Shown here piece by piece: positions 1-64,000 of a stretch of DNA of 64,000 bases. Both the position numbers and the translations under genes were made by a program. The notes under the pieces were generated by a model. That model had not been told where the DNA came from. It did not search any database and saw nothing but the letters and a program-made list of their open reading frames with translations. Position 1 is the first letter of the stretch. Each line of letters begins with the position of its first letter. Source of the DNA: Vezdaea acicularis. Its lineage: Eukaryota. The stretch lies in contig JAPEUI010000067.1 in assembly GCA_026025075.1 (NCBI GenBank), positions 1 through 64,000 on the forward strand. Reading direction: 5' to 3'.

Positions 1-1210
1 CCAAAACACCATGGATCTGGTCATCTTTTATTCCCCCGACAAGGCGTGCATCACTTACTACATCAACAATGACTCCGCTGGCTACAAGATCGAATATCCC
101 TTCTCACACATCAAGAGCATAAACCTGAATCCTGGAGATCTCTCCACAGACCCGAACGGGACCGGGCAGAGGACCGGAGGTCTGATCATTGAACTGAATC
201 GGCCACCAAACTTCTTCATGGACGCGCAAGGGTCAGGTGGATTCTACCAGTGCGGAGATTTCACCGAAGAGCAGCAAGCATCTCAGGTCATGGTCCATCA
301 TCTCGGTGGTCATCCAAAGCCATTGAGTGGCCAATTAGCCAAGCTTGTCTCTTTGGAGTCCTTCCAGAACAGGCACGGTGCTGCGGCTATCGAACACCCC
401 ATCCTCGCTGCCTCGGCACCCGTCTCCCCTGTCGGCCATCGTCCAGCTTCTCAACCTAATCAGATGCCACCTCCAAGCCTCGACATGTACCAACAGAACC
501 AGTTTGGAATGAACCTCCAGCCAGGACCACGTGGACACAAGCGTACCCGAAGTCGATCGGTGCCTGCTGCTATTGACTTTTCCATGCTTAATTACCCCAT
601 GCCGACCTTCCAATTTTCAAATGAGCCAGCTGTTCCAATGCCCAATGCGAATATATTTGCGCCAACTCCCCAACACTCTGCCAACTTGGGCTCTCTCGGC
701 AATAATCTACGGATAGACACGTCGACTGGATACGGCATGGACTTCCGTCACCATCCAATGTCAGCTGCCACGACTACCTCGCCCTCCGAATATGCCAGCC
801 CTGGATTCTTCAGCACTGGCGCTCAGGCTGATAGCATGACCGCTGCCAACTACAACACCCCATATAGCCTGCCCTTCCTCTCGCCCATGATTGATCCATC
901 CAACTTGGTCGGCCCATCCGTGTCACCCTTGTCAAACATGAGCCACGGTGATCCAGTAATTGCCAACCAGTCGCCCCCACTCTCCAACATGCACCGGAGT
1001 GCTTCGACCGACATGTTCCAGATGACGCACGATTCGACATTGTCGGATGACGGTCTCAACCTTAGCGATCTGTATTCGAAGCAATCCCTCAACCTGCCTA
1101 TGCACTCGCCGGGCATCGACGGCAACGCCGAGGAGTTGGATCTTCATAATATGGTCTCATTCGGCACGATCGATCCTTCATCCCTGTCGCCCGAGAACAA
1201 CATGTCTTAG
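1..1210 (+). CDS. Homeobox-type transcription factor (Pho2/Phx1/Hoy1-like), C-terminal part; 5' end outside window
   Basis: Frame open from the window edge (QNT-MDLVIFYSPDKACITYYINNDSAGYKIEYPF), a segment recalled from fungal homeodomain TFs; followed by HKRTRSRSVP and a Ser/Pro-rich tail. The homeodomain itself is not in the window. Confidence 0.7.
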   Translation, partial: QNTMDLVIFYSPDKACITYYINNDSAGYKIEYPFSHIKSINLNPGDLSTDPNGTGQRTGGLIIELNRPPNFFMDAQGSGGFYQCGDFTEEQQASQVMVHHLGGHPKPLSGQLAKLVSLESFQNRHGAAAIEHPILAASAPVSPVGHRPASQPNQMPPPSLDMYQQNQFGMNLQPGPRGHKRTRSRSVPAAIDFSMLNYPMPTFQFSNEPAVPMPNANIFAPTPQHSANLGSLGNNLRIDTSTGYGMDFRHHPMSAATTTSPSEYASPGFFSTGAQADSMTAANYNTPYSLPFLSPMIDPSNLVGPSVSPLSNMSHGDPVIANQSPPLSNMHRSASTDMFQMTHDSTLSDDGLNLSDLYSKQSLNLPMHSPGIDGNAEELDLHNMVSFGTIDPSSLSPENNMS

Positions 1211-2361
1211 AGGAAGTGTCATACCGAAACTGCATGGCTTGGGGTTTTTGCGTTGCCCTTTTGGAGTTTGCATGGTTGAATTTGGCATTGGGTCCACTAC
1301 ATTCTGCTCTTTGCGGTTTCATCTCGGCATGAACAGGAATAATCAAAAGAAACATCAAAGCATCTCAAAGTCGATGCCCAATCTCGACAAAGCTGCAGTC
1401 TTTCCTTGGCTTGGCGTCGCTAATCTGGCACATTGTCGTGGCATCGATGGGGAATTAATCCTTGAAGGATTGGGCAATTCACGGGGGCGAAACATAGGCG
1501 TTGTTGGTTATGAAGTTGGAATAGTGGTTGGTAACCGAGGTGGCCGGAGGGGGTAAAGGGGAAGGGGGGTTGGTGTTCTTTATCTCTCTGGTCTTTGTTT
1601 TCTCTTGCCTTGTCCCATGCATTTCCCTTGCATCCCCCCACCTCTTAATGGCTCTCACATCCATCACCCATCTATCTGTCCTCAACAACAACAGCAGCAA
1701 CAGCGAATATTCACATCTGCATCTCATCCTCGCATTCACTTGGAGAAAGCCAGTGGGCGAGCGAGCGGGCTTATACGCTTTCTTACCATCACCCGCTTGA
1801 TGAAACCAACAAAATAAGATGAAGCCCCTTAATGGCTGTTGCTACTCTTTTCCTACATGCATGTCCTCTCGAATCAGACAGATGTACGCGCGGTGCCTGG
1901 GCACCTGCTCCTTTTTCCTCTTTTCTGGTACAGATGAAATCAAATCGATCTCTCATACTCTCTCCTTTATTCTCATTGTCCTTGCATCGTGTCGTATCGT
2001 GTCATATCGAATCACCTCCGTAATCCTCTGCCTCTCCAACCTTCAACCTTCGATCTTCGATGTCCTAGCAAGCTGGTCCATGCTCCCTTCTTTTCCTCCA
2101 TCTACCGTCGTGTCTGTTTTTCTTAGTCTTGCGGGGTTTCTATTATTTGTTCGTTTCGCGTCTGCTTTTTTGGATTTCTCGTTTGTGATTTTTTTGTTTG
2201 GTTTTCCTTTCTGGCTTCCTTGGATTTCGTGTGTGCGTGCGTGTGCGTGCGTGTTTGTGGGCTTGAAACGTGGATATGTCCTCAGAATGACTTTGGTTTT
2301 TTTTTCTCTTTTCCTCTTTTCTCTCTTTGTTTTTGTTCAGATATCGCGCTTGGGTGTGTGG

Positions 2362-2391
2362 GGATGTGGATGTGGATGTGGATGTAGATGT
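2362..2391. repeat. (GGATGT)n microsatellite
   Basis: ggatgt x4 + agatgt. Confidence 0.9.
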
Positions 2392-2638
2392 GGGGTATCT
2401 GGGGATGGGAGCGGAGATGGGGATGTGGAGCGATGTCAGCGGCATCGTGGATGTCAACGGAGTATTGTACCCCTATATAATCAAATAGCCGAGTGAGAAA
2501 CACGTCATTCCAGGATTCATCTATTCTGTCATCTCATACAAAACTTCTGATGTGTGTTTGTATTCCTCTGGCCCACGTCTATTTACATACCCACTCACTG
2601 CCCCCGCAAACCAGCTAGCATGCCACCCGTGTAGCCAT

Positions 2639-5600
2639 CTACCGCAGCTGAAACTGAGACGCCTATCACAACCAGTCAGTCAGTCAGCCAGTCCGTCAAA
2701 TCATCCCCCTCCCCACTCCCTACTCCCCAGCTCATCACCCCACCAAAACAAAACAAAAGTCTAGTCTAGTACAATAACAGAAACATACCTGAAACTCCCT
2801 GGCCTCATCCATACCACTCTCAAACGCCCTAAGTGCTCTCCCCGGAAACCCGCTCTCGAGGACCTGGGTGATGACCTCGGTGGTATACTGCGCGAGTTCC
2901 TCGGGGTTGAGACAGGCGCGATAGCCCTTTTTGAGGTTGCTGAAGAGGCCGTAAGTCTGGTCGAGCTCGGCGTGGACGAGGGTGGCAAGTTCCCATTTCC
3001 AGTGCGCGAGGGCGTGGGACGCGAGGGCTTTTTCTTTGCAGTTGCTAGCGGGAAGGTTGGTTTGGTAGGTCTATAAGGGGTTGGGGAGGAAAAAAAGGGG
3101 GGAGGGGAAAGACGTACCGGCCAAGGAACCAACGACGGTCTTCCGGTGCGATGGGCCGTCCTTGCGCGTCCTGGTTGGGCGTCCGCACTTTCTGGAGGAG
3201 ATGCTCGAAGGACTGGTGGTAAGGCGCGCCCGAGAATTTCAGGGCCCAGGTCACTGGTTTCGAGGGGTTGTGACAAGCGTCGCAACCCGCGCCCTCGTGC
3301 TCCCACAGATCCAGTTCTTCGAATTCGACTACCGGGCGCGCGCGGAGGGTGTACGTGAACTCGGGGGTCCATTGGGGACTGATGAATTTGCTGTGGAGGT
3401 AGCCTTCGACGGCGTCGCCTAGCTTGCGGAAGGCGAGTCGGTAGACTTCGTGCCCGAGGTTTTCGTATCGCGGGTTCAGCTTCTTGTGGATGTACCAGGA
3501 GAGGATGTCTTTGATGTCCTCGGAGCGTCGTTGGTAGCCGCGGGTGGAGAATTGGAGGGGGATGGCTGAGAGATCGGGCGGGCTGCTTCCCGCTGGGAGC
3601 GGCTCGTCCGGGACTACAAAGTCTTCGTCGTCCTTGTTGCGGTTCTCGCGAGCAAGAGATCGCTTCAGCTCTCTCAGACTCTGGTCCCTGGTTTGGTCGT
3701 TGGACTCTTCTGACCCTGCGGACTCGCCGCTTTCTCCTTCGGAGAGAAAGTCGCTTGATTCATCATAAAGCGGCTTCTTTCGCGATCGCCTGGGTGTTGA
3801 CTCGTCAGGTGGGGCATGTTCGCCTCTTCGCCGACGCCGTAAAGCTTCGAGAGCCCTCCGCTTGCGAGAAGATGAAGCTGAAGGTCCTCGAAGCTTTCGT
3901 TTTGGTGTTGGTGCTATTGGAGAATGAACTTAGTTTAAGGATCAAACATACCTCAAAGTACAGCTGAAAGCAATATGGCACGAGGTAGTAGATATCCATG
4001 CACTTACAGGATTTGAGAAATTCAAGATCCTGCTCTAAATCTTCACCAAGATCTGAATGTTCTTCGTAGTCGGAAGGCATTCTTCGTCGCTTTCCACCCG
4101 ATTCACGCGGACGTTTAGAATGCTTCTTCTTGCCATTTACCGGAGTTTCACGCCCCCCAGGAGTCCTCGAATCTTCCGTCTCTTCATGGTGTCTTTTATG
4201 GCGAGAGGAAAAGACCGTTTCTTCTTCCGAGTCTAGAGTGGGCCTGGACAACGACTTGAACATGCCGGGGAACCCCGAGTATTGCTCTGGCGCCCGACTA
4301 CGGCGCTTTTTACGGGGCCGAACTGTGATAGACTCATCACTCTCTGCTCCATTAATCTCAAAAGGGTTCCTGGTGGTCGGAGACTCAATGCTTGTATCCG
4401 TGACAGTCACGACCTCTGTGGCCTTTGCCTTCCCTTTATCTTGCTTAGCACGAGTCTTCCGTTGCTTCTTGGCTCTCTTTCGCTTGGCCGGGCCTCTAGG
4501 CAAGACCGCGCCGTCGTTGCTAGACGTATCTTCAGAGGGGACCCAAAGCCTCGCAGCAGCTTTGGATTCATGAGGTAGCGGAGGCACCGGCGGCTTAGGG
4601 TCATGATTTTCCCAAGATTCCGGCGCGGTAAAGCTGGGGCCGCCATTGACTCTCTTACCATTGCTGTTTTCCATTCGAATCCCATTGGAGGGTTTAGGTT
4701 TGGGACTCAAAACTAGATATCCATTGGAGTCAGCCTCAAATTTGTATTGCTTCAGCTTGGCCACAGGGGACATGATTGAGCGGACAGAGATAGGAGACAC
4801 GGATGAGTCTCCTTTCTTCTTGCGCAGCGGCTGCTGACCTCGACCAGTCTCGGCACGTCTCTGTTTGGCTGAGCGTGGCGGCTCATCCTCCCCAGCGGAT
4901 TCGGCCTCATTAGAAGTATTAATTCCAACTTTCTTCTTCATCACTTTCTTTCTCGGGAGCTCGCTGAATTGTGTGACACCTGCAGATCGGAGACTACGAG
5001 GGCCTGAAGCCTTTGGAGTAGCCGTGGTAAGGGGTGATATCCGCACCGGTGTCTTTCCTATATCATTGATTAGCCTTTCCGCGCACGTACGCGAGGTAGA
5101 TAGCTCTAACCTTTCCTTTTAGGACCTGAACTGACCTTGACATCGGCCTGATCTTTGTCTTTGCGCTCAGTCAACACTGTGGGTTGGATTGGTGTGGGGC
5201 TATCTGCGGCCATTTGAAGCATTTCTGCATCTCCACTCGAGTCGTCTGAGCTTTCTTCATTCGAGGATATGGTCAACGGCTCCAACTTGGAGCCTAGAAC
5301 TGGGAGCTTGATGAGTAGGCCAACTCTAAGATTGGTGAATGTGAGCGCGTACTTACCAATAGCTTGACTTGGGTCTGCTTTATGCCATCCTATATGACTT
5401 CGAAGGCCACGAGCAGTAGTGAAAGATCGCTTGCAGCTTGTGCATGTGCGTTCCTCTTCCGCATCGTTCTCAGTTCTTGTCTGCAGAACACCTGGGTGCG
5501 AAGCTGCCCTCCGGGTTGGTCGCGATGCTGCCCACGGATTTGACGTTTTGCTTGCCACGGCTGGATCTATAACGACAGCAAACTGAAACCGCCCAAAGAG

Positions 5601-5930
5601 CTCGTCATCTTCAGCGCTCTCCGTATTTCCTGCTGGGTTTATCGAAGAGACATCGGCTGCCTCCTCAGCTTCTTCTAGAGGATCGGTGACTTCGTCAGGT
5701 AAAAGCGAGCGAGAAACAGCTGCCGTTTGAGGAAAGACTGGAGGCATTTTGCGCCTGAATGTTGAAGCTTCTTGGAAGGCGGGCCGGACTACCTTTGCGA
5801 CTTTGTCAGCTTGACTGAACGCGTTCGTTGATGAGCTTTGCGCAACGAAGCCCTCTTGACACTGTCTGTCAGGCAACTTCCGCTAGTCGTTAAACAACGC
5901 CGCGACCTCAAATACGTTCCACGAGGCATT
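2639..5930 (-). CDS. DUF4211 (CCDC82-like) domain protein with one C2H2 finger; multi-exon, start approximate
   Basis: ORFs 5106-5876 and 3805-5046 join through GT-AG introns; C2H2 CTSCKRSFTTARGLRSHIGWH; C-terminal SSWTPKFTYTLRARP...GCDACH...WFLGR|NCKEKALASHALAHWKWEL resembles DUF4211. Start (5747-5930) and last exon are uncertain. Confidence 0.65.
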
Positions 5931-7399
5931 GCATTAAATGATGGAGATATCCAACTGTACTTGGTGATAGACTCCGTCAAGCTTTATAACGGTTCATCAT
6001 GGCCATGTGCAGCGTTCGTATTGGGTCTAGCGCATGGCACCGAACAGGAACGCGGCGTGGGGCATGTCAACGCGGTCGAGGCGCAGGCTAATCCTGACCT
6101 GGACTAGGGAGCAACGTGCAAGCCACGCGGTGCCACACTCCTTCCCATTATCACAAGGTGAGGAGGAAATGCTTACTTTCACTTTTTGTGTCTCACTTAG
6201 TATCTGCGAGCCATTGCCGCTGCTGTAACGTGAAATAGGCTATGTTATGTAAGTGAAGTACACAGCAGTAGAAGTGGGTGACTAAGAAACTTGTGGAAAT
6301 CTTCGAGTGAACGTTGGGATCCTAGTGCGTGTGGCAAGAAGTCAAGCGGCTCATGAAGTGAAGCAGCAACTAGCTGTATACAAGCTATGAGGATATTGAA
6401 TATCCCTTTGTATGCTTGCGCGGAGTGGGCAAGGCCTTGTCAACGGTAAATGCTAACGGTCGTGGTTGACCAAGTGTGGGAGCAAGGTGCGAACTTCTTA
6501 GATGTGAATCGGGGCACAGTGCATTGTTGGCACTTGTTGCATGCCCTATCACGTGTTGAACGCACGCAACATCACGAAAGTTGTCAGAGAGGTGTGATCA
6601 AAACGTGATCCATTGTGCGAAGGTGCATGTCAGAAGTTCCAAGAAACCCCCACTTGGTTTACTCCATCGTCATAGAAGAAAAGAGAGCCTGGAGATAATC
6701 CCTCAGGACTTGAAGTCGCTGGAATAATCGCCTGCAGCAAAAAAGTGCTTTGATGGGCCACTGCCCGCTATCCCGCCCAAGCGTCCCAAAATCTACGGAA
6801 GCCGACTGCGGTGATTCCGGGGGGCCTAGGGATAGTCCCACGGCTCGATAAGCGCTTCTGTATCGTGCCGCTCTCCCTCTTGGCCGATTCAAGATAAGGA
6901 GTTAGAGCGGTCCCATGGGTCCACTGTGGTCAGTGCTGACTACAGACCTTCCCCCCAAGATGAGGGCAATCACCATCTAGATATGAAGACTCAAGGACTG
7001 CCTTGTAGAAGAGGACAATGGAAGTTGTTCTGGATGGTGGCCGCGCCAGGCTGAAGCCATTGACATGTTTGGGTACAGATGGGGCACAAAAGGATTAGAG
7101 CACATTGCATTATACTCGGGACCATCGTTCTCAATTGCTACTGCTTTTTGGGTTCAAAAACCCTCATGTTATGGCATTGGCGGTCTTTTATAGTCAAGCA
7201 GGTACGAGAACATAACCGTATGCTTGAATACGTGCTTACCCTTGCAATCAAGATAGATAAACAGTAGCTGATGCATGATACCTTCGAGACAACTATGTAT
7301 TCCAGAAGACAGATTGTCCGCTTGAAATCCCAAAATGCAAGTCTGCTCCCTTGGCATGGAGAGCCTCTCACTGTCAGCACACCACTTGCGGCATCATTC

Positions 7400-8396
7400 T
7401 CAATCCCCCCATTTCGCCCTCTCGCGCGAGTCGAAAACCCAATCCCCAACGATCACCAAACCGTCAAAGCCGACGATCACCATAGTAAAAAGCACAGCCA
7501 GAAGCGTTGCTGGAAGTCCGTTGCTACGCCACTTACTGCTCTCTTTGGCATACAGGCGTGCAAAATAGCGTTTAGCCTTGCGGGCGGCACGAAAGGGTAG
7601 ACAGATGTACTTGAGAAACGATTTCGCAGCTTCTAAGATGGTCTCTTTGACTAATATGACGCGAGCGTCGAGCTTGCTCAAAGCCCGTTCGGCTGCGATA
7701 TCAATGTTCGTTATGAACGTGGAAAGGGAGCGGTATGCTCGGGCGAAGTATGGCATGGTGGTGCTCTTGGGGACTTCCTGTGTTGGCCAAACTTGCTCGT
7801 CCTTTGCGATGATAGGAGTTGGAGGAGGAAGTTCGTACGGGGTAAGTTGTGGGGAGATACACCTGGTAAGTGATTTGCCTACTTTGATTGCTTTGCGAGC
7901 GAGGCGGTTCTGGAAGACAGGTTTTGTGAAGGTGCGGATTAAGGAGTAGGAAGCCAGATGCTTGGTCAGTTAGTGGGAAAGCTCGAGCGACCGTTTGAAG
8001 CGTAGGCCTTGGCCATATTGCTATCACTTACTCCGAGAAAGCGCGATCCTGCTACTCTTGGAATATGATCAGGAGGCGGAGGGTTTATACCGAGGGGTTG
8101 ATTCTAGGTATAGTTTCAGACACTTAGCTCGACAACGGTTAGTAGAGATAACTCACTGACGTGGAGCGAACGTCTATGGTACCAGTGGCACAAGAGACGC
8201 TGACATTGATCTGCTTGACTTTAGCTGGGTTGAGACCTTGGATATGTGTTTCCTGTTGACGCTTTTAGCACGGTACCAAAGAAGTAGGTGGCAGATATGG
8301 CGTATATAGACGCAAGAAAAAGCGTCATACTAGACTTACTGTGTAAATGAAAGGAACGTGCTCATCCTGCAAGCCTGCCCGGACATAAACAGACAT
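7400..8396 (-). CDS. Hypothetical 4-exon protein (~260 aa) with C-terminal hydrophobic segment
   Basis: MSVYVRAGLQDEHVPFIYT | ETHIQG...DVRSTS | NQPLG...SRFLG | HLASYSLIR... joined in frame by three phase-0 introns (GTAAGT/GTGAGT donors, CTAA branch points), ending in ORF 7400-7756. Confidence 0.6.
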
Positions 8397-9304
8397 TAGA
8401 TTGTTCAGAGAAGGCGAATAGGATTCTTTGAAGTTGGATGATCAGTATCAGGGACACGGCGTGATAGATTAGTGCGTACATCGTTAATTACACTGAGGAC
8501 TCAAATTAGGAGGGCTTTCCAAGTCAGAAGCTTTGTATATACGAATCCGCAACCTGAATAATCCAGAGATAAAGCGAGTGGGTCGGCCACCGAAACGGAT
8601 CCCTGAGAGCTTTGCAATGAGATCAGTGTAAATCGCAGCCAGATTGGGAATCTGCGTACGCAGGCCTGTAGCCGAACATCTTATCGGCCAGAAGCGGATC
8701 TCTCCCCCAAAAGTGCCCAAGTACCCCGCTCCTATGTCAAGGGCCTTCATGCATGAAACTTTCATGCTTCATGCAGCATGGACCCCCGTCGCTACTAGGG
8801 TCAAATTTGGTGGCTGGCTGAACGGTTCCGGCCGGATAGCAGAGGGCTGCGCTTCCCACAACCCTGCCTCTGCATATCAATGCAAAAACTTCGACAGATG
8901 AGGCCATGGCGATCAGAATTCATTCGGTACACATTCCGTGAAGCGAAGAGTTGTACGTCTGCCGTTCACTCGGTATCTATTTCCGGATTTACCATGTACA
9001 TGCATCTTGAATAAGATATCGGGAAAAAAATACGAGGATCGGTTTTGTAGCTTGAAGCGACTTATGCATGATTTTGATAAGGGCGGGAAGGTGCAAGCAA
9101 TACTCTCGCTCGGAAAATGATACACAAAAAGGCTACGCGATTGGAATAATCTGGACTCCATAGCCGGCACACAATTTTAGAGAGAGATAACGCAATCATG
9201 GCAAGTAACAAGCCTTGAACTCGTAGCGCCGCTCGATAAAGCTCAGTACATGACAAGGGAAGACTATGTGACTTGAGAAGGAGAACCCCAGAAGGACGCT
9301 CTAC

Positions 9305-10820
9305 CTAACGGGTTCGTTTGTAGATCTTTTGTAAGAAGCCTTCAAAAATACTCTTCTTCAGCCCTTCACTTTCATCGATCGAGTCAATCAGGCCCTTGAT
9401 CTGTCCGATCTTCTCGTCCTCGTACTGTCGATACACCGCATCCAGATTCATCTCCGCATACACATGCTTGACTTTGGCTTCGGCTATGGCATTTTTGCGC
9501 CCATAGTTCTCCTCTAGAATTTGCTGTTGTGATGGACTAGAACGCTTGAGAGCTTCGTTGATGAGCCAGGAGCATTTGTTGTCTTGGATATCCGTTCCAA
9601 TCTTACCGATGATCTCAGGGACGCCAAAATTATCTAGATAGTCATCCTGAACCTGAAAATACTCGCCAGTGAGAAGAAGGATGCTCTCGGCTTGTTGAAG
9701 GTTTTTAGGCGTGGCTAGGTCAAGGAAATAGAGAGAGAGTGCTGCTGGAAGAAAGAAGCTGTAGTAAGCAGTCTTGAAATTGACGATGAACTTGTATTTC
9801 TCAAAGCTGAAGCCTTCGAAATTGATCTTGTCCTCTGGTGCAGTGACCAGATCGCATAGCTGCCCAATTTCGGTTTTGAACATTACTTCATGGAAGAGGT
9901 CGAGGATGTTCGTGTAGCATTTATCCTGACCAAAGTACTTTTTGAGGATAATAAAAACAGAAGATACTAGCATGAAGGCGTCATTCATCGCAATCATGCC
10001 CACGTCTGGCATAAGGTACCAGCAATCTTGACCCCGTCGAGTTTTTGAAGAGTCCATAATGTCGTCAGCGACGAGAAGAGCGGCTTGAAGAAGCTCTGTG
10101 CACCAGCCTAAAGTAGCTGATCTGAAGTATTCATCATCTGTGAGAGGTCGCCCAAGGAGCTGAGAGGTGGTATCTAGGACCGACTTGCCCCGGTTGGCCT
10201 TGCCGCCAGATACATTGTGAGCTAATGACTGGTGGTAGTTCAGACATTAGCATATATTTCTACCAATACTCATAGAAAGGAGAGAGATGTGATGAGTGAG
10301 GTTTGAGATAGACTAAGATGCAGTGCGGCAATACCTTGTGATACCAATTCAACGTGTCTGGTGGAACCCCGTACTCTTTTGCGTGTTCAATCAGGTCATC
10401 CATGAGCTTCGGAAATATTGTATCAAAATCCCGTATAACAGGAAGTGCCACTCTTTGTTTTTTGTCTTGTTCTGCAAAATACGGAAAAGCAAAAGCTATA
10501 ATCCTTTTCAAGATGTCCATCAAGTCTCTTAGAACGGGTAACTTATCAACGAAGAAGCTGAGCCTTTCTATAAAATTGAGGAAGGCCCACGCAAGGAGGA
10601 TCCGTATGGTATCTCTCAAACCTCTGAAAGATGTGTATTTCTCATGCTCGGCAAGTATCTCCATTGGTTTAGGAAGTACTGATTCTGAAGCCCTTAGGGT
10701 GGGATATCTTTCTTTAAACAGACCGGCAGCTTTCAGAGCTTTGGTCGGTAGTGTAAGAGACCGTCTGATGGCCCTGGGTAGCCTAGGCCTGTAGACCAGA
10801 GTGCTTCCGAGCAGAAACAT
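9305..10820 (-). CDS. ERG20: Farnesyl-diphosphate-synthase (ERG20)-family trans-prenyltransferase, divergent paralog
   Basis: GGKANRG, FARM DDIMD + [58 protein letters not shown]; one intron ~10334-10229; extended N-terminus. Confidence 0.9.
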
Positions 10821-13800
10821 GGCTGTTGATCTTCTGGGAACCAGATGTCTGTCCACAAAACTATTACAGTAATTCATATCATCAGTCGATGACTTAGAAG
10901 ATCTGGATGCATACTCATATTCCTACCTTGCCGAGTCAAAAGAGAGATTATTGAGTGACTGAAAATTGAAAGCATTTGCTGTATCTGTTTTCTGCTTGCT
11001 CTCTAGCACAAGCTCGTTGAGAGGAGGATTTGGTCACAATCAAAACGTCGACTAAGCGCTTAGGTTTAAGAGCTTTGGGCCAAGACTGATAGGTCATTAA
11101 AAGAGTGGGCTAAAATTGATTGCGTGTTCCGGAAAGAAAGGCCTTCCGAGACAGCTCCGCAGGTTGAGGGGATGTTAGAGCGTCTTTAGATCAACTCAGC
11201 CAGCCGAGGAGCAAAACTCGGAAACAAATACCTCAAGTAGAAGCGTGATGGTGGCAAGACGTGCAATGTAGATCCCTTGAGGGAAGCCCGGAAGATAATG
11301 GGCTGGCTTCACGGCCAATTGTCGAGGCATCTCGAGTCCCATTGACTATGCTATCTCATGCGTATGCGGCACCATGCATCTCTAGGCCCCACATCCGCCA
11401 AGAGATCGAAGGTTGCGTATATCGTAGCTCTGTGGATGATGCTAGTGATAGAGTCCTGCAGGTTAGAAGTTAGTCTTATTTGGACGAGGTTAACAGCTGC
11501 CAATGAGACCACGCACCATGTACATTCCCCTCTTCCCTTTGTGCCATGTCAAGAGCAAGTAGCTGAGATCTTCTCTCGTTCTTGCATCAGAGCCAGCAAG
11601 CTTGGGCATAGTAACTGATAGATATGCTCCTCATCAGGGGCATTATAATAGGCGGTCCTAGCGAGCGAATGACTTTCGAAAACAAGTGGCTGGCGGCTCT
11701 CCGATTCGTGTATTGGTTTTTGCTGATCCGCGGATAAGCAGTCGGAGCTCCGGAAAGCGTCCCCTGTAGACCCGAGCAAGTGTGTGCGTCTACAAGCTGG
11801 GATCAAAGGCCGAGAAGCTGATCTATAGATGCCCGTGACCCAAATCAGATTAAGATCTCTCCAGCTTTACCGCATATTTGACCGTAGCAAGCTTGCATGC
11901 CCTCGTTTGGCTATGTGTTCTCTCAAGGGGTTTCCCCCTTCTTCTGCTCCTGAGGACAGCAGGGCCGATAAACCCATAACCCGAGCTTTTGGGGCGTGAA
12001 ACGCCTTTCAAATACTAGAATCAAGTGATTCTCGTTGACTAAGCTCAAGCTTCGCTCAATTCCTGGGCCATGAAGCGGTCCGCCTGAGTGGCTTCGGGGA
12101 ATTTGACTCTGCCGTGTTGCCTCGTGGCCATAGGAATGATATGCACGCTCGCCTAGGCCATGCAAACCAGAGGCTGGAGACACGAGACGCGGCAATGGTC
12201 AGCAAGAGGTTAAGCCATGTTGCTGCTCTTGAGACAAAAGTTGAGCCTAGACCGTTGAGGTTCCGCAAAGAAAGCCTCCATGTTTGTGAAAAACATTGCG
12301 CGATCTCTAGCCCTGGTAAAATGGTTCAGTCGCCGGAAGGTCTCTTAGACAATCTTCAGTCTGTGCTGATAAGACTTGGGTTGTGGATTTCCCTTGTTGA
12401 AGGTGGTTGATGTCACTCCCACATACGTGAAGCGTAGCGCTGAACTAGACCATCAAGATATCATAGACATTGCGGGAGCGGCAAGGGAGCTGCCGTTGAG
12501 CTACCGAGAGCATTGACAGTGTCGTCATTCAGCTCACGGTAGCTAGGCATAAGCAGAATGGAATTGGATAATGGGAATCGAAAGATTGAACGTGGTGCCC
12601 AAGGCTTTCGGATGCTGTCTGATGAGTGGGAGGGAGTCGAGACGCCGCTCAAGCCATGCCCAATCATTCGGTTTCCGCTTTACGGCTCGTACTGCGCTAC
12701 TAAGCGGTGAGGGATATTCTTGTCAAACAGCTCGGCCTTTCGGGCCCTAGCTACCGGCGTATCAGTAGTGGCGTTGTACGTGTTAAGGTAGCTGCATGAC
12801 CACTAAGTAAAGGCGATGTAGGTTCGAAGGGAGATATGCGAGGAGCAACCTGTCACTCGGAAGCAGCAGGGGGGAAGCCTGCAAGCCTGCCTCGCCCTTC
12901 AAGCCTTTTTCGCTTAAGGGACCATCCTTGTCCGGACAGTCGATTGGTTGAAACGTCATTCTCAGGCCCTTTTATATGTATCCGCCTATCGTGTCGACTG
13001 CCTAGACCTATCACGCCCATTGCCATTTCGTATTCAAGACATATTATTAGACGGGCCAAGCGTCAAGGCGCACTTGTGTGGAGTGATTTCCTGAGCACTA
13101 AGCAGAGTGTGCATTGTATTTGCTGGAGAAAACCTGCGGCCAATACTGTTCAAAGATGCTCGGAGGAATGATCAACGGGTAGCCTAGCTAAAAGCCGCGT
13201 CTACATGTAACCGTCAAGCGGGCGGGATCGAGGATGAGGAGAATGAGCGGCACTGTGGGAGTGGTTTGTTGAGGATCACCACCAATGAAGAGAAGGCCTT
13301 GTCCACGCCGAGTGGGGACGGGGACGAGGTGGGGCCCACTTGCGTACGGGCCCATTTTGGCTGATCAGCTATGCTTATTGCACGCTAGTATGGGCTCCTC
13401 TCCGCATTCGGAAACAAAGTCGCCTATTCGGTACTGGGCCTGCAGCTCGTTATCTGGAGCCCTCTTAACAACAAGATCACGTGGAAGCACATCGAGACAT
13501 TCACCATTTGCCTACCCGTCAACCGGGCATCAACCAATATACTTCGTACCATCAAATTCAATTGCAAAGCACTGCCCTAAACTTGTCTGTCTTCCACGCT
13601 ATTGGCCAGTACTTTCCCCCCTGAACCTCACAGTAAACACTTCGTACTTTTTATAATCGTGCCAACCACCGAAAGAACCAGAAACAACTCTGGTGAACGG
13701 CACAAGCACTCTAGGCGGCAACGACAGCTAGCAAAATCCCACTCAGAGGTCTAGGATGCAGTTATGCCTCTAGAAGAGCTATACTCAGCGTCTCAAGGAC

Positions 13801-16800
13801 CTTGTGTAATTCCAATCTCGTACCTGCTATCATTAAGCTTCATTGGTTATGATCTTGCTCCTATATGAAGACCAAGAGACTGCAATGAAGGAATCGCTGT
13901 ATGGTGTAAGATGGTAGCTACATATCATTCCAAGAGGTAAGCCTATCAGAATGTCTTTTCGCGGAGATTTGGCAAAAAGCCTGCTTCCTCATTGTCAAGG
14001 ACATGTTCATACAAATTGCAAACGGAGGTACCTTGTTCGACAAGTGCCTCACTATATTCCTTACCTTTTATATCCTCCTGGACAATGTGCGAAGCTTTAA
14101 GATTTGCCATGATCCCAAATTATCTGTCTCTCTTTAGGCCTTAAATTCTCGTGGATGAAATGTTCAGCTACCAGATAACGGTAGTGCAGGCCCTGTTTAT
14201 GTGGCTGTCAGTCACACCTCTAACTTGACATTGACCTTAAGTTTCTGGAGACAGCCTATGAATATACGGTGACAGTGTTTAGGACTGTCAAAGCCTTTCT
14301 AACTGCGGGTGATCACGCGATTGATAGAAGAATTCCCTTTTCAATTGGTCTGAAGCGGTCGGTAAGACCTCTTTTCCGAGGACCTCAATCATTTGTACTG
14401 TGATTCTGGCTCTGGAGTATGCTTACTGATCGCAAATCGATATTGGAATTCGGTCTGTTCTCTCCATATGATTTCATATGATTTAACATAAGACCTTGTC
14501 AACATGACTTTGTTCGCGATCTTGGCATGTGAAGAAAATCTTAGCTACAGACAATAGTCTGTCTCTGTTCATGAAAGAAAGAGTAGGAGAGAAGGTAAGC
14601 CGGGAGGTGAATAGCTCATTCGTGATAACTTACCCATAAAATAAAACAAAGATATTGGTGATGCGATGGTTATTGTGGAGGTAGGCCTGATAGGATGTAG
14701 GGGATGAGAAGGCAGATATAGTCCTAGCATGGTTATGCAGTGGTTAACGCCGAAGGTTCTTTGAGACGATTCACTATTCGCTCAACGAGTATGCGCCTAG
14801 CGGAATCCTCTCATTGCCGCTGGATTGAACGATGAACGATTTTGCTAGTGGTGAGATGATTGAATCGAGAAAGCCAATTAGACCTCGCGTGAAGCTAGTA
14901 TCGTAAAAATAGCTTGCCATAAGCTTGTTCCAGCCGTTCAGTTATATCTTACTTGATTCGTAATCTCTCTTGTTGTTACAGCTGATTGATTATTTCAGAT
15001 CTGACCAGATCATGTTGAGCGTATAGAATAGCCTTGGCTATGGAATCTCAATGGTCTGTATTACGACACAATACCATCATTTAAAAAACAGACCAAACAC
15101 GTCAGTCTTTCACGAGTTAGGTTGCCATTCCGGTAGATGGAGCTTTGGTCCTAAGCAGAGCCGGTTTAAAAGTAAACCTCCAACTGGTGCATCTTGAGAA
15201 CGATTTCAAGGAAGAAGAATTTGAGTCCTTGACCATGTTCTAATGGAAACGCGCTAATGGGGATGCTTCAGCCCCATTTCACGGTTAGAAGATAGCGGCG
15301 ATGACAGCAAGCACTTCAACAAAAGTTCTACCGGGAGGAAGGTGGATCAATCATTTTTAGTAGAAAAAGAGAACGTCAACTGATCTGACTCAGGGATGAT
15401 GGCTAGATGCCAGTTCTAATTGCTGCCAGCCTTTAGAACGGTAGGATTGTGATGCGCCATCGTTCTTATGAAACGTATGGCTTTACATCTTTTCTTCCAA
15501 CACATGGAACTGGAAGTGGCCAGTTTGCATATTTCTGAAAACGGTCCACTTATCGTTGCTCATAATCGACTTGGCCTTTAAGTTAAGGGGCCTAAAGCTG
15601 CTCGTCGGATTAAAGCCACCACTACTACGAAGGCGAGCGGGCAGGCGATCATTTATGCTGCAAGGTAGATAGGGGCGACGGCTGCAGTCAACCGTTTTAG
15701 CAGTCTTCTGGAGCTACTCCAGGTATCTCCAAGTACAAATTTGACAGAATGAGTTTAGGAAGCTCGACATGATTGTCATAAATCTCGCATAGATAGGGGC
15801 TTCCGGTCCCTGCAAACCCCCGATATAGCACGAACTTGGCCTAAGTTCTCCAGAGTCATTATTTCGTAAAGTGTAAGTACTCTTCATTGCATTCTGTCGT
15901 TTGCAAGATGGTCTGGTACTTTCTGGTGCCGCTAGGTTCTCCTCAAGATGGTCCGATCCTGGTGTGGTAACCTTGCTCCGCCTGTCTGCGTATGCGAGAC
16001 TTTCACCAACCGTCTAAGCGCCTCAGTGCACTCCGTTACGAACTCCAGTCCTTTAATACGGGTGGGGAGGCACGTCAGCAGTAGGCTCAAACGTTACGAG
16101 ATGAGTCTCCGAATCTCAAGGCACTTGAGAATGACGGAAGAGAAAGCCGAACATCTTCTGACAAGCATCAGAAGCAGCTATTTTACAGTTACGGCTCCCT
16201 TTTTCGTCATCGATGCCGACAGGGGAAGGCAAGGATGATCTGCGACCCCCCTGCGCTACCATTCGAGTGGCTTGGTGATTCGCGACAGCGCTAGTGGCAT
16301 TTATGATGTAACTATTTCGTAGGCAGATGACGCGTGGCGACGGAAAGCGACGCGATGCTATTGAATTCAGTGGTGCTGGGCCACCGGGGTTTCAATGCGA
16401 CGAAGCTCAAACTGTGGCTTGCCTGCCGTTAGCGAGCGGGCATGAGATCATCTCAGATCGATGGAACGGCAGAAGGCCGTTGCCCAATGCAAAAAAGAGT
16501 CTGGCGCTTTTCTGAAGGAAACCTTGATGTCCTTTCATCCGTCTTTGGGATGTTCAACCGTGGTCGGGCGTGGCCGGTTTCGATCGATGGGAGGGGGCGA
16601 CTATTGATTTCTCGTGGACAGAAGTCAGCGCGGGAATTGTCGTGGTGATGATGGCCCAGAAACTGGGAAGTCGTGATGCGCCACAGTGAGGAGAAGTGGA
16701 GGCGTCGGCGCGCTTGGCTTCATTTTGTGCCCTTGACTCGTTCAGCTACAGCTGCGGGGAAGGAACAATATTATGCTTAGCCGCGTGCGCCCACTGTCTT

Positions 16801-17375
16801 TGATGATGTTCCCAGTGTTTCTTGCCGCGCCCGTCATCCAGCGTAAGTAACTGCTGTCGCTGTAAATAAGACGATCTAGTGTCTCGTGTCTCGTGTCTCT
16901 CCTAGTCGAAAGAGCAAGTTGCGGCAAGATCAGCCACACAATGGCATTGGCATTCGCAATTGCGTTTGGGGAGAAAGTGCCAGAAAGCTGGGCTAGTCTG
17001 AAGCCGAGCTCGCTGCTCCGGAGCTGGCTGCTTGACGTCGGTTTGCCTACTTTTTCGCCAATGCTCCTGCTGTTGCTGATGACGTCGTGATGAGTGACGA
17101 TCCCTGCTTTGCTCAACCGCAATTTCCCTTGCCCACCCCGAATAAAGGGCAGCTACGATCCTACCCTTCCTTGCGTCTGATTTTTCTCGTTCACATTCTT
17201 CCTCTCCACCTAACACAATTCCTCACACTCACATACCGCTTCTACTAGCAATTCACTGCATTGTTTTGAATCTTCACGATCTGTGAGGACTATATACCCA
17301 TTCACTTTAGCAGCGAGCAATCCCCGCACGTCCAAAACGCAATTGTATCATTAAACCGCGATCTCTACCGCCATT

Positions 17376-20300
17376 ATGACTTCCGCAGCCGTTAACCGGC
17401 CGACGAATGTCAAGCAGAAGGAGGTAGATATTAACCAGAAGCTTCAGTTTTATGGTATCTACACAGGTACGTAACTGTCCCAGTTCAATGTTCTACAGAG
17501 TTGCTTGCGTGCACACGACGACGAGAGTGCTGACATTGTCTGTTCCACCAGCATTTGCCAATGGCAAAGTCCCCTCCAACAAGCAAATTGATGTTGCCTT
17601 GAACAGCGCTCTCAGTTCAAAGCAGCTCTCGTCACCTGACAGCAGACTCTCCACCGAGGGCAAGCACTTGATTGCTGATCTTAAGACCGTCATTGAGGAA
17701 GCTAAGGTTCTCTTACTCACGAAGAATGAGGGAAACCTACTTCAAGACTTCATCTGGCAAACAGAACAACTTAGTGGTGGAAGCGCAACTACACCCAACG
17801 CTCCCGTCGATAAGGAGACAGCAAAGCAGCACGGCAACGAGGCTTTGAATGGTCTCCGAACGCTTGGCACTTTGATGATTTCTAATGGTCAATTTCGAAA
17901 GCTTTGTCAGTTACGCCACTCCTTCAAAGCCATTTGAAAATACTAACAGTTACTAGTGAGCGATGCCACCTTACTTCTTCGAGACATTGCAGGTGATGCT
18001 GCACAGAGTGCGGCTAACCGTGTGAATCCATCTGAGGACAGACTCGCCAATATCGACGCTCCGGCACCAGACAACACCTGGCATGATGTTCCAGACCTCT
18101 CAAGGGAAAACCTCAAGAACCAGGCGAAATCGACGTATGATAATAAGAAGCCTTTTGGTAGCAAGGACGTAAAAGATGCTGTAGGAGATGCATCTCAAAC
18201 TGCTGATCCCGCTGGCAACCGAGATCCCACTGCTCCAGCCCAAGGAGCTGCAGAGTCCCAAGTGGATGGCACTGCCACTGGCGTCGATGCTACGTCCGGC
18301 GCTGCGGCTGGCGCTCAAACGTTGAAAGATCGTGCTAGCACCAATATCTCCGGTGATACCAAGAATAAGACCAAGGAAATTAATGCACGCACTCAAGATT
18401 ATCTCAAGTCTAAGATGCCTCAGGAACGCCGTGAACAGACTATCTGGCGCTTGAAGAAAATGATCGTCGAGATCCAAGGACACCCCGATTGTGAGTCAAG
18501 CTCTGCTAACGGAATCGGATGTCGCTAACCCTTAACCAAGACCAGCAAGCCATCGAGACTCTTTTGAATCTTGCCGAGACTTATGCCGGACATGGCAAGA
18601 ATCTACATGGACAGACGAAAGGAACCGTGAAAGGTGCACACGAAGACGACTCTTTGAACGTGGCGGAGGCTGATCTGAGAGTACGTCTCTCTAGGTGTTA
18701 TACAGGAAAATAAGACCATGCTGACTGACTTCAAGACCCTCATCGAACGTTTCGCCAATAGCACTTCCATGGATGACGTGTTCGATGCTCTCAATCAAAT
18801 CTATCGTGATGCCGACAACGATCCTGAGCTTAAGAACTGGTTCAAGAGCATAGATGCCTACATTCGAAAGTGTCTGAGGGAACAAGGTTTCATTTTACAG
18901 GATTCTTCTACTCAAGAATGGAATCAGCTCTATGACAGGGGCCACTATCTTCTCCGCGAGAAATATCGCACCCACACTGACCGTATCGTTGATGAGGCGA
19001 AGTATTTGGCCGATCAATTTGATAAGGATCCCCAGAACAAACAATTCGCCAACTCCATCAACAAATTATTCAATGACCTCGGAAACGACCAGAACGGGAA
19101 GCCGACATTTAAGCCACATCTTATCAAGGACTTGACTGATGTCATTCTTCCGACCATTTTCGAGAATGTCGCATATATTCCTATTCCACGAATTGAGTAC
19201 TCCGACCCTGGAATGGATGCTGTCGTTGAGAATCTTGTTGTCGAGAGCGACAATCTGATGCCTAACGTTTTGGAGTTTGGAAGTGACAACTATTTCCGAT
19301 GGGGCCGCAAATCTGTGAAGAGTACCAATACCAACAAAGTATTGTTGTCAGTATCTGGAATTCAGATGGATCTAAGAGGTAAGCTTTGTTCTATCTCATC
19401 GAGGAGCATATAACTAATACGAGCAGACGTGAGCTACTATATTAAGAAGAAGCAAGGTTTCCCTGCGATCACTGACAAGGGTCTCATGGATATCTTCATG
19501 GGCGGCGAAGGCTTCAGTTTTAAGATCAAGATGTCGACCGCTGAAAGCAAGGATCGTGCTCATTTCTTCAAGGTTGAGAACGTCGCAGTTCAGGTCAAAC
19601 ACCTCAAGATCAAATTGAAGCAATCAAAGTTCAAGATTCCGTTCACTCTCTTCAAGCCGCTGCTCTCAGCAGTCATTCGACCAGCGATTCAGAAGGTCCT
19701 TGAGAAGCAGATTCGCGATTCTGTTGCACAAGCTGATGCATTCTGCTACGACATTTATCAAGAAGTCCAGAGGGCTCAAAACGAGATCTTGCAGAACCCC
19801 GATCCCGAGAATGTGCAGAACATTTATCAACGTTATTATACCGCCGCTCAGAAACGCTTTTTGCAGGGCAAGCAAAAGGCCGCGGACGCGAAGGCCGCCA
19901 CTGAGGATAAGCATGTCAACGTAGCCATGACTAAACACGACTCTCTCTTCAAGGATGTTAACCTCCCGGGTGGCATTTCTACCAAGGCTACAGAGTATAA
20001 GGAGTTGGCCCTGAAGGGCGACAAGTGGGAGTCACCAGTCTTCGGCATTGGCAGCGCTAAAGAGTCAACCAACCTCCCGAAAGTTGCCCCTGTCCGCAGA
20101 CGTGGTGGAGGCGCAGTTGGTGGATCAAGTGGTACTACTGGTGGTACAGCTGGCACGACTGGTACTGGTGCTGCTGGCTTCCGTAATGAGGTTGGTGCAG
20201 CCTTTGACTCCAATCGTGATCTATCCCTTAACAGTCCTGGCCAGACCGCCCGTGCTACCGGCACTCAGGGGAACACTTACGGTTCGAACGGCACTACACT

Positions 20301-20382
20301 CGGCGCAAATAACCCCGTCGTCAATGGCACCGCGAAGACTGACACTCTCGGATCTGATGTTCGCACTGCCATCAACTCTTAA
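17376..20382 (+). CDS. Conserved fungal DUF4449/DUF5923-type protein (BPI/TULIP-like C-terminus)
   Basis: MTSAAVNRPTNVKQKEVDINQKLQFYGIY|AFANGKVPSNKQID; ORFs 17452, 17956, 18519, 18718, 19429 join through 5 introns; YIPIPRIEYSD and ENLVVESDNLMPN motifs. Confidence 0.8.
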
Positions 20383-21231
20383 ACGATCGATTGGCTCTCG
20401 AAACGACATTCATCGACATTTCATTTGTATTGTGTTGCAATGATACCACTTCAAGCGTCTTGTACATCAGCGAAGAGACCGCCCAACCACTAATTCAAAG
20501 GAAAAGATCATATCAAGGGTGTGTGATGATTCTTGTTATTCTCCTCACTGGGTAGCGTGCTCAAGCATGAGAAGTTCAAACTTGAGTTTTAGGGCCCTCA
20601 GCACTTTCGTGCTTGTAGCAACTACCCTTGCAACGTCGTCTTTTGGGGTCGGTGGTGTGCAATTTCCTTAACATGTGCTAAAAGCAATGAAATAACGATC
20701 ATTTTCCATGCTATGAATGAATGACAACTGTGACGTGACATATTAGTGATCCTGATCCATTTTCGAGCACCCCATTTTTGGAAATTGGCACTTTCAGAAA
20801 AGCATTGAGACACAATAGGTCGCTCCGCCGTCAAAAATCTGCTCCACCATGATCTAAAGTATACTTGATCCGGCGCTCAGCCGGCGTCACAAAACCTACT
20901 GCAAGTTAAATTGTAAAAAAGCCTTAGGGTCCATATCCCGAACAATGGCACGATGTAGAGCTTTGTTGCTGCTATGGTATATCTCATGCTCGTGCTAGAA
21001 ATTTAGGCTCGTTTCTATGTCGAGCCTAGTCTTTTGTCCATGCTCGAACGTAGAGATTGCTGCACGTGACCAAGACGTGTCGATGCCTCGTCAAGAAAAG
21101 GGATCTCCCGGACGCGAGTGCCGATTAAGCCATCAAACACCCATTCGTGCCTCAATATCGCCGGATGGAATGACTGAGATCCGACCTTTAACCTTTAGTC
21201 CATTAGAAATAGATCTCGGCATTTTGCTAGG

Positions 21232-22631
21232 ATGACAGACAAACTCCCCCCCAACCTTCTCGCGCTCTTCGCTCCACGTCCTGGTTTGCGTTACATACCT
21301 GCCACTGATCATGCTCCGGAGACAAGATCAACAAGTCGCATCGACGGCGTCGCACAATATCTCGAAGCATTGAAGGCACCAAGTGAAGATTACGTGCCTA
21401 CGGAAAGCTGGCTCCAACGACGTGATCGAGTGAAAGCCGAGAAGAGGGAGAAGCAACAGAAGCTCGTTACAGAAGGAGTTTCAAACTGTGAGGGCGACCC
21501 GTCATGTCCTTATTCTTCTAATATTGTTCGTCCTGAGGCGGTCTATGCTAACATATGATCTTTTTTCTAGTTGATCCGAGTTCTGATCCACAAGTGAGAG
21601 GCGACAAATACAAGACGCTGTTCGTTGCGAGGTTAAGCTATGAAGCAAAAGAGTCGGATTTGGAGAGGGAATTTGGGCGGTTTGGTCCTATTGAACGCGT
21701 ATGTATCCTATCTTCGTTTGCCTTGGGCTTATTGATATTGACCGTGCTTGTTTTACAGATTCGGATAGTCACAGACACCCACCCTGACAGCAAAAAAGGA
21801 AAGAAGAAGCCCCACCGAGGTTACGCATTTATTGTCTATGAGCGAGAGAAAGATCTTAAAGCTGCATACAAAGAAACAAATGGTATACGTATCAAAGACC
21901 GAAGAGTATTGGTAGACGTGGAACGCGGTCGCACGGTCCCCGACTGGAGGCCTAGACGTTTCGGTGGTGGTAAGGGCGGACGTGGGTATACAAAAGCGGC
22001 ACCTCCCCGACCCGCCGCCCCAGGTGGATTCGGCCCGCCAGCCGGCCCTGGTGGCGGTTTACGTGGTGGGTTCAGAGGCGGCTTTGGCGGTGACCGAGGA
22101 GGTGGGTTCCGCGGCGGTAGGGGTGGATTCGGCCAACCAAGAGGTGGAATTGGCTACCAAGGCGGCGGGGGTTTCGGAGGTCGTGGTGGTTATGGTGGGT
22201 CTCCAAACGGATTCAGTAGCAGCGCACCGCCTCCCAACGCTCCATCTGGGCCTGGTGGTAGCGGGCGCTTTGGCAGCGACAGAGGCGGAGGAGGCGGCTT
22301 CGGCTCTGGTGGGTATGGCGGCGACGCTCCAAACGGCTCTGGCATAAATGGCGGTGGGTATGGCGACTCGAGAGGTGGCCGCTCATATGATGACAGGAAC
22401 TCGTCTTTCCGCGGCAGCAGAGGTTTTGGAGATCGCGGCGGTGATCCTCGAGGAGCGAGTGGAAGTAATCGTGAGCCGGTAAGACCCAGAGAGGATAGGG
22501 GATACGGCGACCGCGATCGAGACCGTGAGCGTGGCGGATACGGCGGGAGGTACAGAGACGAAGACAGCGGCAGGAAAAGACACCATGATGAAGATGGGTA
22601 TGACGACCACAGAAGTAAGCGACGGTACTAG
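21232..22631 (+). CDS. SNP1: U1 snRNP 70 kDa protein
   Basis: [18 protein letters not shown]-terminus; [13 protein letters not shown]...RGYAFIVY...[28 protein letters not shown]-rich tail; introns 21488-21570 and 21699-21758. Confidence 0.97.
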
Positions 22632-22709
22632 GCCTAGGAACCTCGATACTGGGTTTGTACCTTGGTGGGTCTCTTCTGGTACTTTTCATCATCATCATCC
22701 CTTTGTCAT

Positions 22710-23270
22710 CAAGGGTAAGGTCTACGTCTTCTCCACGGCTCTGGCGTATTTGTGTCAATCCTTCGACGTTTTTTTAGTGTTCTACCTTTTAGAACCCCTT
22801 TCAAGGTAATCCACTCCAGAAAGGCGCCATATCAAAAAGGTTCGATTACATCGAAGGTAAAACGCGAAATCTTCCTACTCTCGGTAGGTTGAGGCCGGCT
22901 CTATGCGTTTCTCGTTAAGAAAAGCTAGCTCTCGCCACGAGCTTATACGCCGAAGGTACACTTACACACCATTTCTCAAACTCCTCCGTGGTATACGATC
23001 AATTACAGTGATTCAAAGGTACAGAGTGCTGCTTGATATCTTAAGGTACACCAGATCGTCCCATGGCAAGGCGAAGGTAAAGGCCTCGTTTTCTCACAGC
23101 AGGTCACGCTGTCTTCACCAGACGATTCTCGAGAGAAATTTGCCTGTCGGCTTTCCCTAATCTTCTACTTCCTGTTTCACTTTCCCAGCTTCCTACTGGT
23201 GAGTATGTATTAAAAGCTCTCTGTATTTTGGGCCACGCGCTCGAGCGAGATAAGGTCACAGGTAAGACCT
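22710..23270 (+). promoter_or_regulatory. Array of 5'-splice-site-like (U1 snRNA-complementary) motifs in the U1-70K 3' region
   Basis: Six exact AAGGTA at 22803, 22854, 22953, 23016, 23043, 23074 plus GG|GTAAGG (~22712), CTG|GTGAGT (23196) and CAG|GTAAGA (23259). Confidence 0.7.
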
Positions 23271-23535
23271 TTGGCGATGTACTTGCTGCTGCTTCATCAA
23301 ATCTTGTATTATGGACTTACGGACGGGATGCAGTCACTGAGTAGGGATGCGAGGAAGAGGGCTGTAGCAATTTCAACATCATGTCTTTGATAGGCCTTCT
23401 TGTAGTTATGTACAATTGTTGGTTCTGTCTACTGCTATGATACTCATGAAGCCCGCCGTGCAAATCCTATACCTGCGCCGTACACCGGGTGTGCTTATTC
23501 TCCGACATTCTCCCCACCCTGTACTCATATCCGCC

Positions 23536-24351
23536 TCACGCCTCAACATCCATAGCCCCAACCTCCTTCACCTCCCCCGTTGCCGCCTCCCACCAGGCCA
23601 GCACCCTAACCCCAAACTCAGCTCTCTCCACCCCAAACACCCTCAACAACCTCGCCTGCTTCCCATCCAGCGTCTCGCCCTCTTTACAGACCGTGTAAGC
23701 ATTCTCCAATAGTATCTTTCCCTTCACAAGCCTACTCGGTACGCCCAACCCCCTAATCGTCGGCTCGAGGCTATGCGCTAGCGGCACGTCGTCTTCTGGC
23801 ATGACGGTCGTGGGGTTGCTATAGACCACGCCGGCCGGTAAGGTGAGTGTCAGGGGGGCGGGTGTGGATGTGCGTGATGGGGAGAAGGGGTGAAATGCGT
23901 CGAGGATAGGAAGGAGTGCGGTGGGAGGGAGGTGCGAGAAGAGGAGGGAGTTCTCGCCGTGTAGGTGCGCACTTAGTGATGAGAGGCCGGCGGCGTATTC
24001 GTCGGGCGGAGTGAGTCCAAGCGATTTCGCCATTACTTTTGTTTTGCCTAGAAAGAGCCTATTAGTTTCAATGGGTTAGCTGCCGATCATCTTTTCTTGC
24101 TTCGAGCGCTTAAGAGACGGATAAGAAGGAATAGAGAAGGGAATGGTCGGAGGTACGCACCGACTCCCTTCAAGCTCCTGCCGGATATCTTTGAGGTGCT
24201 TGTTACGCATGTTATCGACGGCGAAGACATAGGCGTAAGGATAAGTATCGGCGCAGTTGCGGATATCGCCGAAAAGCTTGAGAGCGTGCTCTTTGCCCTT
24301 TTTCTGAACCTTGGAGGTGGGTACTATGCGGGCGCGCTTGGATTTAGGCAT
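23536..24351 (-). CDS. MRT4: Ribosome assembly / mRNA turnover protein Mrt4
   Basis: MPKSKRARIV...FAVDNMRNKHLKDIR, LFLGKTKVMAKSLG, HSLEPTIRGLGVPSRLVKGKI, YTVCKEGETLDGKQARLL; one intron. Confidence 0.95.
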
Positions 24352-24681
24352 TGTTCTTGAGATGGCTGACTGAGGGAGGCCTATATCGTTTAGTCTTCCA
24401 GGCTGAGTTGCACCGAATTATTGAGTAAGAAGGGCCAATTAGGGGAAGGCAGAGAGAGCTGTGGGTTGGGATTTGCGGGGAGCTAGTGGGTCTTTTCGAG
24501 GGCGGCAGAATATTTTATGTGCGAGGCGGTGAGGAGCGGCAGAATACTTGAATCTTGACGCGCATTGCAGGATTACGTCTGGAAACATCACATGGCCAAA
24601 ACCCCTGGGCCAAACCTCGCAGTGCTTCTCTTCTGATTTATGCATTGCGCTAAGAATAAGAGTATTTGAACTTGAGCAGAT

Positions 24682-26090
24682 ATGCTCGAGTTCATGGACT
24701 ATGTGCAGAATGAATTCTACAAGGTGTCGAACTGGAACCAGGACAATTCGTACGGAGCATTGACGGCCACAACTAGAAGTACACCCTCTTTCTCCTTTCT
24801 GACCATTCGTACACTACTAAATCCTCTTCTACTTAGCCCTCCTAGACTTCAAAATCCCTTGGGGTATTCACTTCGATGCATCCTCACTCTCATCTCCCAA
24901 CCTCGCGACGTCCTATTCCCTAGGTAGCGCTGGGGTCATTCATGGCTCGATATCGTACCTCTACTCTTCTCTTCCTCTAAATGATGTACAGAATAGCTCA
25001 AATATTGAGCTGGGGCGCGTTATTCAAGGATATAGACAACTCCAGGAGCTGAGGAGGCCTGATGAGCCGTTCTGGTGGGAGGTTTGGCGAGGGGGAAGGA
25101 GGGTCGATAGGAAGAGTAAGCATCTGGGTCTGCGTCCGTATTGAGGAGACTGCTAAAGGTTCGGGAAGATTCGTTACTGTTTGGAAGATTGTACCTGCCG
25201 ACTTCCATGTCAGAAGGGTTATACCTAAGGAGGCTCACTCCGACGCAGCAGGTGAAAATTTCATACGTTAGCGACTCAAAGTTGAGAAACGGAGGAACTG
25301 TAAGATTAGTTTGCTGTTTTCAAAAAATTCATTTGCTGAGTTCTGTAGATTCTGGCGCTTCATGCAAGAGACGTCGGCAAGTACTGCACCGAAACCCTCT
25401 TCAGCACAGACAGCGCCCTCCTCGGCATACGAGGTCTTTATAACTTTGGTCCTGATCCAAGGAATCCTACACTTCCCGACCCTCCAGCTACGCCCTCATC
25501 GCAGGAAAAGCTGTATGGCCGTCTTAGCGCGGGTGGAGAGCTATACTACGGTGTCGAGAACAAAAGCGGCGGTATGTCCGCTGGTCTAAGATTCACGACG
25601 CTGCCGCAGCACACAGGTTTTCCCCTAACAATGACCCTAACAACGAACCCTTTGATGGGTAATCTGAGTGCCGCATATGCTGTCAAAGCAGGAAAGGATT
25701 TGGCGATTGCAACGCAGTTCGACTTCAATTTCTATAGCTACGAGAGCGGGCTTGTGCTAGGATGCGAGCTCTGGCGGCGGAGACAGAAGGAGGATGTTGA
25801 GCGGTCACGGGCTAGGGAAAATGGCGTTGCAAGGGTTGATGATGATATTCAGGGCGTATTGAAAGCACGGATCAATCAGAGTGGATGCATTGGTTTGCTT
25901 TGGGAAGGGAGAATGAAGGACTTACTGTTTAGTTTTGGTATGATTCCTATTTCTTGCTTGACGTTTCCTGGGCATGGCATCTTGATTGCATGAGACTAAT
26001 AGGAATTCTGAGTTAGGGTCAGCAATCGACCTGCGTAAGCGCGATCGGCCTTTCAGGACGCTGGGAATTGAGTTTCAGTACTCTTCATGA
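24682..26090 (+). CDS. MDM10: Mitochondrial distribution and morphology protein 10 (ERMES/SAM beta-barrel)
   Basis: [85 protein letters not shown], terminal GIEFQYSS; ~4 introns. Confidence 0.95.
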
Positions 26091-27230
26091 GATACCCCTG
26101 CTCTTGTATTATATATACCACTGTTCCCTTAGATCACCTGGGTGAATGATTGGAGATTAGGACAGAGTCATTAACGAGCCTGTACGACAATTCAAACTAG
26201 CTCATAAAACTTGTGTCATAAAACAGAAAAACCCATTAGAATTGCATTAGCCAACAAAGATTCAACGTGACATATATGCATGCGATTTATGCTGTGAATT
26301 TCCATATTGCCGAAAAAACCCTAAAGCTCACAAATGGCCCATGATATGCAATCCGCCGAGCAGGGGCGGCGCGCCCAGAATATATTTTCTCTTAAGCAGC
26401 ATTTGTTCTGTCTAGCAGGTGATATGGCCGAGTGGTATAATCGGCTGTTTCCTGAATGTTCAATGCTGCATTGGCTCAAGTTCGTTTCCAGGTGGCGACG
26501 ATATTTGTGTCCAAGTGAAATGAAGCAGAGTTTTCTGGGAATCAGACGTTGATCCTCTTTCCCATATCCCTGTTAGATACCTTTTTTATTCATGGTTTTC
26601 GATATTGTTTTGTTCACACTCTTTTACGTGAGTTTTGGCTGGCTTTGCGTCAATCCTGGTGTGTGCTACGCTTCCCCCGTCCGGTAATTCGCTACATCTA
26701 CTTGTCTCTTTGTTCGTCCTTTCTTTGTCTCCCACCTACTCGCCATCTCGCCCAGATTTTGACTACTGGAAATGAAATCTTCTATTTGAAAGATATTCAT
26801 GTTGCTTTCAAAACAACGGTTCTAGACAACTTGGACCAACGATTATATACGAGCAAGACAAAAACCACTAACGATTGCAGGTGATCAACAAGGCTAAACT
26901 TTGGCCTTATAAGTGGAGAGTAAGGCGAATGGGCTAATAACACGGTCAGTCTGTGGACTGAAATGTGTACAGAAGAGAAATTCATTGCCACGGTAAAGTA
27001 TGACATTGAGCACTTGCTACGTAAACTTGTCTAGTACCTCTTTTCCTTACCGTAGTATTTCGTCATACCTTCACGCAGTAGGTATCTCCTCAGACTGTAG
27101 GCATCCTGCCCTGTGATCGAAGAACGTTCAGATAGAGTCATGGACGTGTCCGGAATCGTAGCTAGGTTAACCCGAATAGGCCCCTATGCAAAATCTTCAT
27201 ACAATCGCCGTGTTCGCCAAACATGCCATG

Positions 27231-29283
27231 CTAACGTCCAGATGATCTTGCTACACCTTCAAGAAACTCCATCATCAACTTTTTATCCAAGGCCCTTGTT
27301 GGAGTTCGAGGCTTTCCATCCATCCTGAGAGAGTCAGTGGGACTTTGCAATGAGGGCGATGAGATTAAAGGTGTAGTTTCCAGCTGGCTTAAACGTGTTC
27401 GTAGGGGATCAGCTGGCGCATTTGCTGCGACAGCAGAATCATTGGTTGTAGCTGTCGGCGATGTGTTACCCGTCCTGTTAAATAGTGAAAGGAGTGTTTC
27501 ACGTTGCTTTTCTGGTTGAATATTGCGGCGGTCGAATGATCGAGATGAAGCGTGTGAAGGGACAGGTTGGTGAGCTTGAGATTGAGGCTTCCTTACCGCT
27601 GTGTTGGAAGCTGCAGGTTGAGCCGGATCTGCCGTCTCAGCCTCAGATGACATCCGTCCGGATTGAGCAGGAGCCATAGCTAATTTTTCTATGACTGGTA
27701 GAGCAGAAACTTGAGATCCCGTGGCAGAAGGAGCGCGAAAGAGGCTTAAGAGTGCGCTCTGATGCTGGGTAATGGGCTTAGGCTCGGCGGGAGGGGGCGG
27801 GTGGGTAGAAGAGAACGTCATGGGCGGCTCGTTGACAATATTGATGTCAGAGCTTACGCGCTGAGAGCTATGCCTATTGGATCCATCGGCTGCTTTAAAT
27901 AGATCAACTAGACCCTCCCTGTGTGGGTTGAGAGTCTTTGGAGGTTGCGGGAGCGATTCTTTGAGGGATTGTGGAATAGCTTCTTTGTTCAACGGTTGTT
28001 TTCCAATCAAGCTCATAAGATGAGCAGACGAATCTTGACTCAGCCGAGCTATATGGACTTCATCAGATCTGGCTCCTTGAATCTGCTGAGGATGTTGTTT
28101 GGGATCCAGTTCAACAGATTTTCCTCCTGGGCCTCTGCTTTCTCGTTCCACAGTTGTAGGATGTGGTTTTGGAATGCTATGTCGGCTATTGGCCGCATCT
28201 AATGCTTTCTGCTGCGCGATCCATTTCTTCAATGGTGCCAAGAATGGCGCGACCATATAAAACTTATTTGCATTATTCGCAAGCTCACTGTGATCGTGGC
28301 CATTTTGAGTTTTGGTTTTTTTGAACATTGGGAGGTCAGTAAGACGATGCCATTCGATTGCCTGCTCATTGACTTTAGCAATGTGGAGTATGAGTAAGTG
28401 GACGTTCTGTACATACACTAATTTCCTTCCTCGTCCTCGGAGCAAAATCAGTATTCATTGGTACTTTATTGAAAACAAATAGTCTGACATTTTGCTCTCT
28501 CATTACGACTTCTATGGATTTTGTGTTTGCTTCGTCAGCAATAAGGCCCGCTTTCCGTACGTCGAAGCCTGTTTCCTCATACACTTCCCGGATAGCGCAA
28601 TCTAGGTCTCCTTCGTCCTTGTTAATCTTGCCCCTTGGGAAGCTCCAGTTCGACCCCTTCTTCCAGCCCTTGACCAGCACAACTTGATCCATGGTTTCAT
28701 TAAGCATGATAGCCCCCCTTACGGGCACACGAGTCTTGTACGCTAAGAACTCCTCGAACGCAGTCGATCGATGATAGAGTGAAAAGCCAGAGAATAGCGG
28801 ACAATGTTGAAAGATTCGCATGCAGAAGATCCTGAGGGTCATGGAAGGGAGGCTTGGATCAAGGGCTCTTATGAAGTCCTCATAGAACCATTGAGCTTCC
28901 TCGATTTGGAAACATATCCGCTCAACTGATTCAAGTTCCTCGTTGGGGAGGTTGATGATGAAGCGTACGCATAGATCATCGAGCCCTTAATTGTCATCAG
29001 TCAGCAAGAAAACCTAAGCAAATAGCACCTTTAGGGACGACCGATGCTGCGGTAACATCATTAAAGTTTTTCGGATATTGCTGTCGTCAGAAGCCGTCCC
29101 ATCAATTTCGAACGTCGGGTCCCAACCTCGAGTCCAGACGTCAATCCTAAACATCGATTCTGAAGGTCGATTCGCCATTTGAGCGGAATATTGAAAGATA
29201 AACATAGGAGTTTATCTCCACAAGCATCTGAACGTTTTTCGGTTTGACTTACAATCTTCTAAAAGCATCCTCGTCTCTGTCAT
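27231..29283 (-). CDS. DCP2: mRNA decapping enzyme catalytic subunit (Nudix)
   Basis: MTETRMLLEDW|LDDLCVRFIINLP, FQIEEAQWFYEDF, Nudix box WSFPRGKINKDEGDLDCAIREVYEETG, PRTRKEIS|KVNEQAIEW; helical Leu-rich LLSLF motifs in the tail. Confidence 0.95.
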
Positions 29284-30024
29284 AATGTGGCGGTTCTAGG
29301 GGCATGTCCACTCGATATTTGTATGGTGGTAAGGTTAAGGAAAGTTGATAACGAACGTGCTGGTAGGATCGATGGAGCGCTCTAAAGAAAACCAGACAGC
29401 CGAGATAGTCTCTATGCGGCTCGAGACTCTAATTTTTAATGGTGTACTGAACCTGATGATCTCATTGGGACTATGTCGCTATTGCAAACTTGATGGTGAT
29501 CTTTTGGAATACATGAAACGCGGCTCCTTGATGCGAGCTCTTCTTCCCGTGACACGGCGTGCACGGTTTCGCGATGCGCAGTGGCGGTGAAGCGCCACAG
29601 TTTGTGGCAAAGCCCATTTTAGCTTTCTAGCGAACCTGGAACCTGCTAGCGCGAGATGACGACGGTGGTAAACAAGATTTTGGCGAAAGCTTCGTATCAA
29701 GCTGAAGGTGTTACGCAAGCCGAGAAGGAAATCAAGGCAATTATTGGGCTTTGATTTAGGGTAATAAGAGCAGAGCCAGCCTAAATCTAGCGCTTTCATT
29801 CACAGTGTCACGCGTAATCCTTTCACATTTGCGCGACACGCCCAGCTCTCCTCGCCTCGCGCCCTCTAAGTCCCTGAAACAAGCGACCAAGAGCCCACGG
29901 CCACTCAACCTGCACCCGGTATTTTTGGCTTTCAGACAATTCACATAAGAAAACTCTCATCCTAGACGCTTTAAAGCATAAAGCCAGTGTGTATCGCGAG
30001 AGAAAGGTTTTGCAACAATTCAAC

Positions 30025-30923
30025 ATGACGAGCTACGCAGCAAAGTTTTTGGCGAAGAAGGTTATGGGAGAGACAGCGAAGAATCATTTTGGGAAAAAGG
30101 TAAGCTTACCACGGATGAACCTCTAAGCAAAAGTCTAACAATTTTTAGGACCCTTATTTTGAGTCTGTTCCTGCAACGAGGCTGGACGGCCGGCCATCTA
30201 AGAGGATGAAGAAGCAACGCAAAGCTCTTCCTCCAGGAATATCGGAGAACGATGCGAGGGTTCTTACGAAAGTTAGAAGAAGGGCGTATAAGCTGGACAT
30301 GAGTCTTTTCAATTTCTTGGGTATAAGATTCGGGTGGGGCAGTGTCATAGGACTCATTCCCGAGTAAGTCTTTGCAGCCTCAATAACCCGAAGCCTTGTT
30401 AATGTTTCCTAGGCTTGGAGATGTTGTCGATGCATTCATGGCAGTCATGGTTTTGCGAACATGCGACAAAGTGGATGGCGGTCTTCCGAATACGATTCGG
30501 TCTAAAATGGTCCTCAACATCGTTCTCGACTTTCTAGTCGGTCTCGTACCGTTCATTGGAGATCTGGCAGATGCTATGTATAAATGCAATACTAGGAATG
30601 CCATTCTACTAGAGGAACATCTCCGGCAGAAAGGGGCGAGGCTCCTACAAGCTCAGGGCGCACATTCGCCTGCAATAGATCCAAGTCTTGGCGAAGAATA
30701 TGATCGACTCAGTGACGAGGAGATAGGACCCCCACCAACCTACCAGACAGCAACTCCTTCCCAAGCTCAGACAATTGTAGCAGAGCCACCGAGAACCCAC
30801 CAGAAGCCAAAAAGTGGAGGTTGGTTCACCAGCGGCAACCGTCAAACTCAGCCTGATATTGAGCGTGGGGAAGGGGTCAACGCTGGCGCTGGGCCTACTC
30901 GAGGCAGCTCACGCAAACACTAG
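30025..30923 (+). CDS. DUF4112 membrane protein
   Basis: MTSYAAKFLAKK.., DPYFESVP, KVRRRAYKLD..GIRFGWGSVIGLIP, GLVPFIGDLADAMYKCNTRNAILLE; 2 introns. Confidence 0.85.
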
Positions 30924-31617
30924 GTGCTATCTAAACTCAATTAAGGCACTGTTTACTCATTCTCTCCTTTTCCACATTTTCCATTTGCAATTGCGATTGC
31001 AATGTATTCATGACTCTGCTGCTTTGCTAAACATTTATTTGGCACTGCCGGCAGATCGCTAGATCTTGTTGCCGCGAGCGGGGGCGTTCGGATCACATCT
31101 TTATTCAACCTGCGATAGCTACGGAGCCGTACAGATTGAAGACTTTCGGCTTCGGTGGTGGTTAGGAATCTAGTCACTTTTGTGGGACTTTCAAAATAGG
31201 GATCCCAATGAACATAGCATTAGAATTACGTCCAAAGAAGTGTTGAATCCGCTTCATACTACATTGACCTACAATAGTACCTTCTTTTTCTGGAGTGAAA
31301 CTTTTCATCTGTAATAAAGTTAGCGGCAATAGTACCTTCAGCCTTGTCCCGTCGCAACCTGCATCACATCCTCTTGCCCGTGCCTCGTATTGCAGGGGGG
31401 GTTCGAAAGCATAGGGCTGTGGTTTTTCCGCCTGCCGTCAAACATAAGAACCCATGCTTCCCCCCAAGTAATTCTCATACTAAATTGCTGCTACTACGAT
31501 TCTCTGTAGGCAGAATTCAGGCTTCTTACTGCCCAGCTAACGCTTCGGTTGCTCGCCTCACTTTTCAGAGCAGCTGCACCTTGCATATTCGCATCTGGAA
31601 CGCACCAATCAGCAGAT

Positions 31618-32621
31618 ATGGATGACTTCATGGCCCCACTTGATCCACAGCCTGCCCTCGATGCAGGCGCCGGATCGGGGTAAGCTTTTTTTTTTTGCAG
31701 GGGGCTAATAATTTGGCAAAAGGTCACCAACAAACCAAGATCCTCCAAATTTTGTGTTCGCTAGTGGATGCCGGGTTGTGGACGACTCTCGAACTCAGAA
31801 GACTTCGGACGGATCTTCGTCACTCTCAGGCGAAAGCTCCAAAGCGAATCCTCAGGAGAACTTTGCATTGAAAGAGGGGGACCGCTATGTTTGCTTATGG
31901 CCCAACTGCAATTGTAAGTTTATACAACTCTAATGTTGCCTAGTTACGTTTAACAGTCTACTAATACTCCAGCTCCACAGCCAATTTCTCAAGAGTATAT
32001 GAGTTAAAGCGCCACCTGAAGAATCACTTCCCAAGCGAGCTTATCCCGTGCCCTGCAGTCAACTGCAAATACAGGGGCAAGAGGGCATTCAAGCGGCTTG
32101 ACTTGTTTTTCGAACATGCACGCCGTGTGCATGACGATGACACTCTGTGGATGTGCCCCAAGGCGCAGTCATGCGGTCTTGAGGATTCTCTGAAGAAAAT
32201 TGATTTTGTGGAGCATCTTCGCAACGCCCATCACGTAATTGATCGGTATCATATGAAGACAATTCTCCGTTACTTCGATATTTTTTACAAGCGAGGTACT
32301 AGCAGATGTTTCATTTCAACCTGCGGTAAGGACTGTAACGATCTTGAGGAACTACAGAAACATGTTGCAGGATGTCATTCCCAGGCGGCTTTGTGGATGT
32401 ATTTCATCATCAAGTGGTATGGCAGATCACACGTATACGGCTTCTGCTTGATCTGCAGCACTGATATCCTTAGCTGGGATGGCTTGTCGCTCGCAGAACA
32501 TCTAGAAAAGCATGATCGAAGCACTTTACTCGAATTCAAGGACCAAATTTTGAGCGACTCTAGCGGTCTCTGGGCCCCGGCCATTCGTGGGCTCAGAGAA
32601 GTCTTCGAGAGGCTCGAATAG
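31618..32621 (+). CDS. Multi-C2H2 zinc-finger protein (paralog A)
   Basis: YVCLWPNCN|SNFSRVYELKRHLKNH, CPAVNC..EHARRVH, CPKAQSC..EHLRNAH, CFISTC..KHVAGCH, GFCLIC..EHLEKH; start and first intron approximate. Confidence 0.7.
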
Positions 32622-32991
32622 GACTACTTGAAATGGGGTGCAGAGAATGCCTGTCTAGGTCAAATGGCCAAACGAAACACCTGAAACTATAGAAGAAGTT
32701 GTGTGGTGATGAGTGAAGGGAGATATTTTTGTCAATTCTATAGTGTGAATGATGTTGTTAGGATCTTGGTCGAAGATCCAAATTGGTTGCTTATCTGATG
32801 ATGGCTAAACCTCTTTTATTTATTTATTTTTATTTTTATATTTTTTTATGGATATCTAGTATGACCAACTCAATTTTATACTCACCTTGTGTCGTGTGCT
32901 TGATAGAGTGATATGATGTGTCCTTCCGATAAGCCAGCTTACAGCGTCGAGGGAAAATTTTATTGCTTGTTAGGTTGGCTCTAGTCTCTAT

Positions 32992-34149
32992 TCACTCACT
33001 GAGTGCCCTCAAACACCCATAACAGAGGTTCCTCCTTGATAAACGATTCTCTTTTGAAACCCCCTCACCAACCTCCACACTCACACTGCAGACCGCGCAG
33101 ATGCTATTGTTACTCCATTTTGAGGAATCCAGCTTTCCAACCATTTTGACCACATTCGCAACTACACTTGGATATGCTTCTTCCACGCCCTCAAAGTAGT
33201 TCGTCATGAGCCCCTCCACACTCGCATTCTTTCCCGAAGTTGCCATAGCTTTCTCCATCCTATCCTCTTTTATTATTAAGCTATCGATGCTCAGCTTTAT
33301 GAATCGGGCATGTTGCACAAGCTCTCTCCTCAAAAGATCACGCAGAGGATATTTGAATTTGACGCCATGAGGTTTAGTGTCGTCGTTAAGTAGATGAGGT
33401 ATTGAGGCTCCCCGGCCGTTACTTGTGAGGGACAGTGTCTTCTCGGCTAGCCTAGTGGTTGTATCTCCCCAGAGGACGCTCTCGCATTCGTGTGCTTTGG
33501 CTAGGAAGGAGATGAGGCGCGTGAGGAGGATGGTGTGGATATCTTCTCTAGATGTTGTTGAAGACAGGGATCTGAAAATGGAATTGAGCTTTCCCTGACG
33601 ACTAGGTACTGAACGTGACATTTCTTCCGGCGGTTCAAGAGCTGCCCATAAACCCCCTTCTTCATCGTAATCAAAGACATCCGTGAGGTGTGCAGCAATA
33701 TGTTCGTGTTCTGGGAATCTTTCTTTCAAAGCCTGAACAGCTTCCGGTGGGGCCTCACCTCCTAGGTCCACCTCTACTGAGCATATCAGGAGCTTGAAGC
33801 CGGCTCTTCCAACTCTCTCCAATTGTCCCTTGAGTTGCTTGTTCAATAGCCATAGTAGCGTCACGCTGGAAACTCCAAGCGATACAGGTATGAGAAGTTT
33901 GGGTGGGGCATCCTCGGTGGAATTTCGTACGCGGTATGATTCCATACGCTTCGTGAATTTGGTCGCGACATATCGGAGGAAGCAGTTTCTATAAAGCTCC
34001 TTGTCAGCATTTCTTTATCTGAGGCGCAATCAAGAGGGTGAGCACCCGCATAGTGCCTCCGAACGGACCACAACCTCGGCGGCTTGACTACTGCATCTTT
34101 TGCATCGACCTAGGTTGTCACCCGCGCCCTCGTCTATCTTCCCCGGCAT
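32992..34149 (-). CDS. NCS2: Cytoplasmic tRNA 2-thiolation protein 2
   Basis: N-terminal CKRC...LC|NCF, LLIPVSLGVSS, LWGDTTTRLAEKTLSLTSNGRG, YPLRDL, YPSVVANVVK, LCYGC. Confidence 0.92.
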
Positions 34150-34304
34150 TCTCGAAAGTCTGCAATAAGGAGTCGGGCATATGTACGCGTTGTGGTGGCG
34201 TATTTATTCAGCAGGCGGAGAAATATCCGCTGACTCATCTATAAACCTTGAGATCCTTCCTCCTGGATTCGCGAAGCCTCGTCATACTCCGTGCAAGACT
34301 CACA

Positions 34305-35155
34305 ATGTCGAATCGCAAAGCTCGCCGTCAAAAAGCCGGTAATAATTCATCAGGGAAAGACGACTTAGGAGTAGAGCAGATCCCTCTCGCACAGCCAGAC
34401 CGCAGCGGTCCCAAAGCAAAGACTCTCTTCGAGATTGCAGAAGAGCGGCAGAGGGAGCTTAAGGGTCCAGCGAAATCTTCATCTCATGCACCATCGTTAG
34501 GAGTGGGTGTAGAGGAAGTTCAATGGAAGGATCTTTGGATGCATAATGAAAGATCCAAGGGAAAGGGCGTGATTGAGCCGCACAAGGAAGGAACCACTGA
34601 AGATGAGGAGTCAGCGGTAGAAGGGCGTGTTATGTTCATAGAAGCTATATTCTACTCAATATCGTTCTCTATGCTTCATTTCACTCTTGATGTTCTTGTC
34701 CATAGTCAGTATGCGATCAATATCGTCTGGAGGACGATCATTGAACGCACGCTGGTTACCTTCCTTAGTACGTCCTCTCGTATTTTCTCTGCAGTTCCTT
34801 TAGTCGTAGCCACTGCATTTCTGCCCCATACTAGCAATGCTTTCTGACCCCCCATTCCCTGGCTTCAACGCTTACGTACGTTTCTCATCCAGGTCTATTA
34901 GTTCTTGTCTCGATGTTACATTCCAATGCCAATCTGCCAGCCGTCCAGGCTCTATTCCTTATCCTTTCTGTAGGTGCTGGAGCGTATTTGATACATATTA
35001 CGAACGAGTCACCATTTCTAGCCATAATGAAATTGGCTCCACGGATCGGCACTATATGGGTTTGGAGCATCATAGAGCTTCATCTCCCCATTGCCCTTAC
35101 AAGTCTGGCTGTTTGCTTGGTCTGGACGTGGTGGGGTGGTTATAGCGTTATGTAG
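34305..35155 (+). CDS. Conserved fungal hypothetical membrane protein
   Basis: IPLAQPDRSGPKAKTLFEIAEER, MLHFTLDVLVHSQYA, MKLAPRIGTIWVWSIIEL; several TM segments; one intron ~34768-34890. Confidence 0.75.
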
Positions 35156-35294
35156 CGCTCGAATTGTTGGCGTATCTGGGTTAACAGAATCAGTGCATTC
35201 GACTGTGAATAATGCTCTATATAGGTGCGACCGTCATGAAGCTTTGAGGACTCCAAATTACATGCTAAATACTTTTAGATTTCCCACAGGTGCA

Positions 35295-35864
35295 TCAGCC
35301 GCAAACACCCCCTAAGCTGAGCTGATCATAACTTGGATCAAAAGTGAACCTTCTAAGTGGGTCTACCTTGTTGCTATGTTCGAATCTGCACCTCTTTCCA
35401 GAACAAATATCTTTCATTTGGCAGTATTGGTGTTTGGGTTTCCTCCTTTCGTTATAGCCGTTTGTTGTCGAGATCTCCGCCCCTTCCTCAACAATTTCTA
35501 CCACCGGATTAAGGGGTCTACGAGTATTGGTCAAACATAAGCAACTCGTCTTACAGAAGTCCGCACCCTTTGGGTATATCTGTCGGAAGGCGACGTTGAT
35601 CGGTCGAGAGTTTTGACATCGAACGTAGCCTTGGTTGCAGTCACAGCCAATGCTTGCATCCGAGGAAAAGCCGCCTTGTAATGCGCAGAATTCGAGGACA
35701 CTGTACCCATAAGGAGGTAACTCAAGCCTTGTGTATAGTTCGGCAAGGTCTTGAGCCGGACCTGGACAGGCCAGGATAAGATCTGGCCTCATCGGGATGG
35801 CCAAAGTATTTGAGATTAAGAGCAGGAGGAAGCACATGAAGTATTCGAAACAATGGAGGAGCAT
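35295..35864 (-). CDS. Small secreted cysteine-rich protein (8-Cys family member 1)
   Basis: Signal-peptide-like MCFLLLLISNTLA; LACP...FC...GCDC...C...FCKTSCLC. Confidence 0.65.
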   Translation of the reverse strand: MLLHCFEYFMCFLLLLISNTLAIPMRPDLILACPGPAQDLAELYTRLELPPYGYSVLEFCALQGGFSSDASIGCDCNQGYVRCQNSRPINVAFRQIYPKGADFCKTSCLCLTNTRRPLNPVVEIVEEGAEISTTNGYNERRKPKHQYCQMKDICSGKRCRFEHSNKVDPLRRFTFDPSYDQLSLGGVCG

Positions 35865-36781
35865 TGAGCTAGTGTAGTTGTCAGTCGGTGAGCGTCATAT
35901 ATCGGGTTTGAGAATGTGTCAAGTGAATGAAGATATGAGGAAGGAGGTCGCAATTCTTTATTTCTATACAAATAGCTTACACATTTGCATGGAGTTATTT
36001 CTGCATTAACTCCTTGCTTTTACAAACTTCACACAGTCCTCGATTCTGACTTCAGTGGCGCCAGTCGAGCAAATGAAACCGCATCAACTATATCTCTCGT
36101 ATGCACCTCACACACATATATCACGCTAATCCCCGCCCCGTTTCATCAACCTTCATGTTACATCCAGAGATCTTCATGAGATTGAAGAGAGCGGATCTCG
36201 GCAGCGCAACGCGAAATTCAAAAGGAAGATCGATTGCTCGTGCACGTTGCGGAGGGGTGTCCAGGCGGCCGCGTTCTACAAACTCAATGCAACGTTCCCT
36301 GCTGCAACTCGCTGAAAATGGAATATTTCTAGATAGATGTTCCTTCGATGATAGTTCCGAAGGAGTCGACTTAATATGATGCTGGGCAAACTCTTACAAT
36401 TAGGAAGGAAAGGTTAGTACACTCCGAAAATAGACAAGGGTTGATGAACTACTAGGCGCGCAAGTTATGGAACAACTGCCTGTGTTCTGGCAAGGACCAT
36501 AGATTGGAGACTTTCGGAAGACTCGGGACGAATCTCGCGTTTCCACGGCCCGAAGAGTCTAGGACATGGAACGGTACGAGCGCGCGTAGGTTCATCAAGT
36601 GGATCGGCGATGATGATCCAACAGTTCATATACAAGTCAACGAGAGTATACTGATACGTCGTGTTTAGATGAATCCATTTATCACACCCTTGCTCCAGGC
36701 CTAAAATCGTACATCAACCTTCATTGAAGTATATCGCTCATCGCCAACTTTCTTCCCTAGCCACACGACATCAGTATCGGA

Positions 36782-36982
36782 TCAGGCGTAGTCATTCCCC
36801 TTTTCCAATGCGCCTTTCTCAGAAAATCCTCGCTCTGTAAGCTCTCGAGCTCTCTGTAGCTCTTTCTCGGCGTTACGCTTGGAGCTGATGTGGTGGGCGA
36901 TTGCGAAACCCAGGAAGACGAAGATGAACACCCCGATGAATCCGAACATGATTCCCAGCTCTCGGCTTGTTTTAGTGACCAT
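36782..36982 (-). CDS. 66-aa single-pass membrane microprotein
   Basis: ELGIMFGFIGVFIFVFLGFAIA hydrophobic helix followed by a charged KRNAEKELQRAREL tail; AAGATGG start context. Confidence 0.6.
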   Translation of the reverse strand: MVTKTSRELGIMFGFIGVFIFVFLGFAIAHHISSKRNAEKELQRARELTERGFSEKGALEKGNDYA

Positions 36983-37974
36983 CTTGATGAGTGTTTAGAG
37001 GGTACTAAATCATGACAACAGTTAGCGCTCTAACTGGATGTCAATCAAAGAAGGTTGCAAAAGTAGAATTTGGTTGATATCGGTGATGCCGAGAATGACG
37101 TACACAATTGGTTAACTCTTAAAAATCATGTGAATCATAAAATTGCCGCAATACTTTCGCCTCTTTAATGAGTACAGAATGGTTGTCTCTCTCGTTTTCA
37201 CTTCTTGACGAAGGTGTTGCTTGCACTCTGATGCATCATCCGAATTGTGGGTCGTTCAAACATTTATACCTTCTTCCCCGCAAGCCTTGTCCTACCCACC
37301 TGCCATGCGGGACAGACGCATTTCAATCCATGTCACTTGGGTCTCGCGACCGGTCAGAGACGCGAATGATTGGGCGAGGCACACCAAGAACTTGCCGAAG
37401 CGGGTTAGGATCTACGGCAATGATATAAGCGGTGCATCGCAAGGCGCCTCTGGAGAATGTGGGGCGATGATGGGCTCTCTAGGGGGGACAGCTTTTGACG
37501 TCGGTTTAGGTCCAAGCTAAGTGGAATAACAAGCTCGCTATCTTTCAGTTTGACGACAAGTTGCACGAAGCCAAGGTGGCTCTTAGATCCGCCCACCTAC
37601 AGAGATGCCACACCTACAACCTTCGACACGCTCATGTTCTTTCGGCGAGTTAACATGTTATGGCGTACTACGAGAGCGGACTTATTCCCGTCCCCACAAG
37701 CTGAAGTGCGGAATTGTCGCAGGAGGCATGAAGAGGCCCGTGTAGAAAGTCTGGGTGATCACGTCGAAGTGAGTGGTAAACCTGCAGAGCTTGATCCAGG
37801 GATGCGCTATTTGCGTAAACTCTGCAATTCGCCGTTTGGGTAATCAACATATATACTCCCGCGTAATCGGGTTAAGTCTTCAACACATGGACCTAAGCGT
37901 TCACGTTCCACTTATCCTCGTTGCGTCTCATCGTTTTCGTTGTCTTTTGACCATGCGAGAGGTTGTTATTCAGC

Positions 37975-38691
37975 ATGCGATCAGACGCCCTCTTCACTCT
38001 CCTCTTACTCATCCTACCTGGCGTCACCTCGAGGAAATTCCGTGGTCCTATTAAATGTACCAACATGAGATTCCACGATAGTCTGTGGGGCGGGTTTCCC
38101 CTCGGCTTCCGCAGCGCATATCCAAACCTCCAATCAGTCTGCGAGATAAATCCGGCCATGTACGCAACGTACGAATGTTATTGCGATCTAGATCAGAAGT
38201 TTCATTGTCGTTACCGCGATCTCGCTGGCCATCAGACACACATCCGTCCCCTGTGCGACGAGCATTGTGGTTGTGTTTCCAAAGAAGAGATGGATGAGAG
38301 GGACACTGAGCGTTTTAACAAAAAGCTGGCCCAGAGGATTGCGACTCAAGAAAAGATACGAAGAGGGAGAGAAAGATGCCATAGAGCTTGCTTTGGAGTG
38401 GGGAGGGGTGCATGCGGATCTATAAGGACAAGTTCGCCCGAGTGTCGGGATACTTTTTGCCAATTAGCGAAGGTTGCGGACGCGGCATATTCGGCCGTGG
38501 GAAAATGCACAAGCTTTAGTTCTATAAATCTCAACACATTTGGTAAAAGAGATGGAATTGAGGATGGAGGAGAGCTAGCTTGCGCCTGCAACAGCACCTA
38601 CGTTTCTTCGAGTTGCTGTTTCTCGGAAAGTGGACTGGTTTGGGAGGGCGCTGGATTAAAGCTTGGGATTGTCTCGTCGGATGGACTCTAA
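37975..38691 (+). CDS. Secreted cysteine-rich protein (8-Cys family member 2) with C-terminal CACNxTYVSxxCC module
   Basis: Signal peptide MRSDALFTLLLLILPGVTS; IKC...VC...ECYC...C...LCDEHCGC; KR site before ACACNSTYVSSSCC..GLVWE. Confidence 0.75.
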   Translation: MRSDALFTLLLLILPGVTSRKFRGPIKCTNMRFHDSLWGGFPLGFRSAYPNLQSVCEINPAMYATYECYCDLDQKFHCRYRDLAGHQTHIRPLCDEHCGCVSKEEMDERDTERFNKKLAQRIATQEKIRRGRERCHRACFGVGRGACGSIRTSSPECRDTFCQLAKVADAAYSAVGKCTSFSSINLNTFGKRDGIEDGGELACACNSTYVSSSCCFSESGLVWEGAGLKLGIVSSDGL

Positions 38692-39032
38692 GTTGGATTG
38701 GATGTCAGCTGTTTGCGTAAGACAACCTAAGCTATCGGGTCGAGCACCAACATACTATAGAATAGTGCCTGAACAGAGCAAATGCAAAATACCCTTTGGG
38801 TTCCTGATTGACTCGGAAACTCCACGCGGCATTTGCGTGATTTGAATAGTGATTCTGAGCGCATTGTCTCTTCCTCGCTCCAAGCTTATCGGTACCAATC
38901 CCTACATTCTCTAGGTTCCGATGCTATAACGGATGATGGACCTTGGTTACTATGACGGCTCCCCATCTTTTTCTTTTTGGACGATAACAAATGCCCAGGG
39001 GCGGACCTCCACGTGCTATGGAGTTGCACAAC

Positions 39033-39727
39033 ATGATAAGCGTCACCTTGCTTGCCGCCTTCACTATGTACTTCGCCAGAGCAGTAGATACAGACCATGT
39101 ACTCAGCTGTCCCTGGCCCTACCGCCTCAGCGCTGAAGATTTCCCCTACAGGGTTGATAGGGTAGATTTACCATATGTCCGCAACGCCGTATTTGGTCTC
39201 TGGCAACCGTATCTTACTGCAGTAAGCTCTTTACATCTTAATTTGAAAACGGAGCTGATGAATGGGTGTAGTGGGACCTTTGCGCCGCAGAGTCATTTTA
39301 TCCCAACCTTGGTTGTATGTGTATTGATGGGAAGATGAGTTGCAGGCCTGCAGATCCTCGAATACTACTGGATGTTGCAAACGTGGGGAGGTTTTGCCTT
39401 GGAAGTTGCCAATGCGTCTACTATCGTAGACATCCAGGAGCTGATGAGCCCTTCAGAAGAAAGTCTGAAGAGGTTAGGACTAGGAACCAACTTGCAGGGC
39501 TCCAGACCTTTCGTAGTCTTGATGGGGGCGGCACGAAGGTTGCTGGATCAAGAGGCCGTTCGTCGAAGCAAGCTTCAGGGTCTTCTCGCCAAAAGCAGCG
39601 AATAAGGTCCTGCTGTACAATGAAGAGCTTTGGGGTTGAGAACGATTTCTGTCCTGAGGGGATTTGTCCAAACTCAGAAGACAGTCCCGTATACCGCCTC
39701 GATCCAGCCATGTTGTCCGGAGGATGA
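39033..39727 (+). CDS. Secreted cysteine-rich protein (8-Cys family member 3)
   Basis: Signal peptide MISVTLLAAFTMYFARA; LSCP; intron 39222-39271 gives PYLTA|WDLCAAESFYPNLGCMCIDGKMSC...FCLGSCQC. Confidence 0.7.
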
Positions 39728-39862
39728 GTCGTATGCAATTAGACGGGTGTTACTATCGAAAGCCGCTCAAAATCTAGAATACCTAAGGCGAGAGAAAAAT
39801 GTGACCGATGAGTTCGATCTGGGTTATTCTATCTTGCGCCTTTGCCCAGCCATAGGCACCCA

Positions 39863-41128
39863 TTACACGCAGGCTTTTGTTATGAATCCGTGCTTCCATC
39901 TTAAGCTCCCCATGATAATCACTAAAAACGCTAGGGCGACTGCGATACTTGTGAAGCCATAGAGATAACTGTGCTTCCTCCTGAGACTACTGAGCTCGGA
40001 AACCCATGTGCTGACAGTAGTTAAACAGCCACAGAACCCGTCTTGTACACCTTGCAAAACTTGACATCCCACTATGCTGCCACCAGCCACGCTCATACTG
40101 GAGGACAAGGGAGCATGCTGAAGATCCCATGCCATACCTAAAACCGCAGTACCCAGCATATTGACAGCAAAAGTTCCTAGTGGAAAAGTAGGAAGAAGGT
40201 TGTTAAGGTAAATGCTTGCGTAAAATCGTAGCAAACAGCCGACAGGTGCAAAGACAACAGCGTATATAGCCTGCCCTCGCCAGGTTTCCTGTTTCCAAGA
40301 TACGTAATTATGGCCTGCAGGACCACCTGGCCGGTCTGGTGGCCATATAGCCATAGAAATAGCTCCAACCCACGAGCCCCACGCGATAATGACAATCAGC
40401 CGGTCCATATATCTTTGAACAAACGTGTGTGGTATCGTGGGCATCACCCCGTCAAGTGCATTGGCGACATGGGCACCGAAGAAAAGAGCGGACAAGCAAG
40501 AACATACTATAAGAAGAATAACTGCCACCACTGCCATGAAACTTTCACCGCCATTTCGCGAGGTAGTCGTAGCATTCGTTGCTGGGAGAGACGGGTACGA
40601 TGATGGCGTGGGGAGATCGTTGGACAATGAAAGGAAGACATCTCGCATGAAAGATGAGAAGGATGTAAAGGAACCGCAGAAGCCTGTCGCAAGGCCAATA
40701 TAAAGAGGTATTGTCTTCTTCACGGTGCCATGAACCCTTTTAGCGTTTGTAGCTGTGACTTCTGGGTTCATTTCCAGGTCACCATTGCCTGCATTCGCCC
40801 CATCGTCCTCGAAATTCTCCTTGCGGTCATTTCCTCTCTTCTTGATGCTCTTTAAAGTCCTCACGTCCCCCCATTCATCACTAAACAGCCTCCTGTCCTC
40901 GCCCAAGAAACCCATGAATAGGCTTCCACCAAAATTTGCCCATAACTCACCAAGCGCCACAGGAGCTCCAGGATAGAAGGTTATCGTTTGAAGACCGAGA
41001 CGGGCAAGCGTGCCAAGTATTGCGAAGAGAATAAGATACGAGATCGTGTATAGCTGGGTTGCAATTGCCGAAGCTCGTTTATGCTTCAACGGGCCTTTGT
41101 CCGATGGACGAAGTGGTTTACTAGCCAT
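39863..41128 (-). CDS. FEX1: Fluoride exporter FEX (tandem CrcB/Fluc domains)
   Basis: ILGTLARLGL, WANFGGSLFMG, GLATGFCGSFTSFSSF; second domain APVGCLLRF, FPLGTFAVNMLGT, DGFCGCLTTVSTW; the 5' end may extend upstream through an intron. Confidence 0.93.
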   Translation of the reverse strand: MASKPLRPSDKGPLKHKRASAIATQLYTISYLILFAILGTLARLGLQTITFYPGAPVALGELWANFGGSLFMGFLGEDRRLFSDEWGDVRTLKSIKKRGNDRKENFEDDGANAGNGDLEMNPEVTATNAKRVHGTVKKTIPLYIGLATGFCGSFTSFSSFMRDVFLSLSNDLPTPSSYPSLPATNATTTSRNGGESFMAVVAVILLIVCSCLSALFFGAHVANALDGVMPTIPHTFVQRYMDRLIVIIAWGSWVGAISMAIWPPDRPGGPAGHNYVSWKQETWRGQAIYAVVFAPVGCLLRFYASIYLNNLLPTFPLGTFAVNMLGTAVLGMAWDLQHAPLSSSMSVAGGSIVGCQVLQGVQDGFCGCLTTVSTWVSELSSLRRKHSYLYGFTSIAVALAFLVIIMGSLRWKHGFITKACV

Positions 41129-41630
41129 TTCGCGATCCTTTCTTAGGTCGTCGTTGGAATATATTTCTTCATTCCGTAAACCTTCCGAAGTATGGCGCTG
41201 GAAAAAATGCCGTTCCGTGGAATTTTCAAAGGGTGGTGAGTCCGCAGCGTCATCTATGTTTGCGGAGTTGTCCGGATATCTGCAATCGGTTTTCTCCTTT
41301 ATCTCCCGCAGTTAGCTGGTACTTTCCATGGTGGCAACCGCTGCATAGCTGAATAGGCTGGAACTTTGGTCTCAGAGCTGGGCCTCTCATTTATTGTGGA
41401 AGTTCTTGTTGTCCTCTACGCCTATACTGACGAAGGTGGTTGGAGCAAACAAGAGGAATGCAGCTAACCGAACGCAGATGGCTCCTAAAGCTTAGATGCT
41501 GCTCGCTCCTTCATGGGCCCTCTCAAAGTCAATCCACCTTGAAGCTATCAAGATTGTTTCAACGCCGCCCGATTACATTAAGGCTACCCTTATAGCCCGA
41601 AGTGATAAGCAGTGCCCCACCGAGCATGAG

Positions 41631-42443
41631 ATGGCCCCAGATCTTCCATCAAATGTACATGTTTCGAAGCATCCTTGTCTTCGCGTAAAGCTTTCACAAC
41701 TACGTTCTCATAAAGTAAATGCTCGAGAAACGAAGACCTTGATACATGAGATTGCTATAATAATCGGCTGTGAAGCACTAGCAAATGCCGTGCAGCTAGT
41801 CGACGGCGCCGAGGTGCGATACACCCTTATACAAAATCCTTCTCCCAATTTTGATTTTGATGTCTTCACATAACTTATCCTCACCAGGATACATCACCCC
41901 TTGGTTATACCTATACTACCCGTACCCTTTCGCCTCGAATATCCCTCATTCCAATTCTTCGTTCGGGTCTTGGCATGTTAGAAGGTCCACATAACCCATC
42001 AGTTATATTGAGAAATTTTTACTAAAGATTCTGTAGCAATTCAAACACTACTCCCAGAACCAGTTCCTGTGCATCACCTAGGTCTCTTTCGCGAACCAAC
42101 AAGCCTACAACCCGTAGAGTACTACAACAATCTACCTTACCATGACAATTCGACTGTCGGGAGTAATGCCGTTGCTGAGTTGGCTATTCTAGTTGATCCA
42201 GTGATCGCTACTGGCGGAACTTCTGTTGCTGCCATTCAGACCTTACGAGAATGGGGTGTCAAGAAAGTTCTTTTGATTGCTGTGTTAGGAAGCGAATTTG
42301 GTGTAAAGCAAGCAGCAAAAGAATGGCCTGAAGGCGTTGATGTCTGGGTTGGCGACGTAGATCCCGATTGTGACGCCAAGGGAATGATTAAGCCAGGTTT
42401 AGGCGATGTGGGTGACCGCCTTTTCTTGACTATTGGGAAATAG
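41631..42443 (+). CDS. Uracil phosphoribosyltransferase
   Basis: NVHVSKHPCLRVKLSQLR, LIPILRSGLGM, HHLGLFRE, PRPP motif ILVDPVIATGGT, GMIKPGLGDVGDRLF; 2 introns. Confidence 0.93.
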
Positions 42444-43201
42444 TCTTAGTCACTCATGGCGAAGACTTCAAAAAAGGAGTATATGGCTTTATCGGAGGTC
42501 TACCGGCTATGATGCATACTGCGGCGCATACAAGAGGGGGTCACGCGCGGATATCCTTGACGTTTGAATAGAGACTAGCGGTAATCCCAAACCTCCTTCT
42601 TACTGCATTCTGTGATGATACTTAACCTCGTGAAGAAGGTACGTCTTCAACAAACAAGACATGGTGAAGCGTGTTCATCTGTCACCCGATCTGGAGCCCC
42701 ATAATCTAATGCCTGCATAGCTCTGGTGAATCTCCTTTTATCCTGCTTGGGTTGCGCATGCAGCTGAAGCTAGGCAAAATTCGAGAAACAAGAAATGATA
42801 CTTTCAGTATCGTACTACGCGCTCGCTTTTGCCCTATGGCTTGCGAAGAACAACCCTAGGACCTGTAGTTGAGCAATATGCAGATAAACGAGATTGCAGA
42901 TTGGCCACTACTTGTTCCGATCAGAGCACCAATTTCCCACGTCTACTGAATCTGTAATTAGTATGGAATGATAGAATCTTCTCTCCTCCCCGTTTACTCG
43001 GTTCTTGTGTTGGTCTAAGCCGGGGTGGGGGCCTGTTGATCAAAATCGGTAAAAGGGGGGTTTCGGGAAAGCTTCTCTGTATGTGTATCTCTCTCCCAGC
43101 ACAATAGAATTGTGGAGTCTTCATTAATACTTGCGAAGCGGATTAGAAAAGACGTAGAAAAAAGAGATGAATGTAGCAGGTATCGCATTTTACCAGGGTC
43201 C

Positions 43202-44895
43202 ATGGAGTCACATGAGGGCCAGCGGAACCAAGTCCCCTTTTCTTACCGCCACCTGTGTCTGGCGGCATCACTCCTCAAATGTACTCCTAATAGAGGCGCG
43301 AAAGGTAAGCCACTATGCTCTCCAGTCATGTTATCATCCTTATCGTTATTTCTGTTAGAATACATTCTAGAGCTCCGACGGTGCATGCAAGACAGCGAAC
43401 GGACGAAGGACAATTTTGATCTCGCTATGTACTGGAAAGAAAAATATCAACAGGTGCTGGCAGAGAACAGAAAGTTAGGAGACAAAGTACTTGAGTTACA
43501 AACGAACGAAAAGGTATCGCAGCTGGACATGGGTAACCAGTCACTTGTTCATGTTGGTATAAGGGTCTCAAATTCCTCTGCAGTAGCACCTTCAGGCTGT
43601 GAGTTCTGATTCAATCCGTCGATATTGAAGTGAGTAGATTAGCTGACATGTGCAAACAAGCTCTGGTTCTGCTGCAAAATATTCAGGAATTGCAAGCTCT
43701 ACTTAGGAAGCGCAAAATCGATGCCTTACAACTAGAAAATGCAGTAGCTAGCGTAGCTTCATCAGCATCCTCAATGCTTTCAGCGTTTTCTGAGGTCACA
43801 CCTGCTACCTCATCTTCAATTTTTTCACCTGCTCTTCCATCATCCGGAACTGTCGCAACCAAGTCTGCGCATAGCTGTGATATTGATCTAGAGGCCCTTA
43901 CCTCTCATATATCTGTCTCAATTCGGGACATGATGAAGGGCCTGAACAAGATCTACAGTGCAACTGATAATACCCGCTCCACAAATGTCGTTATTAACAA
44001 ACTTGTGACCCTTTATGGAAAATTGTTACAGTATTCGAATGTTATATCTACACAACAATCTCGAAATTCTCACGTTTTCGCATTTCCTGGTCCACCTCAA
44101 TCCACGAGGAAACGCCCACAATCTGCTCTGCCTCCAAGGCCTTCTAACATGAGCGAGAAGAATAAGAGAAGACCTGCTTCAGCACTTCAACCATCTGCGA
44201 TATGCAACAGCAAATCTGCATCAAAGAGCCTCACTGCGGAGATGTCCACTGCAATTCAAAACGCTAATGACGGGCTGACCACTATAAAGACGGCTTTGGA
44301 GCCCCAGGCGACACAGACAGGGCCTGAAAAGGTATCGAAAGCAGCGATAGATACCCGGGACTATCTCTTCCAGCTGCTGGCTTTGATGGGAAAACTCCTC
44401 GATTGGTCCAAGCCTGCTCACCGCGAATTGCTCGAAGGTTACGCCTTTCTTCTTCTATCGCACGCGGGTAAGGTTTTGGGTCTTGCGACGTTCAAGGAAG
44501 ATGTGACAAGGCCGCTGGGAAGCATGGATGGGCGAACGAACGAGACAAAAGCTCTTGATGTCTCGGCGGCTCTACAACAAGCCCCTTATATCATTTGGGC
44601 TCTGAAACAGATGATGCCGCAGATTAGGATGAATGAACAGCTGCTAGCTGACGTCAATGATCAGACTAGCCTATCAAGATTCGCACGGGCCCGTTTGCAG
44701 AACACACTTCTAAGAGCCGTTTTTGGAGAAAAACATCGCGAATTTGCTCAGGGGCTTAGGTTGCCTCAAGCTCTTGATCTGCAGAAAGAGCAAAGTCCAA
44801 GCCATTCGGCGTCCGATGACGTGGCGAGTTGGTTTACTTCGGAGGTATGGCGATTGGTAGGGTGGGACGCATTGGGAAGGACGTTAGATGCGTAG
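43202..44895 (+). CDS. Fungal hypothetical protein
   Basis: ORFs 43112-43609 and 43630-44895 join through 2 introns; conserved-looking C-terminus RLQNTLLRAVFG...WFTSEVWRLVGWDAL. Confidence 0.7.
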
Positions 44896-44998
44896 GTGGC
44901 GCACTGGGCAATCAATGGGATACCCACGTTCTCTCGTGTAGGAGTATAACCTTACATTGAGCACGCTGATAGGTATAAGCTAGTGAATGGCTTTTGGT

Positions 44999-46122
44999 CT
45001 AGTAGGTAGCGGCTAATCTCTGGACCAAGTACTCCCGGCTGTTGACACCAGGATACTTCTTCCCTTCGCTTCCATACGTTCCGGGGATTGCATCTATGAA
45101 CTTGTCGAAATTTGGATTTCCAAAGTATGCTATCGAATAGCGCGCTGGATACTCCCCGGATGCTGGCGGAATAGGTGGCTCAACCACTCGATGCTTGGTC
45201 GACTTTATTCTATCGTTTGACCATCGCTGAAGTAAGTCTCCTGCGTTGACTACGACGGTACCAGGGATTGGCGTGGCGTCGACAAAGGTTCCCCTGGGAG
45301 TACCGACTTGAAGGCCGCCTCGATCGTCTTGAAAGAGTAGTGTGATCGACCCTATATCTGCATCAGCGGCAGTAAGACCATGATATTGGAAACTATCACC
45401 GTAATCAGAATGTTCCCCAGCCCGCACCTGGGCCTTGTTCTTCTCAAATACCGTCTTCCCTACTGGTGGATAGTGTAGTAGCCTCAGAGTGTTATCGGCC
45501 CCATCCGTGTATTGGTCAAAGTATCGCTCGTCTAGCCCCATGCCCAAGGCAATGCTCCTCATCACCAGCATGTTCAACGCTTGGCACTCCTCAAAGAAAT
45601 CCAACATTACCCTCTTGAACTCCTCCCCTTCTTGGTCAAACTTGTCTGGCCAATGATTTGGATATCCCGGCTCATTCTCTTTCCCGATTTCCATACTCTC
45701 CTTGAGATCGGGCGCTTGCGCACGTAAGGCCTCTACATCGTTGGGGTCGGTCAAGTCTGTGACTTTCTCTCGGCCGGGAGCGACATAGCCCCGGTTTGAC
45801 TCTGGTGTCGTCCACGCAAGGCTGTCTTTCTGTTCTTCTGGGCGGGCAAAGAACTTGCTTGATTCCTTAAATACCGTGCGTACACAATCGCTTGAGATCC
45901 CATGGTTCTTGAGATAGATAAAACCAGCCGTCTGGAAGCCGTCGAGCACGGCCTTGGCTACGGATACCTTCTCGTTCAAGGCGCCTTGGCGGAAGAGTGA
46001 GAAATCTATAAGCTGAGGGTGGTGTGAGAGGTCACTTCATACTGCGGGAAGCAGGTATATGGTAAGCATACAGGGATCGCTAAGTCATCTTTCGACACTG
46101 CCAATTCGCTCGTCGAGCCCAT
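44999..46122 (-). CDS. T7H: Thymine 7-hydroxylase (thymine dioxygenase; 2OG-Fe(II))
   Basis: IP|LIDFS, GFQTAGFIYLKN, WTTPESNRGY..GREKVT, LRLLHYP, RAGEHSDYG|SITLLFQD, KSTKHRV, RYSIAYF, YLVQRLAATY match the recalled Neurospora T7H; adjacent to IDCase. Confidence 0.9.
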
Positions 46123-46544
46123 GGTGAAGCGGCGATAGATGGCTGATTGATGATTATGAGAGTGATGTGCAGCCAGTAGCGGGGTTATGAGACTTTATTA
46201 TAGATCTTGTGCGGGTTTAAGTCGTGAATCTAGAAAGTCCTGAGCTTATCTTTAGCTCACTGTTACACCAGCCACGCGGGGTTAAGTCTCGGCCCTACGA
46301 GCAGGGTACGAGCAGGGACATGCCACCCACCTTGCACGAGCGCATCCGGCTTGCTGCTTGGCGATACAATCGTCACCTTGTATACGAATCAGTTCAGATC
46401 GCACGGATCAATTGCTGATTGAGTCTGGGATCTCGAACATTACACGTATCTGCTGACTGCGATTGCTGAACTTGATTATTCCGCGTATTTTCGGCAGTCG
46501 CATTATCACCGGTTTGACTTGGCAAGAATCATTCACCAGACAGG

Positions 46545-47678
46545 ATGCCTATCGTCGATATACACACACATGTATATCCTCCATTCTATATGGACCTTCT
46601 CCGCTCGCGAGAAAAGCTTCCCTATGTTCGCTCTTTTCCCCCAGACACATCAGAGCGCCTTATCATATTGCCCGGCGAAGATGACCCATCGATGCCGTCT
46701 ACGGCTCGAGGGCGTCCTGTCGGTCCTGATTACTACGATATCGAGAGGAAGTTGGGCTTCATGAGAGACCACGGGATCGATATCTCGGTCATCTCACTTG
46801 CAAACCCCTGGCTCGACTTTTTAGATCCAGAAGAAGCCGGGCCCACTGCTACTAGGACGAACAAGGAGATCAATGAGATTTGCTCCAAGCATCCAGGCAA
46901 ACTGTTCGCGTTTGGGGCTCTTCCACTCTCAGCAAGGGCGGACATAATCGTCGAGGAAGTTCATAGGATTAAGAGACTAGAATTCATGCGTGGTATCATG
47001 ATGGGAACGTCAGGCTTAGGCCAAGGCCTCGACGACCCGGAACTTGAACCAGTATGGAGGGCGATCGAGCAAACCGGCCAGCTGCTCTTCCTACACCCTC
47101 ATTATGGCTTGCCAAAGGAGGTCTATGGACCCCGAGCGTCAGACTACGGGCACGTCCTCCCGCTTGCTCTAGGGTTCCCGCTGGAGACGACCATCGCAAT
47201 GACAAGAATGATTCTGTCCGGTGTATTCGATCGGTTCGCCGACTTGAAAATTCTTCTCGCGCACAGCGGAGGTACTCTTCCTTACCTGGCTGGCCGGGTT
47301 GATATGTGCGTCCAGCACGACCGGCATATGCAAAAGGGGCTCAAATCAGTCGAGGAGATCTTACACCAAAACGTCTACTTGGATGCAATCCTCTACAATA
47401 CTAAGATGCTGAGTGCAGCAGCATCCTCAGTGGGGGGAAGCAAGCACGATGGCTTCAGCAACATGATGTTTGGAACGGACCATCCGTTCTTCCCACCGCT
47501 TGACAAAGAGCAATCGTCGCATTGGCCGAGCACGGAGAAAACGTTCAATCTGCTTTTCCGCGGACTGGAGTGGAAAGGCGAGGCTGACGGCGGCCCGTAC
47601 GCTGCCCCCGACCGCAAGACGGTTGCGGGGAAGTTGCTAGGAGGAAACGCATGCCGGATCCTGAATATCGAGGGTTGA
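46545..47678 (+). CDS. IDC: Uracil-5-carboxylate (isoorotate) decarboxylase, amidohydrolase-2 family
   Basis: VDIHTHVYPP, ISVISLANPWLDF, FLHPHYGL, YGHVLPLALGFPLETT, LAHSGGTLPYLAGR, MFGTDHPFFPP. Confidence 0.92.
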   Translation: MPIVDIHTHVYPPFYMDLLRSREKLPYVRSFPPDTSERLIILPGEDDPSMPSTARGRPVGPDYYDIERKLGFMRDHGIDISVISLANPWLDFLDPEEAGPTATRTNKEINEICSKHPGKLFAFGALPLSARADIIVEEVHRIKRLEFMRGIMMGTSGLGQGLDDPELEPVWRAIEQTGQLLFLHPHYGLPKEVYGPRASDYGHVLPLALGFPLETTIAMTRMILSGVFDRFADLKILLAHSGGTLPYLAGRVDMCVQHDRHMQKGLKSVEEILHQNVYLDAILYNTKMLSAAASSVGGSKHDGFSNMMFGTDHPFFPPLDKEQSSHWPSTEKTFNLLFRGLEWKGEADGGPYAAPDRKTVAGKLLGGNACRILNIEG

Positions 47679-49595
47679 GATTTCCTGATCCCTTGAAATT
47701 ATGACTACGAAGTTCGCACCGGACTGGGCGGTCACCTCGAATGTCGCAATGCGAATGGGCGGGGGGAGCATCGAATGAGCAGGGCGAACGTCAACACGAG
47801 CATAAATGATGCGATGGAGTTTAGGTTTTCCATGACCAATGAGCCACGGGCGAGCCGTTCGTGCCCGGAAATCGCTTACTCACTGCATGCGTCTCCCCCA
47901 ATTTCACCATCGCTTGCGCGGATGAAATGCTGATGTGCCTGAAACACGATGCTTCTCGATGGGGAAATGGCCTCTGCGTTCTTAATAAGAGCTTGCAGAC
48001 TTTTGCGCTGGACGTCGCACACGATTGAGTAATGGGTTTGCTTAGCAGCAGGGTGAGCAGGGCGACGGTGGCATCATCAGGTGGATTCGATCGAGTCATG
48101 GGATGGTGTAGCGTCGTAGAGCTTGCTCGCCAGTTACGTAAATCGCTTGTGCCGGGACGAGCACCAATTGGTCGCGCGAGGCTAGCCGACGGAAAAATAT
48201 TCGGTGGTCTCCAGCCTAGAGAGTAGACAAAGGGAAGAGAGTCGCAATAGCGGCGACAGGTTGTTGCATTTCGTTGACATCAGATTTACGATGCAGGATT
48301 TTGCATCGTGGGGAACGGGCTCCGTCCACAAAAGCGTCCACAGGCTTTTTGGGAACCCAGCGACGGACCCTTCCCCTTAGCGGGATCCCCCAGGGCGAAT
48401 GACGGCGCGCGCTTCTCTTTTGGCGAGTTGGACCCGTGCCAAGAGATCCGAGAATGCGGGGAAGGGGGAAAGAGCGCGGAAGGGCGGAAGCGAGGGAAAG
48501 GAAAGAGCGGCGGGCGGCGGGTGCATCGTCGTAGGGCAGGCGCGAACACGTTGCGAGGGGTGTTCCAGAAGACTGCCCGCTTCGATCGGGCCTGCATCTT
48601 GCCAAGCTCCCCCCCTCCAGCACCAAAGGAGGGTTCTCCCAACGCAGAAGCCGCGCATCGGCGCTGAAAAGCAATTAATCCACGATTACCTGAAACGGCA
48701 CGCGCTGGCCGCTCATTCGTCCTGAATGATGCATGATCGGACAATTAGCGGTTGTGAGGTTTTCCCAATGGAGGCGACAAAGGTCGCTGAAGAGCGAAAG
48801 CGTGCGCAGGAAGCAGCTGCCTCGGCTCGCCGGCAAAAGCGGCGAGCGTCCGGCGTGGCTGAAAAATTCACCGCGTTCGAGCGTGCGCGCCGAAGCGGTG
48901 ACGGAGCACAAGCCACGCGCACAGGAAAAGGAACGAGACAGGACGAGAGCGACGGAGAGAGAGCAGAGGGGGGGAAGCGCAGGCGTCGCGCGTGCATCGG
49001 GGGCGAGGGGGAGGAGCCACACGGAGATGCAGACGGAGGACCAGGCAGTGGACATGAAGGAGCAGAGAAAGTAGGGACGCAGCTAGAGAGGGTAAGAGGA
49101 GAGACGCAGCCAGCGAGCGGCGAGCCATCGAAAGGGCACGTCTGATCGGCTGACAGGTCACCAGCCCTCAATCCTCTCCCTCCATCCAATGCACCGCGAC
49201 CTGCCTCCTCACACCGCGCACCGTCCCGACACGCCTCCAACCAACTCCGTCCTGGTCTGTTTGGGGAATTGCCAGCGAGTCGCAGCCCCCGAAGCGGCCG
49301 CCATGTCCCCCGCTCATCGAACCGTCGGGGCTCCCTCTGCGCCAAAACGTAATGGCCAGCGAGGTCATTCGAGGAAGGGTTTCCACCACCGCGCGTGATG
49401 CTTGGAAGAGCCACCGAGGTCGCGATCCTGCTCGGGGTTCCTTGGTTCGAGGGCGCGATCCGGCTCGGCGAATGAGCGGGCAGCAGCAGCATCAGCAGCA
49501 GCCGCAGCGGAGGCTACAGACCGGCGAGCGGCGATCGTCGGCTCAAGCCGAAGATACCCACTCGCGCTGTCGTGCGACTTGCTCTGTCTGCGCCA

Positions 49596-49636
49596 TGCTC
49601 GTCACTTTGTTCGTCACTCTGCTCGTCACTCTGCTC
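49596..49636. repeat. 12-bp tandem repeat (TGCTCGTCACTC) x3.4
   Basis: tgctcgtcactt tgttcgtcactc tgctcgtcactc tgctc. Confidence 0.85.
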
Positions 49637-50677
49637 TCGTCCTGCTCCTCGTCCGGCTGACTGTACGCGGTGGCCTCTCACCTTCTCTCGCGCGCTCCTT
49701 CGCTCGATCGATGTTGTGAAATGCTTCACTCCTGACTCTCGCACTCGTCCGATGCCGTCGCCCTCCCGCGATGGACCGTCTTTCACACGTCAGACTCCTT
49801 CGTCACGGTCGTCGCTCGCATGCAGCGTCCCTACAGATGGAGAAGGGGATGGAGAAGGCTGATGCAATCATCGCAGCATCACCCCGACGGACGGCGTCAC
49901 TTGAGTAGCGTGAGGGCGAGTTGGGAAATAAAGAGGCTCGACGACGCTACGGGGGGCGCCTGCGCTCCCATGGGGCTGGCTGGAGGGGGTTATTTCGCCG
50001 TTCATCGTGGGCCAAAGGCTGCTTGCTGTTGGGGAGGCTTTTTGCGTCGCCCACATCGTCTGCATCGGCCGCATCTCGTGGCGGCGTGACGCTGGGCGTG
50101 CAGGCGTCGCTGCTTTTGCCGGGCACGGGCGGTGGGAGGGGCGGCCCCTGGAAAAAGCGGAGCTGCAACGCCCTGAACCCATGATCGGGGGCTGCTGCGT
50201 TTTGCCGAAGCGGATCTCCATCCGGGAGACAGACGCCGCTGAGAAGGGGAGGCCATCATCTGCTGCTCCCATAACATAAAAGCTTGCGGTTCCCCTCCCA
50301 TGTGTGCAGCTCGAGCAAGAAAGAAGAAATAAAAAAGAAACTGGACCCGCGCTATTACGTTTGGTGGAACGCCCTGCCCACCGCTTTCGCCCGTTACCCG
50401 CCCTGCCCAGCTTTTCGATCTTGATCTACCCGGAGACCGCTGTTCTTTCTCGCCGCCGATATTTAAAGAGCCGGCCCTCTCACTCGCTCCGCTTGCCGCA
50501 GCAGCAGCAGCAGCTGCACGCCCGCCCTACCCCGCCAAAAACTAAACGAAAAGAAAAAAAAGAAGGGAAGGCCGAGGGAACCCCGCGTCACCTTGACCGC
50601 ACACACCCCAGCGCCGCCGCCGCCGCCGTCGCACGCCGTTTTCTTCCCACGCGCGCAGCTGATCGGCCCCAACTCCA

Positions 50678-52213
50678 ATGCCGGCGGTCGAGCAAGCGCA
50701 TGGGTCGAGCGCGCCTCGCCTCGAACATTTCCTCACCAACGTCATGCCCGGCCGCAACCTCTTCACCCGCACCTCTCCGTCCGCCTCCTCCTCCTCGCTC
50801 CTCCCCACTGCTACTTCAACCCTCGACCCCCCTCCACCCGCCCTCGTCGTCAACAGCTCCAACTCGAACAGCATCCGGCGGCCTTCCTTTACCTTCCACC
50901 ACCACAATCACCATTTACACCTCCTCGACGAGAAGCGCGGCATGACGCACTCGAAGAACAGCCTCGCAAAGGCCATCATCGCGCGGCCGAACGGCGCCGC
51001 AGCGGGACAACACCACAAAGATAAACACCACCACCACTCCCCCGCCGCTCCGCCCGCCCCTGCCTCCCTCGCCGTCCTGATCGAATCCCCCCCCTTAATC
51101 CTGCACGGCACGCCCACCTCCTCCACCGGCGCCCTGCTCTCCGGCCAACTCCAGATCTCCGTCTCCGCGCCCACACTACACATCACCAGTCTACACACCT
51201 CTCTACAAGCCATAACCACCACCAAGAAGCCCGTCGAGAAGTCCTGCGCGGACTGCGCTACCCGCACAAATACGTTGCACGAATGGCATTTCCTCGCCGA
51301 ACCGCACACGCTGCACAGGGGAACCCACACTTTCCCCTTCTCCTTCCTGCTGCCGGGCCACCTCCCCGCAACGACCACCACCCCCCTCGGATCCATCGCC
51401 TACGCCCTCGCAACAACCACCACACTCTCCCCCTCCGAACTCATCCCCGTCCTGCAACACACCACGCCCCTCACCCTCTCCCGCGCCATCCCCCCCGGCC
51501 CGGATAAGACCTCCATCCGCATCTTCCCCCCCACGGCCCTAACCGCGCACTTAACCCTCCCCTCACACCTGCACCCCACGGGCCCAGCCCCAGACCTAAC
51601 CCTCCGCCTCTCCGGCATCGTCAGCCTAGAACCCACCCTCCGCAAAACATGGCGTCTCCGCAAACTCTCCTGGCGGCTAGAAGAAACCCACAAGTTCCTC
51701 TCCCCGGCTTGCGCCGCACACTCACCCAAACTAGGCGGCGCTGGAAAAGGCATTTTACACACCGAAACACACACCCTCGCTTCCGGCGAGGTACGCAGTG
51801 GCTGGAAAACAGACCTAGACACCCCCCCCCACACCTCCCCCTCTTCCGCCCAGACCCTCGCGGGCCAAGGAACAACCGAGTTAACCTTCCCCTTCCCCCT
51901 TCCCCCCCTCACCTCCCGCTCGACCCGCCACCAACCCCTCTGCTCAGTCGACGCCCCCCCCTCGCTCACCATAACGCACTCCCTCCACCTCGAACTCGTC
52001 GTCGCAGAAGAATACAATTACCACCGCACGCCCTCATCCGTCACACCAACCGGTGCCGCGCGTGTGCTGCGCATGCAGTTCGGCGCTGTGCTCACGGAAC
52101 GCGATGGAGGCGGGGTTAGTTGGGATGAGGAGATGCCCCCGGTGTATGGGGATGTGCCCGCGAGTCCGCCCGGGTATGGGAGTTTTGATGAGGGGGAAGT
52201 GGGGGAGGTGTAA
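50678..52213 (+). CDS. LDB19: Arrestin-related trafficking adaptor (Ldb19/Art1 family)
   Basis: IESPPLILHGTPTSSTGALLSGQL, HTFPFSFLLPGHLPAT, RIFPPT, WRLRKLSWRLEE, GAARVLRMQF..TERDGGGVSWDEEMPPVY..SPPGY (PY motifs); start could be downstream (50942). Confidence 0.9.
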   Translation: MPAVEQAHGSSAPRLEHFLTNVMPGRNLFTRTSPSASSSSLLPTATSTLDPPPPALVVNSSNSNSIRRPSFTFHHHNHHLHLLDEKRGMTHSKNSLAKAIIARPNGAAAGQHHKDKHHHHSPAAPPAPASLAVLIESPPLILHGTPTSSTGALLSGQLQISVSAPTLHITSLHTSLQAITTTKKPVEKSCADCATRTNTLHEWHFLAEPHTLHRGTHTFPFSFLLPGHLPATTTTPLGSIAYALATTTTLSPSELIPVLQHTTPLTLSRAIPPGPDKTSIRIFPPTALTAHLTLPSHLHPTGPAPDLTLRLSGIVSLEPTLRKTWRLRKLSWRLEETHKFLSPACAAHSPKLGGAGKGILHTETHTLASGEVRSGWKTDLDTPPHTSPSSAQTLAGQGTTELTFPFPLPPLTSRSTRHQPLCSVDAPPSLTITHSLHLELVVAEEYNYHRTPSSVTPTGAARVLRMQFGAVLTERDGGGVSWDEEMPPVYGDVPASPPGYGSFDEGEVGEV

Positions 52214-53307
52214 GTGTGGATATTGGGGACGGGGAAAAGTTTCTTTTGGATTGGTTTGGCGTTTGTATGGGAAGGGGGGGTTGTTTGCACGGTTACAGCG
52301 ACTCGGGAAAAATTCTTTTGGGACTGGTTTTCTTGCATCTAGTCCCCCCCCCGCTTCTGGAAGGGGGGGCCTTAAATGGTGTTTTTCGGTTGTTGGGTCT
52401 TGGCGCTTTGTGTTTTGTATTCGGGTCTGGGACATCATGGGGCGGAAGGAAGTTTTGTAAGAGCTGAGCTCTAGCTGTCGGATCTGAGATCTAAGAATCG
52501 AGAATTCGAGCAATTCAAAAGCAAGTTCAAGCATTCAAGCAATCCAAGCATCAAAAACATGCCGAACAAAAGCCCAACCCACCACGCTCCCCACCCAATT
52601 CCCCACTCACACCCAACACGGCAGAAAAAAGGGTGCAGGGAAGTGTAGAAACCCGGGATATACCCCCCTCCCCCACCCACCCATCTCCGCACAAACCGTG
52701 TAACCCGATAAACAGGACGACATGCGAGAAAAAGGGGGGCTAGGAGCGGGGGTTTGTGGATGAGGGCAGGTTTGGATGGAAGATGGGATGGTGGAGGAGA
52801 TATGGGGTGTATGTGCATGGCATGTAGATTCCGAGAGGTGAGGAGTAGAGTAGATAAAGGGGGTGAGAGGTGTGTGATGAAGAAAGGGGAACAAGCGGGT
52901 GCGCGGGAGGAGGGATAGATGAACCTAAGCACTCGAGCGTAAAGCTGGATGGAATGGAGGGGACGAGGTGGGCAGAAGGTGGTGGTGGTGGTGGTTCACG
53001 AGAAAAGACGGGTGGTGCATGGCACGTAGATTGCGAGAGGCGAGGAGCATATCGTTATAGTTTTCGTTAATGACAGGTTAGATGGTAAGGAAAGGAATAT
53101 GAAAGTTGTGCGTGAGATCGTTGATCCTTTTTTTTGGGCTTTTTTTTCCTTTTCTTGTTTTTTTTGAGGGGGTTGTGTCTTTCAGGGTTGACTTTTTCGT
53201 AATGTGAAAGATGAAGGAAATGGAAAAGGAGTCACATCATCGATCAAGTCTTTCCTCTGTCCACCTTGCCGTGCACGCTGCCTTTGCGTTGAAGGACTCG
53301 CCCCAAT

Positions 53308-54699
53308 TTATTCAAGGAGAAACTCCTGAAAGCTGGTGAAGAACGCAGCTTCGAGCTCGTCACGGAAGTCCTGGTTCCACACATGACCCAGAATCTCTTC
53401 CTTGAACAACTGAAGCTCCTGGGAACTATGGGAATTCTGGAGATGAGCCCCGAGACAGTTCTCATCCCAGCCCTTGAAATTCTTTCCGCAGATGGGGCAA
53501 TATCCGTATTCGGGCCCTTCCTCGACTTCGTATTGCCCGTCAGGGGCATAAAAGTCCTCTTCAAGGAAGTCGGCGAAGCTGAGAGGAAGTTCTCCCGTAT
53601 CGCTGCTCGGGAGATGGTTCACATCGGGCATGTCATTCACGTAGGGTAGATATATGCCATATCCAGGGGTAGGCACAGCTGCAACAGCACTGCTACTGCC
53701 GAAATTCAAGCTAACGAGTCAGCAAATATACTTAGTCAAAGTATTAGAGCTTTGCTTACTCGACTAGCTCCACAAGGTTAGGAAACCTGGAGCCGCTTGG
53801 GCTATCGGCTACACCCGGAAAAGTAGGATCTCCATTGGCCTTGAGGGCTTTTGAACTATCCGCTAAACCGGGAACAGTAGGAGCCCCATTAGCCCCAGGA
53901 GCTTCCGAGCTCTCAACAGCCTCCGCAGTCTTACGATGAATATAATTTAGCAACTCATCTTTCACATACTTGTTTTTCTTGCTTTTTATCAAGTTGTTCC
54001 TATCTCTGAGGACTTCCGAGAGTTTGTGGGCGTCCAAATGTTCGAATAGGCTGGACTCCTTCCACTTCCTCGGCTTTGTGTGGCATATAGTGCAAAATCC
54101 ATGTAAAGGAGCTCGTTTTTCAGTAACGCCCCCCATGAACGCTTCGAACTTGATACCTTCGCGATCATTATTGGAACGTCGATAGTGTGCAGACCCTGTA
54201 TGAGATTTTAAAGCCTCGATGGATACTGCTTCATGCGAACAGCACAAAAACAAGCAGGGCACAGTGCTTAACTGGCCAAGGGGGAGACATGCTGCATAGA
54301 CTAGGCTCTCAGAGTAAAACCAAGTTGGGGACGCATAACTGTAGTGTTTGTTTAGGAGGTGACAGAACATGTCCCAGATCGACTGAGACCCCTGAGTGCA
54401 TTGTCCCAGCCGACATACCCAATTAGTCTCATTTCGATGGATAGTCCAGCAATGGCCATGAAGGTTCTCCAGCCGAGTCGTAAGGGTGCATCCTTGGGCG
54501 AGACAGCGACGCTTGGCTAAACCTTCGTGGACCTCCTGTAGATGTCGTTTGAGCTTATATTTATTGGAGAATGACTTGCCTAGGACAAATTAGATTCTGA
54601 GTTCAAGTAGTGTGGGCCCCATTCGCGCCATTTACCAAGGCAAGTGTGACGCGGGCAGACAACAAGGTGCGGCTCAGCAGCTTCATGGATTGGATGCAT
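53308..54699 (-). CDS. Multi-zinc-finger protein (paralog B)
   Basis: VVCPRHTCLG|KSFSNKYKLKRHLQEVH, CLAQGC..HCWTIH, CRLGQC..HLLNKH, two G[FY]CxIC..W..HL..H units; intron ~53759-53711 joins ORFs 53756-54370 and 53308-53709; may extend further 5'. Confidence 0.65.
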
Positions 54700-55477
54700 T
54701 CTGAGGCACTCTTCCCTAACCTTCCCGTCAGTCTAAAAAAAAAACCGCCGCTCACCCTCCATCACTCTGGCCAATGGGCCGAGCGAGGAGCTGCAGCTCA
54801 TGAGGGTTGACGGTGTTCTCCATTGGCGAGATATGGAGCCGATATGCGAGGCTGGGAGCTATCGAAAAGTGAGGCGGACGAATTGCGGCAAGCGGTACCG
54901 AGGAAGTTAGGGAAATGACAAGGCTGTTGGGAGCGAGACAGCGGAATCAAGTGCCAACAAGTGTAGAAAAGGGTGGTGGGAAGTGAGGTGTACTTATGTT
55001 CTCAGTGCGGGACAGCTGATGGGGGCTCGTGCTTACCCTAACTCGCGAGGCTTGAGCACGGCTCCGCTTGCTTCGTCAAGGGGTACCGCGTTGACATCGG
55101 CTTTTCTTAGATCCGACCCTAGTGAAAGCAAAGGTGTGCCCACGTCCATCGGCAGAGCTTTTGGTCCTCATTAGGATGAGCATTCTGCGGTAGGCTTGCT
55201 GGTGATTGTGGCAGAAGGCAGGATGGGGCGACAGAGTGCAAGAGTGACGACCACAAAGAAGTAGCAGAATTAGGACCAAGATATGCGAGGGCAATGTGGC
55301 TCCCCTCACAGAGAGCTACCTAAACACTACCGAGTCTATCAAGCCACAAGGCTGGCTTGCACATGCCGTAGCCTTGTTTCATGAGGCCTGACCATAGTCA
55401 GGAGGAAACATGGAAGCACTCAGGTCGCGAGAAATTTGGGATTAACAAATCCTAGGGACTGACAGAATACAGTTCTC

Positions 55478-58400
55478 CTAGCCATCATCTGCCATAGATT
55501 TGGCGTTGCGAACAAACTCCGCCGCCCTCGCCTTGACATTCTCAATGCTCTTCGCGTTTCCATGTTGCTCTTCCCAGTCCAGCCATCGTTTGAAAAACCA
55601 CTTCGCCTTCTTCGGCTTCATCCCTTTCGCCTCTGTCACCCTACCAAAGATTCGTCTTATTTGCTCTTCATCCCCAAGCCGAATTTCCATATCGAGAAGA
55701 ATATTCCATACATCCCAGCGCTTCGGCCATTGGGCTAAGAGTCCTTCGAAGATGGTCCGTCCACGCTCTGGATCACCCGGGGACGATTTAAACTCGAGCT
55801 GAGCAAACTTGGTGGTCAAGGAAATATGCGTATGGGACGGCAGTGCCTGCAAAGCTCGAGCGAGAAGAGCACGGCCGCGATCAGGCAGAGGAGGAGACGC
55901 CGAGTTGAAGAAGAAGTGAGCATAGTTGATCCAGACCTTCGGGTTCTGAGAGAACTTCTTCGTCATCACCTGATACAGCGCATCTGCTTTCTAAACCATG
56001 TTAGCTAGGCTCCCTACAAGTCCTCAAAGGGACAATAAACATACTTGAGGCTTTCCGGATTGGATATAAATGCTGACAAGGCTTTCGTGGATCTTCTCAG
56101 CATCGCAATATTGACAAGCCTTCTTGAAAACCTCCTCAATAGTCTCATCGCTGCCATATGTGTTCTCCAAATTGAGTGAAGCTATCCAGACGTTGAGCTT
56201 CTCGGCGTCTTCTCGGATACTAATGGTTCGCAGAGCTCTTTCTGCAACCCCTCTAGCCTCGTCGACCTCGCTCAGCTGAAGCTGAAAAGCCATGTAGCTA
56301 ACCCACAAGTAGGATGAATTAGGCTGGCCTAACAGCAAACGCTCAAAATCGGCAGTCGACTGTGGGCCATGAGCATCGAGATCGCCCGTGCGGTCTACAA
56401 GGATTTGAGGCTTTCTACGCTTCTTCCGCGTCCGCTTCTCGTTCTCTTCAATATCGTCAGAGTCAGACGCAGACCGCTTCAAGTCTGAGTCGAGTGTACT
56501 AGCGGTCCAGTCAAAGCCTCCGGTCCTGAGCCCCATCATACTATTCTCAACCGCCCTCTCCATGGGTTTATCGTCCGTTGTAGAAGCTCCGTCGGCACCG
56601 CCTTCATCTTCAACACCGCTCATCTGATCGGAATTGTCTGTTGCATCCTTAACTGCGCGGTCGTTTGAACCATTTAGGATAGATACTCCGCCTTCTTCAC
56701 CATCCTCTTCCCTGCTCCCAATCGCCTCTTGCATGTTGACTTCATCTTCAGTGAATAGCGACGGCTTCAGTCCAAAGTTCACGCGTCTCCTCGTTAGATC
56801 CAATTTTAGAACTTTAGCCTTGACGAGGTCGCCTTCTTCATATAAGCTTTTAACATCATCAAATGGATGATCTGCCATCTCGCTTCGATGACATAAGCCA
56901 CTGACATTCGAGGAGTTGTCGACAACAATAAAGACCCCAAAATCTTCGACCTTCCGGACTTTTCCAGTAACTATCTGGCCGAGCTGGAGATCACTGAACA
57001 CAATCGGAGCCTTATAGTTTTTGTCTATCACAGATCTCTTAAGGCTCATCTGGACATGGTTGGCGGCCGTGTCGAGCCCAACCACCTTCCCCTTTACGAG
57101 TTGATCGACATGTAATATGGATTTCCAGTCCTTTACAAACGAGTCAGATATGTCGGCGACACGTACGAAAGCTGTCACGTCAGCTCCAATGGTTATAAAG
57201 ACGCCATGGTCCGCCACATTCTTCACGAAACCTCGTACTACGTCGTTAACCTTAAGGGCCGCCAAAGTGTTTATTTCAGGATCCTCAACAGGTGATGCGG
57301 AACTCAAGACTCTAGATGGCCTTGTCGACAGCGTCAACCTCTTATTTGACGCATCTAAGCCGATAACGCAGACTCGGACGATAGCATTCTTTCTGAACTT
57401 AATCGGACTTGCTTGAGAATAATCGTCTGCGATGTCTGTCAATCCAACGGAACCAAAGACCTGCTCGTTCAATTGTACTATGACTTGTTGTTCCCCTATA
57501 CGAGTTATTCTTCCGGGGAGTACCATGCCCTTGGCGAGAGAATCAAAAGTCAAGGACCCGATTGAGTCCTCAGAGCGAACCGACAGATCGAGACGGTTGT
57601 TAGCAGCGTCGACTGCAGTCACACGCGCTTTGACTGCACAGCCCACTGGAAAACTTTTCCGAACGTTTCCTAATGCCGACATATCTTCTGATAGATCCAA
57701 AATCTTGATCCGACCACGGACATTCGGCGATATCGTCACCCACGCGCAATCCTCAGTGATGTTGTTGATGAATCCAACCCTGGTTGAGCCCAACTTGATA
57801 TTCTCAAGCGGAGGAATCTCTAATTCTGGGGCTTCAAAAACACCACGCTTTGCACTCAGTTCAAAAACCGGAACATGGCTGCTTCGATGCGATATTGGAA
57901 GAAAGCGATGGTTTCGAGCATCATGAATCCCCATAACACGAACCTCCAAGATTTGATTTTTTTTGAATGGTTTCAGAGGTGCTTTCTTATCTTTAATATC
58001 GTCCCAAGAATCAAAGACCTCTGAGATGCTTATCCGACCTTGAACGCCGTCAGCGAGGCGCATATTGATCTGTGTCTCTTTAACGGAGGAAATTTGGGCC
58101 TTGGTTCGCAGCCCATATGTGAAGTAGTCCAGCGAAGTTGCCGCACTGTCAACAGGATTTGATAGGCCGACTTGGCTAATCGTGGCCACTGGCTCGTCTT
58201 TCTCTGAAGATTTCTGGTCATTCTGTTCTCCAGCTAGGGATAGTACAAACTTTGATTCCTGATAGTTAACCGAATCAACTCGAGAAGTTATAGACTGGTG
58301 AAGAGTCATGCCAAATTCATGCAGATCCCTTTTGTCTGATGGTAAGTTACGCTTCGGGAGTAGCCCCGTCAACCCCCCAGCAAACTCGACGAAAACGCCA

Positions 58401-60961
58401 CTTGCTGAAATGTTCTTAACTGAACCATGAGCGAGCCTCCCTTCCTTCACGTCATCAAAGGCTTTTATTAAAGACCCATCTTTTGATGCCTTGAGCAGAG
58501 ACGGTTTGCTAGTCAGTATGACCAATCTTCGAGCTTCATTTTTGTTCCAAACCATGGACTTAATTCTTTGTCCTACTTTTGCTTTTCTCAGAGCGGAGGA
58601 ATTTTTTGCTTCAGAGCCATCGGTGAGGTGACCCTGCGGTAAGATTGCCTTCAAACCAATATTGTCCAACTCAACTACGATATCCTTACTGGAGTTCTCA
58701 ATAATAGTGCCATCGATGAGGCTACCAACGTCAAGTTCTGTCAAGGCACGTTGCTGGTCGGGGCCGAAGGATGAAGGGTCTTTACAAGATACCAAAAGTT
58801 TGCTGTTTTCTGGGTCGACCGTCAGAACGTACACGCTGAGAACTTGGCCCATCTTGAAGTGCTGTCTCGGGTCCTTGATGAATGATTCACTCATCTCGGA
58901 AACCGGCAAAAAGGCTCGTACTGTACCATAAAACTGCACGACGCCGCCGTTCGGGAGGAGACTGACAATCGTCCCTAAGTATGCTTTTCCGATCTCCGCG
59001 TCGTCATAAGATTTGAGAATCGGCGAATCTGAATTTATGAGCGTCTTCTTCAAAGTAAGCCTCAGTTGTCGTTTTTCGGGGTTGGTGGAAAGCACTCGCG
59101 CCGTCACTTGCATACCCTCCTTGAACTTTCTTTCGGGATGCTGCAGTTTCACATCTGCCAGATGCATCTCTGGGGCGAGACCAGTGATATGCTCTGCAAG
59201 GTTGACTAGGAGCCCCCCCACTCCATTCTCATTAACGACTATTTTCTCGATTCGACCCTTCACAAGCCCTCCTACTGGAACGTCTTCAATTCGTAAGAAA
59301 GGTTGATCGAGAATCTTTTGCTCCATAGACACAAGGTAAAGACCATCCATGGCGTTGTAGCCAACGATACGGGCAGGATGCAGAGAGCCAACTCTGTATG
59401 ATCCAGACAATTCGGAAAGATCGTCAACCTTTCCATCCTTTATCCTAGAGATATGGACATAACCACGAACCGATTTCTCTCCTAGATCAAGGAAGAGCCC
59501 TACACCCGGGGATACCTTGATCACTTTAGCTGCTTCGATCTTTGTAGATATTGGTATTCTATCGAGAGGAGATTGAGACCCAGAGGCCTTGAGCGAAGTG
59601 AAGGACGTAATGTGATCCAATAATGACACGCCTAGCTTGACAGGTTCTACAGTCGGAAACGTACAAATTATTCTACCTCTGATTTTGTCTCCAATCTTGT
59701 GTCTTTTCTCCAAACTAATGCCTTGCGCACTGCCGGATTGAAAAAGGTCGGCGGTCACGTCTACCATTCCCATGACCTTCCCAGCCATCCCGTTTATTTG
59801 GATATCCGAGATCAATATCTCAACCGCAGATCCAGGTAAGAAAGCGTCGACAGTAGGCGCCTCGGAAAGGAAGTGAGACTTTTTCAAATTGCCAGCCTTT
59901 TGATAATCGGCTGAAAGTTTAACAATACCCCCATTCGGGCTCAAGCCTATGACCATACATAGGAGAACAGTACCCTCCTGGATGGAAGTGTAGTCGATGG
60001 AATATCCAACTTCTTTGGAAGACATAAAACCCTTCAATCCCTCTTCTAATCCGAGATCCATCACAAGGCCATGGTCCTCAATACTGACAACAGAAGCTTG
60101 TACCATGCTATTCACGATGATGTCTGACTTTGAAAGACCTGAGTTTGCTAACTTTGGATTTATAGAGAGTTCGATTCGCTTCTTGCCTCTTGGAGTACCT
60201 GGGACCAAAGACTCTTCGCCTGTGGATGTCACACAGGCACGAAGATACTGACCGAGAGCAAAGAGTGATCTCAGCTCCACATCTTTTACATCTTGTTCCT
60301 CATCTTTGGAGTTCTCCTCCATCTCGCTACCCTCTTCGATAAGAGATTCGATTGCTTTTGTGAACTGGTCGGATATAGCAGTAATGGGGACATATCCAGT
60401 CAGATTATTTGGCAGCGCCAAAGCAACGTCATGCTGGTTGATTTGAGAAACGGTTCCGAGAACCATTGATCCGGGTACCAGACGTGAATAGCTTAACCCC
60501 TCGATTCTTAGACCAGGTTCAACGGCATCGCCATGACGCTTTTGGTTTTCATTTGCAACCTTTGGCCTCCTTTTTTTCTTCGATGAGGTAGGACCTCCAT
60601 TTTCGACCAGCAGATTCTCATCGTTCTGGTGCTTGCCTTTCTTGGCCGTATCTTGTTCAAATAGCACATCCCTAGTCGCCTCGATTTGGATCTGCTTGTG
60701 CTCTAGCGGCGTGAGGATACTCGCGCCACCGCGTGGAAATGCAGGCTCTTCTTCCCTCAGAGCTGAGCTATAGTGACTTGCACCCTCAGCTGTCTTGGAT
60801 GGGCCGCGCTCACGGTCTGATACCTTCTTCTTAGGCGGAAGCTCTGCGCCTGAGTTCCGGGGTCTTTTTCTCGGCCGGGTCTCCGCTGTCACTGTCTTGG
60901 TTTTCGCCGTTGCAACTGTTGGGCCATCGATCATAGCACTTTTACGCTTGACGGGAGCCAT
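55478..60961 (-). CDS. RRP5: rRNA biogenesis protein Rrp5 (S1 repeats + HAT/TPR)
   Basis: FPRGGASILTPLE, many S1 domains, DFERLLLGQPNSSYLWVSYMAF, EKLNVWIASLNLENTYG, ERGRTIFEGLL; one intron near 56044-55992. Confidence 0.97.
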
Positions 60962-61182
60962 TACATTCAGAGCTTGTAAACTGCTTTGCCCTGATATCCA
61001 GGGTTCACTAGCACATTTACCGCTGCAGAAAAGTTCGAGCACAAAATGGTAGTTTTGTGCCGCCAATATTTACCTTAGGCGAGCCGAGCCATCCCTAACC
61101 GCAGCACTTTACCAGGCTTGGTAAAGTTGCCTCGGCTAAGCCAGAGCAGCAATCGCGGGCGCGATTCTTCTGAACACGGCCC

Positions 61183-61188
61183 ACGCGT
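61183..61188. promoter_or_regulatory. MCB-like element (ACGCGT) upstream of CDT2
   Basis: Exact ACGCGT ~135 bp before the CDT2 ATG, with nearby CGCG cores at ~61154-61163. Confidence 0.4.
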
Positions 61189-61321
61189 TAAGCTCAGACG
61201 TGGGGCGTGTCTCCTCCTGGGTACCATCACCCAGGTCGTTCGCAAACCCAAGTACGGCCAAAAGTATCTGCGCTTCTTTGGCCCAGCTCTTGGAACTCCA
61301 ATGATTGTTGAAGAACTAGCA

Positions 61322-63614
61322 ATGGCTGATCGTAGTCCACCAAAACGACGCGCGCAGCTCTCGGACACGATGGATATGTCCCCATCGGCTCAGCAGATAT
61401 CATCGTCCCCCGCCCCTGCATCCAGTGGTAACAGCTCTACCAAGCCTAGGAAACCTCCGCCGGTAACCCCGAATTCATTTCGAAGATTCTTTACGCCCCG
61501 CGCAACCAAGTCGAACGAAAGACGACCTTCTCGAGCTCGCCAAGCATTGAAAGACATAACTACTCCAGCAATCAATCGGTCATTAAGGTCACGATTGAAG
61601 CTTGAGCACCAAGAGTCAGGCTTTTCTGATATTCACATATTTGAAGACGGTCCTGTCAAAGAGGATCCTGTCACACCAATAAGGAAAAAAAGGCTGCTAC
61701 TGTCGCCAGGGGCTTCTGGCGAATCAACACAAAACTTTAAAAGAAGACGTACCTATATCACTAGGAGCAAAATTCAAACAGGGAATGAATCCTTAGATGT
61801 GGGAACAGATACTAGCTCCCCCGAGGATAGCGAAGAGGAAATTACCTGTACGAATACTCAGCAACCCATCAGACGACCTCGAGAAGCATTTTTGCCTGTT
61901 CAACTGTTGAACCGTAGTTTAGGGGGCACGGGTGGAACGAGATTTAGGAATGCTCCTAAGCTGGGTTCAAGTATGTCTTTGAGATTTCAGTATGACCTTG
62001 TTAACCATAGATTATAGGCTGGCCAAAGGAGACATCTAGATTCTTTTCCAGGCCATCTGATGCCTACTGGTGTAGAAAGGAAGGCCACGCGAGTCTCACT
62101 TTGCCGTTTTGCAGTGCCAGCTGTACTAGTATGTTTTAGACGTCGAACAGAGAAAGTTTGGTGCTGACAGATTTCTCAAAGCAAACTCTCTAGTCGCTAT
62201 TGGCGATGAAGACGGCGGGGTGCGCCTTATTGAAGCCGCAGACAATGGGAAGCCCCCTTTCCAAACCCCATACCTACACTTTCAGCCACATCAAAATGCA
62301 ATACTTGATCTCGCCTTTTCAATTGACGATGCTCGCCTTGCTACAGCATCAGGAGATCAAAGCGCACGTATTGTGGACATGCGCACACAGCAAGTGGTAC
62401 ACAATCTGACTGGACATCTCGCGTCTGTGAAAAAGGTCCAATTTCAACCCGGTGACTCCAGGGGAAATGTCATTGCAACATCAAGTCGAGATGGTAGTGT
62501 CAAGATCTGGGATCTTAGATGCAACGGTGTTCAGAGACCCGCCCAGGAGCTGTTCTTTTCTCTCAGCTCCGACGCAGGAGTAAGAGAGGCCAGAAATACG
62601 ACAGACAAGGCGGCATGGCTGCAGCCTGTCAACGCCATTGTTGATGCACACGCAGATCGACGAACCACTAGTATCAATACCAGTCATCAAAAACAATCGG
62701 CGACGCCGGACAATCCTTCGCGTACAGAGCAGATGGGTCGACGAGGAGGGGTCTCCGTAACCACGTTGACATTTCTCCAACCTGGTCGGGAACACCTTTT
62801 ACTGACGGCTTCAGAGGCCAATGCTTGTATCAAAGTATGGGATTTAAGGGCGGCCCACTCAAGCCGTCGAAATGGTGCAGTAGTGCTGTCTACAACGAAA
62901 CAACCGGAGAGTCATGACAAACATCGACTGTTTGGAGTCAACTCTTTATGCTTGAATGGAGATGGTAGCCGTGTTTATAGCCTTTGTCGAGACTCCACGA
63001 TTTACGCTTATTCAACTAACCATCTCATTCTTGGACATGCACCTGAGCTCGACCCAGGAACATCGCGAGCTCGTCGCTCCGCTCAGGCATCACAAGAAGG
63101 ACTTGGTCCACTGTATGGATTCCGGCACCCACAGTTTCGCGCGACGACTTTTTACGTCAAAATGAGTTTACGCCGAGCTGTGGCCGATCGGTCAGAAATG
63201 CTCGCCGTCGGTAGCGGCGACGGTTGTGCAATCATCTTTCCCACTGATGAAAGGTGTATTGAACAGACACGGACGTCGAGAGGGCCTGGTCGGGCCCAAG
63301 AGTCTCAAACCTCAGAGCCTCCTGCCACGCCTCGACCTGCACTCCGACGCATTAGCAGTGGGTTTGGGAGACTTAATGACACAATTCCCATCTACGAACA
63401 GGGAACCGCGCTTATTAAAGGCCACCAGAGGGAGGTCTCAGATATATCATGGACGCACAATGGTGATTTGATTACTATTGGAGATGATTCTTTAGTCAGA
63501 CGTTGGAGAGAAGGCTCTGATGCGAAAGAAATCAGAAAGGGCGGAGAATTGGAGGGAAAGCGTTGGCAATGTGGCTGGGCCGATGCTTGTGACAGTGAGG
63601 GAGAATCAGATTAG
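61322..63614 (+). CDS. CDT2: WD40-repeat CRL4 substrate receptor Cdt2/DTL
   Basis: LPFC..SC, LVAIGDEDGGVRL, HQNAILDLAFS..LATASGDQS, SSRDGSVKIWDLR, TFYVK, GHQREVSDISW, DDSLVRRW; 2 introns. Confidence 0.85.
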
Positions 63615-64000
63615 AGAGTCAGGTCTTATTTCCGTGGCACTCCTTGTTGTTTGGATGGAGGACTGCTCCAGAGCGATCACTACGTATGAAGTCAACAGCG
63701 TCAAAGTGTGGTAGAACAAAGATGCTAATCATGTCTGCACGTCTGGGTTGCTCACCTGTGCGTGAATATTTCGAGATTTGAACTAGTCCTTCGATGTCCA
63801 ACCTGCTCGACTTCGAGAGAGACTTGAGGTATAACGCCAACCAGCATTTCATACAGCCTTCGGTTTTTCGACCTTGCAACACGTCATTATCAAGTATGCT
63901 ACTCTAGTATTGAATACATCACTCACAAGAACCCAAGCAAACTCGACGATAAAGTCTTTAGTGCATGTTGACAGAATTTTGTGGTATATTATTGTTGGAA

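Follow-up and report, generated by a model that had tools for sequence, protein, structure and literature searches.

The sequence that follows the U1-70K stop codon in Pezizomycotina carries motifs of the 5' splice-site type that are far beyond chance in number, strand-specific, and conserved in kind and layout across classes. We consider it probable that these motifs serve as some form of U1 snRNP sensor with negative feedback on U1-70K and, from sequence comparison, we would give roughly an even chance to the narrower reading that the sensor lies in the U1-70K 3'UTR, works independently of splicing and lowers mRNA yield. The earlier interpretation of this DNA (hereafter the original prediction), in which the 3'UTR counts U1 snRNP, is partly supported.

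In the window (the whole 64-kb stretch of Vezdaea acicularis DNA that was analysed), the array sits within a 904-nt gap separating the ends of a U1-70K gene and an MRT4-type gene:

21232 to 22631, plus strand: U1-70K (Snp1-type) gene, from Pfam domains and the spliced reading frame
21232 to 21487, 21571 to 21698 and 21759 to 22631, plus strand: the three U1-70K exons, with the stop codon TAG at 22629 to 22631
23536 to 24354, minus strand: convergent MRT4-type gene, from Pfam Ribosomal_L10 and RL10P_insert

The gene upstream of the array had been called U1-70K from its sequence, and Pfam agrees, placing U1snRNP70_N in exon 1 (E 2.4e-26) and RRM_1 in exon 3. The spliced frame translates into 418 aa with a C-terminal KRRY, an ending common to 20 of the 22 aligned relatives, and the nearest named protein relatives are those of lichen-forming and other Pezizomycotina (83-86% identity over the RRM). 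Among the loci compared, the convergent MRT4 neighbour was found, besides the window, only in L039 and L053, and the gene downstream of U1-70K varies among lineages. Since the array is found behind U1-70K whichever gene comes next, we assign it to U1-70K rather than to MRT4, and an MRT4-related or promoter element was rejected on the same ground. In its source record, the U1-70K protein of Hypoxylon texense (P0106) bears the name 'mRNA turnover and ribosome assembly protein'; this label may have been carried over from an adjoining MRT4 gene, which would hint at a U1-70K/MRT4 pairing there. Elsewhere in the window, positions 2220-2440 contain (GTGC/GTGT) runs (2230-2260) and (GGATGT)n (approximately 2360-2400) in T-rich sequence with no obvious gene.

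Six exact AAGGTA hexamers were found on the plus strand 170-450 nt past the U1-70K stop (22803, 22854, 22953, 23016, 23043 and 23074), all where they had been reported, and direct reading of the sequence also located every one of the other donor-like sites listed with them between 22712 and 23259. The array thereby holds 6 of the 17 plus-strand AAGGTA copies in the 64 kb. With the background taken from the 31 copies on both strands of the rest of the window, lambda is 0.068 per 277 nt per strand, in agreement with the earlier estimate of about 0.07, and the Poisson probability of six or more copies is 1.3e-10. Markov-1 sequences built from the region itself contained at most three copies in 20000 simulations, and when all 4096 hexamers were counted on the plus strand, AAGGTA was the only non-simple, non-repetitive one with six copies in 280 nt. 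Over the 904-nt intergenic gap, AAGGTA occurs six times in sense and twice in antisense. Scored by contiguous matches to CAG|GTAAGT, the array contains five sense sites with at least six matches, one of them with eight, and it is the sole 600-nt window on either strand of the 64 kb to hold five sites with at least six contiguous U1-complementary positions (a fraction of 0.0004 of such windows). The 5' end of U1 snRNA used for this pairing is the sequence we take it to have, which may differ in the genome of this organism.

Other origins and classes of element were considered for the window array. Tandem duplication was rejected, since Tandem Repeats Finder returned no tandem repeat in the array and the flanks of the AAGGTA copies are unlike one another; repeat families there are only 9-13 nt long. 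A structured RNA or known RNA family was also rejected, as Rfam 15 gave no matches at gathering score in the whole window (hits within 22500-23650 were at chance level, E 0.7-1.6), and the fold of the whole UTR is not unusually stable (z -0.17).

The same enrichment was sought behind U1-70K orthologs in other Pezizomycotina and was clearly present, on the sense strand and in several lineages. A scan of metagenome contigs with an alignment of the last-exon RRM yielded 80 U1-70K loci, whose lineages were assigned by protein similarity only:

L006, L009, L010, L014, L016 and L019-L022: Pleosporales-like loci
L002: close to Microdochium and Hypoxylon
L039 and L053: of the three query proteins, that of Aspergillus is the closest match
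L003-L005, L008, L013 and L042: other Pezizomycotina-like lineages

Within 800 nt after the stop, 15 of 16 loci contained 3-6 sense sites (at least six contiguous matches to CAG|GTAAGT) vs. 0-2 antisense, the exception being L008 with one site on each strand. Summed over the 16 loci, some of which are near-duplicates, there were 68 sense and 14 antisense sites. In loci with at least 2.4 kb of flank the background was 0 to 0.6 sites per kb per strand, and in all 11 loci with flanks the richest 600-nt window of either strand was the sense strand right after the U1-70K stop. L039, L053 and L042 were likewise enriched on the sense strand after the stop, and other gene ends in the window and in these loci were without such clusters.

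An unbiased count of all 5-mers was then set against Markov-1 expectation in 13 lineages, with 700 nt from each. The five top words were the following:

GGTAA: 55 observed, 6.6 expected, present in 13 of 13 lineages
AGGTA: 47 observed, 7.1 expected, present in 13 of 13 lineages
GTAAG: 46 observed, 6.1 expected, present in 13 of 13 lineages
AAGGT: 42 observed, 9.2 expected, present in 13 of 13 lineages
GGGTA: 31 observed, 6.4 expected, present in 13 of 13 lineages

Joined together these read AAG|GTAAG; the enriched word is the 5' splice-site consensus itself. Sites anchored on GGTA numbered 102 in sense vs. 32 in antisense, and their flanks show a preference for A at -3, -2 and +4 and for G at +5, and none at +6. 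The favoured positions are those that pair with U1. When the nine Pleosporales-like 3' regions were aligned, several short invariant runs (AGGGTAAG, AGGT and GGT) were observed in the motifs, the mean column identity of the alignment being 43%, and AGGTG sites were likewise conserved. Taken together, the enrichment in orthologs and the identity of the consensus support the view that this is a selected element of U1-complementary type.

Marking of sites in 15 lineages and the alignment of nine Pleosporales-like 3' regions reveal a common layout, in which an element A near the stop is followed by a variable middle B and by a donor plus tandem, C. The corresponding parts of the window, together with two features close to the stop, are:

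22651 to 22670, plus strand: block near the stop, GGGTTTGT..GGTGGGT, from the sequence read directly
22656 to 22663, plus strand: TGTACCTT, 25 nt after the stop, the exact 8-nt complement of three AAGGTACA sites
22713 to 22720, plus strand: element A, GG|GTAAGG, at +82 with G+1 at 22715
22803 to 23079, plus strand: element B, six AAGGTA sites, each with U1 pairing over 5-6 positions (-2 to +3 or +4)
22837 to 23105, plus strand: weaker GT sites inside the array, AAGGTT at 22837, CG|GTAGG at 22882 and CAG|GTCA at 23100
23196 to 23208, plus strand: element C1, consensus donor CTG|GTGAGTATGT, with a GTGAGT donor
23252 to 23267, plus strand: element C2, tandem AAG|GTCACAG|GTAAGA, with AAG|GTCA at 23252 and CAG|GTAAGA at 23259

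From the block near the stop, GGGTTTGTC recurs in Pleosporales-like loci and GGTGGGTW is present in L039, L053, L002 and L013. The complementary octamer TGTACCTT is not common to all lineages, AAGGTTACCTCC being found in about the same position in Pleosporales-like loci; the octamer could mask array sites within the same RNA, or may be due to chance. Element A of the window has six contiguous positions complementary to the U1 5' end. The other lineages examined have GGGTAAG or GGTAAG, often doubled, between +75 and +165, with near matches only in L053 and L008, and the AGGGTAAG of element A is invariant in 9 of 9 aligned Pleosporales-like sequences. The element B sites of the window have no G at +5. 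Elsewhere element B consists of AAGGTA- or AAGGTG-type sites in variable number, and the AAAGGTACAG of the window (23015) corresponds to AAAGGTACAGC in Pleosporales-like loci. Element C takes the form, across lineages, of a strong donor cluster at about +430 to +640, with a tandem AGGTAAG..CAGGTAAG 10 to 60 nt later. Counterparts of C1 are GGGGTAAGTATGT in L039, GAGGGTAAGTAT in L053 and GGGTAGGTATGTAAGT in L009 and L006, and those of C2 are AAGGTAAGACCAGGTAAGG in L039 and AAGGTAAGGTTAACAGGTAAGGA in L019 and L016, with three such sites in L002. The second unit of the C2 tandem in the window pairs with U1 over 8 positions.

The array had been described as one of many weak donors, which is accurate for the six AAGGTA sites, with their 5-6 paired positions, but not for the parts shared with relatives, which in those relatives pair over 7-8 positions. 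On sequence grounds, the six AAGGTA copies are the lineage-variable middle of a larger conserved element, and what the classes have in common is GGGTAAG near +80, together with the strong donor and its tandem (23196-23267 in the window). A further block, TCCTCGCTTGRTGATCTTAC (L019:5310-5335), was observed after the tandem donors in most Pleosporales-like loci, and the window has GGACTTACGG at 23313-23322; TCCTCGCTTGRTGATCTTAC may act as a weak branch point, bind a protein or have a function linked to poly(A).

Two of the contigs, L058 and L022, derive from processed RNA, as the coding intron is absent from them. L058 corresponds to genomic L019 minus a bona fide 74-nt coding intron (GTACGA..CTAAC..TAG) and is otherwise colinear with it, and L022 corresponds to L010 minus a 54-nt intron, with an identity to L010 that falls from 100% to 87.5% after the junction, possibly reflecting a chimeric assembly. 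Both run ungapped through the 3' motifs, to +496 and +669, respectively, and no spliced 3'UTR form was found among these two intron-lacking contigs. The original prediction had stated that it would be refuted if every isoform were polyadenylated ahead of the array, and this is not the situation in these two relatives. L002 and L013, which may be transcripts, have uninterrupted reading frames, with 841 and 516 nt of 3' sequence. The contigs L058, L017, L018, L021, L022 and L013 end between +496 and +669, just past element C, and contig ends at +500 to +670 may mark the usual end of the transcript. The idea that contig ends near donors represent splicing isoforms was dropped, as the ends are not at exon-intron boundaries.

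In the splicing-independent sensor that we give even odds, the 3'UTR of U1-70K mRNA would hold many AAG|GTAAG-like sites with which the 5' end of U1 snRNA can base-pair and which would not be productive splice donors. Assembled U1 snRNP, itself containing U1-70K, would bind these sites on the nascent or nuclear transcript, and U1 bound with no productive splicing next to it would leave less exportable mRNA, because cleavage and polyadenylation would be hindered at a poly(A) site close by, because the transcript would be retained in the nucleus and degraded by the exosome, or for both reasons. More functional U1 would then result in less U1-70K synthesis, and the many sites could make this response graded or cooperative. 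We infer the U1 binding, the repression and the effector step alike. Several points weigh against this mechanism. The six AAGGTA sites pair with U1 over only 5-6 positions. U1-dependent poly(A) inhibition and 5' splice-site retention have been documented in animals, and our literature search turned up neither U1 involvement in 3'-end formation nor U1-type retention for filamentous fungi. Moreover, according to the available text of one study, a connector of early splicing factors to the exosome is conserved from human to yeast, but in budding yeast it contacts branch-site factors rather than U1 (PMC13322074).

The same sensor could instead have splicing as its output, which we regard as unlikely. 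Here U1 would activate one or more 3'UTR introns, and the resulting exon junction, more than 50 nt past the stop, would lead to NMD; the candidate introns in the window are 23262-23333 and 23199-23261, and the tandem donors would act in the manner of the vertebrate exon 7a switch. Element C does offer consensus donors (GTGAGT and CAG|GTAAGA) followed about 70 nt on by CTTAC..CAG in the window, GATCTTAC or a variant comes after the tandem in most Pleosporales-like loci, and all sites lie more than 55 nt past the stop. In Neurospora, EJC-dependent NMD operates through 3'UTR introns. The vertebrate precedent also operates via NMD, in the accessible portion of its description (PMC3798272). However, L058 and L022 are unspliced across the sites, although this is a weak point, as NMD would leave few copies of any spliced form. 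The candidates for branch point and acceptor are weak, and their placement is inconsistent (in L016 about 40 nt pass without an AG, and L019 reads CTTCC), and no conserved acceptor was found upstream of the sites in the nine-sequence alignment and the marked lineages. In addition, T follows GGTAAG in 4 of 38 cases in the ortholog 3' regions and +6 carries no information, unlike GTAAGT, which we take to be the consensus of real fungal introns. Selection against splicing is not claimed from the depletion of T at +6, GGTAAGT being equally rare elsewhere in the window (5 of 38).

Less probable still is that the sites are read by another RNA-binding protein, for example a GUA-recognising one of the Seb1/Nrd1 type directing 3'-end formation or termination, with the likeness to splice donors a coincidence. 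Seb1-type factors recognise GUA, every site contains GUA or GUG, and the sites are concentrated near what is probably the end of the transcript, several short contigs ending at +496 to +669. However, conservation reaches the A at -2, the G at -1 and the G at +5, and AGGTG sites are kept, a pattern that fits U1 pairing and not bare GUA. The absence of such clusters from the other gene ends in the window and loci also argues against a protein of this type, as does the fact that the host gene encodes a U1 protein.

We consider it very improbable that free U1-70K binds copies of the U1 stem-loop I loop in its own 3'UTR, in parallel to U1A. In the window, CGAAGGTA is found at three of the six sites and ATCGAAGGTA at one, sequences that presumably resemble this loop, but the bases before AGGT are not conserved in other lineages, CGAAGGT precedes no listed site in 15 ortholog loci, and the shared core is AAG|GTAAG in a UTR with no unusual structure (fold z -0.17). 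With CGAAGGTA confined to the window, the stem-loop I mimic was rejected on ortholog comparison. That the array is functionless, a product of chance or local base composition, is conceivable as a general possibility and has a negligible probability in our view, against a P of about 1e-10 in the window and strand-specific recurrence in 13 of 13 lineages.

Outside the fungi, the majority of U1-70K contigs had 0-2 sites downstream of the RRM, and plant-like contigs had no AGGTR or few. Among the cDNA-like U1-70K contigs of these other eukaryotes, 29 had 3'UTRs of 250 nt or longer; sense AGGTR exceeded 95% of simulations in 6 of the 29, and most had none. A poly(A)-tailed U1-70K transcript of an uncultured protist (L065:801-1757), whose nearest named relatives are about 55% identical, has six sense vs. 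zero antisense AGGTR in a 957-nt 3'UTR of 29% G+C. The simulation mean was 1.03, and the observed count was reached in 1 of 5000 simulations. Its relative L078 (814-1552) has four sense vs. zero antisense; in both, the sites are of CAGGTA type and sense only, in AT-rich 3'UTRs, and the displayed sites are identical over the stretch covered by both. L025, L068, L061 and L056 are further cDNA-like contigs with sense AGGTR above 95% of simulations and long 3'UTRs. Enrichment in non-fungal eukaryotes is a lead and not a result. We tentatively raise, as possible though on balance doubtful, a general U1 homeostat in which non-productive 5' splice-site arrays in the U1-70K mRNAs of distant eukaryotes would report functional U1, through the 3'UTR in filamentous fungi, intron 7 in vertebrates and the 3'UTR in at least one uncultured protist. 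If true, fungal arrays acting without splicing would be the first sign of a repressive role of U1, of the telescripting or retention type, in fungi.

How cells balance the U1 particle against its proteins has been outlined for vertebrates only. A conserved, sequence-defined array in the 3'UTR of a core spliceosome gene could offer a compact, mutable handle on this balance and on non-splicing roles of U1, in tractable fungi, as well as a natural, putative multi-site U1-binding element with which engineered gene silencing through U1 could be compared. The common layout could aid 3'UTR annotation, and it is a caution to gene predictors, which may place false introns behind U1-70K. A literature search, with subscription journals and supplements outside it, found no description of a fungal U1-70K 3'UTR array, and the array is not described in a survey of conserved fungal RNAs or in a U1-70K gene-family paper.

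Several known systems resemble the fungal array in part, the nearest being the donor cluster in intron 7 of vertebrate SNRNP70 and the U11 USSE. The U1A polyadenylation inhibition element is an snRNA-loop mimic bound by the free protein and, as in our proposal, a U1 protein is there autoregulated through its own 3'UTR. It differs in that a loop-mimic reading is unsupported for the fungal array, where no conserved copy of an snRNA loop was found, CGAAGGTA being absent from other lineages. U1 in the last exon has been said to block polyadenylation with U1-70K as the effector, reportedly in work by Gunderson in 1998. In the available text of later reports, a 5' splice-site motif in the terminal exon leads to nuclear retention or decay, or to a U1 block of polyadenylation (PMC9074902, PMC4380460, PMC5071671), and such motifs in mature mRNAs cause retention and decay via U1-70K and ZFC3H1 (PMC9074902). 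As described there, these cases share with our proposal a splicing-independent repression by last-exon U1 with U1-70K as effector, and they differ in concerning quality control, or viral or engineered sites, in animal cells and not an evolved multi-site feedback. The fungal sites have contiguous U1 complementarity across GT, which extends to 7-8 positions in the ortholog tandems with the U1 sequence assumed above, and in the relatives L058 and L022 they are unspliced in the last exon.

In the minor spliceosome, as the accessible text of one report describes it, nuclear retention results when U11 snRNP is bound to the USSE of the 65K 3'UTR, and cleavage and polyadenylation are inhibited by a conserved U1 site in the same 3'UTR (PMC5473595). 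The USSEs of U11-48K and U11/U12-65K are, like the fungal array, donor-like sites in the mRNA of an snRNP-specific protein, and in 65K they are also in the 3'UTR, where the cognate snRNP is a stand-alone regulator and unproductive isoforms are retained in the nucleus. In the same text, the USSE differs in having U12-type motifs read by U11 and in a retention that needs an upstream 3'UTR intron to be spliced (PMC5473595). The fungal motif is the U2-type AAG|GTAAG and no tandem U12-type sites were found, so that the relation is one of analogy. The USSE is known in animals and not in fungi, and the system also occurs in plants.

The control of vertebrate U1-70K depends on the binding of intact U1 snRNP to clustered cryptic 5' splice sites, as set out in the part of the study available (PMC3798272). 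This intron-7 switch of SNRNP70 resembles the fungal array in acting on the same gene through a conserved, non-productive 5' splice-site cluster and, as in the fungal proposal, functional U1 snRNP is the proposed input to a negative feedback on U1-70K. According to the same text, SNRNP70 differs in that three cryptic sites lie in an intron and activate an upstream alternative 3' splice site, giving exon 7a and NMD (PMC3798272). The fungal sites are greater in number, lie past the stop codon and lack a demonstrable acceptor to pair with; at least three cryptic 5' splice sites are conserved in the U1-70K gene here too, but no conserved acceptor that would make an intronic poison exon was found upstream of them. 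The likeness to SNRNP70 is one of kind and of gene. Decoy splice sites that bind an snRNP in the mRNA of an snRNP protein are thus already known, and it is their arrangement as an array in a fungal 3'UTR that is apparently new.
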